IMG/VR virus record: IMGVR_UViG_3300023174_000033
Location: 248,001-312,000 of that record
DNA length: 64,000 nt
Reading direction: 5' to 3' (one strand)
The notes beneath the pieces are model-generated. The model ran no database searches and was not told the origin of the DNA. It saw only the letters and a list, made by a program, of their open reading frames with translations. Shown here one piece after another: positions 1 through 64,000 of the stretch; within the stretch, counting starts at the first letter, position 1; each line of letters opens with the position of its first letter. Both the position numbers and the translations under genes were made by a program.

Positions 1-1937
1 TGTTCAATGTTAGCCTCGGAAGTTAATTCCGGATATAGCCTAGCTTGAGACATGATTGATTTTTTAGAAGACTCATTGAGTTGGGACCAGATTGGCTTTA
101 TGTTTTCGGGCATCAATCTAATCAATCTTTCTTCTAGGGTTTCATCCTTAGTTGAAAGAGATTCTTGTATTAGTCTTAAAACGTCAGACTGTGAGAAGTA
201 ACTTTTTTCGTTTATATAAAGTTTAACTTGCTCTTGCTCATCAATTGATAGATTATAAAAATCATCAGATTGACGCTTGCTTAAGAATTTCAAAAAATGC
301 ATTTCATTTGTTTCGGAAACTTTACGCTTGGTTGCTTCCTGAATTAATTTATCAATTTGCTTGGATAAGTCAGTGTCAGAATTTTTCTCATATGTATGAG
401 CTTCCTCTTCTTCTTCAGAACTCCAAGCCTCCTTTTCTTCTTCACTTTCTTCGGCCATATCCATATCGGTTGGGTCCATTTCCATGTTGTTGGTTTCCTC
501 TTCCTCTGTAGCCATCAAATGTGGTAATTCTTCCTCTTCACTTTCTTCAACTTCCATAGGATTCATTTCAAATCCCATTTCCTCTAAAGTTGGAAGTGGT
601 TTTTGAGATTTACTTTCATTGATTTTACCAGAATTCAAATGCTCGGAAATCATACCAGTGTAAGAAACTGCCTTATCTAAATTTTCAGCAATATACTCTG
701 AATAAGCGATGTTGTCATCTAGGTGTTCAGCAATATACTCTGAATAAGCAATATTACCCTCAATGTGTTCAGCTAAATACTCTGCATATGCAATTGAGTT
801 ATCTAGGTGTTCAGCAATGTACTCGGAGTAAGAAATACCTCTATCTAAATTTTCAGCGATATATTCTGAATAAGCAATGTTCTTATCTAAATTTTCAGCG
901 ATATATTCTGAATAAGCAATGTTCTTATCTAAATTTTCAGCAAGATACTCAGAGTAAGAAATATTCTTATCAAGGTTCTCGGCTAGGTATTCAGAATAGT
1001 CAATATTCTTATCAAGGTTCTCGGCTAAATATTCTGTATAGTTGATAGCCTTCTCTAGGTTTTCAGCTAAATAATCATTATGAGAAATTAATTTCTGTGC
1101 AGTGGATTTCAAATTAGAATTTTCATTTACTACTAATTGTACCTTTTCAGCTAAATAATCAAGATATTTAACGATTTGAGAATTAGTACTATTTAGTTCC
1201 TCATAGTATTCTAAAAGTTGCTCTAATTTCTTTGGATTAATACTACCGCTCTTTACAGCACTTTTTACTTGATTTTTAGTGGTAGATATCTCATTGATGA
1301 GATATTTTGAATAATCCGTCAGTTGTTGTTTGGTAACGAATTCGCTCTTGTTCATATTGAATATATCATTTATTTTGGACTCATCGGACATTTCATATAT
1401 CCTAAAGTTAGCTTTGCCTGAATAGTTTAGAGACTCATTTATTGAACTCATTTTAGCTGACGCGAATCCTGGATCGGCAACAATATCATATGTGAATAAT
1501 TTCTTCAAAGTTACTGTTCCGTCGGCCTCAGTCACACCAGCTGCTCTTGAAGATACAAATACTGGACAGTTATCCTCAACTAGAGCTTTTGCTTCTTTTC
1601 CCCAATAAGTATTGAGTAATTTGATTTGACCCTCAACTCTGTTAGCTTCTTTCACAAATTTTACATTACGTACAATGTGTGAAGATCTAGATAAAGAGGT
1701 GTCAAAAACATCAGGGTGATCAAATTCACCGTATACAACACCCATTGTGTTAATTCTTTCATTTAGTTCCTGTAAACATGGAATAAATTTTTCAGCAGTA
1801 TAAATTCTTTCATTGCGGTTTTTTTTATCAAACTCTGTGAAAATACCCCCTAAAACATACTCCTTTTTACCGTTTTGATTGCTAATACTCTCCTTCAAAG
1901 GATTGGTATTATTTTCAACGATCAAGATTGGTTTCAT
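1..1937 (-). CDS. Prohead core protease (T4 gp21-like) fused to repeat-rich scaffold-like region; 3' end lies beyond the window
   Basis: Manually translated from ATG at 1937 (MKPILIVENN...); frame read at several points is open down to position 3, so the ORF track omitted it for lack of a stop. gp21 motifs seen: NRNERIY, YGEFDHP, VSSRAAG, YDIVADPGF. Confidence 0.9.
   Translation of the reverse strand, partial: MKPILIVENNTNPLKESISNQNGKKEYVLGGIFTEFDKKNRNERIYTAEKFIPCLQELNERINTMGVVYGEFDHPDVFDTSLSRSSHIVRNVKFVKEANRVEGQIKLLNTYWGKEAKALVEDNCPVFVSSRAAGVTEADGTVTLKKLFTYDIVADPGFASAKMSSINESLNYSGKANFRIYEMSDESKINDIFNMNKSEFVTKQQLTDYSKYLINEISTTKNQVKSAVKSGSINPKKLEQLLEYYEELNSTNSQIVKYLDYLAEKVQLVVNENSNLKSTAQKLISHNDYLAENLEKAINYTEYLAENLDKNIDYSEYLAENLDKNISYSEYLAENLDKNIAYSEYIAENLDKNIAYSEYIAENLDRGISYSEYIAEHLDNSIAYAEYLAEHIEGNIAYSEYIAEHLDDNIAYSEYIAENLDKAVSYTGMISEHLNSGKINESKSQKPLPTLEEMGFEMNPMEVEESEEEELPHLMATEEEETNNMEMDPTDMDMAEESEEEKEAWSSEEEEEAHTYEKNSDTDLSKQIDKLIQEATKRKVSETNEMHFLKFLSKRQSDDFYNLSIDEQEQVKLYINEKSYFSQSDVLRLIQESLSTKDETLEERLIRLMPENIKPIWSQLNESSKKSIMSQARLYPELTSEANIE
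640..1085 (-). repeat. 42-nt (14-aa) tandem coding repeat, about 10-11 copies, consensus YSEY[IL]AE[NH]LD[KR]NI[AS]
   Basis: Recurring ttttcagcgatatattctgaataagcaatgttcttatctaaa units on the + strand; translation in the protease frame. Confidence 0.9.
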
Positions 1938-2053
1938 TTATAGCAATTTATTTTTATTATATATCTTCTCTAAAAAACCACTATTTTTCAAGAGGGATTT
2001 TTTATGGTAATATATAAAACTTTATATTATTTATAAAATATAACATTATACCT

Positions 2054-2464
2054 ATGATGTACAAAGTGGAAATAATTGAAAAAAAGAAGTCTTTACTTGA
2101 TGAAATATTTGACTTTTTGTTGGAAAAATCTTTTGAATTTAGAAGGAATTATAATATTGATATCAGTTTAAAGAAGAAGATTAACAAGGTGGAATATTTA
2201 AAGAAAAGCTCACCTATTAATGTTGAAAGTGTTTATGGTAGTACATACCAATCCAAATATAGAAGTAATGATCAGATATATTCAATATCCCATTCAATAC
2301 ATATAATAGAAATAATCGGCGATAAGATAATTGCGACCATAATGCCAAATGAATATGGTGAGGTAATTGATTTTGAAAAGGTGTATTTGAAACCAGTATA
2401 TTATAAAGACGAGAAAAATGAATATTGTTTAGCAACTTTTGATATTGATTTCAATATAAGTTAA
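2054..2464 (+). CDS. Hypothetical protein
   Basis: 136-aa ORF with phage-like composition, preceded by AAACTT-N16-TATAAC. Confidence 0.6.
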   Translation: MMYKVEIIEKKKSLLDEIFDFLLEKSFEFRRNYNIDISLKKKINKVEYLKKSSPINVESVYGSTYQSKYRSNDQIYSISHSIHIIEIIGDKIIATIMPNEYGEVIDFEKVYLKPVYYKDEKNEYCLATFDIDFNIS

Positions 2465-2473
2465 TAACCATAA

Positions 2474-2878
2474 ATGATCCTAACCAGAGACATATTAGTA
2501 AAGATAAATGAATCCAATTATTCATATTACGAGGAACTTGGTTATGAAGTGTCTATTGGTGAAACATTAGAAATTCCTATTGAACTACTTTCAACCGGAA
2601 GCCATTACAAAATTGAATGTAAGTGTGATGGATGTGGAATCCAAAAGGAAGTTATATTCAAGAACTATGTAAAATATGACAATAGATGGGGAGAATATTT
2701 TTGTAGAAAATGTTCTGAATCAAAACGAAAAGCGACTCTTAAAGAAAATTGGGGAGTTGAATATCCTATTCAGAATAAAGAAATCCGCAAAAAGATTGAG
2801 AAAACAATGATCCAAAAGTTTGGAGTAGATAATCCCTCTAAATCTAAAGAAATTTTAAGTAGGAAAGTTAAGGGTTAA
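2474..2878 (+). CDS. Zn-ribbon protein with GVEYP/GVDNP helical repeats (homing-endonuclease-associated DNA-binding module, no nuclease domain)
   Basis: CKCDGC...CRKC plus ENWGVEYP and QKFGVDNP units. Confidence 0.6.
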   Translation: MILTRDILVKINESNYSYYEELGYEVSIGETLEIPIELLSTGSHYKIECKCDGCGIQKEVIFKNYVKYDNRWGEYFCRKCSESKRKATLKENWGVEYPIQNKEIRKKIEKTMIQKFGVDNPSKSKEILSRKVKG

Positions 2879-2973
2879 ATTTTCGTGAATGAAAATGTAA
2901 ATCCATATCTAACCATATATTTATCCACATTCTCGAATAGATTTTATTTAGTGATGTTGAAATATATTAAATA

Positions 2974-4674
2974 TTAAAATTCAAATTCAGAAGATTCTTC
3001 TCCACCAGCTTCTGGTGATGCCTGAGCACCACCTGCTTGAGCCTCTGGAGCTTCTTGTGCACCACCTTCTGGCGCGGCTTGGGCACCACCCTCCATTCCA
3101 CCTTCACCACCCTCCATTCCACCTTCACCACCTGATGCGGCCCCACCTCCTTGTGCAGATTTGATCCAATAGGATTTGTTTTCTTCTTTTTCTTCGGCAG
3201 TGAGTTTCATTATTTTATCAACTAAATAATCTATGTGAAAATATGGCTGACCATCTGCAGTTTGAATTCCCAACAAGGTGCTCAATAACCCTGCTCTCTT
3301 TTCCATATTTCCAAGTTTTTTCCATTCCTCAAATAATTGATTTGAGACAAAATTGATGTCAACCTGATTCAAGAAAATTTCATCATCTTTCAATTCTGGG
3401 AACTCCATACACATCTGCAGTTTTAAAGGTTTAACAATTAACTCTTTGTAATTCGCTCTTAATCTATTAATAAAATTATTAAATTTAACTTCATCTCTGG
3501 TCATAGAAGCTGCGTCATCAAAGACCGTCCCACCACCATTCTCCTTGTCAAATCTTTGGAAAGGTATTTTAGAAGCTCGCTTTAATGCGTTATAGAACCA
3601 AGTCAACATATCATTTTCGTTCAAATTATGACCTTCTGGACTTACTAATTCCATGGCTGGGGTTCCAGCGTCTCCCTCTGGGAACCAAATTTGTTTATTG
3701 TAAGGCAAGTGTTTTTTCCCATTGATTGTAACCGTTCCTAGTGTATCATCCCATTCAATTTCTTCAGAGTAATCGGCAATCAATTGTCCAATCTGTTCCT
3801 CCGCTCTTTGTCTAGGTAATCCTTTGATTGGTATGGTGAATTTCTGATAAATTGTAGCATTAATAATATTGAACATTATACGTGTCTGCTCAAGTATTTT
3901 CAATTGATTATATGGTTTGATTAATCCTTCAACATATGAAGTTTCAGTGTAGTCATTTTGAGTTGAGTAAGAAATAAATACAATTTGAGAGTCCAAAAAT
4001 ATCCTCCTCAATTGCGGATCCTCTGGGAATTGTATCCATAAATTTCCAATAGCAGGTTCATACGCTGGTACCAATGTTTCGGGACGAAGTCTATTGAAAT
4101 AAATGATATTCTTTTTCTTATCGTCCCAAACAATTTCCATAGCAACATAACCATCAATTAAGAAGTCTCTCATCATGTTCCAAGCGGTTATGTTATCACC
4201 AAATCCAAACTTGTGATAAATTACCTCAAAGTATTCTTGGTACTTATCTCTCACATCTTGAGAGAAATCATTTGATAGGGGATCCGGTGCGCAGAAATCC
4301 TTTTCATCATTAAATATAATAGCTTCGTCAGCTACCGCTGATAGGAAATCCCTAATTTCATCTTTTATAGAATATTCTCTCAATATTCTTCTTTTATCCG
4401 CATAAGCTCTATCTAAATACGGAATTGATTTTTTATTTAACACAGAAGCTACCGCTTTCTGTGAGAAAAAATCATACATTGAATTATTCTTTTGGGAAAA
4501 TGGGTCTTCATTAATACCAACACCCACAGTATTTCTCAAAATCATATCATCATATTTCATTCCGAAATTGGATAGATTTCTGAGTAATCTATTGAATAAT
4601 CCCTTATTTTCAACAGATGAATTCAAATTCATTTGATTTTGATTTTGTTGATTGAGGGGGTTATATGAAGCCAT
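2974..4674 (-). CDS. Portal protein (T4 gp20-like)
   Basis: FLIDG, LIKPYNQLKILEQ, KGLPRQRAEE, TRDEVKFNNFINRLR motifs; Gly/Glu/Ala-rich C-terminal tail. Confidence 0.9.
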   Translation of the reverse strand: MASYNPLNQQNQNQMNLNSSVENKGLFNRLLRNLSNFGMKYDDMILRNTVGVGINEDPFSQKNNSMYDFFSQKAVASVLNKKSIPYLDRAYADKRRILREYSIKDEIRDFLSAVADEAIIFNDEKDFCAPDPLSNDFSQDVRDKYQEYFEVIYHKFGFGDNITAWNMMRDFLIDGYVAMEIVWDDKKKNIIYFNRLRPETLVPAYEPAIGNLWIQFPEDPQLRRIFLDSQIVFISYSTQNDYTETSYVEGLIKPYNQLKILEQTRIMFNIINATIYQKFTIPIKGLPRQRAEEQIGQLIADYSEEIEWDDTLGTVTINGKKHLPYNKQIWFPEGDAGTPAMELVSPEGHNLNENDMLTWFYNALKRASKIPFQRFDKENGGGTVFDDAASMTRDEVKFNNFINRLRANYKELIVKPLKLQMCMEFPELKDDEIFLNQVDINFVSNQLFEEWKKLGNMEKRAGLLSTLLGIQTADGQPYFHIDYLVDKIMKLTAEEKEENKSYWIKSAQGGGAASGGEGGMEGGEGGMEGGAQAAPEGGAQEAPEAQAGGAQASPEAGGEESSEFEF

Positions 4675-4726
4675 TTAATTTAGTATTGTGTTTTTAAATA
4701 TACCAAGTATATATTTTTTTTGAAGC

Positions 4727-5398
4727 TTACAATTTTTTGATATTACTTTGCACCCTTTTGATATGGGATTTTAAAACATCAAACTTTGATGAGATTTCCT
4801 CATCTATTTCTATCAAATCAGTCATCATAAGTTTTGACATCTCACTATGTCTTTTAGATCTATCAGCTGATTTTGCTGATTGTATTGAATAAAGTTTTTT
4901 GGGATCATATTTATTTATTGGATGTCCCGAATATAGAAATCTGGGAACCGTGTTCATCTTTATCTTATGAACAGAAACCACATTATTCAAAACATATTCA
5001 ACCAGAGAGTATTCCAGCCCTATTCTCAATAACTCATTGTATACCCCTTTCAAGTCAACAGAAATTGGAATATCTTTTTCAAAGGTTTCTTTACTCATGA
5101 ATTTATCAAACAACTGAACTCTTAATTCAATAGGTATAAAATTCAAATTGACGGCATAGAGTATAATTATATTTTCAAGTTTTTTAACACCGGCGGTAAA
5201 AATTGGTGAATATTTCATCCAATTTGAATCATCTTTATAATGTATAAAATAAAACTCACCCATTCTCATTGATGTCATAGGCACACTTTTTACAAATTCA
5301 TCAGATTTTTTATACTTTAGTGCAAAAAAATCAGAGTTTTTATAGTAGTCTTCTCTTACTAATTTTTCTAATTTAGCTATCTCCGATAATTCACCCAC
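4727..5398 (-). CDS. DNA end protector protein (T4 gp2-like)
   Basis: GEFYFIHY...YSPIF...AVNLNFIP.ELRVQLF pattern; adjacent to gp4-like gene. Confidence 0.65.
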   Translation of the reverse strand: MGELSEIAKLEKLVREDYYKNSDFFALKYKKSDEFVKSVPMTSMRMGEFYFIHYKDDSNWMKYSPIFTAGVKKLENIIILYAVNLNFIPIELRVQLFDKFMSKETFEKDIPISVDLKGVYNELLRIGLEYSLVEYVLNNVVSVHKIKMNTVPRFLYSGHPINKYDPKKLYSIQSAKSADRSKRHSEMSKLMMTDLIEIDEEISSKFDVLKSHIKRVQSNIKKL

Positions 5399-5442
5399 TA
5401 TGAAACAAAACTTTAAATTATATATAATTTTAACTCTATCCT

Positions 5443-5949
5443 ATGATTAATAGTGCGCCAAAACAATCAACAAAATACAGACAGGGATTGTATGTCCCGA
5501 GGAATCTAAATAAAGTCATAAAGCTAAATTCCCAAGGTGGATTATATTATAGGTCTGGTCTTGAACAAAAAATGATGGTATACCTTGATTCCAACGAGAA
5601 TATAATATTTTGGGGAGCAGAACACTTAAGAGTTCCATATGTAAAAACTGAATGGGTTTCTGAAACTCAGGAATTTAAAACAACTGAACACGGATATTAT
5701 CCAGACTTTTATTATGAGTTGAAACGAAGTGATGGGTCAGTATCAAGGGTGGTTGCAGAAGTAAAGCCACATTCAGAAACTATTGAACCAAAACTTCAAG
5801 AAAAACCAACCTCAAAGCAACTCAAAAACTTTGAGTATGCTTTGAAGATGTATAACAAAAATCTTAGTAAATGGAAAGCTATGATTGAATATTGTGAAAG
5901 AAAAGGTTTTGAGTTTATAATTATAACAGAACAACACCTCAAATATTAA
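5443..5949 (+). CDS. Head completion nuclease (T4 gp4-like, TnsA-type PD-(D/E)xK fold)
   Basis: YRSGLE, WGAE, YYPDF, EVKP, NLSKWKA, FIIITE motifs. Confidence 0.85.
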   Translation: MINSAPKQSTKYRQGLYVPRNLNKVIKLNSQGGLYYRSGLEQKMMVYLDSNENIIFWGAEHLRVPYVKTEWVSETQEFKTTEHGYYPDFYYELKRSDGSVSRVVAEVKPHSETIEPKLQEKPTSKQLKNFEYALKMYNKNLSKWKAMIEYCERKGFEFIIITEQHLKY

Positions 5950-6311
5950 ATTGAGTGTAGCCCCATTCCATCATTTGACGATTCAATTGAAATCAATCTA
6001 ATTTGATGATCATTATCCCCTTTCTTTTTATAGAGTTCATTGAATCCCTTTGCTAGTCCACGCTTGAATACCTCTGTGAAATACGCAAAAGCATTATGAG
6101 ACTTTTCTTCATTGAAGTTGTACCAATTAGAAAACATATCCAAGAGGCCCGATTGATAACAATCCATGCGATCATCATTGTTATAATACCTCATTTTTTT
6201 GATTGTCCTCTTTGCTAAAACCTCAAGCATTGACTTGGTCTTATTTGTTAATTTTCCTTGTGCCTTGGAAATAATTATTTCCATATAAAGGTCCTTGTTT
6301 GAAAGATAAAT
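5946..6311 (-). CDS. Late-transcription sigma factor (T4 gp55-like); probable ATT start at 6311 (first ATG at 6284)
   Basis: DCYQSGLLD...NFNEEKSHNAFAYFTEV matches the gp55 core; the gp55-like YLSNKDLY segment lies in frame upstream of the first ATG. Confidence 0.75.
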   Translation of the reverse strand: MYLSNKDLYMEIIISKAQGKLTNKTKSMLEVLAKRTIKKMRYYNNDDRMDCYQSGLLDMFSNWYNFNEEKSHNAFAYFTEVFKRGLAKGFNELYKKKGDNDHQIRLISIESSNDGMGLHSI

Positions 6312-6400
6312 AACTTTAAAATAATTTTTATTTTTGAATAAATTTCAATAAAAACGAATTATGTTTTTTATATATCATTATATTATTTTGTTTAAAATAA

Positions 6401-6422
6401 AAAACCCTCCGAAGAGGGTTTT
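6401..6422 (-). terminator. Intrinsic terminator
   Basis: aaaaccctc-cgaa-gagggtttt; TTCG loop and U tract on the minus strand, directly after the 429-aa ORF. Confidence 0.85.
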
Positions 6423-6426
6423 AAAA

Positions 6427-7716
6427 TTATAGTCTTTCTTTTTCTCTTTCTTTATATTGAAGTTCTCTAATTGCTAAAATTTCCTCTTCTAAAGTATCTT
6501 TTCTCTTTCTTAAATTTCCTAATGCGATTGCTAATGAGTTTGATTCTCCAATCATTTTCATAGAACTTTCAATTTTGTGGATATTTAATTCAACATCTTC
6601 TAATTTCAAAGTAATTTCTCTTTCCTTGTCTTCTAATTTCCTCTTTGTAATTAATTCCTTACTTAAATTATTTTCATAAAAATAAGTAAGGTCGTAGTTT
6701 AATTCATTTCTTACTTCATTTACTAATTCCAATGCTGACTCATATTTGAAGAATGAATTGCCATATCTCTCATCACATCTGTAAAGATAAATAGCATTCT
6801 TATAATTAAATGCAAAAACCTCAAGATGTGGGTTAATCAAGTTAGATACTCTTTTAACAACATCCATCTCAACTAATTTGTTCAAATTATTTGAAGTCTC
6901 AAGTAAGATAGGATAAAAATTCTTGTTTACAATTGGAATGATTGGTGATGCAAATAAACTTTCAAGTGTAGTTTCTTTGTTCATTTCATCGTCATTGATA
7001 AAAAGAATACCCTTTTTCTTGGTAGAAAGTCCGATAGTAAGATTTTCAGAAATTCTGAAGTTAATTCTATCATCATCAATTGAAGCAAAACGCATTCCAA
7101 CTTCAAGATTTCTAAGAGTTCTTAATTTCTCTTGATCTTTCACATGATTTTCTAAAAGTGTTTTTTCAATATTATTTTCTGTTAAAATAAACCATGAATC
7201 TCTAACTAAACAGCAATAACCATCTTCAACCTGCTCAACAATTGTATAAACCGATTCAGATTTCCCACCAGATAATAGATTAGTTTTCTTTTCTGGTGAT
7301 TTGATAAGATTGTGTACAAATAATTTTATTTCTGGTACCCAGTCATAAATCGCTAATTCATTAAGAATTTTTGACATTCTATCTTGATCTGACTCTAAAT
7401 TAATAGTCTGTAGAAGCACATTAATAGGTTGTCTGTAAATCTGTCCTTGATTTTTACTATCTAAAATGTTGTATAAATGTTTTAATTCATAAAGTAATTG
7501 ATATTCTTTTAGATCATCATTTAATGACTCGAGTAAAAATCTTACGGATTTATCGAATGTATATGTCTTCAATGTTTCATTTAATGAGTGAATTACCTCT
7601 TTTTCTGAGGAAGAGTTTAAAGCATTGATGTGGCCTTCTACTATAGCAGAAACCTGGATATCTTCAACAGATAGGTTTTTTCTGAAGTTGAAAAGCTCTA
7701 ATTTGAGATTCTTCAT
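6427..7716 (-). CDS. Hypothetical protein with C-terminal coiled coil (probably virion or morphogenesis)
   Basis: 429-aa ORF with its own late-type promoter and terminator. Confidence 0.7.
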   Translation of the reverse strand: MKNLKLELFNFRKNLSVEDIQVSAIVEGHINALNSSSEKEVIHSLNETLKTYTFDKSVRFLLESLNDDLKEYQLLYELKHLYNILDSKNQGQIYRQPINVLLQTINLESDQDRMSKILNELAIYDWVPEIKLFVHNLIKSPEKKTNLLSGGKSESVYTIVEQVEDGYCCLVRDSWFILTENNIEKTLLENHVKDQEKLRTLRNLEVGMRFASIDDDRINFRISENLTIGLSTKKKGILFINDDEMNKETTLESLFASPIIPIVNKNFYPILLETSNNLNKLVEMDVVKRVSNLINPHLEVFAFNYKNAIYLYRCDERYGNSFFKYESALELVNEVRNELNYDLTYFYENNLSKELITKRKLEDKEREITLKLEDVELNIHKIESSMKMIGESNSLAIALGNLRKRKDTLEEEILAIRELQYKEREKERL

Positions 7717-7782
7717 AATAATGGTTATTATTTTTTATTTCTTTGTATATATATTCACTTTTAAAATTATATTTTTTCAATT

Positions 7783-9756
7783 TTATTTATTATTGAAAAA
7801 CTTTCCTGGAAATTTTGAAACATTTAAATTTTGATTCTGACCCCTTGGTACACCTATGCCCATACGCGTCATTGATTTTGTTCCCTTATTGTCATAATAC
7901 CATCTACTTCTTTTTGGATTTATGATAGTATCTTCAAATACACCACCTGATTTTCCATAATCCAAGCTATTAGAATTTGGGTCAGGTTGAAATTCCGAAA
8001 CATCCAAGGAATCACCATTGACAATTTTTTCATATTTCTCACCACCATCTGGATCAATTCCTATTGTAATTCTCAATCCATTTCTATTATTATAGACATC
8101 CATGAGAGTTCCAGTTTTACCACCTGATGGCATTGCGGTGCTTATTTTTTTCCTATCAAATCTATACCAAACTTCAATTGTCTCTGGTATACTCGGTGTA
8201 GGTACCAATTTATTTTGAATAAATGTTCCAGTTTCATAATCAAAAAACCAATCTCTTGGGTCAACTTTTTGTATTACAACGTCACTCACATCTCTTGGTA
8301 TTACTGAATAACGTATGTCGTAATTTTCAGAAATCAAATTGGTCAATCTGCTTGTGGGTTGAATATCTTCTAAAGATCCAATCCCATAAACATAAGTATC
8401 CTGAGTTATTGGGTCTATTCCATTTGGAGGTAGATATGGCCAAAAACATTGATATTCATTGTTAGTTCCATCAATTGGTCCGGAGACTATCGCTTTTACT
8501 TTCACACCGACCCCTTGATTATTTGATATTAAGGGATTACTTGAAACATTTCTTTGATATGGCATTATATCACCGGTAAATTGAGCAGTGAAAAGTTTAT
8601 TTTCTACTAGTTCAAAAACATCATCATAATCCGAATCAATTTCAACTTTCAAGAAATAAATACCATTTTTAAAATCTATAGACATCAAATTGCCTATTTG
8701 GATATTACCCAATCCAATTTCATAGTCAATTTCACTGTTACCATCTGTATTTAGATTTAAAATCTCTTCATAAAGGACCTCACCAACTTCATTATTTTGT
8801 AAAAATAAAAATCTAAAATTAAAAGATTGATTTGGAATGGGGTCCCCATTTATGTCCGTGACATATTTTTTATATCTAAAACTCGGGTGTGTATCAAAAT
8901 TTTCTGGTATAGACTGAGATACTGTATCAAAATCTTCCAAATTAAAATCAAATTTAGTACCAGACCCTATCATCAAATAAGCCATCCCATCAGAAGATGT
9001 TACGACATTGTGAAATTCTGTAAATATTATATTATCCAAATTTCCTCTAGAAATTTGAACTTTTACCGAAATTAATTTGTTAGGATATATTGTTTGGATG
9101 GGGTATGATATACTTGATGGCAAAGTAGGCTTTCTATAAGCTGGATAATATGTTTGAACATCAAAACTCAAAGTGAGTTTTATCTGATTATCAGAGGTCA
9201 TATTTTTCTCACGTTGTATCTGTATCTGATTAGTATCTGGTATCAACATTACTGCGTCAATATTCATAAAGTTATGTTCAAAGTACATAAATCTGTACAA
9301 CCAAATAGTGTCCATGATAGCTTGGCTGCATTTAAAAGTATCAATTTCACTTGTGAGGAGTATACTCATTTCATACTTGGCTGTTATCGGAATGGCACGA
9401 ATCTTGGTCAAAACTCTTCTAACCTCATCATTGTGTTCTAGAACCATCTTCAACCAAACATTGGGATTCGCAAACTCATCAGATCTAATATCATATCCAG
9501 TCAGTGTTATGTGGGCTCTTGGTATAATATCAGTGTTTAGGTCAACTAATCTATTATCCGAAACAACATCATCCGAGAATGAATCTAGTAGAAATCTTTC
9601 ATCTCCAGTAAGTGAATAATAAAAGGGAACGTTGACAATTCTATCACCAGAACTAAATCTGTTTGTCCATTTTATTTCCCCCTCAAGTGTGTCTAATACA
9701 CAAACTGTCAAGTCTCTAAAAAACGAATCCTCAAAATTAAATTTTTGACCTATCAT
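7783..9756 (-). CDS. Tail terminator / sheath stabiliser (T4 gp15-like) with about 450-aa C-terminal extension
   Basis: N-terminal FFRDL...NVPFYY...ERFL...IPRAHI...AIPITAKYEMSI resembles gp15; extension described in findings. Confidence 0.7.
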   Translation of the reverse strand: MIGQKFNFEDSFFRDLTVCVLDTLEGEIKWTNRFSSGDRIVNVPFYYSLTGDERFLLDSFSDDVVSDNRLVDLNTDIIPRAHITLTGYDIRSDEFANPNVWLKMVLEHNDEVRRVLTKIRAIPITAKYEMSILLTSEIDTFKCSQAIMDTIWLYRFMYFEHNFMNIDAVMLIPDTNQIQIQREKNMTSDNQIKLTLSFDVQTYYPAYRKPTLPSSISYPIQTIYPNKLISVKVQISRGNLDNIIFTEFHNVVTSSDGMAYLMIGSGTKFDFNLEDFDTVSQSIPENFDTHPSFRYKKYVTDINGDPIPNQSFNFRFLFLQNNEVGEVLYEEILNLNTDGNSEIDYEIGLGNIQIGNLMSIDFKNGIYFLKVEIDSDYDDVFELVENKLFTAQFTGDIMPYQRNVSSNPLISNNQGVGVKVKAIVSGPIDGTNNEYQCFWPYLPPNGIDPITQDTYVYGIGSLEDIQPTSRLTNLISENYDIRYSVIPRDVSDVVIQKVDPRDWFFDYETGTFIQNKLVPTPSIPETIEVWYRFDRKKISTAMPSGGKTGTLMDVYNNRNGLRITIGIDPDGGEKYEKIVNGDSLDVSEFQPDPNSNSLDYGKSGGVFEDTIINPKRSRWYYDNKGTKSMTRMGIGVPRGQNQNLNVSKFPGKFFNNK

Positions 9757-9806
9757 ATTCTTTTTATTTAAAATATATATAATTTTTTTATTTTTACGGA
9801 GACAAA

Positions 9807-9833
9807 AAACTTAGAAGTTTATCAAATTATAAC
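9807..9833 (+). promoter_or_regulatory. Putative early/middle promoter AAACTT-N15-TATAAC
   Basis: Same bipartite motif upstream of 2054 (2017-2044) and gp47 (58072-58099, minus). Confidence 0.5.
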
Positions 9834-9837
9834 CACT

Positions 9838-10815
9838 ATGAAAAATTTATTGATCACCGAGAGGTGGAGACCAAAGAAATTTGAAGATATAATACTTCTC
9901 CCAAGGGTAAAGAAAATATTTGAAAATGGATTGGATAACAATATTCTTTTATACGGCAACTTTGGGTCCGGCAAAACAACTCTTGCCAGAATCCTAATCG
10001 GCAAATATGATAAATCACACCCATTTATAGAAATAAACAGCTCATTCCACACTTCAATTGATACTTTGAGGAATAAAGTTGATGAATTTTGTTCAAAAGT
10101 CTATATGGGAATTGATTTGGAAAATGACATAGACAAAAATTCCATAAAATACGTTTTTCTTGATGAATTTGATAGAACTTCCTTACAATATCAAGATGCA
10201 TTAAAAGCGTATATAGAAGAGTATTCATCAAAAAATGTTAGGTTTATTCTAACAACAAACCACATTAATAAAATTTCACCTGGAATTAGATCGAGATTAA
10301 CAGAAGTTTGCTTTGATTGTCAAACTGTGGAAGAGGAAAAATATCTCAAACAAGAAATTTTCAAGAAAATTAAAAATGTAATTTGTCCAATTGAAAAAAT
10401 ACAGATTGATAAAAATGAACTTGCTACAATTATAAATAAAAACTTTCCGGATTTTAGATCAACTCTCATTGACCTTGATAATTTCAAACTTACTGGAAAC
10501 ATTCAAAATGGTTCTCAAATAAATTTAAAACTAAAAGTTTCTACTTATGATTTGGTTATTAATAAGAATTTGACCTATGAGAATATCTATGATTTTATCC
10601 TGTCAAACTATGGACCCGATGGAATATTTGATTTGATAAAAATCTTTGGTAAGGATTTTATTGACTACTCAATTGAAAATAATCTATATTTGGACAAATT
10701 ATTCAAAGTAAACTCAATTGTTTGTGATTATACATTTTTATTGGAAAAGTCATCAGACCCCATAGTTTTATCTATGGCTTTGATTGGGAAATTAAGAGAG
10801 ATCTTGATGACTTGA
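9838..10815 (+). CDS. Clamp loader ATPase subunit (T4 gp44 / RFC small-like)
   Basis: ERWRPK, Walker A GNFGSGKTT, Walker B FLDEFD, IRSRL sensor motif. Confidence 0.9.
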   Translation: MKNLLITERWRPKKFEDIILLPRVKKIFENGLDNNILLYGNFGSGKTTLARILIGKYDKSHPFIEINSSFHTSIDTLRNKVDEFCSKVYMGIDLENDIDKNSIKYVFLDEFDRTSLQYQDALKAYIEEYSSKNVRFILTTNHINKISPGIRSRLTEVCFDCQTVEEEKYLKQEIFKKIKNVICPIEKIQIDKNELATIINKNFPDFRSTLIDLDNFKLTGNIQNGSQINLKLKVSTYDLVINKNLTYENIYDFILSNYGPDGIFDLIKIFGKDFIDYSIENNLYLDKLFKVNSIVCDYTFLLEKSSDPIVLSMALIGKLREILMT

Positions 10816-10834
10816 TATAATTAATATATAAACC

Positions 10835-11218
10835 ATGGCTTTTGATTTCAAGGATTTTTATGTAATGTACAAAGGTAATCCTTACTATGAGGGGGATAAA
10901 ATTGAGGAAGATAGTGTAATAAGAGTTATTATACAGAAATACTATAATTTATTATTCACCAATAAGGGGGATGTGCTCGGAGATCCTGAATTTGGAGCTA
11001 ATCTAGAAGAATTACTTTATGAAACAGGGTTAGACGATGTGTCCGTGAGGCAAGTCATAATTGACCAATTAGAGATATACATACCTGAAATATTTGGAAC
11101 TAGTTTTGATATAGGGGTCGTATTTGTTGAGGACCCATATAATTATCAAGAAATGATGTTTATCAATCTAACAATTAGTGACTTTGATATAATTACACAA
11201 GTAGGGAGGACTGGTTAA
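10835..11218 (+). CDS. Baseplate wedge protein (T4 gp25-like)
   Basis: LLFTNKGDVLGDPEFGANLEELLYE...IYIPE motif. Confidence 0.85.
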   Translation: MAFDFKDFYVMYKGNPYYEGDKIEEDSVIRVIIQKYYNLLFTNKGDVLGDPEFGANLEELLYETGLDDVSVRQVIIDQLEIYIPEIFGTSFDIGVVFVEDPYNYQEMMFINLTISDFDIITQVGRTG

Positions 11219-11826
11219 ATTGGACAGTGATTGGCAGACCAAATATACTTCCAGTTTCTTTTAATATTTATCCCCATTGATTCCATGAGTACATAAATAT
11301 CCTCAAGGCACTCATTATCAGCTCCCCCAACAATTGTAACATTTCTATTTTTTAAATTATTTAAAAGTTCCCAAAGTTTCTTTGGACACTCAAACCATTT
11401 GTGGTTATTACCGACAAAGACCAAATGAATCCCATCTTTTATTTTGAAAAAGTCACCAACTTTAATATCTCCCTTTTCTTCCTTACTTTTCAATAATTTA
11501 TAGGTTTCGTTCCCCATTTTATCTTTAAAAAAATCAACATCAACATCATACCTATATCTTTTCTCAATAATATCTTTTTGATTGGGGAATTGATAAAGAT
11601 CAGGGTGAATTGGGATTGTTGGATTATCTTTGTATAGATAATCATCTTCAACATTTTTCCCATCTACATGATTGTCCCAAATTTGATATACTTCTTTAAA
11701 AGTATTACAATATTTCTTTAATTCGTGTAAATACATTTCACTGAAAAATTTCTTGTAGGATTTCTGTGTGTCAACAATTACCAAAACTTCTTCTCCAAAG
11801 TTCTCGTAGATTTTTAAATACTTCAT
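11215..11826 (-). CDS. Isochorismatase/nicotinamidase-like cysteine hydrolase with N-terminal leader motif
   Basis: VLVIVDTQ (Asp), IIEK (Lys), IVGGADNECL (Cys) fit the D-K-C triad arrangement. Confidence 0.6.
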   Translation of the reverse strand: MKYLKIYENFGEEVLVIVDTQKSYKKFFSEMYLHELKKYCNTFKEVYQIWDNHVDGKNVEDDYLYKDNPTIPIHPDLYQFPNQKDIIEKRYRYDVDVDFFKDKMGNETYKLLKSKEEKGDIKVGDFFKIKDGIHLVFVGNNHKWFECPKKLWELLNNLKNRNVTIVGGADNECLEDIYVLMESMGINIKRNWKYIWSANHCPI

Positions 11827-11852
11827 ACAGTATATATTAGTAAGGTCAAAAA

Positions 11853-11878
11853 AAAAACACCGACGAATCGGTGTTTTT
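11853..11878 (-). terminator. Intrinsic terminator
   Basis: aaaaacaccga-cgaa-tcggtgttttt hairpin after the 184-aa ORF. Confidence 0.85.
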
Positions 11879-11897
11879 GATTTATTTTATTAAAATC

Positions 11898-12452
11898 TTA
11901 TTCAGGTAATTCTTCACCACCTTCTTCTTCTTCTTCTTCGGTGCCCTCTTCTTCAACTTCTTCAAATTCACTTTGACCCTGTGTTTGGCCCTGAGTTTGT
12001 GTCTGTCCCTCTTCCTGTGTCTCGGTTTGAACTTGTACCTGACCCTGTCCTTGTGTTTGTACCTGTCCTTGTGGTTGAGCTTCGGTTTGTACTTGAGTCT
12101 GGACTTGTCCTTGTGTTTGTGCTTGTGGCTCCATTTGACCTTGTCCTTGTGTTTGAGATTGTTCTTGTCCACCACCCACTAGAGCATTTGGCGAAAGTGT
12201 ATCAGCATCTAACCCAGTTTGTGCTACAAACTTTACAATTTCTTCAGCAATATCCATATCGCCGAAAAACTGCCTTAGGTTTTTGCCAGTATTATCCTTT
12301 ACTTTCTTTACGTAAGCATTGATTAATGACTGTGGAATGTCAATAGTAGTTTTAACTTTATAAATATCATTAACTTGGAAAACTGCTTCCATAATTATTT
12401 CCCCCCTTTTTTTGTCCTTTCTGAAGGATTCAAACTTTCTCAAATGATTCAT
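11898..12452 (-). CDS. Hypothetical protein with leader motif and Gln/Thr/Gly then Glu-rich tail
   Basis: Starts MNHLRKFESF; QTQGQ repeats; acidic C-terminus; own promoter and terminator. Confidence 0.75.
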   Translation of the reverse strand: MNHLRKFESFRKDKKRGEIIMEAVFQVNDIYKVKTTIDIPQSLINAYVKKVKDNTGKNLRQFFGDMDIAEEIVKFVAQTGLDADTLSPNALVGGGQEQSQTQGQGQMEPQAQTQGQVQTQVQTEAQPQGQVQTQGQGQVQVQTETQEEGQTQTQGQTQGQSEFEEVEEEGTEEEEEEGGEELPE

Positions 12453-12518
12453 GTTATCAAGAATATTTTTTATAATTAAAGTTATATATTATAATACAAA
12501 ACCCAATTTTTTATTTTT

Positions 12519-13022
12519 TCAATGTAGTGCTAAAATAATTGATAATACCAATGTCGTGACCAATAATCCACCAGTTCCCCACCAAGCCACGGCCTTTTCA
12601 AGCTTAAGATTATTTATTTGTTTATTATTGTTTGAGATTATTGTATCTTTTGAAGCAGATTGTTTTTCACAAAGAAATTTCAATCTTTCTTCTTCCTTTT
12701 TACTATCCAAGCAAGTATTTAATAAATTCAAGTTATTTGTACTTGAAGAGTCTGCTCTCTTCAAACTAACTCTATATGTGCCCAATGTCCTTTCATAGTC
12801 ATCAACCACAACAACCATTTTATTCATTGTGCAGTCGCAAGATATAGCCATAGTTTCAAAGAATGATTTCAATTGTAAATCATTTTTAATTCTTTTAAGT
12901 TGGGACATGGATATTGTTATACCAAGTGTATCTTTACCGTTTATGTAGTATTTTGGTAGTTTATCTTGTGAAAACACGAAATAAGGTAAAATTAAAAATA
13001 AAAGTATAAATAAACTTCTCAT
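12519..13022 (-). CDS. Exported coiled-coil protein with C-terminal transmembrane helix (candidate spanin partner)
   Basis: Signal peptide MRSLFILLFLILPYFVFS-Q; C-terminal GLLVTTLVLSIILAL. Confidence 0.55.
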   Translation of the reverse strand: MRSLFILLFLILPYFVFSQDKLPKYYINGKDTLGITISMSQLKRIKNDLQLKSFFETMAISCDCTMNKMVVVVDDYERTLGTYRVSLKRADSSSTNNLNLLNTCLDSKKEEERLKFLCEKQSASKDTIISNNNKQINNLKLEKAVAWWGTGGLLVTTLVLSIILALH

Positions 13023-13026
13023 CGGG

Positions 13027-13434
13027 TTAATATTTTTTAAAGAATTCTAAAGTTTCTTCATTTGTTGGAATTCTTTGATTTCTCTTCATTTCTTCAATTT
13101 TGTCTCTATCAATTTTCCATCTTTTTTTATAATTGTTCAACGTATCAATTGATATTTTTAATTTAGCTTCTTGAATTTTAATTTTTTCCCTATCTTTTTT
13201 TATCATACTATCCAATCTTAAACCAACTTTGTAAATGCTGTCATACCTCACCTCAAGTCTTTTTTTAATCAAATCAATTGAATCTTTTTGCTTTTCAAGA
13301 CTTTCAATTTTTGAAAGTAGTCTGGAATTATCCCTTTCTAATTTTGATGGATCTCCAAAAAAATTCTTCCAAACTAAATATATGAGTGAACAAATCAGTA
13401 TGGGAAATAAAATATATTTAAAAATATTTTCCAT
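13027..13434 (-). CDS. N-terminally membrane-anchored coiled-coil protein (i-spanin-like)
   Basis: Hydrophobic YILFPILICSLIYLVW followed by a long charged coiled coil. Confidence 0.55.
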   Translation of the reverse strand: MENIFKYILFPILICSLIYLVWKNFFGDPSKLERDNSRLLSKIESLEKQKDSIDLIKKRLEVRYDSIYKVGLRLDSMIKKDREKIKIQEAKLKISIDTLNNYKKRWKIDRDKIEEMKRNQRIPTNEETLEFFKKY

Positions 13435-13504
13435 TTTTGGTTTTTTTTTATATACCTTTGTATATATAAAAAATATATAATCTCATAAAAAATAAAAAAT
13501 AACG

Positions 13505-13786
13505 ATGTCCACGATTATTAAAGAACAACTAAGTACACAATTAGAGGAACTTTTGACTCAACCACATATGATCATTCTACATAATGATGATTACAATTCT
13601 TTTGATTTTGTAATCAACTCACTGATTGAAATCTGTGGACATGAATACGAACAGGCTTCTCAATGTGCCCATATCGTACATTTTACTGGTAAATGTGATA
13701 TTAAACGGGGTGACTTGGATTCATTGAAAAAAATGTATAATAAGTTGAAATCTCTTGGACTCTCCGTCACCTTGGAAATGATTTAA
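13505..13786 (+). CDS. clpS: ATP-dependent Clp protease adaptor ClpS
   Basis: IILHNDDYNSFDFVINSL...QASQCAHIVHFTGKCDIK signature. Confidence 0.9.
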   Translation: MSTIIKEQLSTQLEELLTQPHMIILHNDDYNSFDFVINSLIEICGHEYEQASQCAHIVHFTGKCDIKRGDLDSLKKMYNKLKSLGLSVTLEMI

Positions 13787-15930
13787 GATTTCCAAGGACT
13801 TTTGAATGTCTGATTTTCAACTATCCTAGCTGCCCTTCTCCTCCGATTTACTGACAATAAAGCGGAGTAGTCATTTCCTTCGGTATAATCTTTTCTATCT
13901 AAAATTTGATTATAATAAGATAATCTATGTCCCTCTAATTTAGTTCTCGCATAATCCTCAACCATTTCACGGAATTCGTATTTACTAAAAACACTTGACA
14001 TATTAACCAAAGTCATCACGGTGTCGTCGTGTCCGATATCAGCAGCATATCTGACATTTCCAGATGGGGTTATATGTTTAACAAATGTGGTGATTTCTCG
14101 TATATTATCTTCATTCGTAATCAAAATATTTTTTCTATCCATATTATCTTGATAATCTTTAACGAGCATATTCTTATTTTCACCAATTTTAAGTCCAATT
14201 TTTTCCTCTGGTGAGTCAACTCTGTGTTTATATCTGAAAAAAACATTTGACCCATAGTTATTATTACCTTCAAATAAACCTGGTAAATGAGCTAGAAATT
14301 CATTTCCATAGTTATTTAATTCCAATACAACTTTGAAATTTTCAGAGTTGAAATATTCAAATAATAAACAATAGAATACCTCTGCGAGTTGTTTTACCGA
14401 AACCAAATTATTTCTGTATACGGCAATTTGTTCTAAACAGAAAAAATCAGACAAATGTGTATAAGAATTTTTTTGCATCTCAACTAAATCCTCTGATTTT
14501 GGAACTATTTTGAAAACATTTATGATTGAATAGTCTTGTCCCAAACCTTCTGAAATATCAACCGACATTATTCCTTTGACAGTATTTCTATCAATCGGTG
14601 AAAAAACTGAATCATCATCAACCCATTTCAATTCATCATAGGGGAATTTTAATCTTCTGTCCAACTCCTCCAACTTTTCGTAAACATAATTTTTCTTATT
14701 TGAAAGTAATCCCTCAATTATATGTTCTGAAAGTAATGACCTTGTGGCATTGACAAACCTCAACCCATATTCTTGGTTGAAAGCGTCCTCACCACCGATA
14801 TCTTTGACCGCCTCCTCTTTCCAAGTAGTTACTTCTGCTACACTTTGTATTGGTATCTCTTCTCCACTTTCTTTTAATATCTTTATAGACTTTGCCTGAA
14901 TTTCACTGCAAGTTTCATTGTTATAAACACAGATAACATCTTTTACTATATCTGTATAAAATTTCATTTCAATTTTAGTGAATTTATTGAACTCATTATT
15001 TACTTGATCAAAAACACTTTCTTTTGTGAGTCCATGTTCATACATCTTGTGATTATTTAGTCGGTATAAAGTGACAAATCTTCCAGGCACTTGATACCAA
15101 TAAACCCTCATAGCTTTGTAGTTATTCTTTAATGGATCACCATCAGGCCTTTCCGCATCGGTTAAAAGTCTATGAAATAAATTCATCCCATTTGGTGTAG
15201 ACGTAATTACAATCTTGGAATTTTCCACCGCAGATACTACTGGAAATACCGCAGTATAGTATGGTTCAATTATGTTTGATGGTATGTGGGCAAATTCATC
15301 CAAATATAGAAAGTCAATCGTAAAACCAATTGCAGGTGTTTTACTTCTAGCGGCCGATTTTATTCTACAACCATTTTCAAATATTATGGTTCTTTGATTC
15401 CAGTTTTTCAAACCAGTTTTTAGAAAAAATGGAAGATTTTGATAAATTGCTTTTATCTTATCAATAATTTCAATAGTAGTACTAGCTATATTTGCTACAA
15501 TCATTATGTTTTTATCATTATTGAATGTGACATAATGTAACATCGCGATAGCTGCATTTATGGTTTTCCCTATCTGCCTTGACCCCATGAGTATTGAAAA
15601 TCTACTTGCGGTATATAAATCAAGTATCTTTTTCTGATAATCCCTTAATTTTATATTTTGTATTGAACCATCCTCTGTTTTGATTTTACAATATTTTTCG
15701 GCAAAGTAATGTATATCAAGTTTACATTTGATGTATTCTTGGATCTCATCTTGACTCATCATGAAAGTGATGCCAGACTTTCTCAACCCTACTTCACTTT
15801 GAAACCATGGGTTTTCAAATCTTTTGATTACAACACCATCATTTATCCTATCAGTAACATCTTCAATTAATGTGGAAGTGAATATGATTTTCCTTACTTC
15901 TTCCTCCTTTTTTGAGGCCATAGGGCTCAT
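13783..15930 (-). CDS. terL: Terminase large subunit (T4 gp17-like)
   Basis: LRDYQ, Walker A SRQIGKT, Walker B LYLDEFA, ITSTPNG, nuclease VDISEGLGQDYS and HDDTVM. Confidence 0.95.
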   Translation of the reverse strand: MSPMASKKEEEVRKIIFTSTLIEDVTDRINDGVVIKRFENPWFQSEVGLRKSGITFMMSQDEIQEYIKCKLDIHYFAEKYCKIKTEDGSIQNIKLRDYQKKILDLYTASRFSILMGSRQIGKTINAAIAMLHYVTFNNDKNIMIVANIASTTIEIIDKIKAIYQNLPFFLKTGLKNWNQRTIIFENGCRIKSAARSKTPAIGFTIDFLYLDEFAHIPSNIIEPYYTAVFPVVSAVENSKIVITSTPNGMNLFHRLLTDAERPDGDPLKNNYKAMRVYWYQVPGRFVTLYRLNNHKMYEHGLTKESVFDQVNNEFNKFTKIEMKFYTDIVKDVICVYNNETCSEIQAKSIKILKESGEEIPIQSVAEVTTWKEEAVKDIGGEDAFNQEYGLRFVNATRSLLSEHIIEGLLSNKKNYVYEKLEELDRRLKFPYDELKWVDDDSVFSPIDRNTVKGIMSVDISEGLGQDYSIINVFKIVPKSEDLVEMQKNSYTHLSDFFCLEQIAVYRNNLVSVKQLAEVFYCLLFEYFNSENFKVVLELNNYGNEFLAHLPGLFEGNNNYGSNVFFRYKHRVDSPEEKIGLKIGENKNMLVKDYQDNMDRKNILITNEDNIREITTFVKHITPSGNVRYAADIGHDDTVMTLVNMSSVFSKYEFREMVEDYARTKLEGHRLSYYNQILDRKDYTEGNDYSALLSVNRRRRAARIVENQTFKSPWKS

Positions 15931-15967
15931 TATTTTATGATATATATGGCAAACATTCCGGTCTCAT

Positions 15968-16576
15968 ATGGCAAAAAAAGACGAAAAATTGAACGATTTA
16001 AAGGATGAGTTCTCAAGAATCCAAGAAGAAAATAAAGACTTGGATGTATCAAAGTATCTAGCTAAAAAGGAAGATTTACCTGATTTTGGGTCAATTGAAA
16101 TTTATGATTATGATAAGGATCTTGTTGTATCGGAACTCTCCGCGAATGAGGTTTTGGAAGCTCTTTTTGAACTTTATTTTGGAGATATTGAGGGTATTCA
16201 AGAAAACAAATACCTTATAAAAAAGATGAAAGAAGATGCTCAAGTGTATGCGGAAACCATTTTTTTACAGAAAATGACAAGGAAGAACTTTCTTCAACAA
16301 TTGAAACAAATTGACAATGGGGACAATTCAGCTAGATTACATGAGGTGGTGAATCAATCAATTTCACAAGTTCGCGAGAATATAAAATTTGCCCAAAGTC
16401 AAAGAACGGAATTAGAAAAATACTATCGTGACATGAGAAAGGATTATGATAGAATGATGGAAAACTTAAAACAAACCAAAATTGAACAAGGCATTGAAAC
16501 AAAAACTGATGGTAAGATAGTGGATGCTAGAAGTTTGAATGATATGATTGAAAAAATGCTCAAGAATAAGGATTAA
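15968..16576 (+). CDS. Probable terminase small subunit (gp16-like)
   Basis: NSARLHEVVNQSI resembles the gp16 PRAYEV helix; helical, C-terminal SLNDMIEKML; divergent from terL. Confidence 0.5.
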   Translation: MAKKDEKLNDLKDEFSRIQEENKDLDVSKYLAKKEDLPDFGSIEIYDYDKDLVVSELSANEVLEALFELYFGDIEGIQENKYLIKKMKEDAQVYAETIFLQKMTRKNFLQQLKQIDNGDNSARLHEVVNQSISQVRENIKFAQSQRTELEKYYRDMRKDYDRMMENLKQTKIEQGIETKTDGKIVDARSLNDMIEKMLKNKD

Positions 16577-17411
16577 AATTCTCAAAAGTCTTGACTATCT
16601 TTGAAATGTTCAAAACAACCTTTTTACTTTCAATCTTATTTCTTTGATTTGTATTAATCTTGTGACACCATAATATAGGTTTGAAATCTTCAATATCTTC
16701 TTTTATTACTTCTCTCAATCCATCTTTCGTCCTTGAGATTAGAAATTCCAAAGTATTATTTATTTCGTCAGTCAGTTTGAGTGTTTGTGAATTCACATCG
16801 TAGAAATGTACCTCATCAAATTTTGTTATTTCCTCATCAATGAAATTATTTCCTTCCGTTTTGTAACCAACTAAATGTTGTAAAAGAAGTCTGACCTTTT
16901 TGAATTTAATTTCATCGTCATTTTGGTTCATAAAATTATCTGAAATAAAATAAAAGGTTTTTACTTTCATCCCCATCTCCAATAGCTTTTCTTTTAAAGT
17001 TTCAATAATTTTGGTATATCTCTCCCTAATTTGTTTTGAACAGATAACGTACAAATCAATTACTTTATTTGTGAATTCGTGAAGAAAATCTTTATTCACT
17101 TCAAAATCTAAATTGTCTATAACCTCTGGATTCATAAATTCTTGCAAACTTATTCCAATATCAGATAGATTAATTTTAAAGTTTTTACATTTAATTTTAA
17201 TATTATTCCAAAGGTCAGTTGGTAACCAATAGGTTTCACCGTTGAAATTTACTTTATTTCCTTGGGTTTTATAAATTCCATTTTTTATTAAATTAAAATC
17301 AGATTTTGATATTTTAAATATTGGTTGATTGGCATTTTTCTTATCTACAATCCAGACTTTATTTTCTAGATTCACCAAAGCATCAAAATCAATAAATACT
17401 CCTAAACTCAT
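16560..17411 (-). CDS. Hypothetical protein, possible HAD-like fold; probable start ATG 17411 (MSLGVFIDFD)
   Basis: DxD near N-terminus and HFYD later; track start 17498 would cross a terminator and promoter. Confidence 0.55.
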   Translation of the reverse strand: MSLGVFIDFDALVNLENKVWIVDKKNANQPIFKISKSDFNLIKNGIYKTQGNKVNFNGETYWLPTDLWNNIKIKCKNFKINLSDIGISLQEFMNPEVIDNLDFEVNKDFLHEFTNKVIDLYVICSKQIRERYTKIIETLKEKLLEMGMKVKTFYFISDNFMNQNDDEIKFKKVRLLLQHLVGYKTEGNNFIDEEITKFDEVHFYDVNSQTLKLTDEINNTLEFLISRTKDGLREVIKEDIEDFKPILWCHKINTNQRNKIESKKVVLNISKIVKTFENFNPYS

Positions 17412-17431
17412 AGTAATATTATATATTAAAT

Positions 17432-17460
17432 AAAAAAACCCATCGTAAAGATGGGTTTTT
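17432..17460 (-). terminator. Intrinsic terminator
   Basis: aaaaacccatc-gtaaa-gatgggttttt hairpin after the 150-aa ORF. Confidence 0.8.
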
Positions 17461-17463
17461 AAT

Positions 17464-17916
17464 TTATTTAGTGAATCCCTTTTCAAGGGCAAATTCATAA
17501 AGTGTTGGTAAATTCAAATATTTTATAAACAAATCTCTTATTTCTCCCATAGTTTTTGATTTATTAACTATCCATTTTACTAAAAACTTATACTCGTTCT
17601 CAAACTCATCTTCTACTTCATTCCAAGGTTTGGTATAATTTGAAAGTTTTACCCATTCCCTATCACCACCTGTTAACCAATATAAAGATTTTCTTGGTTG
17701 GATGGAATCGTTATTGGCTGATATCTTTTGTTCCCAAAAAGATTTTGTCACGTCATTGCTTCTCATCATAATCGCGACTGCTTCAGCTACATCTTCGGTT
17801 ACATGGTTATCAAATTCAAAGAATATTTGTTGATTAGTAGTAGGTACTAAATTTACAAAATCTTTGATCTCCCTTGTTTTGATGAGGTCTTGTCTTGTTG
17901 AACGTCTTTTGCCCAT
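17464..17916 (-). CDS. Hypothetical protein
   Basis: 150-aa ORF followed by a terminator. Confidence 0.7.
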   Translation of the reverse strand: MGKRRSTRQDLIKTREIKDFVNLVPTTNQQIFFEFDNHVTEDVAEAVAIMMRSNDVTKSFWEQKISANNDSIQPRKSLYWLTGGDREWVKLSNYTKPWNEVEDEFENEYKFLVKWIVNKSKTMGEIRDLFIKYLNLPTLYEFALEKGFTK

Positions 17917-17939
17917 AAAATTTAATGATTTTTTATAAT

Positions 17940-18227
17940 CTATGTAAGATTTATTCCACTTAGGAATTTACCATGAAAGTTTCCATTTTCAAATATACCA
18001 TTTTCAAATATACCATAGAAATTTCCCCCTTTGAATATACCATAATGCCAATGGCCAGAATAAAAAATGCCATCATGCCAAATTAAAGTGCCGTTTCTGA
18101 TTTCAATTTTGGCTTCCTCAATTTCAGAGTCAACCAGCCAGTGTAAATTCTCCTTCTCAAGAATTTGTGCAATCTCTCTTTGATTAGTAATTTTTGTGTT
18201 TCCGTATATTAGTTCCAAAAATCTCAT
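17940..18227 (-). CDS. Hypothetical protein with G-x-[WF]-x-x pentapeptide-like repeats
   Basis: WHDGIFYSGHWHYGIFKGGNFYGIFENGIFENGNFHGKF. Confidence 0.7.
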   Translation of the reverse strand: MRFLELIYGNTKITNQREIAQILEKENLHWLVDSEIEEAKIEIRNGTLIWHDGIFYSGHWHYGIFKGGNFYGIFENGIFENGNFHGKFLSGINLT

Positions 18228-18395
18228 AAAAAATTAACAAAATTGCATAAATTAATTAAACTCATAGTATATATAACTACTTTTTTGATTTATTTTTCCT
18301 TTTCCTTTTTTTTTTCAACAATTCCTGGGGAGGGGTTAAAATTATTTTTTCCCCACTCAAATGTTAATATATAAATGAAATTTTAATTTCTCCAA

Positions 18396-21134
18396 ATGAA
18401 ATACCTACAAAGAAGAGACGATTTTTTACAACTAAAAAATATTGACATTGAAAATGAAGATACTATAAAGTTATTCAAAAGTTCCGAAATGATACGTGAA
18501 ACCTTTGAAAATGACATAACTTGGGGTGGTTCGCTAGTAGGTAGACTTATAAATTCAGTAATCAGATATAGTAAGATTTTAGTTCAAGCTCAAAGAATAA
18601 AGAGTATAATTCCTCAAATTGAAAGATGTTTGAATGAACTATTAGCAATTGCCGTTTTTGATGAAGACCAAAGAAAGAAGATTGCCTTGGTCACTGTACA
18701 ATTCCTTTTAGAAGAAATAATAAAAGTGGTGAAATCAAATTTATCAGTTCAAGTAAAAATTACACAATTGGCTGGTGATGAGAATGGTGAAGGTGGTTTA
18801 ATTGATAATGTAATCAAAAAATTAGAGGAAAGTGTTGATGAGACTGATTTTCCAGATAAAAATGATGTTATCGCTAAACTTAAAAAGTTTAAAGAAGAAT
18901 TATTAAAATTAAGAGGTGATGAAACTCCCGAGGAAGAGGAGGAATCCGATGATGAAGAGCCAAGTTCAAATTTTAAAGAAGAAATAACTGAATTTTTAAA
19001 ATCAATTTTGGATTTATTTAATTTTTTTAAAAAATCACCAGAAGGAGAGAAAAAGACTAAACTTACTTGGAAAGGTAAAGAGGTTATAATAGTTAGTAAG
19101 GGGAATAAAAAATTAGGAGCCGGAGATGATCAAACTTGGAATACTACAGATGATGAATTTGACGGCAATCCACCAAAAAAAATAGTTCCTCCTGGTAGCA
19201 TACAAGTTATAGTTAAGAATCCAGTAACCAATAAATTTGATAAAGATTCAGAAATAGCTATTGTAAAACCAACAGAATTGAAGAAAGAATCCTTATTGGT
19301 TGAAAATTTGACACCAGAGGTTGAAAAACAAGTTCAAAATGCTAAAAGTAAAATTCAAAAAGCTTTTAAATTTTCCGAGATGGGTAAATATGAAAGTTTA
19401 TTCACTAAATTATTAAATGATTGTGAATCTGGTAATGAGGTGAGTATTGGATACGCAAAAGAAATTATGAAACAAGTCTTTAAAAATGAAATTACCGAAG
19501 GTAAACCGATTTCGTTTGAGGAACTCATAAAAGAAGCCGCTGAACCATTTTTTAAGACAGAGTACAAAGTTCTTCCAAAAGTGATTTCATTGTTGGGTAG
19601 GGTTTTGATGTCATTAAAAGATAGTATTGAATTTACTGGAAATTTTGGAGATTTGAGTGGTCACATAAAATCGTTTGTAGAGGGATATACAAAAATAAAA
19701 GAAACTTTAAAATCCGAATCCGAGGAAAAAGAGAATGTAGAGGTAAGTGAAGAAGGTGCTGGTGAAACGACTGCCGGTGAAAAATCAATTACAACAACAC
19801 AATCTCAAACTGAAAAGTTTAACTATAAACCCATATTTGAAAAAGATGAGCCGGGTAAAATTGGTGATGCTTTGGATAAGGTCATGGAAGCTTGGAGAAA
19901 TAATATCACGGTTGAAGAAGAAAAGAAATGGTCGGTAGATAAGACCTTAGCTAAAAAACTTGAGAATGATGGTAAAAAAGCAGAGAATAGTAAATTGACG
20001 ATTGACATAAGTAAGAAGGAAAACTTTGATTACATAGTTGAAATAGCTGATTTATTTGGAAAAGCTTATAAAATGTATGCTACGAATTGGATACCCTCTG
20101 GTAGACCAGGAGGTATTATTTCTTTGAGTACTTTAAGAGAATACAAATATATTGGTGATGAAACCACCTCAAGATCGGATTGGGGTAGAGATAAAGGAGA
20201 TGGTAATCCAGGTGAAGGTCCTTGGGCGGCTTTGAAAGTTTATAAGAAATTTGAGGATGGGATTATGGGATTATTGAAAAATAATCAATATAGAAAAATT
20301 CTTGCTAATTCTAGATTTAAGAATAGTGGTCCAAACCAAGCAGAAGGTTCAGGTAAAACACTTTTCAAATTCATGAATAATATGTTAAGTGGTATCAAAG
20401 GAGACTATGATAAAAATAGACACGAACTTTTTGCTGAATATTTTGGACAAGAGGGATCGGACCGGGCAGAATTTAAACCTGTTGGTGGTGGTGGTAATAA
20501 TGATATCTTACCAGGGAATCAAGGTGAAAAGGGATCTGTGTCCTTCTTGAAGGGAACCACCGGTATAACTTTAGCCGATGTGAGAGAAAGTGGGCAGTAT
20601 AATAAATCATTTGGGTATGTTGAAGGTGTTATAAATGGCAAAACCGATCAAAAAATGATAATATATTTTAATTCTGTTGTGAAAATTGATAAGAAAATGT
20701 TTCTATTTTGTAGGGTCCACCTGAGTAAGAATAATAAACAATCTTTGGTTTCTTCATACTTGAAAAAAACTATGGAAGATAAAAAACTCAAATTGGACAA
20801 GTCTTTGCCGGAAAATGTCAATGAATTAGTTTATTTTTTACCAATTGAAATGGATGGATCAAAGAAATATTTCAGAAAAGGAGTAGAATTAAATTTGAAA
20901 TGCATCAACATTAAAAAATTAGAAACAGATGAACCAATAACTTTAAAAATCAAACCTACAAAAGATATTTTTATACTTGGTTATGTTGATGAAAACAAAG
21001 ATGGAAAACAAACTCAAAAAGTTTTGAGTCTTGATGGAGAACCTTTCAGAAATCCAAGTGGCGACTTAAAAATAAACCTCGCTCAAAAATTCAAAGACAA
21101 GGAGAGTTTGAGGAAAAAATTTGGAATGCAATAA
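18396..21134 (+). CDS. Large hypothetical protein, probable internal head protein
   Basis: 912-aa ORF; MKYL leader, several [LI]xE sites beside acidic linkers; late promoter at 18366-18373. Confidence 0.7.
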   Translation: MKYLQRRDDFLQLKNIDIENEDTIKLFKSSEMIRETFENDITWGGSLVGRLINSVIRYSKILVQAQRIKSIIPQIERCLNELLAIAVFDEDQRKKIALVTVQFLLEEIIKVVKSNLSVQVKITQLAGDENGEGGLIDNVIKKLEESVDETDFPDKNDVIAKLKKFKEELLKLRGDETPEEEEESDDEEPSSNFKEEITEFLKSILDLFNFFKKSPEGEKKTKLTWKGKEVIIVSKGNKKLGAGDDQTWNTTDDEFDGNPPKKIVPPGSIQVIVKNPVTNKFDKDSEIAIVKPTELKKESLLVENLTPEVEKQVQNAKSKIQKAFKFSEMGKYESLFTKLLNDCESGNEVSIGYAKEIMKQVFKNEITEGKPISFEELIKEAAEPFFKTEYKVLPKVISLLGRVLMSLKDSIEFTGNFGDLSGHIKSFVEGYTKIKETLKSESEEKENVEVSEEGAGETTAGEKSITTTQSQTEKFNYKPIFEKDEPGKIGDALDKVMEAWRNNITVEEEKKWSVDKTLAKKLENDGKKAENSKLTIDISKKENFDYIVEIADLFGKAYKMYATNWIPSGRPGGIISLSTLREYKYIGDETTSRSDWGRDKGDGNPGEGPWAALKVYKKFEDGIMGLLKNNQYRKILANSRFKNSGPNQAEGSGKTLFKFMNNMLSGIKGDYDKNRHELFAEYFGQEGSDRAEFKPVGGGGNNDILPGNQGEKGSVSFLKGTTGITLADVRESGQYNKSFGYVEGVINGKTDQKMIIYFNSVVKIDKKMFLFCRVHLSKNNKQSLVSSYLKKTMEDKKLKLDKSLPENVNELVYFLPIEMDGSKKYFRKGVELNLKCINIKKLETDEPITLKIKPTKDIFILGYVDENKDGKQTQKVLSLDGEPFRNPSGDLKINLAQKFKDKESLRKKFGMQ

Positions 21135-21135
21135 A

Positions 21136-21693
21136 ATGTTACTTAAATATTCAGAATTTTTGAGAGAGAATGTAGAGGTTTATCAAACAGATGATCCAAG
21201 CCTAGCTTCAAGAAAGAATTTATTGAACGATTTGGAAAAACAATCCAAAGAATTTTTACAAAAAAGAGTTGAATTAGATAACATCTATTTAACTTATAAG
21301 GACGAGGGTGACCTCATTAATAAATTATCAGCCAGAGGATTTATCAAGAAAACTGGTAATAAAAAAAATATAGAATTTGAGAATCCCATACTTTCAATTT
21401 ATAGTGGTGCTAGTCAAAAAACCAGAAACTTGAAAGATATAGAAAAATCTGTTGAGGAATTGAAAGGAAAATTAAAGGAAAAAAATGATTATCTTCAGAA
21501 AAATCCAAACTCAAAAGAATCGGTGGGTGGTGAAATTGAAACTCTTAATAAAGAACTTGAGGAAAAGAACAAGCAAGTAGAAAATATTTCAAAACAAATA
21601 GTTGAGATTCAACGAGTTTCCAATCAAAGGTTAAAGGAAATCACCAAGAGTTTTAAGGACACGAACAAACAAGTTAGGAGTGATTTGAAATGA
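21136..21693 (+). CDS. Coiled-coil protein with leader motif; probable start ATG 21136
   Basis: MLLKYSEFLRENV starts 1 nt after the upstream stop. Confidence 0.7.
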   Translation: MLLKYSEFLRENVEVYQTDDPSLASRKNLLNDLEKQSKEFLQKRVELDNIYLTYKDEGDLINKLSARGFIKKTGNKKNIEFENPILSIYSGASQKTRNLKDIEKSVEELKGKLKEKNDYLQKNPNSKESVGGEIETLNKELEEKNKQVENISKQIVEIQRVSNQRLKEITKSFKDTNKQVRSDLK

Positions 21694-21757
21694 AAAAATA
21701 ATGAGCAGAATTAAAAAATTAAAACCGAAATTTTCAAATAATATCTTCAATAAATTA

Positions 21758-21790
21758 TGAAAAAATTGGTTTTTAGTTTTAATATATAAA
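21758..21790 (+). promoter_or_regulatory. Late promoter of sheath copy 1 (TGAAAAA...AATATATA)
   Basis: atgaaaaaattggtttttagttttaatatataa, repeated identically upstream of sheath copy 2. Confidence 0.7.
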
Positions 21791-21814
21791 ATAAACAAAA
21801 AAAAATACATTACT

Positions 21815-24800
21815 ATGGCAGCAATTCAGATTGGAAAATATAGAAGACCTGGTATCTTTTTCGAGGAGTTCGACTTATCGATAATTCCACCACCACCGGC
21901 TCCAGCCCCCCTTGCGAGCTCGCTTGTGGTTGGATTCTCCAAAAAAGGACCGATAAACACTCCTATATTAATCTCTAACGTAGACGAATTAGAGAGAATT
22001 TACGGTCCTTTGGACAGAACATTAGAAAGAAAGGGTTCTTATTTTCACAGAACTATAGCAAAAATTCTCGAGACATCCCCGGTTCTCGCTATGAATCTTT
22101 TGCCCGCATCAGATACTTTGGATCAAATTGAATATAGATCTTTATCCACAGCAACTGACAAAACAAATAGTAGTGTGATAAATATCCCGCTTAGAAAAAT
22201 CCACGATACATCAAGTTTCTGGATTAGAGACAATGAGACATTCATTGATAATATTAAAGATGAAGTAGGTGGTGAACAAAGACTTTTCCACGTCACAAAT
22301 ATCTCCAATAGATATGTCAGTTTATTTATTTTCAAATCAAAAATGACTGGTTTTGATCAATCATTAGTGGAATATTATGGCACTGCTGATAAAGTTCCAC
22401 CTTATGTAAACCCATTAGATTATGGTTCAGATTACTTGGTTGATGTTTTAGCTGTTAGTGGTGATTGGTCCAATTATAGCAACTTATCAGTTGACGTTAA
22501 ATGGAGTGCTTACTTCAGTAGTGAAGGTTTGAAGAAGGATGCAATTAGAACATTTGCACAAGATAGAAATGTTAATACATTAGCTTTCTACGAGGGATGT
22601 TCTTTAATCCCTTATTTCAGAGATGGAAATGGTAAAAATGTATTCATTGAAACTGTAATTAATAATGACACAGATAAAACCGGTCTTTTCTGTGCGTTCA
22701 ATGCTGATAAGCTTGAAAACGCATATAGAAATGACATGGTTGATTTAAATGGTAATAACTTGGCAAAGAACAATTCTTTAGTTGATAATGAGCAAAATAG
22801 TATTGATTTCTTATCATATACCGCTCAAATTACAGAGAAGAATTTCTTCAATCTTACACCATTAGATAATGCGGATGGCATCCAAGCTGTAATGGCTATG
22901 GGACCATCAATTTCCGGAGCATTCAGTCCAAACTTAGCAACAACAGGGGCCGGTAAGAATGACTATCTTAGAACACTTGGTACACAATCAGATTATTATA
23001 ACTATACTCCAGAATTGAGAGGTCCTAGGACTGCTTACTTTTCAAATGAAATTATTAGGGGTGTAAGATCTGCGTCAGCTAGTTCAAACATAGGTGCTGG
23101 AGCACCTGTCGCTGGTAGTACCAGTTCTATATTTATTGGATTTGATATATCTAGAAAAGATAGTCTTCCACTTGGAACCACAACGTTTTCTGCACCTTAT
23201 TTTGTGGTAAATGGTTCCAAGACCCTTGTCAGTGGAGCGCCGGCAACGGGGCAATTTTCAACGGTGACTTTTTCTCATTTTCACTTAAATTACACCGGAT
23301 ATTCAACATCCGGTCCAACTTACACGGTCTTTTCAACATATTATTTAGATAGTACTGGTAATATTAGGGAAAAGGTATCTACTGAAAATTTGAGAACGCC
23401 AGAATTGTCAAATAATGACGTTGTTTTGGGATTCTTGAGATTTGATATAGGTCGTGGTGGTCTTGGTGGTGGTGTTGGTAGTGGTTACTTCACTAACTCA
23501 AGATGGGTGCCAGTTGGTGTTACCGGCATTAATGCGGGTGTTGCGGTAGCAGAAGTAGGTTTCACCAATTCATTTATTGACTTTACGGGTTCTGGTGTTG
23601 GTGTGGCCAGTCCGGTAACCGATTATGCTGTTAGCGAACCTTATGGTCCGAATAATGGAAAAATTCGTGTTACTTTCCTTTATACTGCTGGTTTTTCAAA
23701 CACCAACGGTGGTGACCTAGCAACTAGTTCAACTTCATTTACTGGTAGGTATAATCCATACACCGCTTACAGGAAAATTAGATGGTTCAATTATTTAGTG
23801 AATCTTTTATCTTCGGACGAGAAGAAAAAAATGGTTATGCTTTATGATAATAGTGATACGGTGGGTAATATCCTATCAGGTGTGCCTCATTTCCAAAAGT
23901 TATCTATGGCGAATGTGAAAATTTCAAATATAGAAACTTCTACTACCGTAGATAGATCTTTTGAATTAGATTTGGGTATCGGTTTCACACCAGGTTGGGT
24001 TCGTGGTGGAAACCTCATCTTTTATAAAGTTGATAATGAATTTTATATAGGATCGGATGGATATAACACTCAAATGAGACAGAGTACTGCAACAATGGGT
24101 GTGGCTGGTAAATATTCTGATCCATATTTGAAATTCATTGATGGTGGAATAAATACTGCAGATTATTTCTATAAAAACCTTTATTCATCAACATACTCAT
24201 CCGCTATTCAATCTCCGGTTCGTGTATTAGGTAATCACAGAGTAGTTCTAACGACAACTGTAAATAATGAACCAGTTGTGGTGTTCCAAGGACCATCTGG
24301 TGGTGGACAATTAAATGGTTATCCATTCGCTGTCGGCGGCACTGAATCATTCTATTTACCTGATTCACTATTAAATGATAAGGTATTTACTATTAGAACA
24401 GCTGCTACGAGTTCAATTTTGGATCCAATTACTGGAACTTTCTTTGTATTTGGTGGTGGGGTAAATGCGACATCATCAGCTTGGGTTCTTGATAAACCAA
24501 CTGTTTATGAAAATCTATATGGAGTTCAGAGGATTTTAAATGCAACTGATAGAGTTTATTTGAGAGGATATACAACTGGTGATGAATTACAAGTAGATTT
24601 TGAACAAGAAAATTTAACAACACCAAGTTCAGCTTCTGCGTCTAGGGATTATAGCCCTGTGATTATATCCGACCTAGGAAGTTTAAAACAAACTGTTGAA
24701 ATATACGAACCAACTGGATATGTTTCCGTTGATAATAAAGTATTAACTTTGAGCACAAGAGCTACTGGTGTTAAGAAAGGTGATTTCTTACAAGCTAAAG

Positions 24801-26029
24801 TAAATACTGACAATCTTTCAACTGGTGAAACTGGTAGGAGATTGACAAGAATCCTAGCTAAAAGAAGTTGGAGTGTAGATCCTACCTATACTGAAATTAC
24901 TTGTGATTCTTCAATACAAAAGTATTTGTTTGATAATGGAAAAATGCAAACATTAGCATACACAACCATTGATCAATATGTAGACGCATACCAGGCTATT
25001 AAATTGAAAGGATTCAAAATGAGAGACGAATCGGTACCTAATGGAACTGAGGAAACACAACAATCAATTTTAAACATGGTAGCTAAAGGAACACCTATTT
25101 TTAAAGCACTTGTAAATAAGGATTCAATTGATTTTAGATATGTAGTTGACTCTTTTGGTCTTGGTCTTATCGAGAACTCAAAACAACAACTTGTTGATAT
25201 AGTTGGAGAAAGATTGGATTGTTTCGGATTCATAAATATGCCATCTATTAGACAATTCAAAAATTCTGCTAATCCATCTTTCACAAATACTGATGGTACA
25301 ATTAGCACATCATATATCGCTAGTGGTGGTAATAGAGAAGCTAATCCTAAATTCTTATACTCTTTTGGCAAAGGTAAAGGTGTAAGTGCGGTTGGTTATT
25401 TCCTACCTTATCTAGTAGTAAATGATAATGGTAGACCAGCAGAATTACCACCAGCTATGTTCGTGGCCAATACATATCTAAAGAAGATTACTGGAGCTAA
25501 CCCAGCGGTATTACCTTGGACCATCGCAGCTGGTGTTACTAATGGTAGAATACTCAATATCAGAGGAGTTGAATCAAATTTCTCATTTGAAGATATTGAA
25601 AATCTAAATACAGCTCAAATGAATCCAATTGTATTCAAGAAAAATGGTGGATTTATAATTGAGACTGAAAACACAGCTCAAGTAATTTACAAATCAGCTC
25701 TTTCTTACATCCACGTAAGAGAAGTTCTAATTGAACTTGAGAGAGATTTAACCGCAATGTTACTTGACTATCAGTGGAGATTTAATACTCCTGAGGTTAG
25801 AGCTGAGATTAAATTAAAGGCTGACGCAATTTGTGAAAAGTATGTAAACAAAAATGGTCTTTACAATTACTTCAACAAGTGTGATGATGAGAATAATACT
25901 CCTGATTTAATTGATAGACAAATTGGTGTTATTGACACTTTTGTTGAACCAATCAAAGGTATGGGTATAATTGTAAATAATATTACAATTCTCAGAACTG
26001 GCTCTATTGAAGCTGGTGGATTTGCATAA
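21815..26029 (+). CDS. Tail sheath protein (gp18-like), copy 1
   Basis: RPGIFFEEFD, GFSKKGPINTP, AAGVTNG, SALSYIHVRE, CDDENNTPDLID, EPIKGM. Confidence 0.92.
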   Translation: MAAIQIGKYRRPGIFFEEFDLSIIPPPPAPAPLASSLVVGFSKKGPINTPILISNVDELERIYGPLDRTLERKGSYFHRTIAKILETSPVLAMNLLPASDTLDQIEYRSLSTATDKTNSSVINIPLRKIHDTSSFWIRDNETFIDNIKDEVGGEQRLFHVTNISNRYVSLFIFKSKMTGFDQSLVEYYGTADKVPPYVNPLDYGSDYLVDVLAVSGDWSNYSNLSVDVKWSAYFSSEGLKKDAIRTFAQDRNVNTLAFYEGCSLIPYFRDGNGKNVFIETVINNDTDKTGLFCAFNADKLENAYRNDMVDLNGNNLAKNNSLVDNEQNSIDFLSYTAQITEKNFFNLTPLDNADGIQAVMAMGPSISGAFSPNLATTGAGKNDYLRTLGTQSDYYNYTPELRGPRTAYFSNEIIRGVRSASASSNIGAGAPVAGSTSSIFIGFDISRKDSLPLGTTTFSAPYFVVNGSKTLVSGAPATGQFSTVTFSHFHLNYTGYSTSGPTYTVFSTYYLDSTGNIREKVSTENLRTPELSNNDVVLGFLRFDIGRGGLGGGVGSGYFTNSRWVPVGVTGINAGVAVAEVGFTNSFIDFTGSGVGVASPVTDYAVSEPYGPNNGKIRVTFLYTAGFSNTNGGDLATSSTSFTGRYNPYTAYRKIRWFNYLVNLLSSDEKKKMVMLYDNSDTVGNILSGVPHFQKLSMANVKISNIETSTTVDRSFELDLGIGFTPGWVRGGNLIFYKVDNEFYIGSDGYNTQMRQSTATMGVAGKYSDPYLKFIDGGINTADYFYKNLYSSTYSSAIQSPVRVLGNHRVVLTTTVNNEPVVVFQGPSGGGQLNGYPFAVGGTESFYLPDSLLNDKVFTIRTAATSSILDPITGTFFVFGGGVNATSSAWVLDKPTVYENLYGVQRILNATDRVYLRGYTTGDELQVDFEQENLTTPSSASASRDYSPVIISDLGSLKQTVEIYEPTGYVSVDNKVLTLSTRATGVKKGDFLQAKVNTDNLSTGETGRRLTRILAKRSWSVDPTYTEITCDSSIQKYLFDNGKMQTLAYTTIDQYVDAYQAIKLKGFKMRDESVPNGTEETQQSILNMVAKGTPIFKALVNKDSIDFRYVVDSFGLGLIENSKQQLVDIVGERLDCFGFINMPSIRQFKNSANPSFTNTDGTISTSYIASGGNREANPKFLYSFGKGKGVSAVGYFLPYLVVNDNGRPAELPPAMFVANTYLKKITGANPAVLPWTIAAGVTNGRILNIRGVESNFSFEDIENLNTAQMNPIVFKKNGGFIIETENTAQVIYKSALSYIHVREVLIELERDLTAMLLDYQWRFNTPEVRAEIKLKADAICEKYVNKNGLYNYFNKCDDENNTPDLIDRQIGVIDTFVEPIKGMGIIVNNITILRTGSIEAGGFA

Positions 26030-26048
26030 TAATCATAATCCCTAAATT

Positions 26049-26078
26049 AAAAAACCCTCAAGAAATTGAGGGTTTTTT
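26049..26078 (+). terminator. Intrinsic terminator
   Basis: aaaaaccctcaa-gaaa-ttgagggtttttt. Confidence 0.9.
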
Positions 26079-26124
26079 AATTAATAAATAAAATACATAA
26101 AATGAAACAAAAGACTAAAAAAAT

Positions 26125-26157
26125 ATGAAAAAATTGGTTTTTAGTTTTAATATATAA
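26125..26157 (+). promoter_or_regulatory. Late promoter of sheath copy 2
   Basis: Identical 33-nt block to 21758-21790. Confidence 0.7.
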
Positions 26158-26182
26158 GATAAACAAAAAAAAATAATTTACT

Positions 26183-29100
26183 ATGGCAGCAATTCAGATT
26201 GGAAAATATAGAAGACCAGGTATCTTTTTCGAAGAGTTTGATTTATCGATTATTCCACCGCCACCAGCGCCAGCTCCTTTAGCTAGCTCTTTGGTTGTTG
26301 GTTTTTCGAAAAAGGGACCTATCAACACCCCTATATTGATCTCTAACGTAGATGACTTGGAGAAAATTTATGGTCCTTTGGACAGAACATTAGAAAGAAA
26401 GGGTTCTTATTTTCATAGAACTATAGCTAAAATATTAGAAACTTCTCCAGTTTTAGCAATGAACCTATTACCGACCTCAGATGTACTTGATAAAGTACAA
26501 TATAGATCGTTATCTACGGCGACAGATAAAAAGAACTCAAGTGTAATTGAAATTCCTTTCAGGTATATTCATGATACATCAAGTTTCTGGACAAGAGATA
26601 ATGAAACTTTTATTGATAATGTAAAAAATGAGGTGGACGGATCAAGCAGATTATTTCACATAACAAATATTGGGAATAGATTCACTACAGTTTTTATATT
26701 CAAATCAAAATTAACTGGTTTTGATCAATCATTAGTTGAATATTATGGAACTGCTGATAAGACCCCTCCTTATGTAAATCCTTTAGATTTTGCATCTGAT
26801 TATATGGTTGATGTTTTAGCCGTTAGTGGGGATTGGTCAAATTATGAAGAGTTAGCTGTTGATATCAGATGGAGTGCATATTTTGACACCACTGGATTGA
26901 AAAAAACTGCTATACGTGAATTTGCAGCTGATAGAAATGTTAATACATTAGCTTTTTATGAAGGATGTTCACTCATCCCATATTTCACAAATTCTGATGG
27001 TAGAAATGTTTTCATTGAGACAATTATCAATAATGATACTGATAGAACTGGCCTTTTCTGTGCTTTCAATTCGGATAAATTGGAAAATGATTATAGAAAT
27101 GATATGGTTGATATTGTTGGCAACAACTTATCAAATAATAACACATTAATTGATAAAGATATCACTGAAGTTGATTTCCTTTCATATAAAGAAAGAATTA
27201 CAGAAGTAAATCCATTCAAACTTCAAACATTGGATGATGCAAATGGAATACAATCCGTTATGGTTATTGGTTCTGCATTTGCAGGTTTTATGCCAACTGC
27301 GGTGAATTTGACTGCGGGTTCATTCAGTAGAGAGGGGGCTTGGATTGGTCTAGGATTGTTTGGAACAAAGGTTAGATCACAAGACGAGTGGTATACATAT
27401 GGTGCTACAGGAACTAACTTCTTGATGCCATCTAGAACAACCTATAACGCAAATGAATTGATAAGGGGGGTTAGGTATAATCCTACTAGTACCTTATCTA
27501 TAATTTTGTCAGGAGCATTCACTTCTTCAACCACTGTTACTTTTCAAGTTGCTTCACAGTCATCTCAATTCTATGGTACACTAACCGCGTCCGATCCTTA
27601 TTTTGTTGTGAACGGTAAAAAGACTTACATAGAGGGTCCAACCTCATCACTTGGTACTTACTTCTTTGGAGTATCATTCTCAATTTCTCATAAAGATTAT
27701 TTACCAATCAGTGCTACCGCAACTTATCACACAGCTTTTCACTTGACTCCAGGTGAAGGTGTGATTAAGAAAACACAAGGGACCGAAGTTGGTATATTAC
27801 CAATTCTTCCTGATGAGGACGTTGTTTTGGGTTTTGCAACTTACAGAATGGCCGCTCTGGGTGGTGTTCAGTCTGGATACTTTGCGAATGATACCACAAA
27901 TTACCCACCATTCTACACGTCAGTGGGTATAACTGGTAGTACGACTACATTTGCTAGAACTTCACATGAATTTCTACCAGGTATTGACTATACTGTACAA
28001 GAAGTGACGGCAACTAGTTTCAGATTGACAATGTTGAATACTGCTGTTGTTGATGTTAATGGTGGTGGTACTGATTTTGGATTCTATACAAATATGTACT
28101 ATACCCACAGGAAGATTAGATGGTTTAATAGCCTTGTTTCTTTACTTGATTCCGAGGATAGAAAAAAAATGTGTATGTTAATTGATACAAACTATACTAA
28201 ATTATCCCTTGAAAACTCAGTAGTTTCTCAAATAAATAAATCAGAATCTTCAAATAAGAGTTTTGTTTTAGACGTTGGGGTTCCTTTAACCTCTTTTGTG
28301 AAAGAAGGAAACTTAGCATTCTATCAAATTGATAATGAATTTTTCAGTGGTTCAAGAGGGTTTGTTAGCTCAACTCAATCATCTTCACGTGGATCTGCAA
28401 AAGTGGGTGTGGCTGGTAGATATTCAGATGCTGTAATTGCTATTCAACAAGGTAACGTTTCAACAGGTGATTTCTTCTATCCAAACTTCACCACAGAATT
28501 GCAATCAACGAGGGTTACATTTGCAAAGAATTCATTAGGACAAAGTGTGGTTGTGTTCACTGGCACGGCGTCAGGTGCTCTAAATAACAATAGACCTTGG
28601 CCAACTTTTGGTGGCACTGAATCAGTATTTTTCCCTGATACCAAATTGAATTTTAAATCGTTCACGTTGGTGCAGACAAGTACCTATTCGGTAGTTGATC
28701 CATTGACTGGCACCGGATTCAATATAGCAAATACTGCTTCGTCCGTTTATATCGTAGATAAGGAAGTAGTATCGGAAGATTTAGGGTTCATTAATCAAAT
28801 AAATTCCACAACTGATAAATACTATTTGAGTATTGACCAAAAATCAACAGGAGAGTACAGTGTACAATATACATTACCAAATCTAATTGATGCGGTCACT
28901 GAGGTTGGTCTTAATGCAACTGCTAGCACAACCTTCTTACCAAGACAGTTCGCTCCACAAATTATTTCAGAACTTGGTAACTTAAAACAAACAGTAGAAA
29001 TTCAAGTTCCAACTGGGTACACATCAGTTGATAACAAAATATTAGTATTCGGAACTTCCTATCCTACAATAAAGGTTGGTGATTTCTTATTAGCTAAAGT

Positions 29101-30325
29101 TGATACTGATATGTTAGCAACAAATGAAACTGGCAGAAGACTAACTAGAATTTTGAATAAAAAAGCTTGGTCAGTTGATTCAACCTATATGGAAATAACC
29201 TGTGATTCGGCTATACAGAAGTTCACAATCCAAGATGGTATTCAGACTATTGCTTACACCACTATTGATTCCTACTCCTCAACATATAAAGCTTTAACAC
29301 TTAAAGGCTTCAGAATTAGAGAAGAATCATTACCAGATGGAACGGAGGAAACTCAACAAGAAATTTTGAATATGGTTGCAAAAGGTACTCCTTTATTCAA
29401 AGCATTGACTAATAAAGATTCAATTGATTTTAGATATGTAGTTGACTCCTTTGGTCTTGGATTGATTGAGGATTCCAAACAACAACTAGTTGATATAGTT
29501 GGTGATAGATTAGATTGTTTTGGTTTCATAAACATGCCGTCTATCAGACAATTTAAAAATTCCGCTAATCCATCTTTCACAAATACTGATGGAACTATCA
29601 ACACTGGATATATCGCAGCTGGTGGAAATGAAGAAGCTAACCCTAGGTTCTTATACTCTTTCGGTAAAGGTAAAGGTGTAAGTGCGGTTGGTTATTTCTT
29701 ACCTTATATGGTTGCTAATGACAACGGCAGACCAGCAGAATTACCACCAGCTATGTTTGCAGCTAGTACTTACTTGAGAAAACTGACTGGCGCTAATCCA
29801 GCGGTATTACCTTGGACCATCGCAGCTGGTGTTACTAATGGTAGAATTCAAAATGTACAGGGTGTAGAAACAAACTTCTCATTTGAAGATATTGAAAACC
29901 TCAACATGGCTCAAATGAACCCAATCGTGTTCAAAAAGAATAGAGGATTTGTAATTGAAACTGAAAATACAGCTCAAGTAATTTACAAATCAGCTCTTTC
30001 TTACATCCACGTTAGGGAAGTGCTCATTGAACTTGAGAGAGAATTAGCTACAATGTTATTATTCTATCAATGGAAATTCAACACTCCAGAAGTTAGAGCT
30101 GAAATCAAATTAAAAGCAGATGGTATCTGTGAAAAATATTTGAACAAGAATGGTCTCTATAACTACTTCAACAAGTGTGATGAGGAAAATAACACACCAG
30201 ATCTTATTGACAGACAAATTGGTGTAATTGACACATATGTTGAACCAATCAAAGGTATGGGAGTTATCGTAAATAACATTACGATATTGAGAACTGGAGC
30301 TATTGAAGCTGGTGGATTTGCTTAA
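26183..30325 (+). CDS. Tail sheath protein (gp18-like), copy 2
   Basis: Same motifs as copy 1; near-identical termini and diverged centre. Confidence 0.92.
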   Translation: MAAIQIGKYRRPGIFFEEFDLSIIPPPPAPAPLASSLVVGFSKKGPINTPILISNVDDLEKIYGPLDRTLERKGSYFHRTIAKILETSPVLAMNLLPTSDVLDKVQYRSLSTATDKKNSSVIEIPFRYIHDTSSFWTRDNETFIDNVKNEVDGSSRLFHITNIGNRFTTVFIFKSKLTGFDQSLVEYYGTADKTPPYVNPLDFASDYMVDVLAVSGDWSNYEELAVDIRWSAYFDTTGLKKTAIREFAADRNVNTLAFYEGCSLIPYFTNSDGRNVFIETIINNDTDRTGLFCAFNSDKLENDYRNDMVDIVGNNLSNNNTLIDKDITEVDFLSYKERITEVNPFKLQTLDDANGIQSVMVIGSAFAGFMPTAVNLTAGSFSREGAWIGLGLFGTKVRSQDEWYTYGATGTNFLMPSRTTYNANELIRGVRYNPTSTLSIILSGAFTSSTTVTFQVASQSSQFYGTLTASDPYFVVNGKKTYIEGPTSSLGTYFFGVSFSISHKDYLPISATATYHTAFHLTPGEGVIKKTQGTEVGILPILPDEDVVLGFATYRMAALGGVQSGYFANDTTNYPPFYTSVGITGSTTTFARTSHEFLPGIDYTVQEVTATSFRLTMLNTAVVDVNGGGTDFGFYTNMYYTHRKIRWFNSLVSLLDSEDRKKMCMLIDTNYTKLSLENSVVSQINKSESSNKSFVLDVGVPLTSFVKEGNLAFYQIDNEFFSGSRGFVSSTQSSSRGSAKVGVAGRYSDAVIAIQQGNVSTGDFFYPNFTTELQSTRVTFAKNSLGQSVVVFTGTASGALNNNRPWPTFGGTESVFFPDTKLNFKSFTLVQTSTYSVVDPLTGTGFNIANTASSVYIVDKEVVSEDLGFINQINSTTDKYYLSIDQKSTGEYSVQYTLPNLIDAVTEVGLNATASTTFLPRQFAPQIISELGNLKQTVEIQVPTGYTSVDNKILVFGTSYPTIKVGDFLLAKVDTDMLATNETGRRLTRILNKKAWSVDSTYMEITCDSAIQKFTIQDGIQTIAYTTIDSYSSTYKALTLKGFRIREESLPDGTEETQQEILNMVAKGTPLFKALTNKDSIDFRYVVDSFGLGLIEDSKQQLVDIVGDRLDCFGFINMPSIRQFKNSANPSFTNTDGTINTGYIAAGGNEEANPRFLYSFGKGKGVSAVGYFLPYMVANDNGRPAELPPAMFAASTYLRKLTGANPAVLPWTIAAGVTNGRIQNVQGVETNFSFEDIENLNMAQMNPIVFKKNRGFVIETENTAQVIYKSALSYIHVREVLIELERELATMLLFYQWKFNTPEVRAEIKLKADGICEKYLNKNGLYNYFNKCDEENNTPDLIDRQIGVIDTYVEPIKGMGVIVNNITILRTGAIEAGGFA

Positions 30326-30347
30326 TCACATCAAAAAAAATAAAAAG

Positions 30348-30378
30348 AAAAACCCTCAAGAAATTGAGGGTTTTTTTT
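30348..30378. terminator. Bidirectional intrinsic terminator
   Basis: Same hairpin as 26049-26078, between convergent genes. Confidence 0.9.
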
Positions 30379-30637
30379 ATAGAAACATATTTAAAAGTTT
30401 ATCAAGGTTAGTTTTATTGAAATCTGATAAGGGTTCTTTACCACCCGATTTCAAATAAAGATTATAAAGATCAAGAAACTGATCTTCGTTATAAATATTT
30501 CCATCCATCCCAAGTATAACCGATGTATCATCTGTACTCAATGTAATTTGATTTTTCTGTTGTGGATAGTTTGGCCCCATATCACGACCAACTAATTCCC
30601 ACCCACTAATAGATTCTTTGAACGATTTTAGCTTCAT
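30377..30637 (-). CDS. Hypothetical protein with leader motif
   Basis: MKLKSFKES; ATGA overlap with the upstream ORF. Confidence 0.65.
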   Translation of the reverse strand: MKLKSFKESISGWELVGRDMGPNYPQQKNQITLSTDDTSVILGMDGNIYNEDQFLDLYNLYLKSGGKEPLSDFNKTNLDKLLNMFL

Positions 30638-31062
30638 TTTTCAATATTTATTTTTTCGTAAAATTCACCTTGGGTCTCTAAAGAATAATTATCTTTTTGA
30701 AAGTTATATGTTATTTTATATAAAAATTTATCAAAAATTTTACAAATCTGGTCATGTTTCAGATATAAAACACAATATTCATTTTCAAAATCATTAACAA
30801 TTGAAATAATTTGTTCATTTATGATACCATCTTTATCCTTTAGATCACAAATTACTTTCTTTTTCTTTGAAAGATAGTAAGTTATTTTATCAAATACCTG
30901 GTTTTTTGATAAGTGTGAAAAATTAGCATGATCAATTTCTGGAATCGTATCAAATTCGCAAAGAAATTTAATCTCATTTTCTGTGAGAATTTTATTCATT
31001 TTGATTTTTTCCAACACGGAATTCAATTCAAATTCTTTTATATTTTCCCTCACCCCCGTCAT
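30634..31062 (-). CDS. Hypothetical protein
   Basis: 142-aa ORF; AATATATA at 31094-31101 on the minus strand. Confidence 0.65.
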   Translation of the reverse strand: MTGVRENIKEFELNSVLEKIKMNKILTENEIKFLCEFDTIPEIDHANFSHLSKNQVFDKITYYLSKKKKVICDLKDKDGIINEQIISIVNDFENEYCVLYLKHDQICKIFDKFLYKITYNFQKDNYSLETQGEFYEKINIEK

Positions 31063-31149
31063 AATATTTTTATGAAGTGTTTAACCCTACTGGTATATAT
31101 TAAAGGATTATCACGAATTTATATATACTCTAAGGTTTGAAAAGTTCAA

Positions 31150-34100
31150 ATGGATAAGAAACTATTAGATGCTCTCAATAATTTATCAATAGGGTTAGAG
31201 ATTCTATCCCAGGCTCTTGAAGATAACGGCAAGGAAATGAAATCCGCTGTTTCTCAAGCTTTAAAATCAATTGATTTGGACAAGAAATTCAAAACTCTCA
31301 GTAAAGGTATTGAGAGTTTGGCCGATGTATCTAAAAAGATTACAGACGGACAAAATACTACCTTAAAAATCCTAGAAGAACAATCCAAAAAAATAGCTGG
31401 ATTATCCAAATCAACGACCGGTGCTAAAGCAAAGATAACGAAAGTTAATCAGGGTCCAGAATTAGCACCTCTACCTGAACAAGAAATACCTCTTAAATAT
31501 GGTGAAGTTCCAACTTTACCAGAATTGGGGAAAATTGAAGAACAGATTATTCCCATAAAGTATGGTGAGTTGCCAACTCTTCCGGAATTAGGTAAAATCA
31601 AAGAACAAATCATTCCCCTAAAATATGGAAAGGCCCCTATATTTGTAAATTTATCAAAGATTAAAGAAACTTTAATTCCTTTAAAATATGGTAAAGTCCC
31701 TATTTTTATAAATTTAGAAAAAATAAAGGAAGCGATAATTCCTTTGAAATATGGATCCGTTCCAACTTTGCCAAAAATGGCCAAAATTGAGGAACAAATC
31801 ATACCACTTAAATATGGTGATATTCCTACTTTACCAGAGATGGCAAAGGTTGAAGAACAAATCATACCATTAGTATATGGAGAACTTCCCACTTTACCTA
31901 GTATTGCGGAACAAGTTATACAATTAAAGTATGGGGAACTCCCATCTTTACCTAGTATTGGTGAGCAAATTATACCACTTAAATATGGTGAAGTTCCTAC
32001 CTTGCCTAAAATGGGTGAAATTGAGGAACAAATTATACCACTTAAATATGGTGAGGTTCCTACATTGCGAGATTTAGCAAAAGTTGAAGATCAGATCATA
32101 CCTCTTAAATATGGCGAAGTTCCGACATTGCCTGAAATGGCAAAGATTATTGAGCAAATTATACCGTTAAAGTATGGTGAGGTTCCTACCTTACCAGAGA
32201 TGGCCAAGATTAGTGAACAAATTATACCACTCAAATATGGCGAAGTTCCTACCTTACCAGAGATGGCAAAGGTTGAAGAGCAAATCATACCGTTAAAGTA
32301 TGGTGAGGTTCCTACCTTACCAGAGATGGCCAAGATTGGAGATCAGATCATACCATTAAAGTATGGAGATGTTCCTACCTTGCCTAAAATGGGCGAAATT
32401 GAGGAACAAATTATACCTCTTAAATATGGTGAGGTTCCTACCTTGCCTAAAATGGGCGAAATTGAGGAACAAATTATACCTCTTAAATATGGTGAGGTTC
32501 CTACCTTACCAGAGATGGCCAAGATTGGAGATCAGATCATACCATTAAAGTATGGAGATGTTCCTACCTTACCAGAGATGGCCAAGATTGGTGAGCAAGT
32601 TATACCATTAAAGTATGGTGAGGCTCCTACCTTACCAGAGATGGCCAAGATTAGTGAACAAATTATACCACTCAAATATGGAGATGTTCCTACCTTACCA
32701 GAGATGGCCAAGATTGGAGATCAGATCATACCATTAAAGTATGGAGATGTTCCTACCTTACCAGAAATGGCCAAGATTAGTGAACAAATTATACCGTTAA
32801 AGTATGGTGAGTTACCAACCTTACCAGAGATGGCAAAGGTTGAAGAGCAGATCATACCTCTTAAATGTGGTGAGGCTCCTACCTTACCAGAGATGGCCAA
32901 GATTGGTGAGCAAGTTATACCATTAAAGTATGGTGAGGCTCCTACCTTACCAGAGATGGCAAAGGTTGAAGAGCAGATCATACCATTAAAGTATGGCGAT
33001 GTTCCTACCTTACCAGAAATGGTCAAGATTAGTCAACAAATTATACCACTTAAATATGGTGAGTTACCAACCTTACCAGAAATGGCCAAGATTAGTGAAC
33101 AAATTATACCGTTAAAGTATGGTGAGGTTCCGACTTTGCCTGAAATGGCAAAGGTTGAAGAGCAGATCATACCATTAAAGTATGGTGAGTTACCAACCTT
33201 ACCAGAGATGGCAAAGATTGGTGATCAAATTATACCGTTAAAGTATGGTGATGTTCCGACGTTGCCAGAATTGGGTAAAATTGATTCTCAAGAAATTCCA
33301 TTATCTTATGGGAAATTGCCTGAATTGCCTAAGGTTGGTAAGGTTGATTCAATAGAACTGCCTGTTAAATATGGTAAGATGCCAGATTTACCGAAAATGG
33401 CAAAAATGAAACCAATTGAATTACCAGTAAAATGGGGTAAAATTCCAAAATTGCCACAGCTACCAAAGATATCGGCTCAAGAAATTGCATTAAAATATGA
33501 AAAAGTAAAACCATTTACACCACCAACTCCAAAAAAGGTTATCATACCAACTGAGTATGAACAGCCTAAAAATAAAGTGACGGCACCTCCTAAACAAACT
33601 GTTAAAGGACAAGCCGAATCACCAATGGATCCAAAGAAAAATAAAGGAATTAAAGAAGGTATTGGTTTAATACTATTGATGGCAGTAGCTATTGTAGCTC
33701 TTGGATTGGCATTTAAAGTAATTGGAGGTGTGAATATAGGAACTGTATTAGCTTTATCAGTTGCTATACCAATATTAGCTTTAGCATTTGCGAAAGTATC
33801 TGAATATAAAAGTCTTACTTTAAAACGAGCACTTGAATTAACGGGTGTCATGGTCGCAATTGCAACTGCAGTATTGTTATCTTCATTTATATTGTCGGCG
33901 GTGGCTCCGGTGGGCGGTGCTCAAATTCTTACCACATTGTCAATTGCTTTGATGTTTACCGTGATAGGATTTGGATTGCAACAACTCATTAATTCAGTTC
34001 AAGGATTAGGTCCGAAAGCTATGAGGAATGTATTCTTGCTTCCAATAATAATGCCAGCATTATCATTGGCAATTTTATTATCTTCATTTATACTTTCAAT

Positions 34101-37100
34101 GGTTCAACCGGTCGGTATGGTACAATTATTCTCGGCGATAGCAATTGCTGGAGTGTTCTATGTATTATCACTTGGTATTGAAAAATTAGTTGAAGGAGTT
34201 TCTAAAATAGGAGCAGGTTCTTTAGTAGCTCTGGCTATTATGCCGTTAGTATTAGCAGCATTGTCCTTTTCTATAATGTTATCATCTTATTTCTTAAGTG
34301 CAGTTGCTCCGGTTGGTATAGTTCAATTATTTACAGCTATAGGCATAGCCGCTGTATTTACTGTACTTTCCTATGGATTAAAAAATCTAATGGAGGGTAT
34401 TTCTTCAGTGGGTATAAAATCTTTGTTATTCTTACCATTCTTACCACTAATAATGGTGACATTATCACTTGCGATTGCTATGTCTAGCTATGTGTTGGGT
34501 GCGGTAAAACCAGTTGGTATCTTACAATTATTTACCGCAATATTGATTGCTGGTGTATTCTCTGTACTCGCTTATGGGTTGAATAAAATGATTTCTGCCT
34601 TGAAGGGTGTGAATCCAGCAACGGCAGCTGTAATTGCGGTCGCATTGCCAATATTACTTGTTGCGATTTCATTTGCGATAATGGCTTCTTCTTACGCATT
34701 TGCCGCTATTAAACCTATCGGATTGACACAATTCTTAACCGCATTAGCAATATCCATAATATTCATACCAATTTCATTTGCATTACCTTACATTTCAAAG
34801 GCAATTCAAAATATTAGTATTGGTAGGATAGTTTTATTACCAGTTATAATGGTCGCAATGGCGGTAGCTATTTGGTTGTCTTCGGAAATATTTGCAAAAG
34901 TAACACCTATTCCATTAGCAACATTATTTAATGTTGTAATGATCGCGATTACAATGGCGCTCGTCACACTAATACTTGGTTTTACTGCGAAATTAATTAA
35001 TAGTATTTCAATAAAGACTTTCCTGAAAGGAGCTCTCGCTATGGTTATAATCGCAACCACTATAATGACAACCTCTTTAATTCTCGCAAAGGGAGAATAC
35101 ACGAAGTATCCTTCAATTGGTTGGTTAATTGGTTCACTCTTAGGAGTTGCTGGATTCGGTATTGTGATGTTCCTACTTGACAAAGTTGGATTAAATCCAG
35201 CAAAAGTTATAACCGGAGCTATAGCGATAGTAGCAATAGCAGGTGCTATATATGTATCTTCACTTATTTTATCAAAAGGTAATTATACGAAGTATCCTAC
35301 AATTGATTGGGCAATAGGAGTTGCCGCTTCTATGATTCCGTTTGGAATAGCCTCTGTAATATTGGGAGCGATTGCGACATCAGGAGTTGGGGCATTAGCA
35401 ATTGCCGCTGGACTTGTTGCTATAATAGCTATAGCCGGAACTATCATAGCAGTTGATAAAATACTTTCAATTGGTTCGTATGGTAAATACCCAACTTTAC
35501 CTTGGGTGAAAGGAGTTGGCGCGAGTCTATTAGCATTTGGAGTTGCCACAGTTGGACTTGGTACTTTCATAGTTGGTACAATAGGAATAGGAGCTTTGGC
35601 ATTGGCTGCTGGTAAGGACGCTGTATTGGGTATTGCACAAAATATAGTAGATGCGGCAGAAATTCTATCAAAAGGTAATTTCACTGGTGGTCCAAAGAAA
35701 GAATGGGCCGAAGGTGTGGCTATTGCCCTTGGTGCATTTTCCCCAATATACTCTATGTTAGCTAAAGGTGGAATAATGAAACTTTTCACTGGTGGTCCAA
35801 GTCCTCAAGAATTTGGACAAGCAATAGTTGCAATCTGTGATAGTATTAATATAGCTGCAGAAAGATTATCCAAAGGTAAATTTATAGGGGGTCCTACAAA
35901 AGCTTGGTCGGAAGGAGTAGGACTGGGAATTGGGGCATTTGCTTCTGTTTACAAAATGTTACTCGCTAACTCCATAATGAAGATGTTTGGAGGTGGTGGT
36001 ATTGGGCCAAAAGATTTTGCAAGTGCTATTCAAGCTATATCTGCTGGATTGCTCGTTGCTGGTGAGTCCTTGTCAAAGGGCACCTTCACCGGTGGACCTA
36101 CGAAAGAATGGTCAGAAGGAGTGGCCGCTGGTATTGGTGGGTTTAGTCAAGTTTATAATATGCTTATGGCAAATGCCATAATGAAGATGTTTGGAGGTGG
36201 TGGTATTGGACCTAAAGATTTTGGAAAAGCAATTCAAGCCATATCACAAGGACTTCTAATTTCTTCGGAAATTCTAGCAAAAGGTACCTTTACGGGTGGA
36301 CCTACTAAAAAATGGTCAGAGGGGGTAGCAGCTGGCATTGGCGGGTTCAGTCAAGTATATAGCATGTTGATGTCAAATGCCATAATGAAGATGTTCGGAG
36401 GTGGTGGAATTGGACCTAAAGATTTCTCAAAAGCAGTTGAGGCAATTTCCAAAGGATTGATGGTCGCATCATTAAATTTGGCTAAAGGTAATTTCACAGG
36501 TGGTCCATCAAAAAATTGGGCAGAAGGTGTGTCCGCTAGTATTGGGGCATTCAGCAAAGTTTATAATATGTTAATTTCTAGCTCCATAATGAAAATGTTT
36601 GGAGGTGGTGGTATTAGTCCACAAGATTTTGGTAAAGCTATTGAATCAATAAGTAAGGGACTCACTAAGGCTGGTGATATTTTAAGTAAAGGTAAATTTA
36701 CTGGTGGCCCATCTGTTAGTTGGGCACTTGGTGTGAGAGAAGGTATCGGAGCATTCAGTAGCGTCTATGCTATGTTGATTAGTAGTGGTATCCCTAAAAT
36801 GTTTGGAGGTGGGTTTGGACCAAAAGATTTCGCGACGGCTATAGAAACTATGTCCGAGGCACTTAAGAAAAGTGGTAATATACTTTCAAAAGGTAAGTTT
36901 TCTGGTGGTCCAACATTAGCTTGGGCCATGGGTGTTTCCCAAGCTATCGGTGGATTCAGCAAAGTCTATGATATGATGGTGATGAATAAGGTAGCATCTA
37001 TGTTCGGAGGTGGTGGACTAGGACCTATTGAATTTGCTAAAGCGGTTGAATCTGTTTCTAAATCTTTGAATTTAGCTGGTGAACTATTAAGTGGTGGTAA

Positions 37101-40100
37101 ATTTACAGGTGGTCCAACCGAAGCTTGGGCAAAGGGAGTATCACTAGGTATAGGTGGATTTGGTAAAGTATATGGAATGTTACTAGCTAACCAAATAGCT
37201 AAAATGTTTGGTGGTGGTGGTATTGGACCGGAACAGTTTGCGGAAGCCGTGAAATCAGTTTCAATAGCTTTAACTATCGCGGGTTCTATATTGAGTACAG
37301 CTAAATTCACTGGTGGTCCAACAGAGGAATGGTCTAAAGGTGTTGCTGCTGGTATAGGAGGATTCAGTACTGTATATAAAATGTTATTACTTAACCGAAT
37401 CGCAGAGATGTTTGGTGGTGGTGGAATTGGTCCAGATCAATTCTCTGAAGCTGTCAAAACTGTCTCAACTGCTTTAGCAGTCGCTGGAATAATACTAGGA
37501 CCGGCTAAATTCACTGGTGGTCCAACAGAGGAATGGTCCAAAGGTGTTGCTGCTGGTATAGGTGGTTTTAGTACCGTTTATAAAATGTTATTACTAAACA
37601 GAATCGCAGAGATGTTTGGTGGTGGTGGTATTGGACCTACCGATTTTTCTAAAGCTGTTGAATCGGTATCAATGGCCCTTATGGTTGCTGGAAGAGCGTT
37701 GGAAAATGGTAAGTTTACCGGTGGTCCAACAGTTGCTTGGTCCGAGGGTGTTGGTAAGGCACTAGGAGCATTCAGTGCAGTCTATCGTATGATGGCCGTT
37801 AATGGTTTAGCCAAAATGTTTGGCGGTGGTGGTCTTGGACCAAATGAGTTTGCAAGTGCGATAGAAGTAGTTTCTGGTGGTTTAGTTAAAGCAGGTGAAG
37901 CCTTAGCTGGTGGTAAATTTATTGGTGGACCTACTCTTGCTTGGTCTGAAGGTGTTTCCAAAGCTTTGGGGGCTTTCTCACCGATATACACAATGTTAGC
38001 TAAAAATAAAGAGTGGATATCTGCGGGGCCTAGTATAGAAGAGTACAAAACTGCAATACGTACAGTTGCGTTGGGTATGGTGGAAGCGGCTAAAATTTTA
38101 GCTTCACCAGAGGCACAAGTGGCTTATAAAAATGGACCTTCAAAACAGTGGGCAGAGGGTGTTTCAATAGCTTTACAAGGATTCACTGGAATATTTTCAA
38201 GCTTGAACAAAGACTCAAGTTGGTTCAGTGGTGGTCAGGATTATGAATTTTATGGTAAGGCCATAGAATCTGTTGGTAGAGGACTTGTAGCCGCAGCTAG
38301 AGCAATTGGAGCAGAGGGAGTTACATATGATTTGAATAAAGTGCCAAAACCAGAATGGGGTAAAAATGTGGGTGAAGCATTCAAGGCATTTATACCAGCT
38401 TTGAAATTAGTTCAAAGTGCTGGTTCTTCATTGCCTTGGGGACAAACTGGAGCAGAGGTTGTTTTAGAGGCTATGACCGCAATCGGAGATTCTTTAGTGA
38501 ATGTTTCATTAACAATATCAAAAGGAAACTTCAAAACTATTATACCATTACCTTGGGTTACTGGTTTGAAAGATTCATTCGGTATGATGGTTGATATCTT
38601 GAAGAGGGTAAATGGTGAGAAATTTACGGAAGCAGATAGTTGGGGACCACTTGGAAATATAGCATCCGCAGTTAAAATTGTATCGCAATTATTAGTTAAG
38701 GGTATTTATCCAGAGAATTTGATACCAGATGAGTGGACAAGTTCAGTAACATCTACTTTCAATCAATTTATTTCTATAATGAAGGATTTGGGGAAAATGA
38801 CAGACTTCACTGGTATAAGAAATATCACAAATAATGTTGTTTGGGTTTCAAAAATACTTTCAAGAGGTAAATATGATTATCAAGTAAATGAAGATTGGTT
38901 GGATAGTACCAAAACAACCTTTGATAATTTCATTGAGATTCTTAAATCAGTTAGGGATTTAATACCAATGGACTATGTTAAATTTAGAGCTGTCGGTAGT
39001 AATTTGGTGTGGATTTCAAATTTATTACCAAAGGGTAAATATGATTTCATAGTACCAGAAATTTGGACCGATTCAACTGTTTCAACAATGCAAACCTTTG
39101 CTGAATTATTCTCAAGTATGGGTAGAGTTGAACCAGCTGCTTACCAAGGTATAAGAAATATGGTCAATAATATTGTTTGGACCTCTCTTATATTACCAAG
39201 AGGAAAATACGATTATTCAATACCGAAGACTTTCAGTATGAATCTAGAATCTATATTCAATGATTTCATAAAATTATCATCAATATCAGAAAAATTACAA
39301 CCTAAATCCGTTGCATCTGTTAGGATTATGTCAAGATTAGTTACTGATACCTCACTTAATTTGAAAAGAGGTTTCTTCAATACTATGATTCCAAAGGGAT
39401 GGGCACAGTCAATACAAGAGACATTCAAACAATTTGCTTTGGGTATTTCCTTTTTGAAGAAAGAAGATGTATTGAAATCACTTGACAAGACAATGTCCAA
39501 GCAATTAATGGAATTAAGTCAATGTATCATAGATGTTGCTAATTTCTTTAATAAAACAAAGACAAATTTTGATCCTAGGAGAATGCCTAGTTTGGCTTGG
39601 TCACAAGGTTTTAGTCAAATAATTTCTGCTATAATACCTGGCCTACAGTTTATGGAGGAGAATGATTCTATATTTGGATTGGGGGATAGTGGTGCGGATA
39701 AGTTGAAAAAGGGTGTACAAGCACTAGCTAATGCTGTTGTGGACGCAAGTAATATTTTATCCAAGGGTAAATTCACTGTTAGAATACCTACTGACTATTT
39801 CACAAATTTAAGTGCAAGTATACAAAGTTATATTGAAATTACCAAAAATCTCAATGGTAGTGGTAGCACAAGTAGTGAATTGTTGAGATATGTGGATGGT
39901 ATGACAAAATTAGCAGAGGCATATGATAAACTTAGTCGGGCTCTTAACAAACTAAATAGTGAAGTTAATAAGATTGACAAAGAAAAAATGGACACCTTGA
40001 AAAACATGGCTGGTTCCGTTGTATTACTTTCACTAATGGATTCCTCTCAATTTGATAAGATGATGATGTCATTAGAGAGTAAGGCTAAAATGTTTGTTGA

Positions 40101-40401
40101 GTTCTTTGATAAAACTGCTAAACAATCTTTAAAAGAGGCTCCTGGTTATCCAACCGCTGAAGTTGAGGAAGGTGCTAAAAAATTAGGCCCACAATCAACT
40201 GCAGTCAAACCTACTGCTGTTAAAAAAGAAAAGAAACCAGAAGATTTGATGAGCGAAATGAGTGGATATTTGAAACTTATGGCGACTTCTTTAGCATCTA
40301 TTCAAGGTGTTATTGGAGAGTCGCAGAAGGACATTACTTTATCTGGATATTTATCTTATAAGCAAAGTCAGGGACAAGTATTCAAATTAGGGGGTAATTA
40401 A
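31150..40401 (+). CDS. Tape-measure-like protein (3083 aa) with multiple repeat blocks and hydrophobic segments
   Basis: Very long, Ala/Gly/Ile-rich helical repeats with periodic Trp/Phe and many TM-like segments; near sheath genes. Function inferred. Confidence 0.65.
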   Translation: MDKKLLDALNNLSIGLEILSQALEDNGKEMKSAVSQALKSIDLDKKFKTLSKGIESLADVSKKITDGQNTTLKILEEQSKKIAGLSKSTTGAKAKITKVNQGPELAPLPEQEIPLKYGEVPTLPELGKIEEQIIPIKYGELPTLPELGKIKEQIIPLKYGKAPIFVNLSKIKETLIPLKYGKVPIFINLEKIKEAIIPLKYGSVPTLPKMAKIEEQIIPLKYGDIPTLPEMAKVEEQIIPLVYGELPTLPSIAEQVIQLKYGELPSLPSIGEQIIPLKYGEVPTLPKMGEIEEQIIPLKYGEVPTLRDLAKVEDQIIPLKYGEVPTLPEMAKIIEQIIPLKYGEVPTLPEMAKISEQIIPLKYGEVPTLPEMAKVEEQIIPLKYGEVPTLPEMAKIGDQIIPLKYGDVPTLPKMGEIEEQIIPLKYGEVPTLPKMGEIEEQIIPLKYGEVPTLPEMAKIGDQIIPLKYGDVPTLPEMAKIGEQVIPLKYGEAPTLPEMAKISEQIIPLKYGDVPTLPEMAKIGDQIIPLKYGDVPTLPEMAKISEQIIPLKYGELPTLPEMAKVEEQIIPLKCGEAPTLPEMAKIGEQVIPLKYGEAPTLPEMAKVEEQIIPLKYGDVPTLPEMVKISQQIIPLKYGELPTLPEMAKISEQIIPLKYGEVPTLPEMAKVEEQIIPLKYGELPTLPEMAKIGDQIIPLKYGDVPTLPELGKIDSQEIPLSYGKLPELPKVGKVDSIELPVKYGKMPDLPKMAKMKPIELPVKWGKIPKLPQLPKISAQEIALKYEKVKPFTPPTPKKVIIPTEYEQPKNKVTAPPKQTVKGQAESPMDPKKNKGIKEGIGLILLMAVAIVALGLAFKVIGGVNIGTVLALSVAIPILALAFAKVSEYKSLTLKRALELTGVMVAIATAVLLSSFILSAVAPVGGAQILTTLSIALMFTVIGFGLQQLINSVQGLGPKAMRNVFLLPIIMPALSLAILLSSFILSMVQPVGMVQLFSAIAIAGVFYVLSLGIEKLVEGVSKIGAGSLVALAIMPLVLAALSFSIMLSSYFLSAVAPVGIVQLFTAIGIAAVFTVLSYGLKNLMEGISSVGIKSLLFLPFLPLIMVTLSLAIAMSSYVLGAVKPVGILQLFTAILIAGVFSVLAYGLNKMISALKGVNPATAAVIAVALPILLVAISFAIMASSYAFAAIKPIGLTQFLTALAISIIFIPISFALPYISKAIQNISIGRIVLLPVIMVAMAVAIWLSSEIFAKVTPIPLATLFNVVMIAITMALVTLILGFTAKLINSISIKTFLKGALAMVIIATTIMTTSLILAKGEYTKYPSIGWLIGSLLGVAGFGIVMFLLDKVGLNPAKVITGAIAIVAIAGAIYVSSLILSKGNYTKYPTIDWAIGVAASMIPFGIASVILGAIATSGVGALAIAAGLVAIIAIAGTIIAVDKILSIGSYGKYPTLPWVKGVGASLLAFGVATVGLGTFIVGTIGIGALALAAGKDAVLGIAQNIVDAAEILSKGNFTGGPKKEWAEGVAIALGAFSPIYSMLAKGGIMKLFTGGPSPQEFGQAIVAICDSINIAAERLSKGKFIGGPTKAWSEGVGLGIGAFASVYKMLLANSIMKMFGGGGIGPKDFASAIQAISAGLLVAGESLSKGTFTGGPTKEWSEGVAAGIGGFSQVYNMLMANAIMKMFGGGGIGPKDFGKAIQAISQGLLISSEILAKGTFTGGPTKKWSEGVAAGIGGFSQVYSMLMSNAIMKMFGGGGIGPKDFSKAVEAISKGLMVASLNLAKGNFTGGPSKNWAEGVSASIGAFSKVYNMLISSSIMKMFGGGGISPQDFGKAIESISKGLTKAGDILSKGKFTGGPSVSWALGVREGIGAFSSVYAMLISSGIPKMFGGGFGPKDFATAIETMSEALKKSGNILSKGKFSGGPTLAWAMGVSQAIGGFSKVYDMMVMNKVASMFGGGGLGPIEFAKAVESVSKSLNLAGELLSGGKFTGGPTEAWAKGVSLGIGGFGKVYGMLLANQIAKMFGGGGIGPEQFAEAVKSVSIALTIAGSILSTAKFTGGPTEEWSKGVAAGIGGFSTVYKMLLLNRIAEMFGGGGIGPDQFSEAVKTVSTALAVAGIILGPAKFTGGPTEEWSKGVAAGIGGFSTVYKMLLLNRIAEMFGGGGIGPTDFSKAVESVSMALMVAGRALENGKFTGGPTVAWSEGVGKALGAFSAVYRMMAVNGLAKMFGGGGLGPNEFASAIEVVSGGLVKAGEALAGGKFIGGPTLAWSEGVSKALGAFSPIYTMLAKNKEWISAGPSIEEYKTAIRTVALGMVEAAKILASPEAQVAYKNGPSKQWAEGVSIALQGFTGIFSSLNKDSSWFSGGQDYEFYGKAIESVGRGLVAAARAIGAEGVTYDLNKVPKPEWGKNVGEAFKAFIPALKLVQSAGSSLPWGQTGAEVVLEAMTAIGDSLVNVSLTISKGNFKTIIPLPWVTGLKDSFGMMVDILKRVNGEKFTEADSWGPLGNIASAVKIVSQLLVKGIYPENLIPDEWTSSVTSTFNQFISIMKDLGKMTDFTGIRNITNNVVWVSKILSRGKYDYQVNEDWLDSTKTTFDNFIEILKSVRDLIPMDYVKFRAVGSNLVWISNLLPKGKYDFIVPEIWTDSTVSTMQTFAELFSSMGRVEPAAYQGIRNMVNNIVWTSLILPRGKYDYSIPKTFSMNLESIFNDFIKLSSISEKLQPKSVASVRIMSRLVTDTSLNLKRGFFNTMIPKGWAQSIQETFKQFALGISFLKKEDVLKSLDKTMSKQLMELSQCIIDVANFFNKTKTNFDPRRMPSLAWSQGFSQIISAIIPGLQFMEENDSIFGLGDSGADKLKKGVQALANAVVDASNILSKGKFTVRIPTDYFTNLSASIQSYIEITKNLNGSGSTSSELLRYVDGMTKLAEAYDKLSRALNKLNSEVNKIDKEKMDTLKNMAGSVVLLSLMDSSQFDKMMMSLESKAKMFVEFFDKTAKQSLKEAPGYPTAEVEEGAKKLGPQSTAVKPTAVKKEKKPEDLMSEMSGYLKLMATSLASIQGVIGESQKDITLSGYLSYKQSQGQVFKLGGN
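31470..33510 (+). repeat. 63-nt (21-aa) tandem coding repeat, about 33 copies, consensus EEQIIPLKYGEVPTLPEMAKI
   Basis: Counted in the translation; near-identical DNA units such as cctaccttaccagagatggccaagatt. Confidence 0.95.
35670..38200 (+). repeat. About 204-nt (68-aa) tandem coding repeat, about 12 copies (GKFTGGPTxxWSEGV...MFGGGGIGP)
   Basis: GxFTGGP motif starts at 36283, 36487, 36691 etc. with 204-nt spacing. Confidence 0.9.
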
Positions 40402-40434
40402 AAACTAATTCAGTTTCTTTTTATATAAAAAATT

Positions 40435-40863
40435 ATGAAAGTTAATTTTTTCAAAAAGATTTATTTATTCTTTACATTTTACAATAAGTTACAAAAGAAT
40501 AAAACCAATTTATTGGGAGGTTTTGGAGCTCGTGTGGATTATATTTGTAGAATTTACACGGTATTAAATATCCCAAAGGAAATGTTTGAGGAACCGTATA
40601 ATATCAGAACAACCGATATTGATGCAATTTCTCAAAATTATTTGAGAACATTCTCAACTCAATTTCAAGATTATCTTAATTCAATAGGTTTAAGGGAGTT
40701 GTTTGACATCTATGAAGTCAAAAAGGTGGATAAATTTAGTTACCTGGTTGTATTTGGTTTTTCACTTTTCAATACTAAAAAGGTGGCAAAAAATCTCATT
40801 ATTATATCTACGTTTCTTGGTATGATCATGATTATTTATGGAATTTACAATCTCATAAATTAA
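40435..40863 (+). CDS. Hypothetical membrane protein
   Basis: C-terminal hydrophobic helix LIIISTFLGMIMIIYGIY. Confidence 0.65.
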   Translation: MKVNFFKKIYLFFTFYNKLQKNKTNLLGGFGARVDYICRIYTVLNIPKEMFEEPYNIRTTDIDAISQNYLRTFSTQFQDYLNSIGLRELFDIYEVKKVDKFSYLVVFGFSLFNTKKVAKNLIIISTFLGMIMIIYGIYNLIN

Positions 40864-40904
40864 ACTACTAAACTTTGTCAAATATAATCTTAAAATAAAT
40901 AAAT

Positions 40905-41330
40905 ATGGCTAAATTTTATAACTTGGGTGATGATACAATCACTTTATTCAGAAGAGTATTTCAGAGGAAATCTTTTCCATTTAATGTTGGATTTCAATTT
41001 GTTGGATGCGAGTCACAAAAGAATCTAATAAAGATAACAAAATTACCTGATCAATTTTCTTTCATTTTAGAGAAAGAACTTCTTGTGATCATTAATGAAG
41101 ATTTGATTCAAGTTTATGATGAAGAATCAACCCAAATTCTAATTGAACAAGAAATTGATAAAATTTCGGTAAATATGGATACCGGTAAAATCAAAATGGT
41201 GAAGCCAGATCTGTCAACCTTTTCAAGTCTTATTAACAAATATGGAATTGATAAAATTGCAAGGGCTAATAAAGTTGAGGAACTTTATCAAGAACAAAAA
41301 AATGATCAAGAAATTGATTTTTTAAATTAA
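40905..41330 (+). CDS. Phage metallopeptidase-like fold, apparently lacking HExxH
   Basis: LLVIINED...ILIEQEIDKI...KPDLSTFSSLINKYG follows the layout of the putative phage metallopeptidase family, with QEIDK in place of HELxH. Confidence 0.45.
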   Translation: MAKFYNLGDDTITLFRRVFQRKSFPFNVGFQFVGCESQKNLIKITKLPDQFSFILEKELLVIINEDLIQVYDEESTQILIEQEIDKISVNMDTGKIKMVKPDLSTFSSLINKYGIDKIARANKVEELYQEQKNDQEIDFLN

Positions 41331-41350
41331 AAAAAATAAAATAAAATTAT

Positions 41351-41977
41351 ATGTATCAAAAACCAGAAATACAAACTAACGTGGTTAAACCAAAAATGTT
41401 TACCAACTTCAATAATGAAGAATTCAGAATTCTTTCACCAGAAATGGAAAATGAGTTGGACAAAGCTGTTAAAGATGTTCTAACTTTTATGACTTATAAC
41501 ATGGGCGTTGGCAAATCAGAAGAAGAAAAAGACTATCTCTACATTGAGGCAAAAAAGCTTTGGGAAAATTATGTTAGAGTTTTTAGAGATACTAAATTAA
41601 CCCTATATTTGAATCCTGAACAATTTGATTATTTTACAAAAATCCTTAAAGAAGAAATTGAATACGATGTAAATACTATTTTCTTTGGAATTGATTTGAC
41701 AAATACTCTTGGAAGTTGGGTTAAGCAAGTAATTGAATCTGAAGTTGAAATAAGTAGTTATCAGACTGACCCAGTAAGTTTCAATTATATTGACCATCTA
41801 ATTTCCACAGTAAAGGTTAAGGGTCTAACAGAGGAATCTTATCTATTTGGCCAAGTATTGCGTAAAATCAAAGAGATCATGAAGGTCATTAATTTTTACG
41901 ACGGTCATGCTAAAAATCTTTCAAAAGATATCCAAGAATGGGTCTCTAATTTTGAACAAAACCAAATGGCCTATTAA
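41351..41977 (+). CDS. Hypothetical protein
   Basis: 208-aa ORF followed by a terminator. Confidence 0.7.
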   Translation: MYQKPEIQTNVVKPKMFTNFNNEEFRILSPEMENELDKAVKDVLTFMTYNMGVGKSEEEKDYLYIEAKKLWENYVRVFRDTKLTLYLNPEQFDYFTKILKEEIEYDVNTIFFGIDLTNTLGSWVKQVIESEVEISSYQTDPVSFNYIDHLISTVKVKGLTEESYLFGQVLRKIKEIMKVINFYDGHAKNLSKDIQEWVSNFEQNQMAY

Positions 41978-41980
41978 TTT

Positions 41981-42008
41981 AAAACCCCTCTTTTGAGGGG
42001 TTTTTTTT
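41981..42008. terminator. Bidirectional intrinsic terminator
   Basis: aaaacccctc-tttt-gaggggtttttttt between convergent genes. Confidence 0.85.
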
Positions 42009-45000
42009 ATTCAATCTTTCTTGTTAATTGTATAATTGGTGAGAAAGGCAATAGTGGTTCTGGATATCTTAACGGATCAGCTAAATCCTTTGTACTTCTG
42101 ATTTCATAATTTTTCTTTACTGTGAATGTCTGACCATATCCATTATCACTTGTCAATTCAATTACTACGAATGGATCAATATTTGTATCAATTGTAAAAT
42201 TGTAAGGATTTGATATAAATTGTGGTTTTGGCTTTTCGTCATAAAGAAGTACAGGCAGATCTTCTACTAAACTGTAACTTGATACGATTCTAAACTCACT
42301 CAATGTCTGAACCGGCATCATATCTACAAGTTTCCACTCTGTCATATAAAGCCAACTAGCTGTTGCTGGTTGTCTATTTATATCTAAAAATGGATTCACA
42401 TTTGATTGAGAACCAAAAGTTATATAAGAATTTGTTGCGTTGATATATTGATAAATTTCTCTATCATAATTTATGAATTGGCCGAGTGTGAAATTAATTG
42501 ATGCCGTCCAAGTTGTTAGATTTTCATATTTTCTTGGATTTTTTAATTTGTTATTAGTTATTACAGAAGTATAAAATTTACCATAATAAGAAACTATATC
42601 ACTTAAAGTATATGTTGTGAAAGGATTCCATTCTTTATAAGTCTTATAAGTTTTTATTTTAATTTTAAAATAATCTGGCATAACTGAGTGTGTTGGCACC
42701 GCACCAACATAGAAGTCAATTCTGCAAGTGTAAACAGTTGATCCACTATTCACTGGTGCTAAATAAGCTTCACTGAGCGTGAAATCAACTGGAGTAAAAT
42801 CTTGTTTTATATTCAGTATTTTAGCATCATAATTTTTGTGTTGTATTGTAGTCACCCCAACAAAATCAGCCCTACCTGTAATATCAAGTATTCTATGAGT
42901 TATTGGTATAATTTTATTTTCTAACCATAATTTCAATCCCTGTAATTTCATCAAAACCTCACTCAAAGAATACAAAAGTACATTAGTTCCTTCCTTATCA
43001 GTTATTTTGAATGTTAAATTGAATAAGTTAGTTTCTTCGTATCTAGGATTTGGTAGAGTATATTTCAGAAAATCTTTATCACTCCAACCTTTAATTGTGT
43101 TATCAAAAATATCCGGTATTTCTACTTTGAATAAAGATTCAAATCTTATATCACTTTTTTCTACATTTCTATAATATTCATAAAGTTCCAAATCGTTGTA
43201 GCCAAAGTGATTTATTGAATTTATAATTGACTTATAAGATCCAATATACGGGAATATTTCATTACGAGTCATTAATAACTCTTTCCTTTTCTTGTTTAAG
43301 TAAGTCCAATCAACACCTTGTTCATTTATATCATATTCTTTATAGATGAATATATCATCTGGATTTACTAATTGACCGTTGTTAGCTAATTCAATTTTAT
43401 AACGTATATCTTCAATTTCAGTTTGGACTTTTACATTTATTTTTGCAATTGGCCTATCAACTACCTGAAATCTTGTCTGTAAATAAGTAGTATCGCCGTC
43501 AAATGGATAATCATCAATTTGAGTAAACTCATCAATAAAAACTCTATCAATAAAATTCACTATCAAATATTTTGAAAATACTTCTTCAATCTCAACAGTT
43601 ATTCCACTATTGTATGATATGTACTTATTTTTCTGATTTGTAGCATCTGTTATTGTCAATTTCAAGAATTGTCCTTGTTTCAATCCCCTTGTGATACCCT
43701 TTGAATCTTGTCTAAAATTATGAAATGATATACTATTTAGTAATATGTATCCTTTTGAATTACCAAGTCTATCGGTTTGAACTGTAAATTGAATTACACT
43801 TGAATTTTGAGATGCTGAAACTATCGTAAAATCAATTGGCTCTCTTTTATTAATGTAAAGAGTGGATGCCATAACACCCTCATTTTTTGAATTACACCCA
43901 ATGTATACTTGTAAAGGTGTTGGTTTGTTAGCTATGTTGGTTTCTGAATCAACATGATCAAGTGTAAATCTTAATGATTCAAAAACAGTTTGTTGATATT
44001 CCGATAGACCAGCTCTATCTGGTTTTGTATTTGGTGTTGTATTTAGAGAAACAATTGGAAACGGTTTTGGTCCAGTATATGGTACGGATGCTGTCGGACT
44101 CAATTGATCACCACTATAGTCATATAAAAATATATCCTTTACATCATCGTTTTCCCACTGAAATATAAAGTCCACTAATGGTTCATCATTGAAGTTTTCT
44201 CTTGGTTTTCTAACATATTCTCTAGCTTTTAACCATAAATTTTTTGGCAGCGAATAATTTGGATCAAGATTTCCATATAAGTTATCCGCGGTAGTTTCTG
44301 AAATACTTGTGCCATCTATAGCGATACTGGTTGATACTGAAACATCCATTTCAAATAATAAAGATACCTTATCAGCAGTTAGTTGACTTGGTGAATAAAC
44401 GATACCATAAATACTTTTTCTATCTGGATTATAAATGATTTTTGAAGCGGTTCCATCAATACTTTGTTGGGACTTTATGGATCTACTGAATTTATCCATA
44501 ACAGATATGGTTCTCTGCGAAGCATTCGCGATATAAGTATCTCCATCAAACAGGTTATGTACGATTGGCCCCCATGCTACCGGAGTTATTATGTTGGAAA
44601 CTGGGTTACCATCAAGGTCAAATACATCAAACTGACCAGTGGAAGAAACTTGAATTTGTTGTTGGGCAATGTCATAAGCGATGTATCTATTTGCTCCGGT
44701 AAAAATTGGTGTCAACGGACTAGAATAGGTCGCAAAATTTATCAAGGCGTCACCATTTACACTTAACATACCTGCAAATGAATTTGGTGAGGTTCTTTGT
44801 CCAAAAGCATATATTGAGCTATTCCAAGGGCCATAATACAATTCTTCTTTAAGAGAGGCCGGTGAAGTTGTCATTAAGCTATAGCTTGATACAATTAATC
44901 TTGTGTCACCATCATATCGGAGTATCCAAGGTCTATTCGATGGTACAGTCTGTGTGTCAATCGCTCTGATATACATATCCTTCTCAACAGGATTAAAAAC

Positions 45001-48000
45001 CATGTTATACCAATTTAGACTTGGAACACTTGATTCAAAAGTCGGAACGCTTGTAAAATTACTTTTTGACCAAACACTAAATTTTCTATTAGTGGCTCCC
45101 GCACCATATGTCACATAAAAATCACCGTTATCCGTATTAACTTCGCAAGCATGTGGGGAAGCGGAGAAAGTGAATGTATATTCTAATTTCGGTATGTATG
45201 GGTCAACAACATAAGCTCTGTGTACTGTAGCAGCTGGTAATGCACTTTGGGATGAACTTATACAATAAAGAAAGTTATTTACGGGATTAAATACCATAAA
45301 TTTTGGTTGACCAGAAAATGGTAATATAACTTGATCTATAAAATCATTAGTTCTTGAATCATAAGCGATCAATCTACTATCACTTGGTAAACTTACTGAT
45401 GTTCCTGATAAAACATAAATTCTATTTGCAGAATTTAAATACGTTATATCAACAAAGTGGTCAAAATCATATGACGCGGCACTCGGGTGATTTGGTCTAC
45501 CGACATAACTCATTGTATAACTATTTGAGGCTCCGAATTGTATCCTGAATGAACTAGCAAAAGAAGACTTTGCGAAATCTCCTGGACTTGCGGGTTTTGG
45601 AACACTTGGAGTACAACTCAAAACATTAAAACCAGCACCAAAACCTAATGTTGAAAATGGAGCTACATCACAATATGGAGTAGTTGTTGGCCAAAATGGA
45701 CCTTGATAACTCAAATTCATAGATTGTGAACCCAAAAATTCAATATTATACTCATTATTATTATAAGGTCTAGTTGAATTATTTATAGTCACTAATTGTC
45801 CAGTAGCGAACCCATCAATTTCAAAATTAAATTTATTATTATTTGATAAAACCACAGAGTTTGAAGTTATCAAACATCCTAAATTGCCAGGTATGCATTT
45901 CTTTATTTCAAATGATGGTAGTCCTGGTAGTGAAATTATACCAGTTTTTACCGAAATTTCAAACCTTTGGTCTTGTTCTTTTACACTAAAAATTAACATA
46001 GAAAGATTACTTGTCACGATAATATCATATCCTGCTAATTTTTCCGACCAGTTCCTGACAAAATTTATTAATGTAGTATTAAAATCTACCTTACCCGATT
46101 TATAAGTCACATCTTGTCTATATTCAAAATCATTTAGTAATATAGAAAAACTAGAACTCAAATTATAAAGAAGTACTTTGGTGTGTAAAATTGAAAAATT
46201 AGCAGTTGTGCCAACTCTCACACTAAAAACCAAAGGTACATTTGGATACTCTGTTTTAAAGGATATTGTATTTCTGAAAATTGAATAACCTTTACCCGTG
46301 TATTCAAGTGTTGTTACTATACCTAAATTTGCTATTGGTACATACCATTTTGTTAACCAATTTTCTAGAGTTCTATTTATTGTAGAATCCATGTTAACAT
46401 TTATTCCATCATAAATAAATTCAACATCTTCATAATATATTTGACCATTCAAAGTTATTTCAATTCCAAATTCATCAATATCGGTAAAAACAATATCATA
46501 TCGTTTATTTTCTGAAAAATCTCTATTAAGTTCAGTCGTTAGATTTTCTACAATCTCAATGTTTGATTCACTAATATCAATTATTTCAGCAGATGGGGCT
46601 ATTAGTTGGGTGCTAGTAGTTGGTGTTTCCAAATAATATTCAACTTTAGCATATTCCTCTGGATAAATTAAGTCACAATAAATTTTATTATTATTGTAAT
46701 AATAATTAATATTCAAACTTTTTAGTTCAGGTGCGTATCTATCAATTGAAGAACCGAATGTAAAATCAACACTTTGTGTATAAGGTTGTGGATAAACAAA
46801 ATAATTGTTAATCAGTTGTACTTCACCTGTAAAAAAAGGTTGATCAACAATTGATTCAACAATTGGTAATGTTGTAGATTCTTTCCAAAATCCTGTGTTA
46901 TCTGGAAAAATTGAAGCAGTTGCCGTCCAAGTGTATTGTGTGGTACATTCGTATATAATATTATTATAAATGGTTAAGAAACCCACTGGTATGTCTGTTT
47001 TGGGTTTCACAGGTTGGTTCCAAGTTGAGTAAGTAGATGATACACCTATTGAATTCCAGTTTGGAATATTATCTATTGTTAAAAAATTACTGTTTAAACC
47101 TGGTGACGCATTAACCACACTAAACCTAATACCAGGTTTTAATATCCTTGGAATTCCACCCTGCAACTGAATTGTTTTTGTTGCTTGGAAAAATTGTAAT
47201 CCTCCAGTATATACAGTTGGTAAATCTGTCAATAAAGTTACTCTTAATGTAAAAGTGGTATTTGGAAGAATAGATATAGGGTTCAGTGTATACCTTTTAT
47301 AAACTCTGTCCGGTAGAGAAACAGGATTACCAAAAGTGTCCTTTGGAATATTAACTGATACAATCTTATTATTCTTCTCTGAATTTATTATATTTAATTT
47401 TCTGTCGTTATAATATTTTCTATAAAATTGTGGTTCCGACCAAGAAGAAAGGTTATCTTTACTACCACTTCTGTAATTATAAATGCCGATAGAATTTACA
47501 CCAGATATGAAAAAAGTATTAATAAAAGTTATGTCAAATAATCCCGCTAAATTGTTTTTTGTGTCAGCCAATAACATTATAGCATTCTTTTTTGTTTTAT
47601 GTACATTATAAGTCTTATTAGGTGAGAAATCGGTGAATGCTGTTGAGAATCTAACCTGAGACCCTATTGGAAATATTGTATCAAAATTATCTCCATAAAT
47701 CCACCTTGATGATAATTTTGGATCTGAATTTGGCACCTCATAATTTGTTATAGAAAAAGTAGAGGAAGTAGCTCCATAGAAATTAATCCCAAATTCATTG
47801 AATAATTGAAATTTATCCAATGATAGTGTAACACCAGGTGCATAAGCAAAACCTGGTATTTTCTCTAAAACATAAAGTCCTATTGTTTTGTGAGTATCAT
47901 CACTATTTTCGTGGAAGATTAAATCACCTTCCCAAATTTTATCAGTTTCGCTCCATCTAAAATTTAAACTATCCCCCTCTTTATTAAAGAAAATTAATGA

Positions 48001-48006
48001 TTGCAT
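42007..48006 (-). CDS. Large baseplate/tail structural protein with beta-propeller-like middle, wedge-like domain and CBM-like repeats
   Basis: Repeated FNPVNN/YNPDRK blade motifs; IGSYKSIINSINHFGY wedge-like motif; EWNPFTTYTLSDIVSYYGKFY and TWTASINFTLGQFINYDREIY resemble CBM5/12. Confidence 0.65.
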   Translation of the reverse strand: MQSLIFFNKEGDSLNFRWSETDKIWEGDLIFHENSDDTHKTIGLYVLEKIPGFAYAPGVTLSLDKFQLFNEFGINFYGATSSTFSITNYEVPNSDPKLSSRWIYGDNFDTIFPIGSQVRFSTAFTDFSPNKTYNVHKTKKNAIMLLADTKNNLAGLFDITFINTFFISGVNSIGIYNYRSGSKDNLSSWSEPQFYRKYYNDRKLNIINSEKNNKIVSVNIPKDTFGNPVSLPDRVYKRYTLNPISILPNTTFTLRVTLLTDLPTVYTGGLQFFQATKTIQLQGGIPRILKPGIRFSVVNASPGLNSNFLTIDNIPNWNSIGVSSTYSTWNQPVKPKTDIPVGFLTIYNNIIYECTTQYTWTATASIFPDNTGFWKESTTLPIVESIVDQPFFTGEVQLINNYFVYPQPYTQSVDFTFGSSIDRYAPELKSLNINYYYNNNKIYCDLIYPEEYAKVEYYLETPTTSTQLIAPSAEIIDISESNIEIVENLTTELNRDFSENKRYDIVFTDIDEFGIEITLNGQIYYEDVEFIYDGINVNMDSTINRTLENWLTKWYVPIANLGIVTTLEYTGKGYSIFRNTISFKTEYPNVPLVFSVRVGTTANFSILHTKVLLYNLSSSFSILLNDFEYRQDVTYKSGKVDFNTTLINFVRNWSEKLAGYDIIVTSNLSMLIFSVKEQDQRFEISVKTGIISLPGLPSFEIKKCIPGNLGCLITSNSVVLSNNNKFNFEIDGFATGQLVTINNSTRPYNNNEYNIEFLGSQSMNLSYQGPFWPTTTPYCDVAPFSTLGFGAGFNVLSCTPSVPKPASPGDFAKSSFASSFRIQFGASNSYTMSYVGRPNHPSAASYDFDHFVDITYLNSANRIYVLSGTSVSLPSDSRLIAYDSRTNDFIDQVILPFSGQPKFMVFNPVNNFLYCISSSQSALPAATVHRAYVVDPYIPKLEYTFTFSASPHACEVNTDNGDFYVTYGAGATNRKFSVWSKSNFTSVPTFESSVPSLNWYNMVFNPVEKDMYIRAIDTQTVPSNRPWILRYDGDTRLIVSSYSLMTTSPASLKEELYYGPWNSSIYAFGQRTSPNSFAGMLSVNGDALINFATYSSPLTPIFTGANRYIAYDIAQQQIQVSSTGQFDVFDLDGNPVSNIITPVAWGPIVHNLFDGDTYIANASQRTISVMDKFSRSIKSQQSIDGTASKIIYNPDRKSIYGIVYSPSQLTADKVSLLFEMDVSVSTSIAIDGTSISETTADNLYGNLDPNYSLPKNLWLKAREYVRKPRENFNDEPLVDFIFQWENDDVKDIFLYDYSGDQLSPTASVPYTGPKPFPIVSLNTTPNTKPDRAGLSEYQQTVFESLRFTLDHVDSETNIANKPTPLQVYIGCNSKNEGVMASTLYINKREPIDFTIVSASQNSSVIQFTVQTDRLGNSKGYILLNSISFHNFRQDSKGITRGLKQGQFLKLTITDATNQKNKYISYNSGITVEIEEVFSKYLIVNFIDRVFIDEFTQIDDYPFDGDTTYLQTRFQVVDRPIAKINVKVQTEIEDIRYKIELANNGQLVNPDDIFIYKEYDINEQGVDWTYLNKKRKELLMTRNEIFPYIGSYKSIINSINHFGYNDLELYEYYRNVEKSDIRFESLFKVEIPDIFDNTIKGWSDKDFLKYTLPNPRYEETNLFNLTFKITDKEGTNVLLYSLSEVLMKLQGLKLWLENKIIPITHRILDITGRADFVGVTTIQHKNYDAKILNIKQDFTPVDFTLSEAYLAPVNSGSTVYTCRIDFYVGAVPTHSVMPDYFKIKIKTYKTYKEWNPFTTYTLSDIVSYYGKFYTSVITNNKLKNPRKYENLTTWTASINFTLGQFINYDREIYQYINATNSYITFGSQSNVNPFLDINRQPATASWLYMTEWKLVDMMPVQTLSEFRIVSSYSLVEDLPVLLYDEKPKPQFISNPYNFTIDTNIDPFVVIELTSDNGYGQTFTVKKNYEIRSTKDLADPLRYPEPLLPFSPIIQLTRKIE

Positions 48007-48102
48007 TCAAATTATTCCAATTTAGAATTATATATTAAAACCTCTCTTTTTAATCTTAAAGAAAAGATATATAAGTTATATTTCAAAAATAAAAATATTC
48101 AA

Positions 48103-48681
48103 ATGAGGTACATAAATTTGTTTAATAAATTCCAACCAATTAGTGAAAATCTTAAATATCATGTAGATAATAATCTACCAGTATTAGAAAATGTTTTTAG
48201 ACCTGGTTCAAATTCTTTCTTTGAATTAATTAAGGAAGCTAGAAATCTTTTTGACTCAAAAGAGATTGAATTAGTTGGAATTGACAAAATACTTTTTGAA
48301 ACTACGGATTTAGGCAAATTTGCAGAGTTTGAAGGTGAAATTGTACCACTTGACCTACCGATTGAAGAAACCGAAGAATTATACGAGGCTGAATATCATG
48401 GTAAAAAAGTTCCTATCGGCAAACCTATGAGAAGTTCTGGTCCGAAGAAATATAAAGTTTATGTGAAAAATCCTAAAACTGGAAATGTAAAAGTGGTAAA
48501 TTTTGGTGATGCTAAAGGTGGATTGAGTGCTAAAGTATCTGATCCAAAAGCTAGAAAATCTTTTGCAGCCAGACATCAGTGCCATTTGAAAAAAGATAAG
48601 ACCAAACCAGGTTACTGGGCTTGTAGGGCTAACAGATATGCTAATCTTTGGGGTGGCAAAACTTATCCTGGATATTGGTAA
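48103..48681 (+). CDS. Conserved viral protein with basic C-terminal domain (RKSFAARHQC...PGYWAC); probable start ATG 48103
   Basis: MRYINLFNKF start follows GATATATA at 48066-48073; track start overlaps the divergent gene. Confidence 0.75.
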   Translation: MRYINLFNKFQPISENLKYHVDNNLPVLENVFRPGSNSFFELIKEARNLFDSKEIELVGIDKILFETTDLGKFAEFEGEIVPLDLPIEETEELYEAEYHGKKVPIGKPMRSSGPKKYKVYVKNPKTGNVKVVNFGDAKGGLSAKVSDPKARKSFAARHQCHLKKDKTKPGYWACRANRYANLWGGKTYPGYW

Positions 48682-48750
48682 TTACTAACACAATATAGAT
48701 TTTCTAACCTTCATTATTAATATATAGTCTATAAAACTATATCATAAATA

Positions 48751-51700
48751 ATGAAAATAGATAAACCCTCCATTAATAGAATTACAGACTTACGTAGTAT
48801 CAACGACGTAAATATTACAATTGGTAATACAAGCTCACTCTCATTTCCAACATCAGAAGCAAATCACATCATAATTGGCGCATCGGCTGGTCAAGAAAAC
48901 TACGGTATAAATGTAGTTGGCTTGGGATTGGAAAGTGTGAAAAATAATGATGGTTCCTCGGTATATGCAATTGGTCGCAAATCTGCTTTTGGTAACTCAC
49001 AAGACCACGTAGTAGCTATCGGTGACCTCACTGCGAATGAAAATCTTGGAATAAATGTAAATGCTATTGGTGAGTGGGCAGGAGCTTCAAATTCAGGTGA
49101 TAATGTAAACGCTTTTGGAAAAAGGGCTGCTTATGGTAATACTGGTTCAAATGTAAATGCTTTTGGTGAATTGGCGGCACAGGGTAACGATGGTAATGAT
49201 TTGAATGCAATTGGTTACTATGCTGGCAATCAGAACACAGGCGATTATGTAAATGCGGTAGGTTGGATTGCTGGTAGGAAAAACACAGGTGATAATGTAG
49301 ATGCTTTTGGTAATTACGCAGCAGAGAGTAATAAAGGAAGTCGAGTAGTGGGGATTGGTAATGCGGCAGCATACCAAAATACTGGTTCTACTATTGTTGC
49401 AGTTGGTTACTTATCGGCATTTGGAAATACTGGATCAGACGGTGTTTATATTGGTAACAATGCTGGTTCGAAGAATATAGGTGACGGGGTAAATGCTATA
49501 GGTAATAGCTCGGGACTAGCAAATAGTGGAAATCAATTAAATTCAATTGGAAATGATTCAGCAAGAAATAACACCGGAAATAATGTTGTTGCCATTGGGG
49601 ACAGAGCTGCTTATCAAAACGAGGGTTCGGAAACATATGTTTTTGGTTTAGATGCTGGTAGAGAAAATAAAGGAAATTATGTTGCATCTATTGGAACGGA
49701 AGCTGCTAGAGAAAACACTGGATCCAATGTACAAGCTTTCGGAAGACTCGCTGCAAAAGGAAATACTGGTTCTGATGTGGTATCAATCGGTTATGCTGCT
49801 GGAATTAGGAATGTAGGGGATGTTATTAATGCAATCGGTCTTGAATCAGCTTTAGACAATAGTGGAAATTATGTAAACTCAATCGGTCAAAGAGCTGGGG
49901 ATACCAATACTGGTGATTTTGTAAACCAATTCGGAAGATATGCTGGTCAGAATAATAAAGGTTCCTATGCGAATCAAATAGGAGATTCAGCTGGTAAGTA
50001 TAATACAGGCATGAGTGTGAATCAAATCGGTCTAAATGCCGGTCTTGGTAACACTGGTTCATATGTGGTGCAGATTGGTGAAGGCGCTGGTTCAGGAAAT
50101 ACCACTAACCTTATGGTACAAATTGGTTTAGAAGTTGGTACAAATAATACTGGTGAGAGATCAAACCAAATTGGTGCTTTTGCTGGTGGAAATAATAGTG
50201 GATCATTTGCAAATCAAATTGGATTTGGATCGGGCGCAAATAACACAGGAGAACAAGCCACACAAATTGGAAATGCTGCAGGTTCGGGAAATTCCGGTCT
50301 TGCAGTTAATCAGATAGGCTCAAATGCGGGCCAATCAAACGAAGGTGATTATGTGAATCAAATAGGCGTTGGAACTGGTCAATCAAACAAAGGTAATAAT
50401 GCAAATCAGATTGGTAGTGGGGCTGGAAGTGGTAATGAGGGAAATGATGTGAATCAAATTGGAACAAATGCTGGTGGGAATAATACCGGAGATTCCGTTA
50501 ATTTTATAGGAAAAAATAGTGGTGCTAGTAATACTGGAACTTATGTAGAAGCGATTGGTGAAAACTCAGCTTTTTCAAACACTGGTGTCCATGTGATTGC
50601 TTTGGGATATGACGCAGCAAATGATAATTCGGGAAATAATGTCATAGCAATCGGAGGGACAGCGGCAAGAGAAAATACCGGTTCCGATGTAATTGGCATT
50701 GGTGAAAATGCTGCGTATTTAAATAGTGGTGCTTCAGATGTAATTGCAATCGGTCGTGATGCGGCTAAACAAAACACTGGTCAATATGTTTATGCGTTCG
50801 GAACTATTGCTGCTAGAGAAAATACAGGCACAAATGTCGTCGCTATAGGTGGTCCGGTACTCGTAAACAACTCCGGCAATCAAGTAGTTGGATTGGGAAT
50901 AAGTTCACTAGAAGATAATCAAGGCGACTATGTTATAGGCATAGGAGACATTACGGGAAATAGTAATACAGGTGATTATCTTATCGCTATAGGTAGAGAG
51001 GCTGGTACATTAAATACCGGAATTCATCAGAATGCTTTTGGAAATAGGTCACTATATAATGCCACTTCAAATTACTCAAATGCTATTGGGTATCAATCTG
51101 GCGAACAATCCTCTGGTAGTCATAAAAATATGATCGGATATGAAGCAGGATTGGGGTCTGGTGGCGATCGACAAGATGTAATGGGTTACAACGCCTTTTA
51201 TGAAGCAAGTGGTAGTGATATTGTTGCTATTGGAGCTTATGCATTATTCTTGGGCACTGCTAGTCGTTTAGTGGCAATTGGCGCGTCAGCAGGTATGTAT
51301 AATATCGCAAACGATGGTATCTTCATAGGTGGGGAAGCTGGTAGTTTCAACAAGGGAACTGAATCAATCCAAATAGGTAAACTTGCTGGTAGTAGAAATA
51401 CTGGAAGTAATGTAGTGCAAATAGGTATTGAGACAGGAACTGGTAATACTGGTTCTAATAATCTCCAAATAGGTGGATATGCTGGTCAAGAAAATATTTC
51501 AAGTGGATCAATACAAATAGGTTTATTTGCCGGATATCAAAATACTGGAAATCATTCCAATCAACTAGGTTATCAGGCGGGTTATCAAAATATTGGTTCA
51601 AGAGCAATACAATTAGGTTATGCCGCTGCTCAACAAAATAGTGGAGATTACGCTGTTCAAATCGGAGATAATGTTGGTGGCCTAAATACAGGTGATTATG

Positions 51701-54700
51701 TGAATCAATTCGGTGTGTCATCTGGTGCAAACAATCAAGGTAGTTATGTAAATCAGATAGGGTACGCAGTTGGAGATGGTAATAAGTCCTCATTTGTTAA
51801 TTCCATAGGTTATTTAACTGGTCAAGCAAATGGAGGTAGTTTTTCTAATTTTATGGGAGCTTGGGCGGGATGGCAAAATAGTGGGCACTCTGTCAACGCA
51901 ATCGGTAATAGTGCTTCAAAGTCAAACACCGGTGATTATGTAAATGCTATTGGAGATAATGCTGGGTTTTCCAATTTAGGAAACCATGTAAATTCTATGG
52001 GTCGAGATTCAGCGAGGGAAAACAAATCTGATTTTGTTGATGCAATCGGAACAGAGGCAGCAAAATTAAACTCAGGAACTTATGGTATTTTTATCGGATA
52101 TCAATCTGGATTATCAAATAAAGGTTCATATGTTGTGAGTTTAGGATATCAATCAGGTGATAATAATAGTGGTGAAGGTTCGGTAAGTATAGGTCGAAGA
52201 GCTGGTCAAAACTCTTCTGGTGATTATATGAATGCGATTGGATATCTAGCTGGTTTTGGTTCAAGTGGAGTCAGAAATAATTTCATAGGTTACGATACTG
52301 GTGAAAATAACACTGGCACAAGAGTAAATGCCATAGGTGAAAGTGCTGCCCTTTCCAATGATGGTAATTATATAAATGCTATTGGATTTGAAGCTGCTTG
52401 GGATAATGCCAGCGATTATGTAGATGCAATTGGGTATCAGGCGGCTTACCAAAACACAAACGCTTCAAATTATATAGTAGCAATTGGGCGTTCGAGTGGA
52501 TACAGAAATAGTGGATCATACAACAACTTCGTAGGAAATGAAAGTGGATTTGACAATGAGGGAAGTTTCAATATTGGTTTGGGGTTTCGATCTGGCTACT
52601 CTGTAACAGCATCATACGTCGTTTCCTTGGGATTTGAGAGCGGTCAAAATTCAATAGCTGGAGTAAATGTAAATATCGGAAGAGAAGCTGGTAAACAAAG
52701 TCTTGGCGCTGGTAGTAATTTTATCGGTGATATGGCTGGTAAAAATAATAAAAGTCAATACGTTATAGCGATAGGGGAATCAGCAGCAGAAGGAAATTAT
52801 GGAACTTTTGGCATTTTTCTTGGACGTTTCAGTGGTCAAAACAATCAAGGTGCGTCCAACATTGGATTGGGTAATAATACTTTCGTTAATAGTCTCGCCA
52901 CTCGTTCTGTTGGCATTGGTAGTGGTGGAGCTCTTCAGAATTCCTACGGTAGTTTCCTTGTCGCAATTGGAGATAGTAGTGGTGGATTCAATAAATCTGA
53001 TAGAACAATATCTATTGGTTACCTTGCTGGATATTTACAAGCTGGTACACAATCAATTGCTATAGGTAATGAAAGTGGACAAAGCAACATTGGTATTCGG
53101 GTTATATCAATAGGAAGTAGAGCTGCTTATGGAAATACTGGTAGTGAAGTTATATCTATAGGTTCAACTGCGGGTTACTATAATTCTGGTGAGAGAGGTA
53201 TCTATATAGGGATTGAATCCGGTAGAGAACATACTGGAGATAACTCAATCGCGATTGGTGATGGTTCATTGAGTAGAGAGACTATAGCTCCATTTAGAAC
53301 CACATCATCAACATACTCAATTGCCATAGGTTCAGATGCTGGTAAGAGAAGTAGTTTATCAAATAGTGTGGTGGTCGGTAAATCCGCTGGTCTTGGATCC
53401 TCTGGTGTTCAAATTATAGGCATTGGTGATTCAGCTCAATCAGGTTCAAGTGGTGCAAATAGTATAGGTATAGGTCAGTCATCACTTTCATCTAATTCAG
53501 GTACTTGGTCAATTGGATTGGGATATAGGGCAGGACAACTGAATACATCAGAATACTTGATTGCCATGGGATATGATGCTGGTAATCAAAATCAGGGAGA
53601 TAATTCAATTTTGCTTGGATATCAATCAGGTCTAGGTAATAAAAGTGATTCTACGATAAGTTTTGGGTTTCAATCGGGTTATCTAAACGAAGGAACTTAT
53701 TCCGTTATGGTTGGTGAAAGAGCTGGTGCGAATAATCAAGGATTTAGTTTAAACTCTGTTGGATGGTATGCAGGTAATGGTAATGATGGTGATTATGTTG
53801 TTGGTATAGGATATCAATCAGCAAGAGAGAATAAAGGAGATGATTTAGTTTCACTCGGACAAGAGGCAGGTCAGTTCAATAAATCATCAAATGTTGTATC
53901 TATTGGTCAGAGAAGTGGTCGTACAAATACCGGAACTTGGTCTAATTTTATAGGTTTCAAATCTGGAGAATTAAATACCGGAGCTTACACAAACGCATTT
54001 GGTTCTAGTGCTTCTTTCACAAATAAAGGTCAATATGTAAATGCGATTGGTTTTGAAGCTGGTGCATTCAATGAAGGGACATATGGTGATTTCCTCGGAT
54101 ATAGAGCTGGTTATCAAAACTTTGGAGAAAATTATGTTATTGGTATAGGTGTGCAAGCTGCTATGTCAAATTCAGCTTCAAACATAATTGCAATTGGTTT
54201 AAATGCTTTAAGAAGTAATTTAGGTGGAAGTGATGAAACCATCGGTATAGGTAATCAGTCAGGTAATCAAAATAAGGGGGTAAAAAATGTTTTCATAGGT
54301 AGTAACGCCGGACAATTACAAAAGGGTGACCAAAATATTGCAATTGGTGCTAACTCAGGACAACAAAGTTTTGGTACAAATTCAGTTTATATTGGTTTAT
54401 TTGCTGGATACCAACAAACCGGAGAAAGTGCTATTTTGATTGGTGAAAATGCTGGAAATGCTGGTACTGGACATGAAAATATAAGTATTGGTAAAAACGT
54501 TGGTGGAGTTAGAGGCTCAAATAATATTTCAATCGGGGAAGAAGCTGGTTCACAAATTAGAGCGACATTCAGTATACAAATTGGTTATAGAGCTGGAACA
54601 AGAAACTCTGGTTCGGATGTTGTAATTATTGGTAATAATGCAGGTGTAGGCAATACTGGCAGTAGTAATAATATAATAGGAGCGAGTGCAGGTCAAGGGA

Positions 54701-56130
54701 ATTTCGGTTCATTTGCAAATATAATGGGAGTTGATTCAGCTCTGAACTCTTTGAATATAAGTTATGGTAATGCTTTTGGATATGGTGCGGCAAGAAATGC
54801 TATAGGATTTGGTTCCAACTTTATTGGCCAAGAAGCTGGTTCTACTGCTGCTGCGGTTGCTCAATATAGTAATTATATCGGAGCATGGGCAGGTGGATCT
54901 AATGGTGGAGATAGAGTGAACTCGATAGGATTTTTTGCAGGCCATAACACCAAGGGATATTATTCTAATTATATCGGATGGGATGCTGGTAAAGATACAA
55001 ATATGCGTCACTCAAATGCTATAGGTTATAGGGCAGCAAGTGAAGTCGGTAAAAATCAAACCTCGAGCCCTAATCCTTTTAACAGTGCATTGAACCAATT
55101 TATAAATGCAATCGGAGTTGAATCTTTATTTGCAGGAACTGGAAGTCACGTTAACGCAATAGGTACTAGTGCTTCTTTCAGAGGAGCAGGGGAGTTTATC
55201 AATAGTATTGGTTTTGAAGCAGGCGCTATTACTAACGGTTCTTACAGTAACTACATAGGATTTAAAGCTGGATTTCAAAGTACAGGAGACTATAACGACT
55301 TTATTGGATATCAATCTGGATTTAGAAATAAAGGTAACAAAAACCTGGCAATTGGTACCGAGGCCTTATCGTCGTTCAACGGATTGTCGACAATAGGAAT
55401 CGGAGAGTTATCTGGTCAGTATTCCACTGGTAGTTCAAATATATTTATAGGAGGATTTCAGACCGGAAAATATTCGGAAGGAAATAGTAATATTTATATT
55501 GGGGGCAGAACGGGTGAAGATACAAATGGTGACGCAAATGTATCCTTAGGTATAAATAGTCTTCAGGGGGGTACTGCATCAACCACAATTGTGATTGGTG
55601 CTAATAGTGGGGGTAGTATGAGGACTTTGGATGGAATCGCTATAGGTAGTAATGCACTTTCAGGCCATAATGGGAATAATACTATCTCGATAGGTAAAAG
55701 TTCTGGTAATAATTCCTTAGCGAATAACCTGATTATGATTGGGGAGAACGCTGGTGAGCGTAGTAGAGGAACTCATAGTATACACATTGGTCAGAATTCT
55801 GGAGGTAAAAGTGGTGGGTTTCAGATTGGTCAGTACAATGTTGGTATAGGTAGGGAAAGTCTTTATGGACTCACCGGATCTTACTTAGTTGCTATTGGTG
55901 ATCAAGCTGGATACGAAAATTCCGCAGATCACGTTATTGCTTTGGGAGCAACTGCTGGATATAGAAACACAAAGAGTAACCAATTCATAATTAGTAATAG
56001 TAATATGCCAGTATACACCGATAAAGCTACAGCTGATGCCGCTATAACAGTAGCGAACGGATTCAACAGTGGTAATACTTACTTATATTGGAACACCGCA
56101 ACTGCTGATATAGGAGCTAAAAGATTGTAA
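48751..56130 (+). CDS. Long beta-solenoid fibre/adhesin-like protein (2459 aa, about 16-aa NxGxxVxAIGxxA repeats)
   Basis: Continuous Gly/Asn/Ser repeats similar to trimeric adhesin-head and fibre repeats; own late promoter at 48719-48726. Confidence 0.8.
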   Translation: MKIDKPSINRITDLRSINDVNITIGNTSSLSFPTSEANHIIIGASAGQENYGINVVGLGLESVKNNDGSSVYAIGRKSAFGNSQDHVVAIGDLTANENLGINVNAIGEWAGASNSGDNVNAFGKRAAYGNTGSNVNAFGELAAQGNDGNDLNAIGYYAGNQNTGDYVNAVGWIAGRKNTGDNVDAFGNYAAESNKGSRVVGIGNAAAYQNTGSTIVAVGYLSAFGNTGSDGVYIGNNAGSKNIGDGVNAIGNSSGLANSGNQLNSIGNDSARNNTGNNVVAIGDRAAYQNEGSETYVFGLDAGRENKGNYVASIGTEAARENTGSNVQAFGRLAAKGNTGSDVVSIGYAAGIRNVGDVINAIGLESALDNSGNYVNSIGQRAGDTNTGDFVNQFGRYAGQNNKGSYANQIGDSAGKYNTGMSVNQIGLNAGLGNTGSYVVQIGEGAGSGNTTNLMVQIGLEVGTNNTGERSNQIGAFAGGNNSGSFANQIGFGSGANNTGEQATQIGNAAGSGNSGLAVNQIGSNAGQSNEGDYVNQIGVGTGQSNKGNNANQIGSGAGSGNEGNDVNQIGTNAGGNNTGDSVNFIGKNSGASNTGTYVEAIGENSAFSNTGVHVIALGYDAANDNSGNNVIAIGGTAARENTGSDVIGIGENAAYLNSGASDVIAIGRDAAKQNTGQYVYAFGTIAARENTGTNVVAIGGPVLVNNSGNQVVGLGISSLEDNQGDYVIGIGDITGNSNTGDYLIAIGREAGTLNTGIHQNAFGNRSLYNATSNYSNAIGYQSGEQSSGSHKNMIGYEAGLGSGGDRQDVMGYNAFYEASGSDIVAIGAYALFLGTASRLVAIGASAGMYNIANDGIFIGGEAGSFNKGTESIQIGKLAGSRNTGSNVVQIGIETGTGNTGSNNLQIGGYAGQENISSGSIQIGLFAGYQNTGNHSNQLGYQAGYQNIGSRAIQLGYAAAQQNSGDYAVQIGDNVGGLNTGDYVNQFGVSSGANNQGSYVNQIGYAVGDGNKSSFVNSIGYLTGQANGGSFSNFMGAWAGWQNSGHSVNAIGNSASKSNTGDYVNAIGDNAGFSNLGNHVNSMGRDSARENKSDFVDAIGTEAAKLNSGTYGIFIGYQSGLSNKGSYVVSLGYQSGDNNSGEGSVSIGRRAGQNSSGDYMNAIGYLAGFGSSGVRNNFIGYDTGENNTGTRVNAIGESAALSNDGNYINAIGFEAAWDNASDYVDAIGYQAAYQNTNASNYIVAIGRSSGYRNSGSYNNFVGNESGFDNEGSFNIGLGFRSGYSVTASYVVSLGFESGQNSIAGVNVNIGREAGKQSLGAGSNFIGDMAGKNNKSQYVIAIGESAAEGNYGTFGIFLGRFSGQNNQGASNIGLGNNTFVNSLATRSVGIGSGGALQNSYGSFLVAIGDSSGGFNKSDRTISIGYLAGYLQAGTQSIAIGNESGQSNIGIRVISIGSRAAYGNTGSEVISIGSTAGYYNSGERGIYIGIESGREHTGDNSIAIGDGSLSRETIAPFRTTSSTYSIAIGSDAGKRSSLSNSVVVGKSAGLGSSGVQIIGIGDSAQSGSSGANSIGIGQSSLSSNSGTWSIGLGYRAGQLNTSEYLIAMGYDAGNQNQGDNSILLGYQSGLGNKSDSTISFGFQSGYLNEGTYSVMVGERAGANNQGFSLNSVGWYAGNGNDGDYVVGIGYQSARENKGDDLVSLGQEAGQFNKSSNVVSIGQRSGRTNTGTWSNFIGFKSGELNTGAYTNAFGSSASFTNKGQYVNAIGFEAGAFNEGTYGDFLGYRAGYQNFGENYVIGIGVQAAMSNSASNIIAIGLNALRSNLGGSDETIGIGNQSGNQNKGVKNVFIGSNAGQLQKGDQNIAIGANSGQQSFGTNSVYIGLFAGYQQTGESAILIGENAGNAGTGHENISIGKNVGGVRGSNNISIGEEAGSQIRATFSIQIGYRAGTRNSGSDVVIIGNNAGVGNTGSSNNIIGASAGQGNFGSFANIMGVDSALNSLNISYGNAFGYGAARNAIGFGSNFIGQEAGSTAAAVAQYSNYIGAWAGGSNGGDRVNSIGFFAGHNTKGYYSNYIGWDAGKDTNMRHSNAIGYRAASEVGKNQTSSPNPFNSALNQFINAIGVESLFAGTGSHVNAIGTSASFRGAGEFINSIGFEAGAITNGSYSNYIGFKAGFQSTGDYNDFIGYQSGFRNKGNKNLAIGTEALSSFNGLSTIGIGELSGQYSTGSSNIFIGGFQTGKYSEGNSNIYIGGRTGEDTNGDANVSLGINSLQGGTASTTIVIGANSGGSMRTLDGIAIGSNALSGHNGNNTISIGKSSGNNSLANNLIMIGENAGERSRGTHSIHIGQNSGGKSGGFQIGQYNVGIGRESLYGLTGSYLVAIGDQAGYENSADHVIALGATAGYRNTKSNQFIISNSNMPVYTDKATADAAITVANGFNSGNTYLYWNTATADIGAKRL

Positions 56131-56138
56131 TTTTGACT

Positions 56139-56405
56139 ATGGAATTACCTTTCAACGAAGAAGAAATTTCAAAGGCTGTCTATTTAAGGACATTTTATGA
56201 AAATGTTGAGTCAGGTGATTTGACTTGGCACAGAGATAGAGAAGACAGATATATTGAGCCAACCCATGAGACAAATTGGGCATTCCAAATAGATAACGAA
56301 TTGCCACAAAATATAGATAAAAAAATATTTATACCTAAAGGTGTTTATCACAGACTTATAAAAGGTAAAGGAGATTTGATATTAAAAATTGAAAAATTAA
56401 ATTAA
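56139..56405 (+). CDS. Small cupin-like protein
   Basis: WHRDRED...IFIPKGVYHRL cupin motifs; ATG at 56139. Confidence 0.75.
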   Translation: MELPFNEEEISKAVYLRTFYENVESGDLTWHRDREDRYIEPTHETNWAFQIDNELPQNIDKKIFIPKGVYHRLIKGKGDLILKIEKLN

Positions 56406-56415
56406 TATATAATTT

Positions 56416-56634
56416 ATGAATCACTTATTATTATTTGAAGACTTTCAAGAATATCTAATTGTTGAAAAAAATGTACCTAACAATCCATCTTTATGGGCAT
56501 CTTGCAAAGCTTGGGCAAAAAATACTTATGATGTTTATCCATCCGCTTATGCTAATGGAGCAGCTGCAAAAAGGTACAAATCCAAAGGTGGAACTTGGAG
56601 AAAATCAAAAATTAGAAAAAAGAAAAAGAAATAA
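56416..56634 (+). CDS. Small basic protein (YPSAYAN...YKSKGGTW family) with leader motif
   Basis: MNHLLLFEDFQEYLIVE leader followed by a Lys-rich conserved core. Confidence 0.75.
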   Translation: MNHLLLFEDFQEYLIVEKNVPNNPSLWASCKAWAKNTYDVYPSAYANGAAAKRYKSKGGTWRKSKIRKKKKK

Positions 56635-56936
56635 TGGAACATTTACTCCCATTTGAAGACTTCATCAATGAAGAAAAATCATATAAGGGTTCTCATGGTG
56701 GACTGGATAAATGGTTCAAAGAGAAGTGGGTAGATATTTCGAAAACTAATAAAGATGGATCACACCCGCCTTGTGGCAGGTCAGATACAAGTAAAGGTGG
56801 GTATCCTAAATGTAGAAAAGTAAGAGTAGCCGCTAAAATGTCTAAAAAACAAAAAAAGGCATCAGTTTCTAGAAAAAGAAGAGCGGAAAAAGAGGGTTCA
56901 AAGGGAAGTGGTAGGAAACCAAACTACGCGAATTAA
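56634..56936 (+). CDS. Small basic protein (GLDKWFKEKWVD...PCGR...YPKCR family) with leader motif
   Basis: MEHLLPFEDFINEE leader; TAATG coupling to the previous gene. Confidence 0.75.
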   Translation: MEHLLPFEDFINEEKSYKGSHGGLDKWFKEKWVDISKTNKDGSHPPCGRSDTSKGGYPKCRKVRVAAKMSKKQKKASVSRKRRAEKEGSKGSGRKPNYAN

Positions 56937-58064
56937 TTAGTCTACGGCAAAACCTTCGTCATAAATTCTAGCAATTTCATTAAATTCTTGTAAGACCCCA
57001 CTTTTCACTTTCTCACTTTCATACTTTTGATTATTTATGTATTGTCTGATTAAATCAGTATATTCAAGTTGTATTGAGGGTATCACACCATTATTTAATT
57101 CATCTTCTGTTATTTCGTCCAATACAGATTTTACTTCACTATTGTTCTCCAAAACCAAATCATCAATATAATCTACAGTGGCGAAATTACCAGACTCTAA
57201 CATTGTTTCCAATTTTCTTCTTAATTTTCGGTTATTTATTAGAAGAGAATTTGAAATGAATAAATCCACATAATCTTTGGTTGATACAGATTCCAAGGAT
57301 TCAATATCTTCTTGGGTTCTTATGTAAATTTTCTTATACCTTGGTGATACGTTGTTTGGAATAAAATCTTCTTCTCCTGTTAACGTATCTAATATAAATA
57401 TTCCTTTTTGATTACCTATGTCATTTCTATCCATTTCAAAATTATTACCTACAAAGGTGAAATTTTTATTAACCTGTAATATATGAATGTGACCCGAATA
57501 AACATTTTTATATCCCGAAAATTCTTCAACATCAATTTTATCAGGATTTTTGTGAGCTACAGATGTAAGATGCATTCTAGCGCCATTCAAATCTGAATGA
57601 CAGAAAAGGTAATCACATCCAGAAAATTGTTTAAGAACATTTATTTGGTCTTGCTTCTTTTCAACCCAAGGCAACATTAGTATGGATTTCCCAAAAAATT
57701 GTATTTTAGTTGGTTCCTCATAAACGGTGATATTTGGTATGTATTTATACAATTTTACTGTATTAACATCATTTGAGGCTTTTGTGTATAAATCATGATT
57801 TCCAATTAAAATGTGGATTGGGCAAATCTTTGATATTCTCTCTAATAAGTCTTGGGCATAGTTTAAGATGTTAATTGGTACTACAGACCGATTATCAAAT
57901 AAATCTCCACAGTGGACTATTATATCTTCAGATGTGAGATTTTTTTCTATTAATGGTATAAGAAAGCCCTCAAAATACTCTCTATGGACTTTAAACCATT
58001 TATCAACTGAATTTGGATACCCTAAACCTAGGTGTGTATCACCGATTATAAGAATTTTTGACAT
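56937..58064 (-). CDS. Recombination endonuclease subunit (T4 gp47 / SbcD-Mre11 family)
   Basis: GDTHLG, GDLFD, GNHD, SGHIH metallophosphoesterase motifs. Confidence 0.9.
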   Translation of the reverse strand: MSKILIIGDTHLGLGYPNSVDKWFKVHREYFEGFLIPLIEKNLTSEDIIVHCGDLFDNRSVVPINILNYAQDLLERISKICPIHILIGNHDLYTKASNDVNTVKLYKYIPNITVYEEPTKIQFFGKSILMLPWVEKKQDQINVLKQFSGCDYLFCHSDLNGARMHLTSVAHKNPDKIDVEEFSGYKNVYSGHIHILQVNKNFTFVGNNFEMDRNDIGNQKGIFILDTLTGEEDFIPNNVSPRYKKIYIRTQEDIESLESVSTKDYVDLFISNSLLINNRKLRRKLETMLESGNFATVDYIDDLVLENNSEVKSVLDEITEDELNNGVIPSIQLEYTDLIRQYINNQKYESEKVKSGVLQEFNEIARIYDEGFAVD

Positions 58065-58242
58065 ATTAAGAGTTATATCAAAAAATCATAAAGAAGTTAA
58101 TATTCTAAATATAACAAAAAAAGTTGGAAAAAAATCATTTTTTTTATCTAATATATACTTTACAAAGTAATAGAAAGAAAAATTATTTTGATATATAATT
58201 TATAATTGAAAAACAATTAAAAGAAAAAAAATATAAAGAGTT

Positions 58243-58860
58243 ATGCCATTACCTCATTTTACCCAACTCCAGATGACCGGTTCGCCAGGTTTACCAGGTA
58301 GTTTACCAGAAGAACCAGTATACCTCAACTTGTTTGAGATTACTTTCGTTCTACCAACGATTCTACAAGCACAAGGCAGAGATCCTGTTTTGATGTTACA
58401 ACAAGCAAACTCTGTTGGATTGGATTTAACACCAGCAATCGAGACTGCTGAACAGAAATTCAAGTATTCAACCAGAGCATTCATGAAGACTCCTACAAAA
58501 ACTCACGTAGACTTCAATATCAAATTCAACGTGAACGTTACCGACCAAGGTCAAATGACCGTTTGGAACACATTAAAGGCTTGGTACGATGTTGTATGGA
58601 ATTCTCAGAATGGTACAGTTGGATATAAGAGTGATATCATCGGTTCTGTTATCGTTAATCAACACGATAAGAAGGGTGTTGTCCTAAGAAGAGTTACTTT
58701 CAACTCTGTTCAAATCAAACAAGTTTCAGCAGTTGAATTAGCTTGGAACTCAAATGAAATTTTAAGTGATGTTCAGGCTGATTTCGTAGCAGATTACTGG
58801 ATTGATGAGTACATTGATGGAAACTTCACTATTACTCCTCCACTTATTTCTGGATATTAA
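58243..58860 (+). CDS. Tail tube protein (T4 gp19-like)
   Basis: NLFEITF, LKAWYD, GYKSD, VNQHDKKGVVLRRVTF, ELAW, FVADYW. Confidence 0.8.
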   Translation: MPLPHFTQLQMTGSPGLPGSLPEEPVYLNLFEITFVLPTILQAQGRDPVLMLQQANSVGLDLTPAIETAEQKFKYSTRAFMKTPTKTHVDFNIKFNVNVTDQGQMTVWNTLKAWYDVVWNSQNGTVGYKSDIIGSVIVNQHDKKGVVLRRVTFNSVQIKQVSAVELAWNSNEILSDVQADFVADYWIDEYIDGNFTITPPLISGY

Positions 58861-58874
58861 TAGTATGTCACTAC

Positions 58875-58903
58875 AAAAAAACCCACCATTGGTGGGTTTT
58901 TTT
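58875..58903. terminator. Bidirectional intrinsic terminator
   Basis: aaaaaaacccacc-att-ggtgggttttttt between convergent genes. Confidence 0.85.
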
Positions 58904-59150
58904 ATTTGAATTTGTTTGCCATACCTGACATTTGGTTCATATAAGATCCAGGATTGAAGTTTGGCATTTTTTGCATTCCTTCTTCCTTTTTCTGACGTTT
59001 CTCCTCTTCTTCAGTTAATTCATTGACAATTCGGATGTTTTCCTCCATCATCCAATAAGGCCACTCATTCATAGCGGCCTCTTGAAGATGATAGTTCTTT
59101 TGTAATAGTAGTTTATTCTTTAATAAACTGCTCAAATGCGTCATGAACAA
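58902..59150 (-). CDS. gp51-like hub/tail assembly protein; possibly expressed as a frameshift extension of the upstream ORF
   Basis: LLLQKNYH...MNEWPYWMME...EEEEKRQ pattern; overlaps the gp26-like ORF in the +1 frame. Confidence 0.6.
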   Translation of the reverse strand: MFMTHLSSLLKNKLLLQKNYHLQEAAMNEWPYWMMEENIRIVNELTEEEEKRQKKEEGMQKMPNFNPGSYMNQMSGMANKFK

Positions 59151-60060
59151 CGAAAACAGCTGACGGTCCGTCGGGAAATATCATATCTGTGTGGATCTCT
59201 AGACCACACTGACATTGACTTTGCAGTTTCTCAATACCGAATGTAAGCTTCTCAACTGCAGAATTTAGGAATTGAAATGGAATATCCTCCATTTTTTGGA
59301 ATTCATCCAACTTTGATTTTATACCTTCAATAGTAATTGAATTACGGTCAGGTAACATGAAAGGAATAATTTTCAAGAAAGAAAGATTTGGTTTTCTTTT
59401 TTCAGCATTTTCCTTTACAATGTAATCAGTGAAAGACTTCTGAACACCAATAGTAGGTGGTGCCAAGTTGAACACTTGACCAGTTTTAATTTGGAATCTA
59501 AATGAAACTGAAGCAGGATCAAAAAATTCCATCACTCTTTCGGCTGGTTGGAAGAATTTGAAATTTTCCCTTTTCAGCTCAATCGCTACTTCGTTTCCAC
59601 AGGAACAATTAACCTTTGTAGTAAGTACAGAACCTTTTTGGAAAGTCAATTCTCTGATTAGGAAAATTAGATAATAACGATCAGGATCTCTCAAATCTAA
59701 ATATGAACCAATTGTGCCATCCAAGTGTTTAATTCTAACACAAGATGATAACATATCATTCATTTTCTCAACGATATCATAGAAGTTGTTATCATCAACC
59801 ATTGAATAAGCCTGAATTTCTTTTACTTGGGCTGCCCTAACTTGGATTGTTGAACCAGGAGGGTAAAGTAATCCACAAGGAAATTCCCTAACATCAAAAG
59901 CAAAATAATGCAAATCACTTGTTCTTGATTGTTCAATGTTATTTAGTGGTGTTTTTGGTGCTACTGGAGCTTCCATCGTTGGTTTATTTTGTTCAAGTCC
60001 TTCGAGGTGGCGTCTGAGATATTCTTCCTCACTCATGTTATTTTCTTGTTCTTTTGACAT
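59113..60060 (-). CDS. Baseplate hub assembly protein / tail assembly chaperone (T4 gp26-like)
   Basis: FPCGLLYP, VRAAQVKE, DRYYLIFLIRELTF, CSCG and CQCG Zn motifs, PPTIG. Confidence 0.7.
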   Translation of the reverse strand: MSKEQENNMSEEEYLRRHLEGLEQNKPTMEAPVAPKTPLNNIEQSRTSDLHYFAFDVREFPCGLLYPPGSTIQVRAAQVKEIQAYSMVDDNNFYDIVEKMNDMLSSCVRIKHLDGTIGSYLDLRDPDRYYLIFLIRELTFQKGSVLTTKVNCSCGNEVAIELKRENFKFFQPAERVMEFFDPASVSFRFQIKTGQVFNLAPPTIGVQKSFTDYIVKENAEKRKPNLSFLKIIPFMLPDRNSITIEGIKSKLDEFQKMEDIPFQFLNSAVEKLTFGIEKLQSQCQCGLEIHTDMIFPDGPSAVFVVHDAFEQFIKE

Positions 60061-60138
60061 AAAATAATAATTTTTTTTTCGTGTTATATATTATATAACC
60101 TAGGTTCCCAAAAAATTAAAAAAATTTGAACTTTTTTT

Positions 60139-60846
60139 TTACCCAACAATCGTAATTGTGGCAAGACTTATTTGTGTTGCGCAAGTTACTATTATATCAT
60201 TAGTTGGACTTACCGAAGAAAGTTCCACATTAGCGTAGATGAAGTTATATCCATCACGAACTGTATATGTAAAATCAGTTGTATTTAAACCATGTGATAT
60301 TGTGATACCAACGCCGGGAACTGAAGAGAAAGTCTTTACTACTTTTTGTTGATATGCTAAACTTACAGTTGAGAAAAGACCAGAAGTGTTTATAAATTGA
60401 CCTGTACTCTGTGTGTATAAACCACCATTTAATATAACTGTTTTACCACCATTGATTAAACTACCTCCGGTGCCAATTGTTAAGTCTCCATAAACTAGAT
60501 ATAAAGTGTTTGCTGGAACTTCAACAGTTTCATTTACAATATTGTATTTAATTGGCACAGAACCCGTTCCTGATGATAAGAAACCATCCCAGTCAGAAGA
60601 AGTGCCGACACTCCACGTAAGACCATTTCCCTCTGGTTTCAACTTATAATAAGTCACTGTATTGTTCAAATTATCTGAAATACCCACAACCATACCACCT
60701 CTCCTTTTTTCCAATGGAATATCATACATTTCACTCAATGATGAAACATTTCTCAATCCATCTACCCCAAATATTGGATCAATCACTGGGTAAGAGTCAT
60801 TAAGAGATATTGGTGTTATGAGTCCGCCTATTTTAACTTTATCCAT
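60139..60846 (-). CDS. Tail fibre-associated structural protein
   Basis: YPVID...GLRNV...IPLEKRRGGMVV domain and C-terminal ISHGLNT motif, both typical of fibre modules. Confidence 0.55.
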   Translation of the reverse strand: MDKVKIGGLITPISLNDSYPVIDPIFGVDGLRNVSSLSEMYDIPLEKRRGGMVVGISDNLNNTVTYYKLKPEGNGLTWSVGTSSDWDGFLSSGTGSVPIKYNIVNETVEVPANTLYLVYGDLTIGTGGSLINGGKTVILNGGLYTQSTGQFINTSGLFSTVSLAYQQKVVKTFSSVPGVGITISHGLNTTDFTYTVRDGYNFIYANVELSSVSPTNDIIVTCATQISLATITIVG

Positions 60847-60854
60847 GTTGATTA

Positions 60855-62546
60855 TTAATTTGATATTTGTATAGACATTGTAGCTGATATGTTATTAACA
60901 GTTCTATATATTTTATATTCTTTTGATATCCCATAACTATTTGTGAAAGTCATATATGTGAAATTTATATCGTTTTGGGAATATGTATAACCACTTGTTG
61001 TGCCGGCAATTGGTAGTGGGAAACCTTGGTAAGTCATTTTTGAAAAATCATAAGAAACATCATTTGGAGCCACAAAATATTTATATCCATCACTTGAAAA
61101 AGTAAATGTTCCGATTGAACTTGTAGCCAAAGTGCTTGATAGAGATAATATTTGACTAGCGGTCAAACTTGAATATGTTGAGGAGCCATAATAAACCCTC
61201 CAAGTCCAATTTATGTCATAGTTTTTATTTAAAATTACTCCATCGGTTCGCTTTAATTTCAAACGTAAATTAGTTTGACCCGGACTCGTTTTTAAATAAC
61301 TAGCTGTTGGATATGATGTGGGAAATCTGAAAGTTCCAACATTACCTACAAATCCACTACTTTGAGTAAATGGTGGGTGATAATTTAAATCATCTATTTG
61401 AAGTGTATTTGGTTCAAATTTTATTGGGTCACTCAATGTGAAACTAAATGTATATGTTCCATTTATACTGAAGCTAGCGCCAATCTCAAATAAATTATTC
61501 AATGTAGAAGTAGTCGGGCCAGTACAAGTTAGTCCTTGAATTACACCGGCACTTTCTGGATACATAAATTGTGAAAATAAATTTAAAAAACTAGTATTGT
61601 CAAATGATGTTCCTTTTTCCACGCCAGAATATGTTTGGAGTGTCTGACTAGCATTTGTATATTTGTTTGAATCTGCAACTGGATATCTTTCAAAGAATTC
61701 AAATTGATTATTTCTGAAAAGTAAGTAATAGGTCTGTGGTGTAGTAGAACCAGAGGCACCTAGAATATCTCCAGTATTTAACGTTGTTGGTTGACCATTC
61801 AAATATCTTACCACACTCACCGTACCTATATTATTAATGTTTAATGATACAGTACCTGATGTATTGGTGTTAGCAAAATCAACCAAATATAAATAATTGT
61901 TTGAATAGGTTGAAATTATTGGTCTACTATATGTTGCGTAATATGAATTTATGCCGGTAGCACTTATTCTGATGTTTTCTATGCTTCTTTCACTTAAATC
62001 AGATAATTTAGATCCTAAATAAGCATATACATCAATTCTTGAAGGAGTGCCAGATATGGTATTTTCATTTTGATAAAATACCCCACTAGAATATTGATAT
62101 AGCCAATCTCTACTACTTAAAGGATAAATTCTATTATTACTCTCATCATAGGGAATTGCAGCATATGATTCACCGTTTGAGTCAGAAATCAAATTAGTCA
62201 TCTTCTGACCGGCAGATACACCCATCAAAGATCCATATCCATATGCGTATGTCAAACCAGTTTTAAAGTCAAATCCCGTTGGTGGTTGAGTTGGCCAATA
62301 TGTTAAAAAGGCTCTATTATTTGTACCTGGTATAAGACCTAATGAAGCACTCACACCAACGGCAATACCTTGTTCAACACCTAGTGAGGCTGTAACAGGT
62401 AAATTATCCATATAAATATTTTTTGAAGGAATATTAAATGAGAATCCAATAGTTTCTTCTAATAAACTTTTGTTCAAATCCGTTTGTGATTTACCAGAAA
62501 TGTTTTTGAAGGATATTTGAGATAGTACGCTACTTGTTAAAGCCAT
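60855..62546 (-). CDS. Ser/Thr-rich virion structural protein
   Basis: 563 aa, beta-rich; shares a domain with the gp15 extension. Confidence 0.65.
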   Translation of the reverse strand: MALTSSVLSQISFKNISGKSQTDLNKSLLEETIGFSFNIPSKNIYMDNLPVTASLGVEQGIAVGVSASLGLIPGTNNRAFLTYWPTQPPTGFDFKTGLTYAYGYGSLMGVSAGQKMTNLISDSNGESYAAIPYDESNNRIYPLSSRDWLYQYSSGVFYQNENTISGTPSRIDVYAYLGSKLSDLSERSIENIRISATGINSYYATYSRPIISTYSNNYLYLVDFANTNTSGTVSLNINNIGTVSVVRYLNGQPTTLNTGDILGASGSTTPQTYYLLFRNNQFEFFERYPVADSNKYTNASQTLQTYSGVEKGTSFDNTSFLNLFSQFMYPESAGVIQGLTCTGPTTSTLNNLFEIGASFSINGTYTFSFTLSDPIKFEPNTLQIDDLNYHPPFTQSSGFVGNVGTFRFPTSYPTASYLKTSPGQTNLRLKLKRTDGVILNKNYDINWTWRVYYGSSTYSSLTASQILSLSSTLATSSIGTFTFSSDGYKYFVAPNDVSYDFSKMTYQGFPLPIAGTTSGYTYSQNDINFTYMTFTNSYGISKEYKIYRTVNNISATMSIQISN

Positions 62547-62574
62547 TTTGTTTTGGATTTTCTATTTTATATAT

Positions 62575-64000
62575 TTAATTTGTGTTTACTATTGCTGATA
62601 ATATTTCACCATTATAATTTGGACCAGAAGTTATTCTCATAAGTATCACACCATTTGAAAAGTAAGTGTTTTTTAAACCAAAAGTTACTGCTACTGAACT
62701 AGTTCCACTATTTGTTTCATCCCAACATCCAGATCCATTCTCATATTGACCTGGTAGAAAGCCTTTAGCAGCGTCCAACCAACCAGTTACCCCACCATCA
62801 CTCACAGTACCTCCGGGTGGGATTTCAGTTCCCTTATATGGTAACTTAAATTCTAAATAAACTTGACTTGTGCTTGTATTCAAACTTGTTCCAACGGGAA
62901 CTACAGTTGTATTAACGGTTCCTAAATTCAATCTTATTGATGATCTTTGAGTTGGTACCACATAATATCTTGTGTAACTCCTACTAAATGATCCGTGTAT
63001 GTTATTAACAGTTGAACTAGCACAAAGTGAGTAATTACTATAAGACAATCCATAATTTTTATTTGTTATCACATTTCCAAAATTTGAAAAATTAATTTTA
63101 GGATATACTAAACTACCACCTAAAACTTGTAATGCGTCTCTATAATTGTTTGATAAATATAAACTATTTTGACTATTCCATTGACTAGATGATAAACCAG
63201 ATACTAAACTATGAGAAGCATACCCACCATTTATCAATCTATATTGTTCATCTTCAAAGCTCTCTATTAATACAGTTGAGGATGTTGCAAATGTGTCAAT
63301 CAACCATCCAACGACAGACAAAGTTCCACCAATTGTTGTACCTTGAACTGTTCTTTTAGAACTAACATTTACAGTAATTGGTTGATTTATTCTTCTTCTT
63401 GAAGTTTTTATAGTATATGTAGTTGAAAATGTGAATGATGAACTAACACTACTTGGTACTGGAAGTGATTGTGATGCAGGATTTGGGGTAACCAAATCAA
63501 TTGGGTCACCAAAAACACCGGCATCAAAATTCGGATAGTAAGTATTTCTATAAATATCCAATGCCTCAATATCATATTTGAAATTCATGTTATCAATATG
63601 CCTCAATCCAGATATGAATTTGAATGTTGTATTATAATTAGTACCCTGTGGTGTAGCGTATGTGGTTTGAGTATTTGAACTATCGGATATAAATTCAATT
63701 TTATTTAAACTGAAAGCTGTAGTTCCTATATTGTGTACTACTTGAATTGAATTCAAACCATCAACAAAAAATCCACTATCTCGTTTTATAAGATAGGTTC
63801 CAGACCTATTCCAATAATTATTCAATTCACTACCTTGTGGGTATTTTGATGTTGTCGCAGACGATAACACAAATCCAGAAGTAAGACCAGATGTTGTGCC
63901 TGATATAGTAGTGTCAATTGCCAACGAATGAGTAGTACCTAGATTTAATGATGATACAGTAAATGAATTTAAGTATAAATAAAGACTACCAGTTATACCA
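62575..64000 (-). CDS. Ser/Thr-rich virion structural protein, 5' end beyond the window
   Basis: Frame remains open upstream of the TTG at 63924 to the window edge (GITGSLYLYLNSF...). Confidence 0.7.
   Translation of the reverse strand, partial: GITGSLYLYLNSFTVSSLNLGTTHSLAIDTTISGTTSGLTSGFVLSSATTSKYPQGSELNNYWNRSGTYLIKRDSGFFVDGLNSIQVVHNIGTTAFSLNKIEFISDSSNTQTTYATPQGTNYNTTFKFISGLRHIDNMNFKYDIEALDIYRNTYYPNFDAGVFGDPIDLVTPNPASQSLPVPSSVSSSFTFSTTYTIKTSRRRINQPITVNVSSKRTVQGTTIGGTLSVVGWLIDTFATSSTVLIESFEDEQYRLINGGYASHSLVSGLSSSQWNSQNSLYLSNNYRDALQVLGGSLVYPKINFSNFGNVITNKNYGLSYSNYSLCASSTVNNIHGSFSRSYTRYYVVPTQRSSIRLNLGTVNTTVVPVGTSLNTSTSQVYLEFKLPYKGTEIPPGGTVSDGGVTGWLDAAKGFLPGQYENGSGCWDETNSGTSSVAVTFGLKNTYFSNGVILMRITSGPNYNGEILSAIVNTN

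Follow-up and report, generated by a model that had tools for sequence, protein, structure and literature searches.

Among the closest described counterparts of the gene analysed here is the tail assembly chaperone frameshift of lambda G/GT, a -1 shift by which a longer protein is made with the same N-terminal body as the shorter one (Xu, Hendrix & Duda 2004; reviewed in PMC5009743). A probable +1 shift has been described for the g-t genes of the haloarchaeal myovirus HSTV-2, at a site that is uncharacterised, and UUU_Ynn is documented as +1-prone in bacteria (PMC5009743). At UUU_Y sites such as those of Yersinia YopN-TyeA and influenza A PA-X (UCC_UUU_CGU) the P-site tRNA-Phe moves from UUU to UUC beside a slow codon, and the CCC_N site of cps/tsh in Listeria phage PSA uses the rare CCC in a low-GC genome (PMC5009743). 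With 70S ribosomes, hairpins that refold upstream of a site promote +1 shifting (PMC6321510). T4 gene 26 is annotated with two products of another origin, gp26 (208 aa) and the 26' protein, the latter made by in-frame internal initiation with no frameshift; T4 gp51 (249 aa) is a paralog of gp26, and both belong to PF12322. To our knowledge, no agreement has been reached on what the T4 gp26/gp51 family does in hub assembly.

Gene Layout and Proposed Decoding

The gene lies on the minus strand of a 464.6-kb (~465 kb) freshwater phage genome, within the window, i.e., the whole 64-kb stretch of DNA that was analysed. Its frame-0 ORF (59113–60060, TAA at 59115–59113) encodes 315 aa and reads ...GAT ATG ATA TTT CCC GAC GGA... 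at the junction, where TTT, at 59178–59176, is codon 295. The +1 frame contains a TGA at 59183–59181 and is then free of stops down to 58902, a length of 91 codons if TTC is taken as the first (extension 58902–59177, minus strand, TAA at 58904–58902), its translation after the TGA being Y-F-P-T-D-R-Q-L-F-S-L-F-M(59144)-T-H-L-S-S-L-L-K-N-K-L-L-L-Q-K... Both frames are read over the last 20 frame-0 codons (296–315; 59116–59175, minus strand). The positions that the first-pass annotation had given for the ORFs, for TTT-C, for the TGA and for possible starts at 59144 and 59150 were all confirmed to the base.

From the sequence it is very likely that this gene makes proteins of 315 and 385 residues by a +1 slip at UUU-CCC, the proposed site being U_UUC_CCG (59172–59178, minus strand), which is UUU CCC G in frame 0 and encodes Phe-Pro in either frame. 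The first-pass annotation had proposed the 315-aa form and one of ~385 aa arising by a +1 shift at Phe295, and the invariant TTT-C, the open frame and the dual coding described below support this proposal. We infer that most, or at least some, ribosomes would continue in frame 0 to the TAA and produce the short form, while a fraction would slip +1 with UUU in the P site, the tRNA-Phe (anticodon GAA) exchanging its wobble pairing with UUU for Watson-Crick pairing with UUC. The rare CCC in the A site would be slowly decoded and probably favours the slip; as an alternative or in addition, tRNA-Pro may slip from CCC to CCG. Slipped ribosomes would translate 90 more codons to 58902, giving a fusion with a predicted length of 294 + 91 = 385 aa, of which the first 296 residues would be common to both forms and the helical C-terminal extension would be new. 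In the main clade a small hairpin refolding behind the ribosome probably helps. By analogy with known chaperone pairs, both forms would take part in tail or hub assembly, and the long form would gain a second binding function through its extension.

Conservation of the Proposed Shift Site

The comparison set consisted of 84 related loci with 57 distinct junctions and protein identities of 44–78%. A +1 ORF overlaps the 3' end of the upstream ORF in 84/84 of these loci. TTT CCC is invariant in the 57 distinct junctions and 62 unique CDS (55–78% protein identity) and is kept as well in the relative with 44% identity (L003), and the TTT-C on which the proposal had been built is also found in L005, PAU, pT24, PTm1, MaF61 and Lak. 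The site is free of indels in independent metagenome contigs, and the arrangement is therefore not an assembly artefact.

A UUU_C in the P site, on which tRNA-Phe can re-pair from UUU to UUC, is a known +1-prone tetranucleotide. The codon that follows it here, CCC, is invariant despite being the least used of the Pro codons (5.3% of them in the window, 7.3% in the whole genome), and the invariant AAC/GAC codons account for about 21% of theirs; no tRNA-Pro genes were found in the phage genome. The A-site codon is CAA or CGA, not CCC, in some relatives. As in-frame TTT-CCC pairs are not avoided in the 464.6-kb genome (9 seen against 9.6 expected), the tetranucleotide by itself is not strongly shift-prone. 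Only the window site of these nine pairs precedes a long +1 ORF, which has 91 codons compared with 2–27 elsewhere, and chance does not account for the arrangement.

Dual Coding in the +1 Frame

In none of the 84 loci does a stop interrupt the +1 frame on the way from the site to the extension, and the distant relatives likewise have none before the main part of the small ORF; such an interruption would have spoken against the first-pass proposal. In many lineages a +1-frame stop stands one codon before TTC, so that the frame opens exactly there. Synonymous diversity is 0.46 in codons 1–294, 0.05 in codons 295–306 and 0.10 in codons 307–315 (Mann-Whitney against codons 1–294, p = 7e-8 and p = 3e-6, respectively), and the boundary at codon 295 is sharp because codon 294, directly upstream of the site, is hypervariable. 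The variation that is left in codons 296–306 is distributed as 0.18/0.06/0.08 over the three frame-0 positions, compared with 0.22/0.15/0.48 elsewhere, i.e., it is concentrated at the first position of frame-0 codons, the third position of a codon in the +1 frame, and frame-0 changes of the D/N, G/S and I/V/L type are silent in the +1 frame. Variation in the +1 coding phase is present on both sides of the frame-0 stop. The +1 frame also codes through the 40-nt 'intergenic' stretch between this stop and an ATG at 59072; over the 15 codons in front of that ATG the +1-frame periodicity is 0.27/0.13/0.53, and K, L, Q, K, and E residues are invariant there. The alignment of the extension contains 21 invariant columns.

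The Upstream Hairpin

A conserved 5' hairpin core, GUGUG-[11 nt]-CACAC (59189–59209, minus strand), ends 10 nt before UUU, and in the window its stem extends over 59180–59219 with a fold of -15.7 kcal/mol (z = -3.07). Two covarying pairs were found with RNAalifold, pairing holds in 97.6% of cells, and none of 500 shuffles (0.137±0.019) reached the covariation score of 0.265. The loop holds an invariant GAG (E288, 59199–59197), which is part of GGAGG in most relatives, and outside the overlap just three codons of the whole gene, E287, E288, and H290, have zero diversity.

The idea that such a hairpin is universal was dropped, as PAU, L005, MaF61, Lak, pT24, and PTm1 have z values of -0.6 to +0.9 relative to shuffles. 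Stimulation by GGAGG acting as a Shine-Dalgarno sequence was also rejected; the motif lies 17 nt before UUU, far from the ~3 nt at which Shine-Dalgarno pairing stimulates the +1 shift of prfB, and long spacings favour -1 shifts, as seen in work on dnaX and prfB. A 3' hairpin after CCC (AACGGA/UUCGUU) was discarded as a stimulator since it is without covariation and lies inside the dual-coding stretch.

Distant Relatives and Alternative Explanations

The +1 layout is kept in Lak, PAU, pT24, PTm1, MaF61, and the LR7565xx huge phages, mostly with UUU_C, and a conserved +1 peptide of the form FPTE..[IV]FSL[FI]Q is found in the relatives. The site reads TTT CCC in PAU and pT24, TTT CAA in PTm1, L005 and Lak, and TTT CGA in MaF61; the Lak loci, and no others, were read with TAG as Q on account of in-frame TAGs in the homologous ORF. 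In MA9V-2 the homologous codon is not TTT, and TTT-C is found 8 codons later. Full-text literature searches, Lak phages included, returned no description of this frameshift.

The same layout could arise if the locus held two overlapping genes with no shift between them, an 80–82-aa protein being initiated at the first +1-frame ATG after the site (59142–59144, minus strand) or at a TTG (59148–59150, minus strand), within the final 10–12 codons of the upstream gene. In the public records examined the extension is either without any annotation or a separate small hypothetical gene, as called in GenBank for PAU (gp94), MaF61 (ORF156), pT24 (gp131), PTm1 (ORF-023), and MA9V-2 (MA9V2_060). Every main-clade sequence has an ATG at one of two adjacent +1 codons, 11–12 codons after the site, so that independent initiation may also occur, and Bacteroidota-type hosts can use an internal start without a Shine-Dalgarno sequence, which is not needed there. 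This ATG is, however, an automatic by-product of frame-0 CAT-G/GAT-G (His-Asp/Asp-Ala codons), and no conserved alternative start is present between it and the site. Coding in the +1 frame upstream of the Met at 59144, which the first-pass annotation had named as a point to check, is seen from TTT (codon 295/296) onwards, 11 codons before this ATG: there synonymous variation is lost and constraint in the +1 phase sets in. Moreover, the +1 peptide is conserved even though the first 28 codons after the site are without ATG, GTG, or TTG in L005, 49 codons are without ATG in L003 and about 45 are without Met in Lak, and internal initiation leaves the invariance of TTT and of the rare CCC unexplained. 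Independent initiation at 59144 or 59150, which had been named from the outset as the competing reading, is thus disfavoured as the sole mechanism, because the constraint starts earlier and some relatives have no ATG, and we regard it as unlikely in that form. Plausible +1-frame starts upstream are found in PAU (GGGAGG and an ATG, four codons before TTC) and in L004 (an ATG in an A-rich context, with TAC CCC replacing TTT CCC), and the extension may therefore be a separate protein in some lineages.

Two further explanations place the joining of the frames elsewhere or do without it. Separate, non-overlapping genes would have a 56-aa protein start at ATG 59072 (59070–59072, minus strand), the open +1 frame upstream being due to chance. 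A Shine-Dalgarno-like AAGAGG does precede this ATG by 5 nt in the window, but relatives do not keep the motif, since its letters serve as Q-E codons. Ile replaces the Met in 17 of the 62 unique sequences, and the 15 codons upstream have the +1 coding periodicity given above; the small ORF does not begin at this ATG, and the explanation is highly improbable. The frames might instead be joined in the RNA, with the polymerase slipping on the T3C3 run and dropping one base so that standard translation would yield the fusion. Three T and three C are far below the tracts of 6–9 or more bases on which polymerases are known to slip (reviewed in PMC5009743), and the runs are shorter still in relatives with TTT CAA or TTT CGA, which makes slippage of this kind very hard to credit. 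A search of sequencing runs recorded as RNA found none that contains the stretch. The ribosomal +1 slip at UUU-CCC is the explanation retained in what follows.

Protein Family and Extension

Judged by its relatives and its predicted fold, the large protein is a likely member of the T4 gp26/gp51 family (PF12322, T4_baseplate), which comprises baseplate hub and hub assembly proteins, and the label 'gp26-like' given to this ORF in the first-pass annotation is upheld on the same two grounds. The window protein itself has no match to the PF12322 HMM and only four of 32 close homologs match it weakly (best 1.3e-4), while PF12322 is found in 15–28% of the members of the nearest Atlas clusters and PAU gp93 scores 33.9 bits against a cut-off of 24.5 bits. 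PAU gp93 is also among the Foldseek matches to the 315-aa model in BFVD, together with an SP-15 'baseplate hub subunit' (1e-7), a 'T4-like hub assembly protein' (2e-5), and Gp26 of Aeromonas phage 25 (4e-3), the TM of the matches being about 0.35–0.55. The AF2 model is of moderate confidence (pLDDT 70.7), with residues 294–315 disordered. The protein has two Cys pairs, C152/C154 (invariant and near-invariant, respectively) and C283/C285 (both invariant). Alignment with T4 gp26, gp51, and gp28 by hhalign gave nothing except a 14-residue CxCGxE motif in common with gp26. The likeness to T4 gp26/gp51 is thus that of one family linked by transitive HMM matches and predicted fold.

A sequence-profile search of the PDB gave nothing meaningful, Foldseek gave no PDB match at E <= 0.001, and a wide structure search reached a best Z <= 5.4, which was treated as a lead. 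Known tail assembly chaperones are weak structural matches (Z 3.5–4.4), and the chaperone-like matches 3klu YqbN (Z 4.2) and 2ob9, the HK97 chaperone (Z 3.5), are below the noise level of the tool; no Pfam or PHROG match to Phage_TAC was found at this gene. The extension is predicted by AF2 to form four helices. It has no match in family scans (NCBIfam, PHROGs) and its alignment was related to T4 gp51 by hhalign with a probability of 0.07%, and the designation 'gp51-like', which the small ORF had carried, is abandoned.

Gene Order and Comparison with Known Systems

In the window the 315-aa gene adjoins a tail-tube-like gene, and in PAU, pT24, and MA9V-2 the homologous gene adjoins a member of the same PHROG. 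The order is sheath, tube and homologous gene in PAU and pT24, and sheath, tube, this gene and a 1082-aa protein (tape-measure PHROG match, 1e-6) in MA9V-2; no tape measure gene was identified in the 64-kb window. This order in cultured relatives suggests a role like that of lambda G/GT, and from the position and the shared N-terminal body it is most likely, by analogy, that the two-product pair works in this way. Of the parallel with G/GT drawn in the first-pass annotation, the gene order fits, whereas the role itself is one that we infer.

The locus resembles lambda G/GT in that two proteins would have a common N-terminal body, the longer being made by a shift close to the 3' terminus of a tail-module gene, in that the gene stands between tube and tape-measure-like genes (here in cultured relatives), and in that the arrangement is conserved where the protein sequence is not. 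On the other hand, the proposed shift is +1 rather than -1, an X_XXY_YYZ heptamer is absent from the junction, and the body, of about 300 aa, belongs to the gp26/gp51 family (PF12322), unlike gpG-like chaperones of ~100–140 aa. The virus is also, unlike lambda, a contractile-tailed huge phage, for which binding to tape measure and tube is conjectural. HSTV-2 is likewise contractile-tailed, with a tail chaperone pair thought to be made by a +1 instead of a -1 shift, but has an archaeal host and unrelated proteins. The decoding proposed here shares with the UUU_Y sites the re-pairing of P-site tRNA-Phe beside a slow codon, UUU_CGA of MaF61 resembling UUU_CGU of PA-X, and with the PSA site the rare CCC in a low-GC genome. 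It differs from both in having UUU and CCC in tandem (U_UUC_CCR), so that both tRNAs could re-pair, and from these +1 sites in that there is neither a stop codon nor a 3' pseudoknot, the candidate stimulator being the 5' hairpin or purine-rich motif. A further parallel to the two forms proposed here is the pair of products annotated for T4 gene 26, although no frameshift is involved there and T4 gp26 is without a +1 extension.

It is quite possible, although short of probable, that a UUU_C +1 cassette, usually UUU_CCC with a purine-rich or hairpin element in front, is an ancient and conserved feature of the gp26/gp51 family in giant and jumbo phages with contractile tails. With the same reserve, its range would take in phages of Bacteroidota (Lak, 'LR7565xx', Tenacibaculum, Flavobacterium, and Chryseobacterium phages) and Sphingomonas phage PAU. 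If this is true, proteins of the gp26 family would do in these viruses, and by extrapolation in T4-like phages, what the G/GT chaperone does in lambda. The proposed shift would also connect the T4 gp26/gp51 family with the principle of two products from one gene that tail assembly chaperones follow, and it would supply a natural and well-conserved +1 site (UUU_CCC preceded by a 5' element) from phages that mostly have Bacteroidota hosts. Bacteroidota ribosomes make little use of Shine-Dalgarno pairing, and frameshift signals have been little studied there.

The tube-like gene next to the extension is convergent with it (58243–58860, plus strand) and encodes 205 aa with matches to phrog_32623 (9e-16) and phrog_45 'tail tube' (6.5e-7). 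Complex prediction for the extension and this tube protein ended in a score of 0.00 and 'no answer', which speaks neither for nor against binding. Between the two genes lies a bidirectional intrinsic terminator (58875–58903), with a 13-pair stem and runs of A and T at its flanks.

Locus organization and conservation of the junction

The short-form ORF of 315 aa is encoded on the minus strand (60060-59113) and ends with TAA (59115-59113); codon 295 of this ORF, TTT (59178-59176), precedes CCC GAC. In the +1 frame, i.e., that of the C-terminal extension, a TGA (59183-59181) is followed by open sequence (TAT, TTC, CCG, ACG and so on), which counted from TTC runs for 91 codons to a TAA at 58904-58902 and overlaps the last 20 codons of the 315-aa gene. 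The ORF layout, the coordinates and the TTT-C with its open +1 frame reported in the first-pass annotation proved exact on re-reading of the sequence. When translated, the product of a shift at Phe295 would have 385 aa, and from the comparative sequence data it is highly likely that a +1 shift at this codon gives rise to a 385-aa form in addition to the 315-aa one.

An IMG/VR scan for the 315-aa protein gave 80 loci (55-77% identity), which bring the set, with L001-L003 and the window, to 84 loci and 57 different junctions. The TTT-C on which a shift had originally been proposed is conserved as TTT CCC in all 84, the frame-0 stop (that of the 315-aa gene) is always a TAA in the same place, and no stop interrupts the +1 frame between TTC and the small ORF. 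On its 5' side this frame always opens ahead of TTC, either by exactly one codon or by more; the shorter distance is seen where frame 0 reads ATG-A, giving TGA in the +1 frame. The phage's own genome has nine in-frame TTT-CCC pairs, and a long +1 ORF is found behind this one alone (91 codons vs. 2-27). In the metagenomes that contain the window DNA, contigs of other, related phages align (90% or more) over the shift site and overlap only (59080-59217), which makes this the most nucleotide-conserved stretch of the gene.

Dual coding in the overlap

Codon diversity was measured, among sequences with the consensus residue, in a codon alignment of 62 unique CDS. Mean synonymous diversity falls from 0.46 in codons 1-294 to 0.05 in codons 295-306 (Mann-Whitney p = 7e-8) and is 0.10 in codons 307-315 (p = 3e-6, also relative to codons 1-294). 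The boundary is sharp: all three positions of codon 294 vary, and from codon 295 onward codons are fixed or nearly so (TTT, CCC, AAC/GAC, GGA, TCA, TTC, GTT, ATT, and CAT). This holds even though in the window CCC accounts for 5.3% of Pro codons, AAC/GAC for about 21% of theirs and GGA for 33% of Gly codons. Diversity at frame-0 positions 1/2/3 is 0.22/0.15/0.48 in the single-coding part and 0.18/0.06/0.08 in codons 296-306, where the variable sites are thus third positions of the +1 frame; frame-0 changes between D and N, G and S, or I, V and L are silent there (CCR; CAG/CAA; CTA/CTG/CTC). Both the constraint and the phase move in codons 295-306 lie wholly 5' of the first +1-frame ATG (59144), so that the +1-frame coding upstream of this Met entailed by the first-pass reading is borne out. 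Frame 0 is also still selected, with a fixed stop position and a conserved tail (DAF[ED]x[FY]IKE), and in distant relatives it ends in acidic-hydrophobic residues, e.g., DELL. This selection suggests that the short and the long form probably both matter, as with lambda G and GT.

Distant relatives and alternative explanations

A small +1-frame ORF overlaps the 3' end of the gene in every relative reached. TTT CCC is present in L003 (44% identity; first ATG after 49 codons), Sphingomonas phage PAU (TTT CCC GAC GGA) and Tenacibaculum phage pT24, TTT CAA in L005 (30% identity), Tenacibaculum phage PTm1 and the Lak phages, and TTT CGA in Flavobacterium phage MaF61. In L005 the +1 frame opens one codon before TTC and continues for 28 codons without ATG, GTG or TTG; in the Lak loci, read with TAG as Q as required by their in-frame TAGs, about 45 codons precede a Met. 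The +1 peptide is more conserved than the protein body (FPTDRQLFSLF in the window, FPTESNIFSLI in PAU, FPTESKLLSLI in pT24).

The only serious rival is initiation of the small ORF internally, at 59144/59150, which may coexist with a shift. Three exceptions among the relatives suggest that in some lineages separate production of the extension may accompany the shift or take its place. L004 (LR756504; 2183-2240), the one relative with TAC CCC ATC and no TTT at the site, has a +1-frame ATG (2192) in an A-rich context 11 codons 5' of CCC, and its lineage may have replaced the shift with a separate start or may shift on CCC_A. MA9V-2 is without TTT at the homologous codon and has ATT TTT CTA eight codons later. 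In PAU (L086, ~3360-3400) a perfect GGGAGG stands 6 nt ahead of a +1-frame ATG that precedes TTC by four codons; with a host that uses Shine-Dalgarno sequences, PAU might also start the extension independently. However, internal initiation does not account for a constraint that begins 5' of the ATG, for an invariant TTT CCC or for relatives without a start codon, and junctions of the main clade, that of the window, have no conserved alternative start between the site and 59144. A start at 59072 is contradicted by the comparative data: this ATG is Ile in 17 of 62 sequences, and the 40 intergenic-looking nt after the frame-0 stop have +1-frame coding periodicity (0.27/0.13/0.53) with K, L, L, Q, K, and E invariant, so the AAGAGG preceding 59072 consists of codons. 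Transcriptional slippage joining the frames is unlikely, as the tract is just T3C3. More than 80 independent assemblies, together with several sequenced isolates, rule out an assembly error; in contigs obtained independently from other samples the junction has no indel.

Proposed shift site and upstream hairpin

A +1 slip would be confined to U_UUC_CCR, because 5' of it the +1 frame is closed or unconstrained and 3' of it P and T are invariant as +1-frame residues, in contrast to the varying D/N of frame 0. Phe-Pro is read in both frames, and a UUU-to-UUC and a CCC-to-CCR slip are therefore indistinguishable from protein sequence. Relatives with UUU_CAA or UUU_CGA point to UUU_C as the slip site, and L004 points to CCC_A. 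Among known +1 sites (PMC5009743), the tetranucleotide UUU_Ynn is shift-prone in bacteria, influenza PA-X uses UCC_UUU_CGU, and Listeria phages use CCC, which there, as in the window, makes up about 5% of Pro codons.

Synonymous diversity is zero at only three codons of the gene outside the overlap, E287 and E288 (GAG) and H290 (CAC), 5-8 codons 5' of the site. They lie within an RNAalifold hairpin, GUGYG-[GU GAG GAG GUC]-CRCAC (59189-59219, minus strand), with GGAGG in the loop in most relatives. Two pairs covary (TGT..CAC to TGC..CGC nine times, never C-A; G/AC to C/AG three times), 97.6% of hairpin cells are paired, and the covariation score was unmatched by shuffles (0/500); the window's own stem is longer (-15.7 kcal/mol, z = -3.07). 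On 70S ribosomes, +1 shifts are known to be stimulated by hairpins that refold just 5' of a shift site (PMC6321510; PMC3639245). Upstream folds in distant relatives were no better than shuffles, and the hairpin is therefore claimed for the main clade only. The main clade, L003, L005, PAU and Lak share a GAGG or GGAGG placed 17 nt 5' of UUU, a spacing which does not fit the prfB type of stimulation.

Protein identity and genomic setting

The 315-aa protein has no Pfam match of its own. The designation gp26-like is upheld by its homolog PAU gp93, which matches PF12322 (T4_baseplate) above threshold, by weak matches to this family in 4 of 32 close homologs, by the nearest ESM-Atlas clusters, which bear PF12322, and by an AF2 model (pLDDT 70.7; frame-0 residues 294-315 disordered) whose matches among predicted structures are labelled baseplate hub subunit, hub assembly protein or Gp26. 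The name gp51-like for the small ORF has to be abandoned: the extension, a predicted four-helix segment, gave no match in family searches and has no likeness to gp51. T4 gp26 and gp51 (L090, 3803-5229) are paralogs in PF12322 (E 9e-64 and 4e-52). The annotation of T4 gene 26 includes 26', a second product that starts internally, and the start of T4 gene 28 lies 56 nt inside gene 27.

In cultured relatives the genes run in the order sheath, tube, the 315-aa-gene homolog with its extension, and a protein of ~1,100 aa, which in MA9V-2 matches a tape-measure PHROG; the tube gene belongs to the same PHROG as that of the window, where no tape measure gene was identified. In L001 the gene upstream of the homolog encodes the tail sheath. 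The homologs in cultured relatives thus occupy the slot of tail assembly chaperones. If the shift occurs, as is very probable, the locus would be a +1 version of the design by which phages make two products for tail assembly. Full-text literature searches gave no earlier description of this version in the protein family and phage group, and public records annotate the short form and the extension as two genes.

A bidirectional terminator (58875-58903) lies 3' of the extension, on which a plus-strand tail-tube-like gene (58243-58860) converges from the opposite side. The terminator hairpin AAAAAAACCCACCATTGGTGGGTTTTTTT (58875-58907) also aligns to several unrelated, deeper contigs from lake metagenomes, which suggests that the motif is reused elsewhere, in the phage group or its hosts. 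Directly 5' of the 315-aa gene, after a 78-nt gap, an AT-rich minus-strand leader with TATATAATATATAA (60062-60125) looks like the T4-type late promoter TATAAATA; a sigma-70 promoter scan of this leader found nothing. The source is a single contig of 464,605 bp (32% GC) whose seven tRNA genes include neither tRNA-Pro nor tRNA-Phe; its closest relatives are the 'huge phages' LR7565xx/LR745206 (460-735 kb), and the window DNA is present in lake and freshwater metagenomes. Several very long ORFs (3,083, 1,999, 1,404, and 1,380 aa; the 1,999-aa ORF without a match to PHROGs) are found near a plus-strand ORF of 2,459 aa (48751-56130), which consists nearly entirely of degenerate Gly/Asn-rich repeats of the type xNxxGxxAxxxNTGxxVNAxG and probably encodes a giant fibre-like structural protein.
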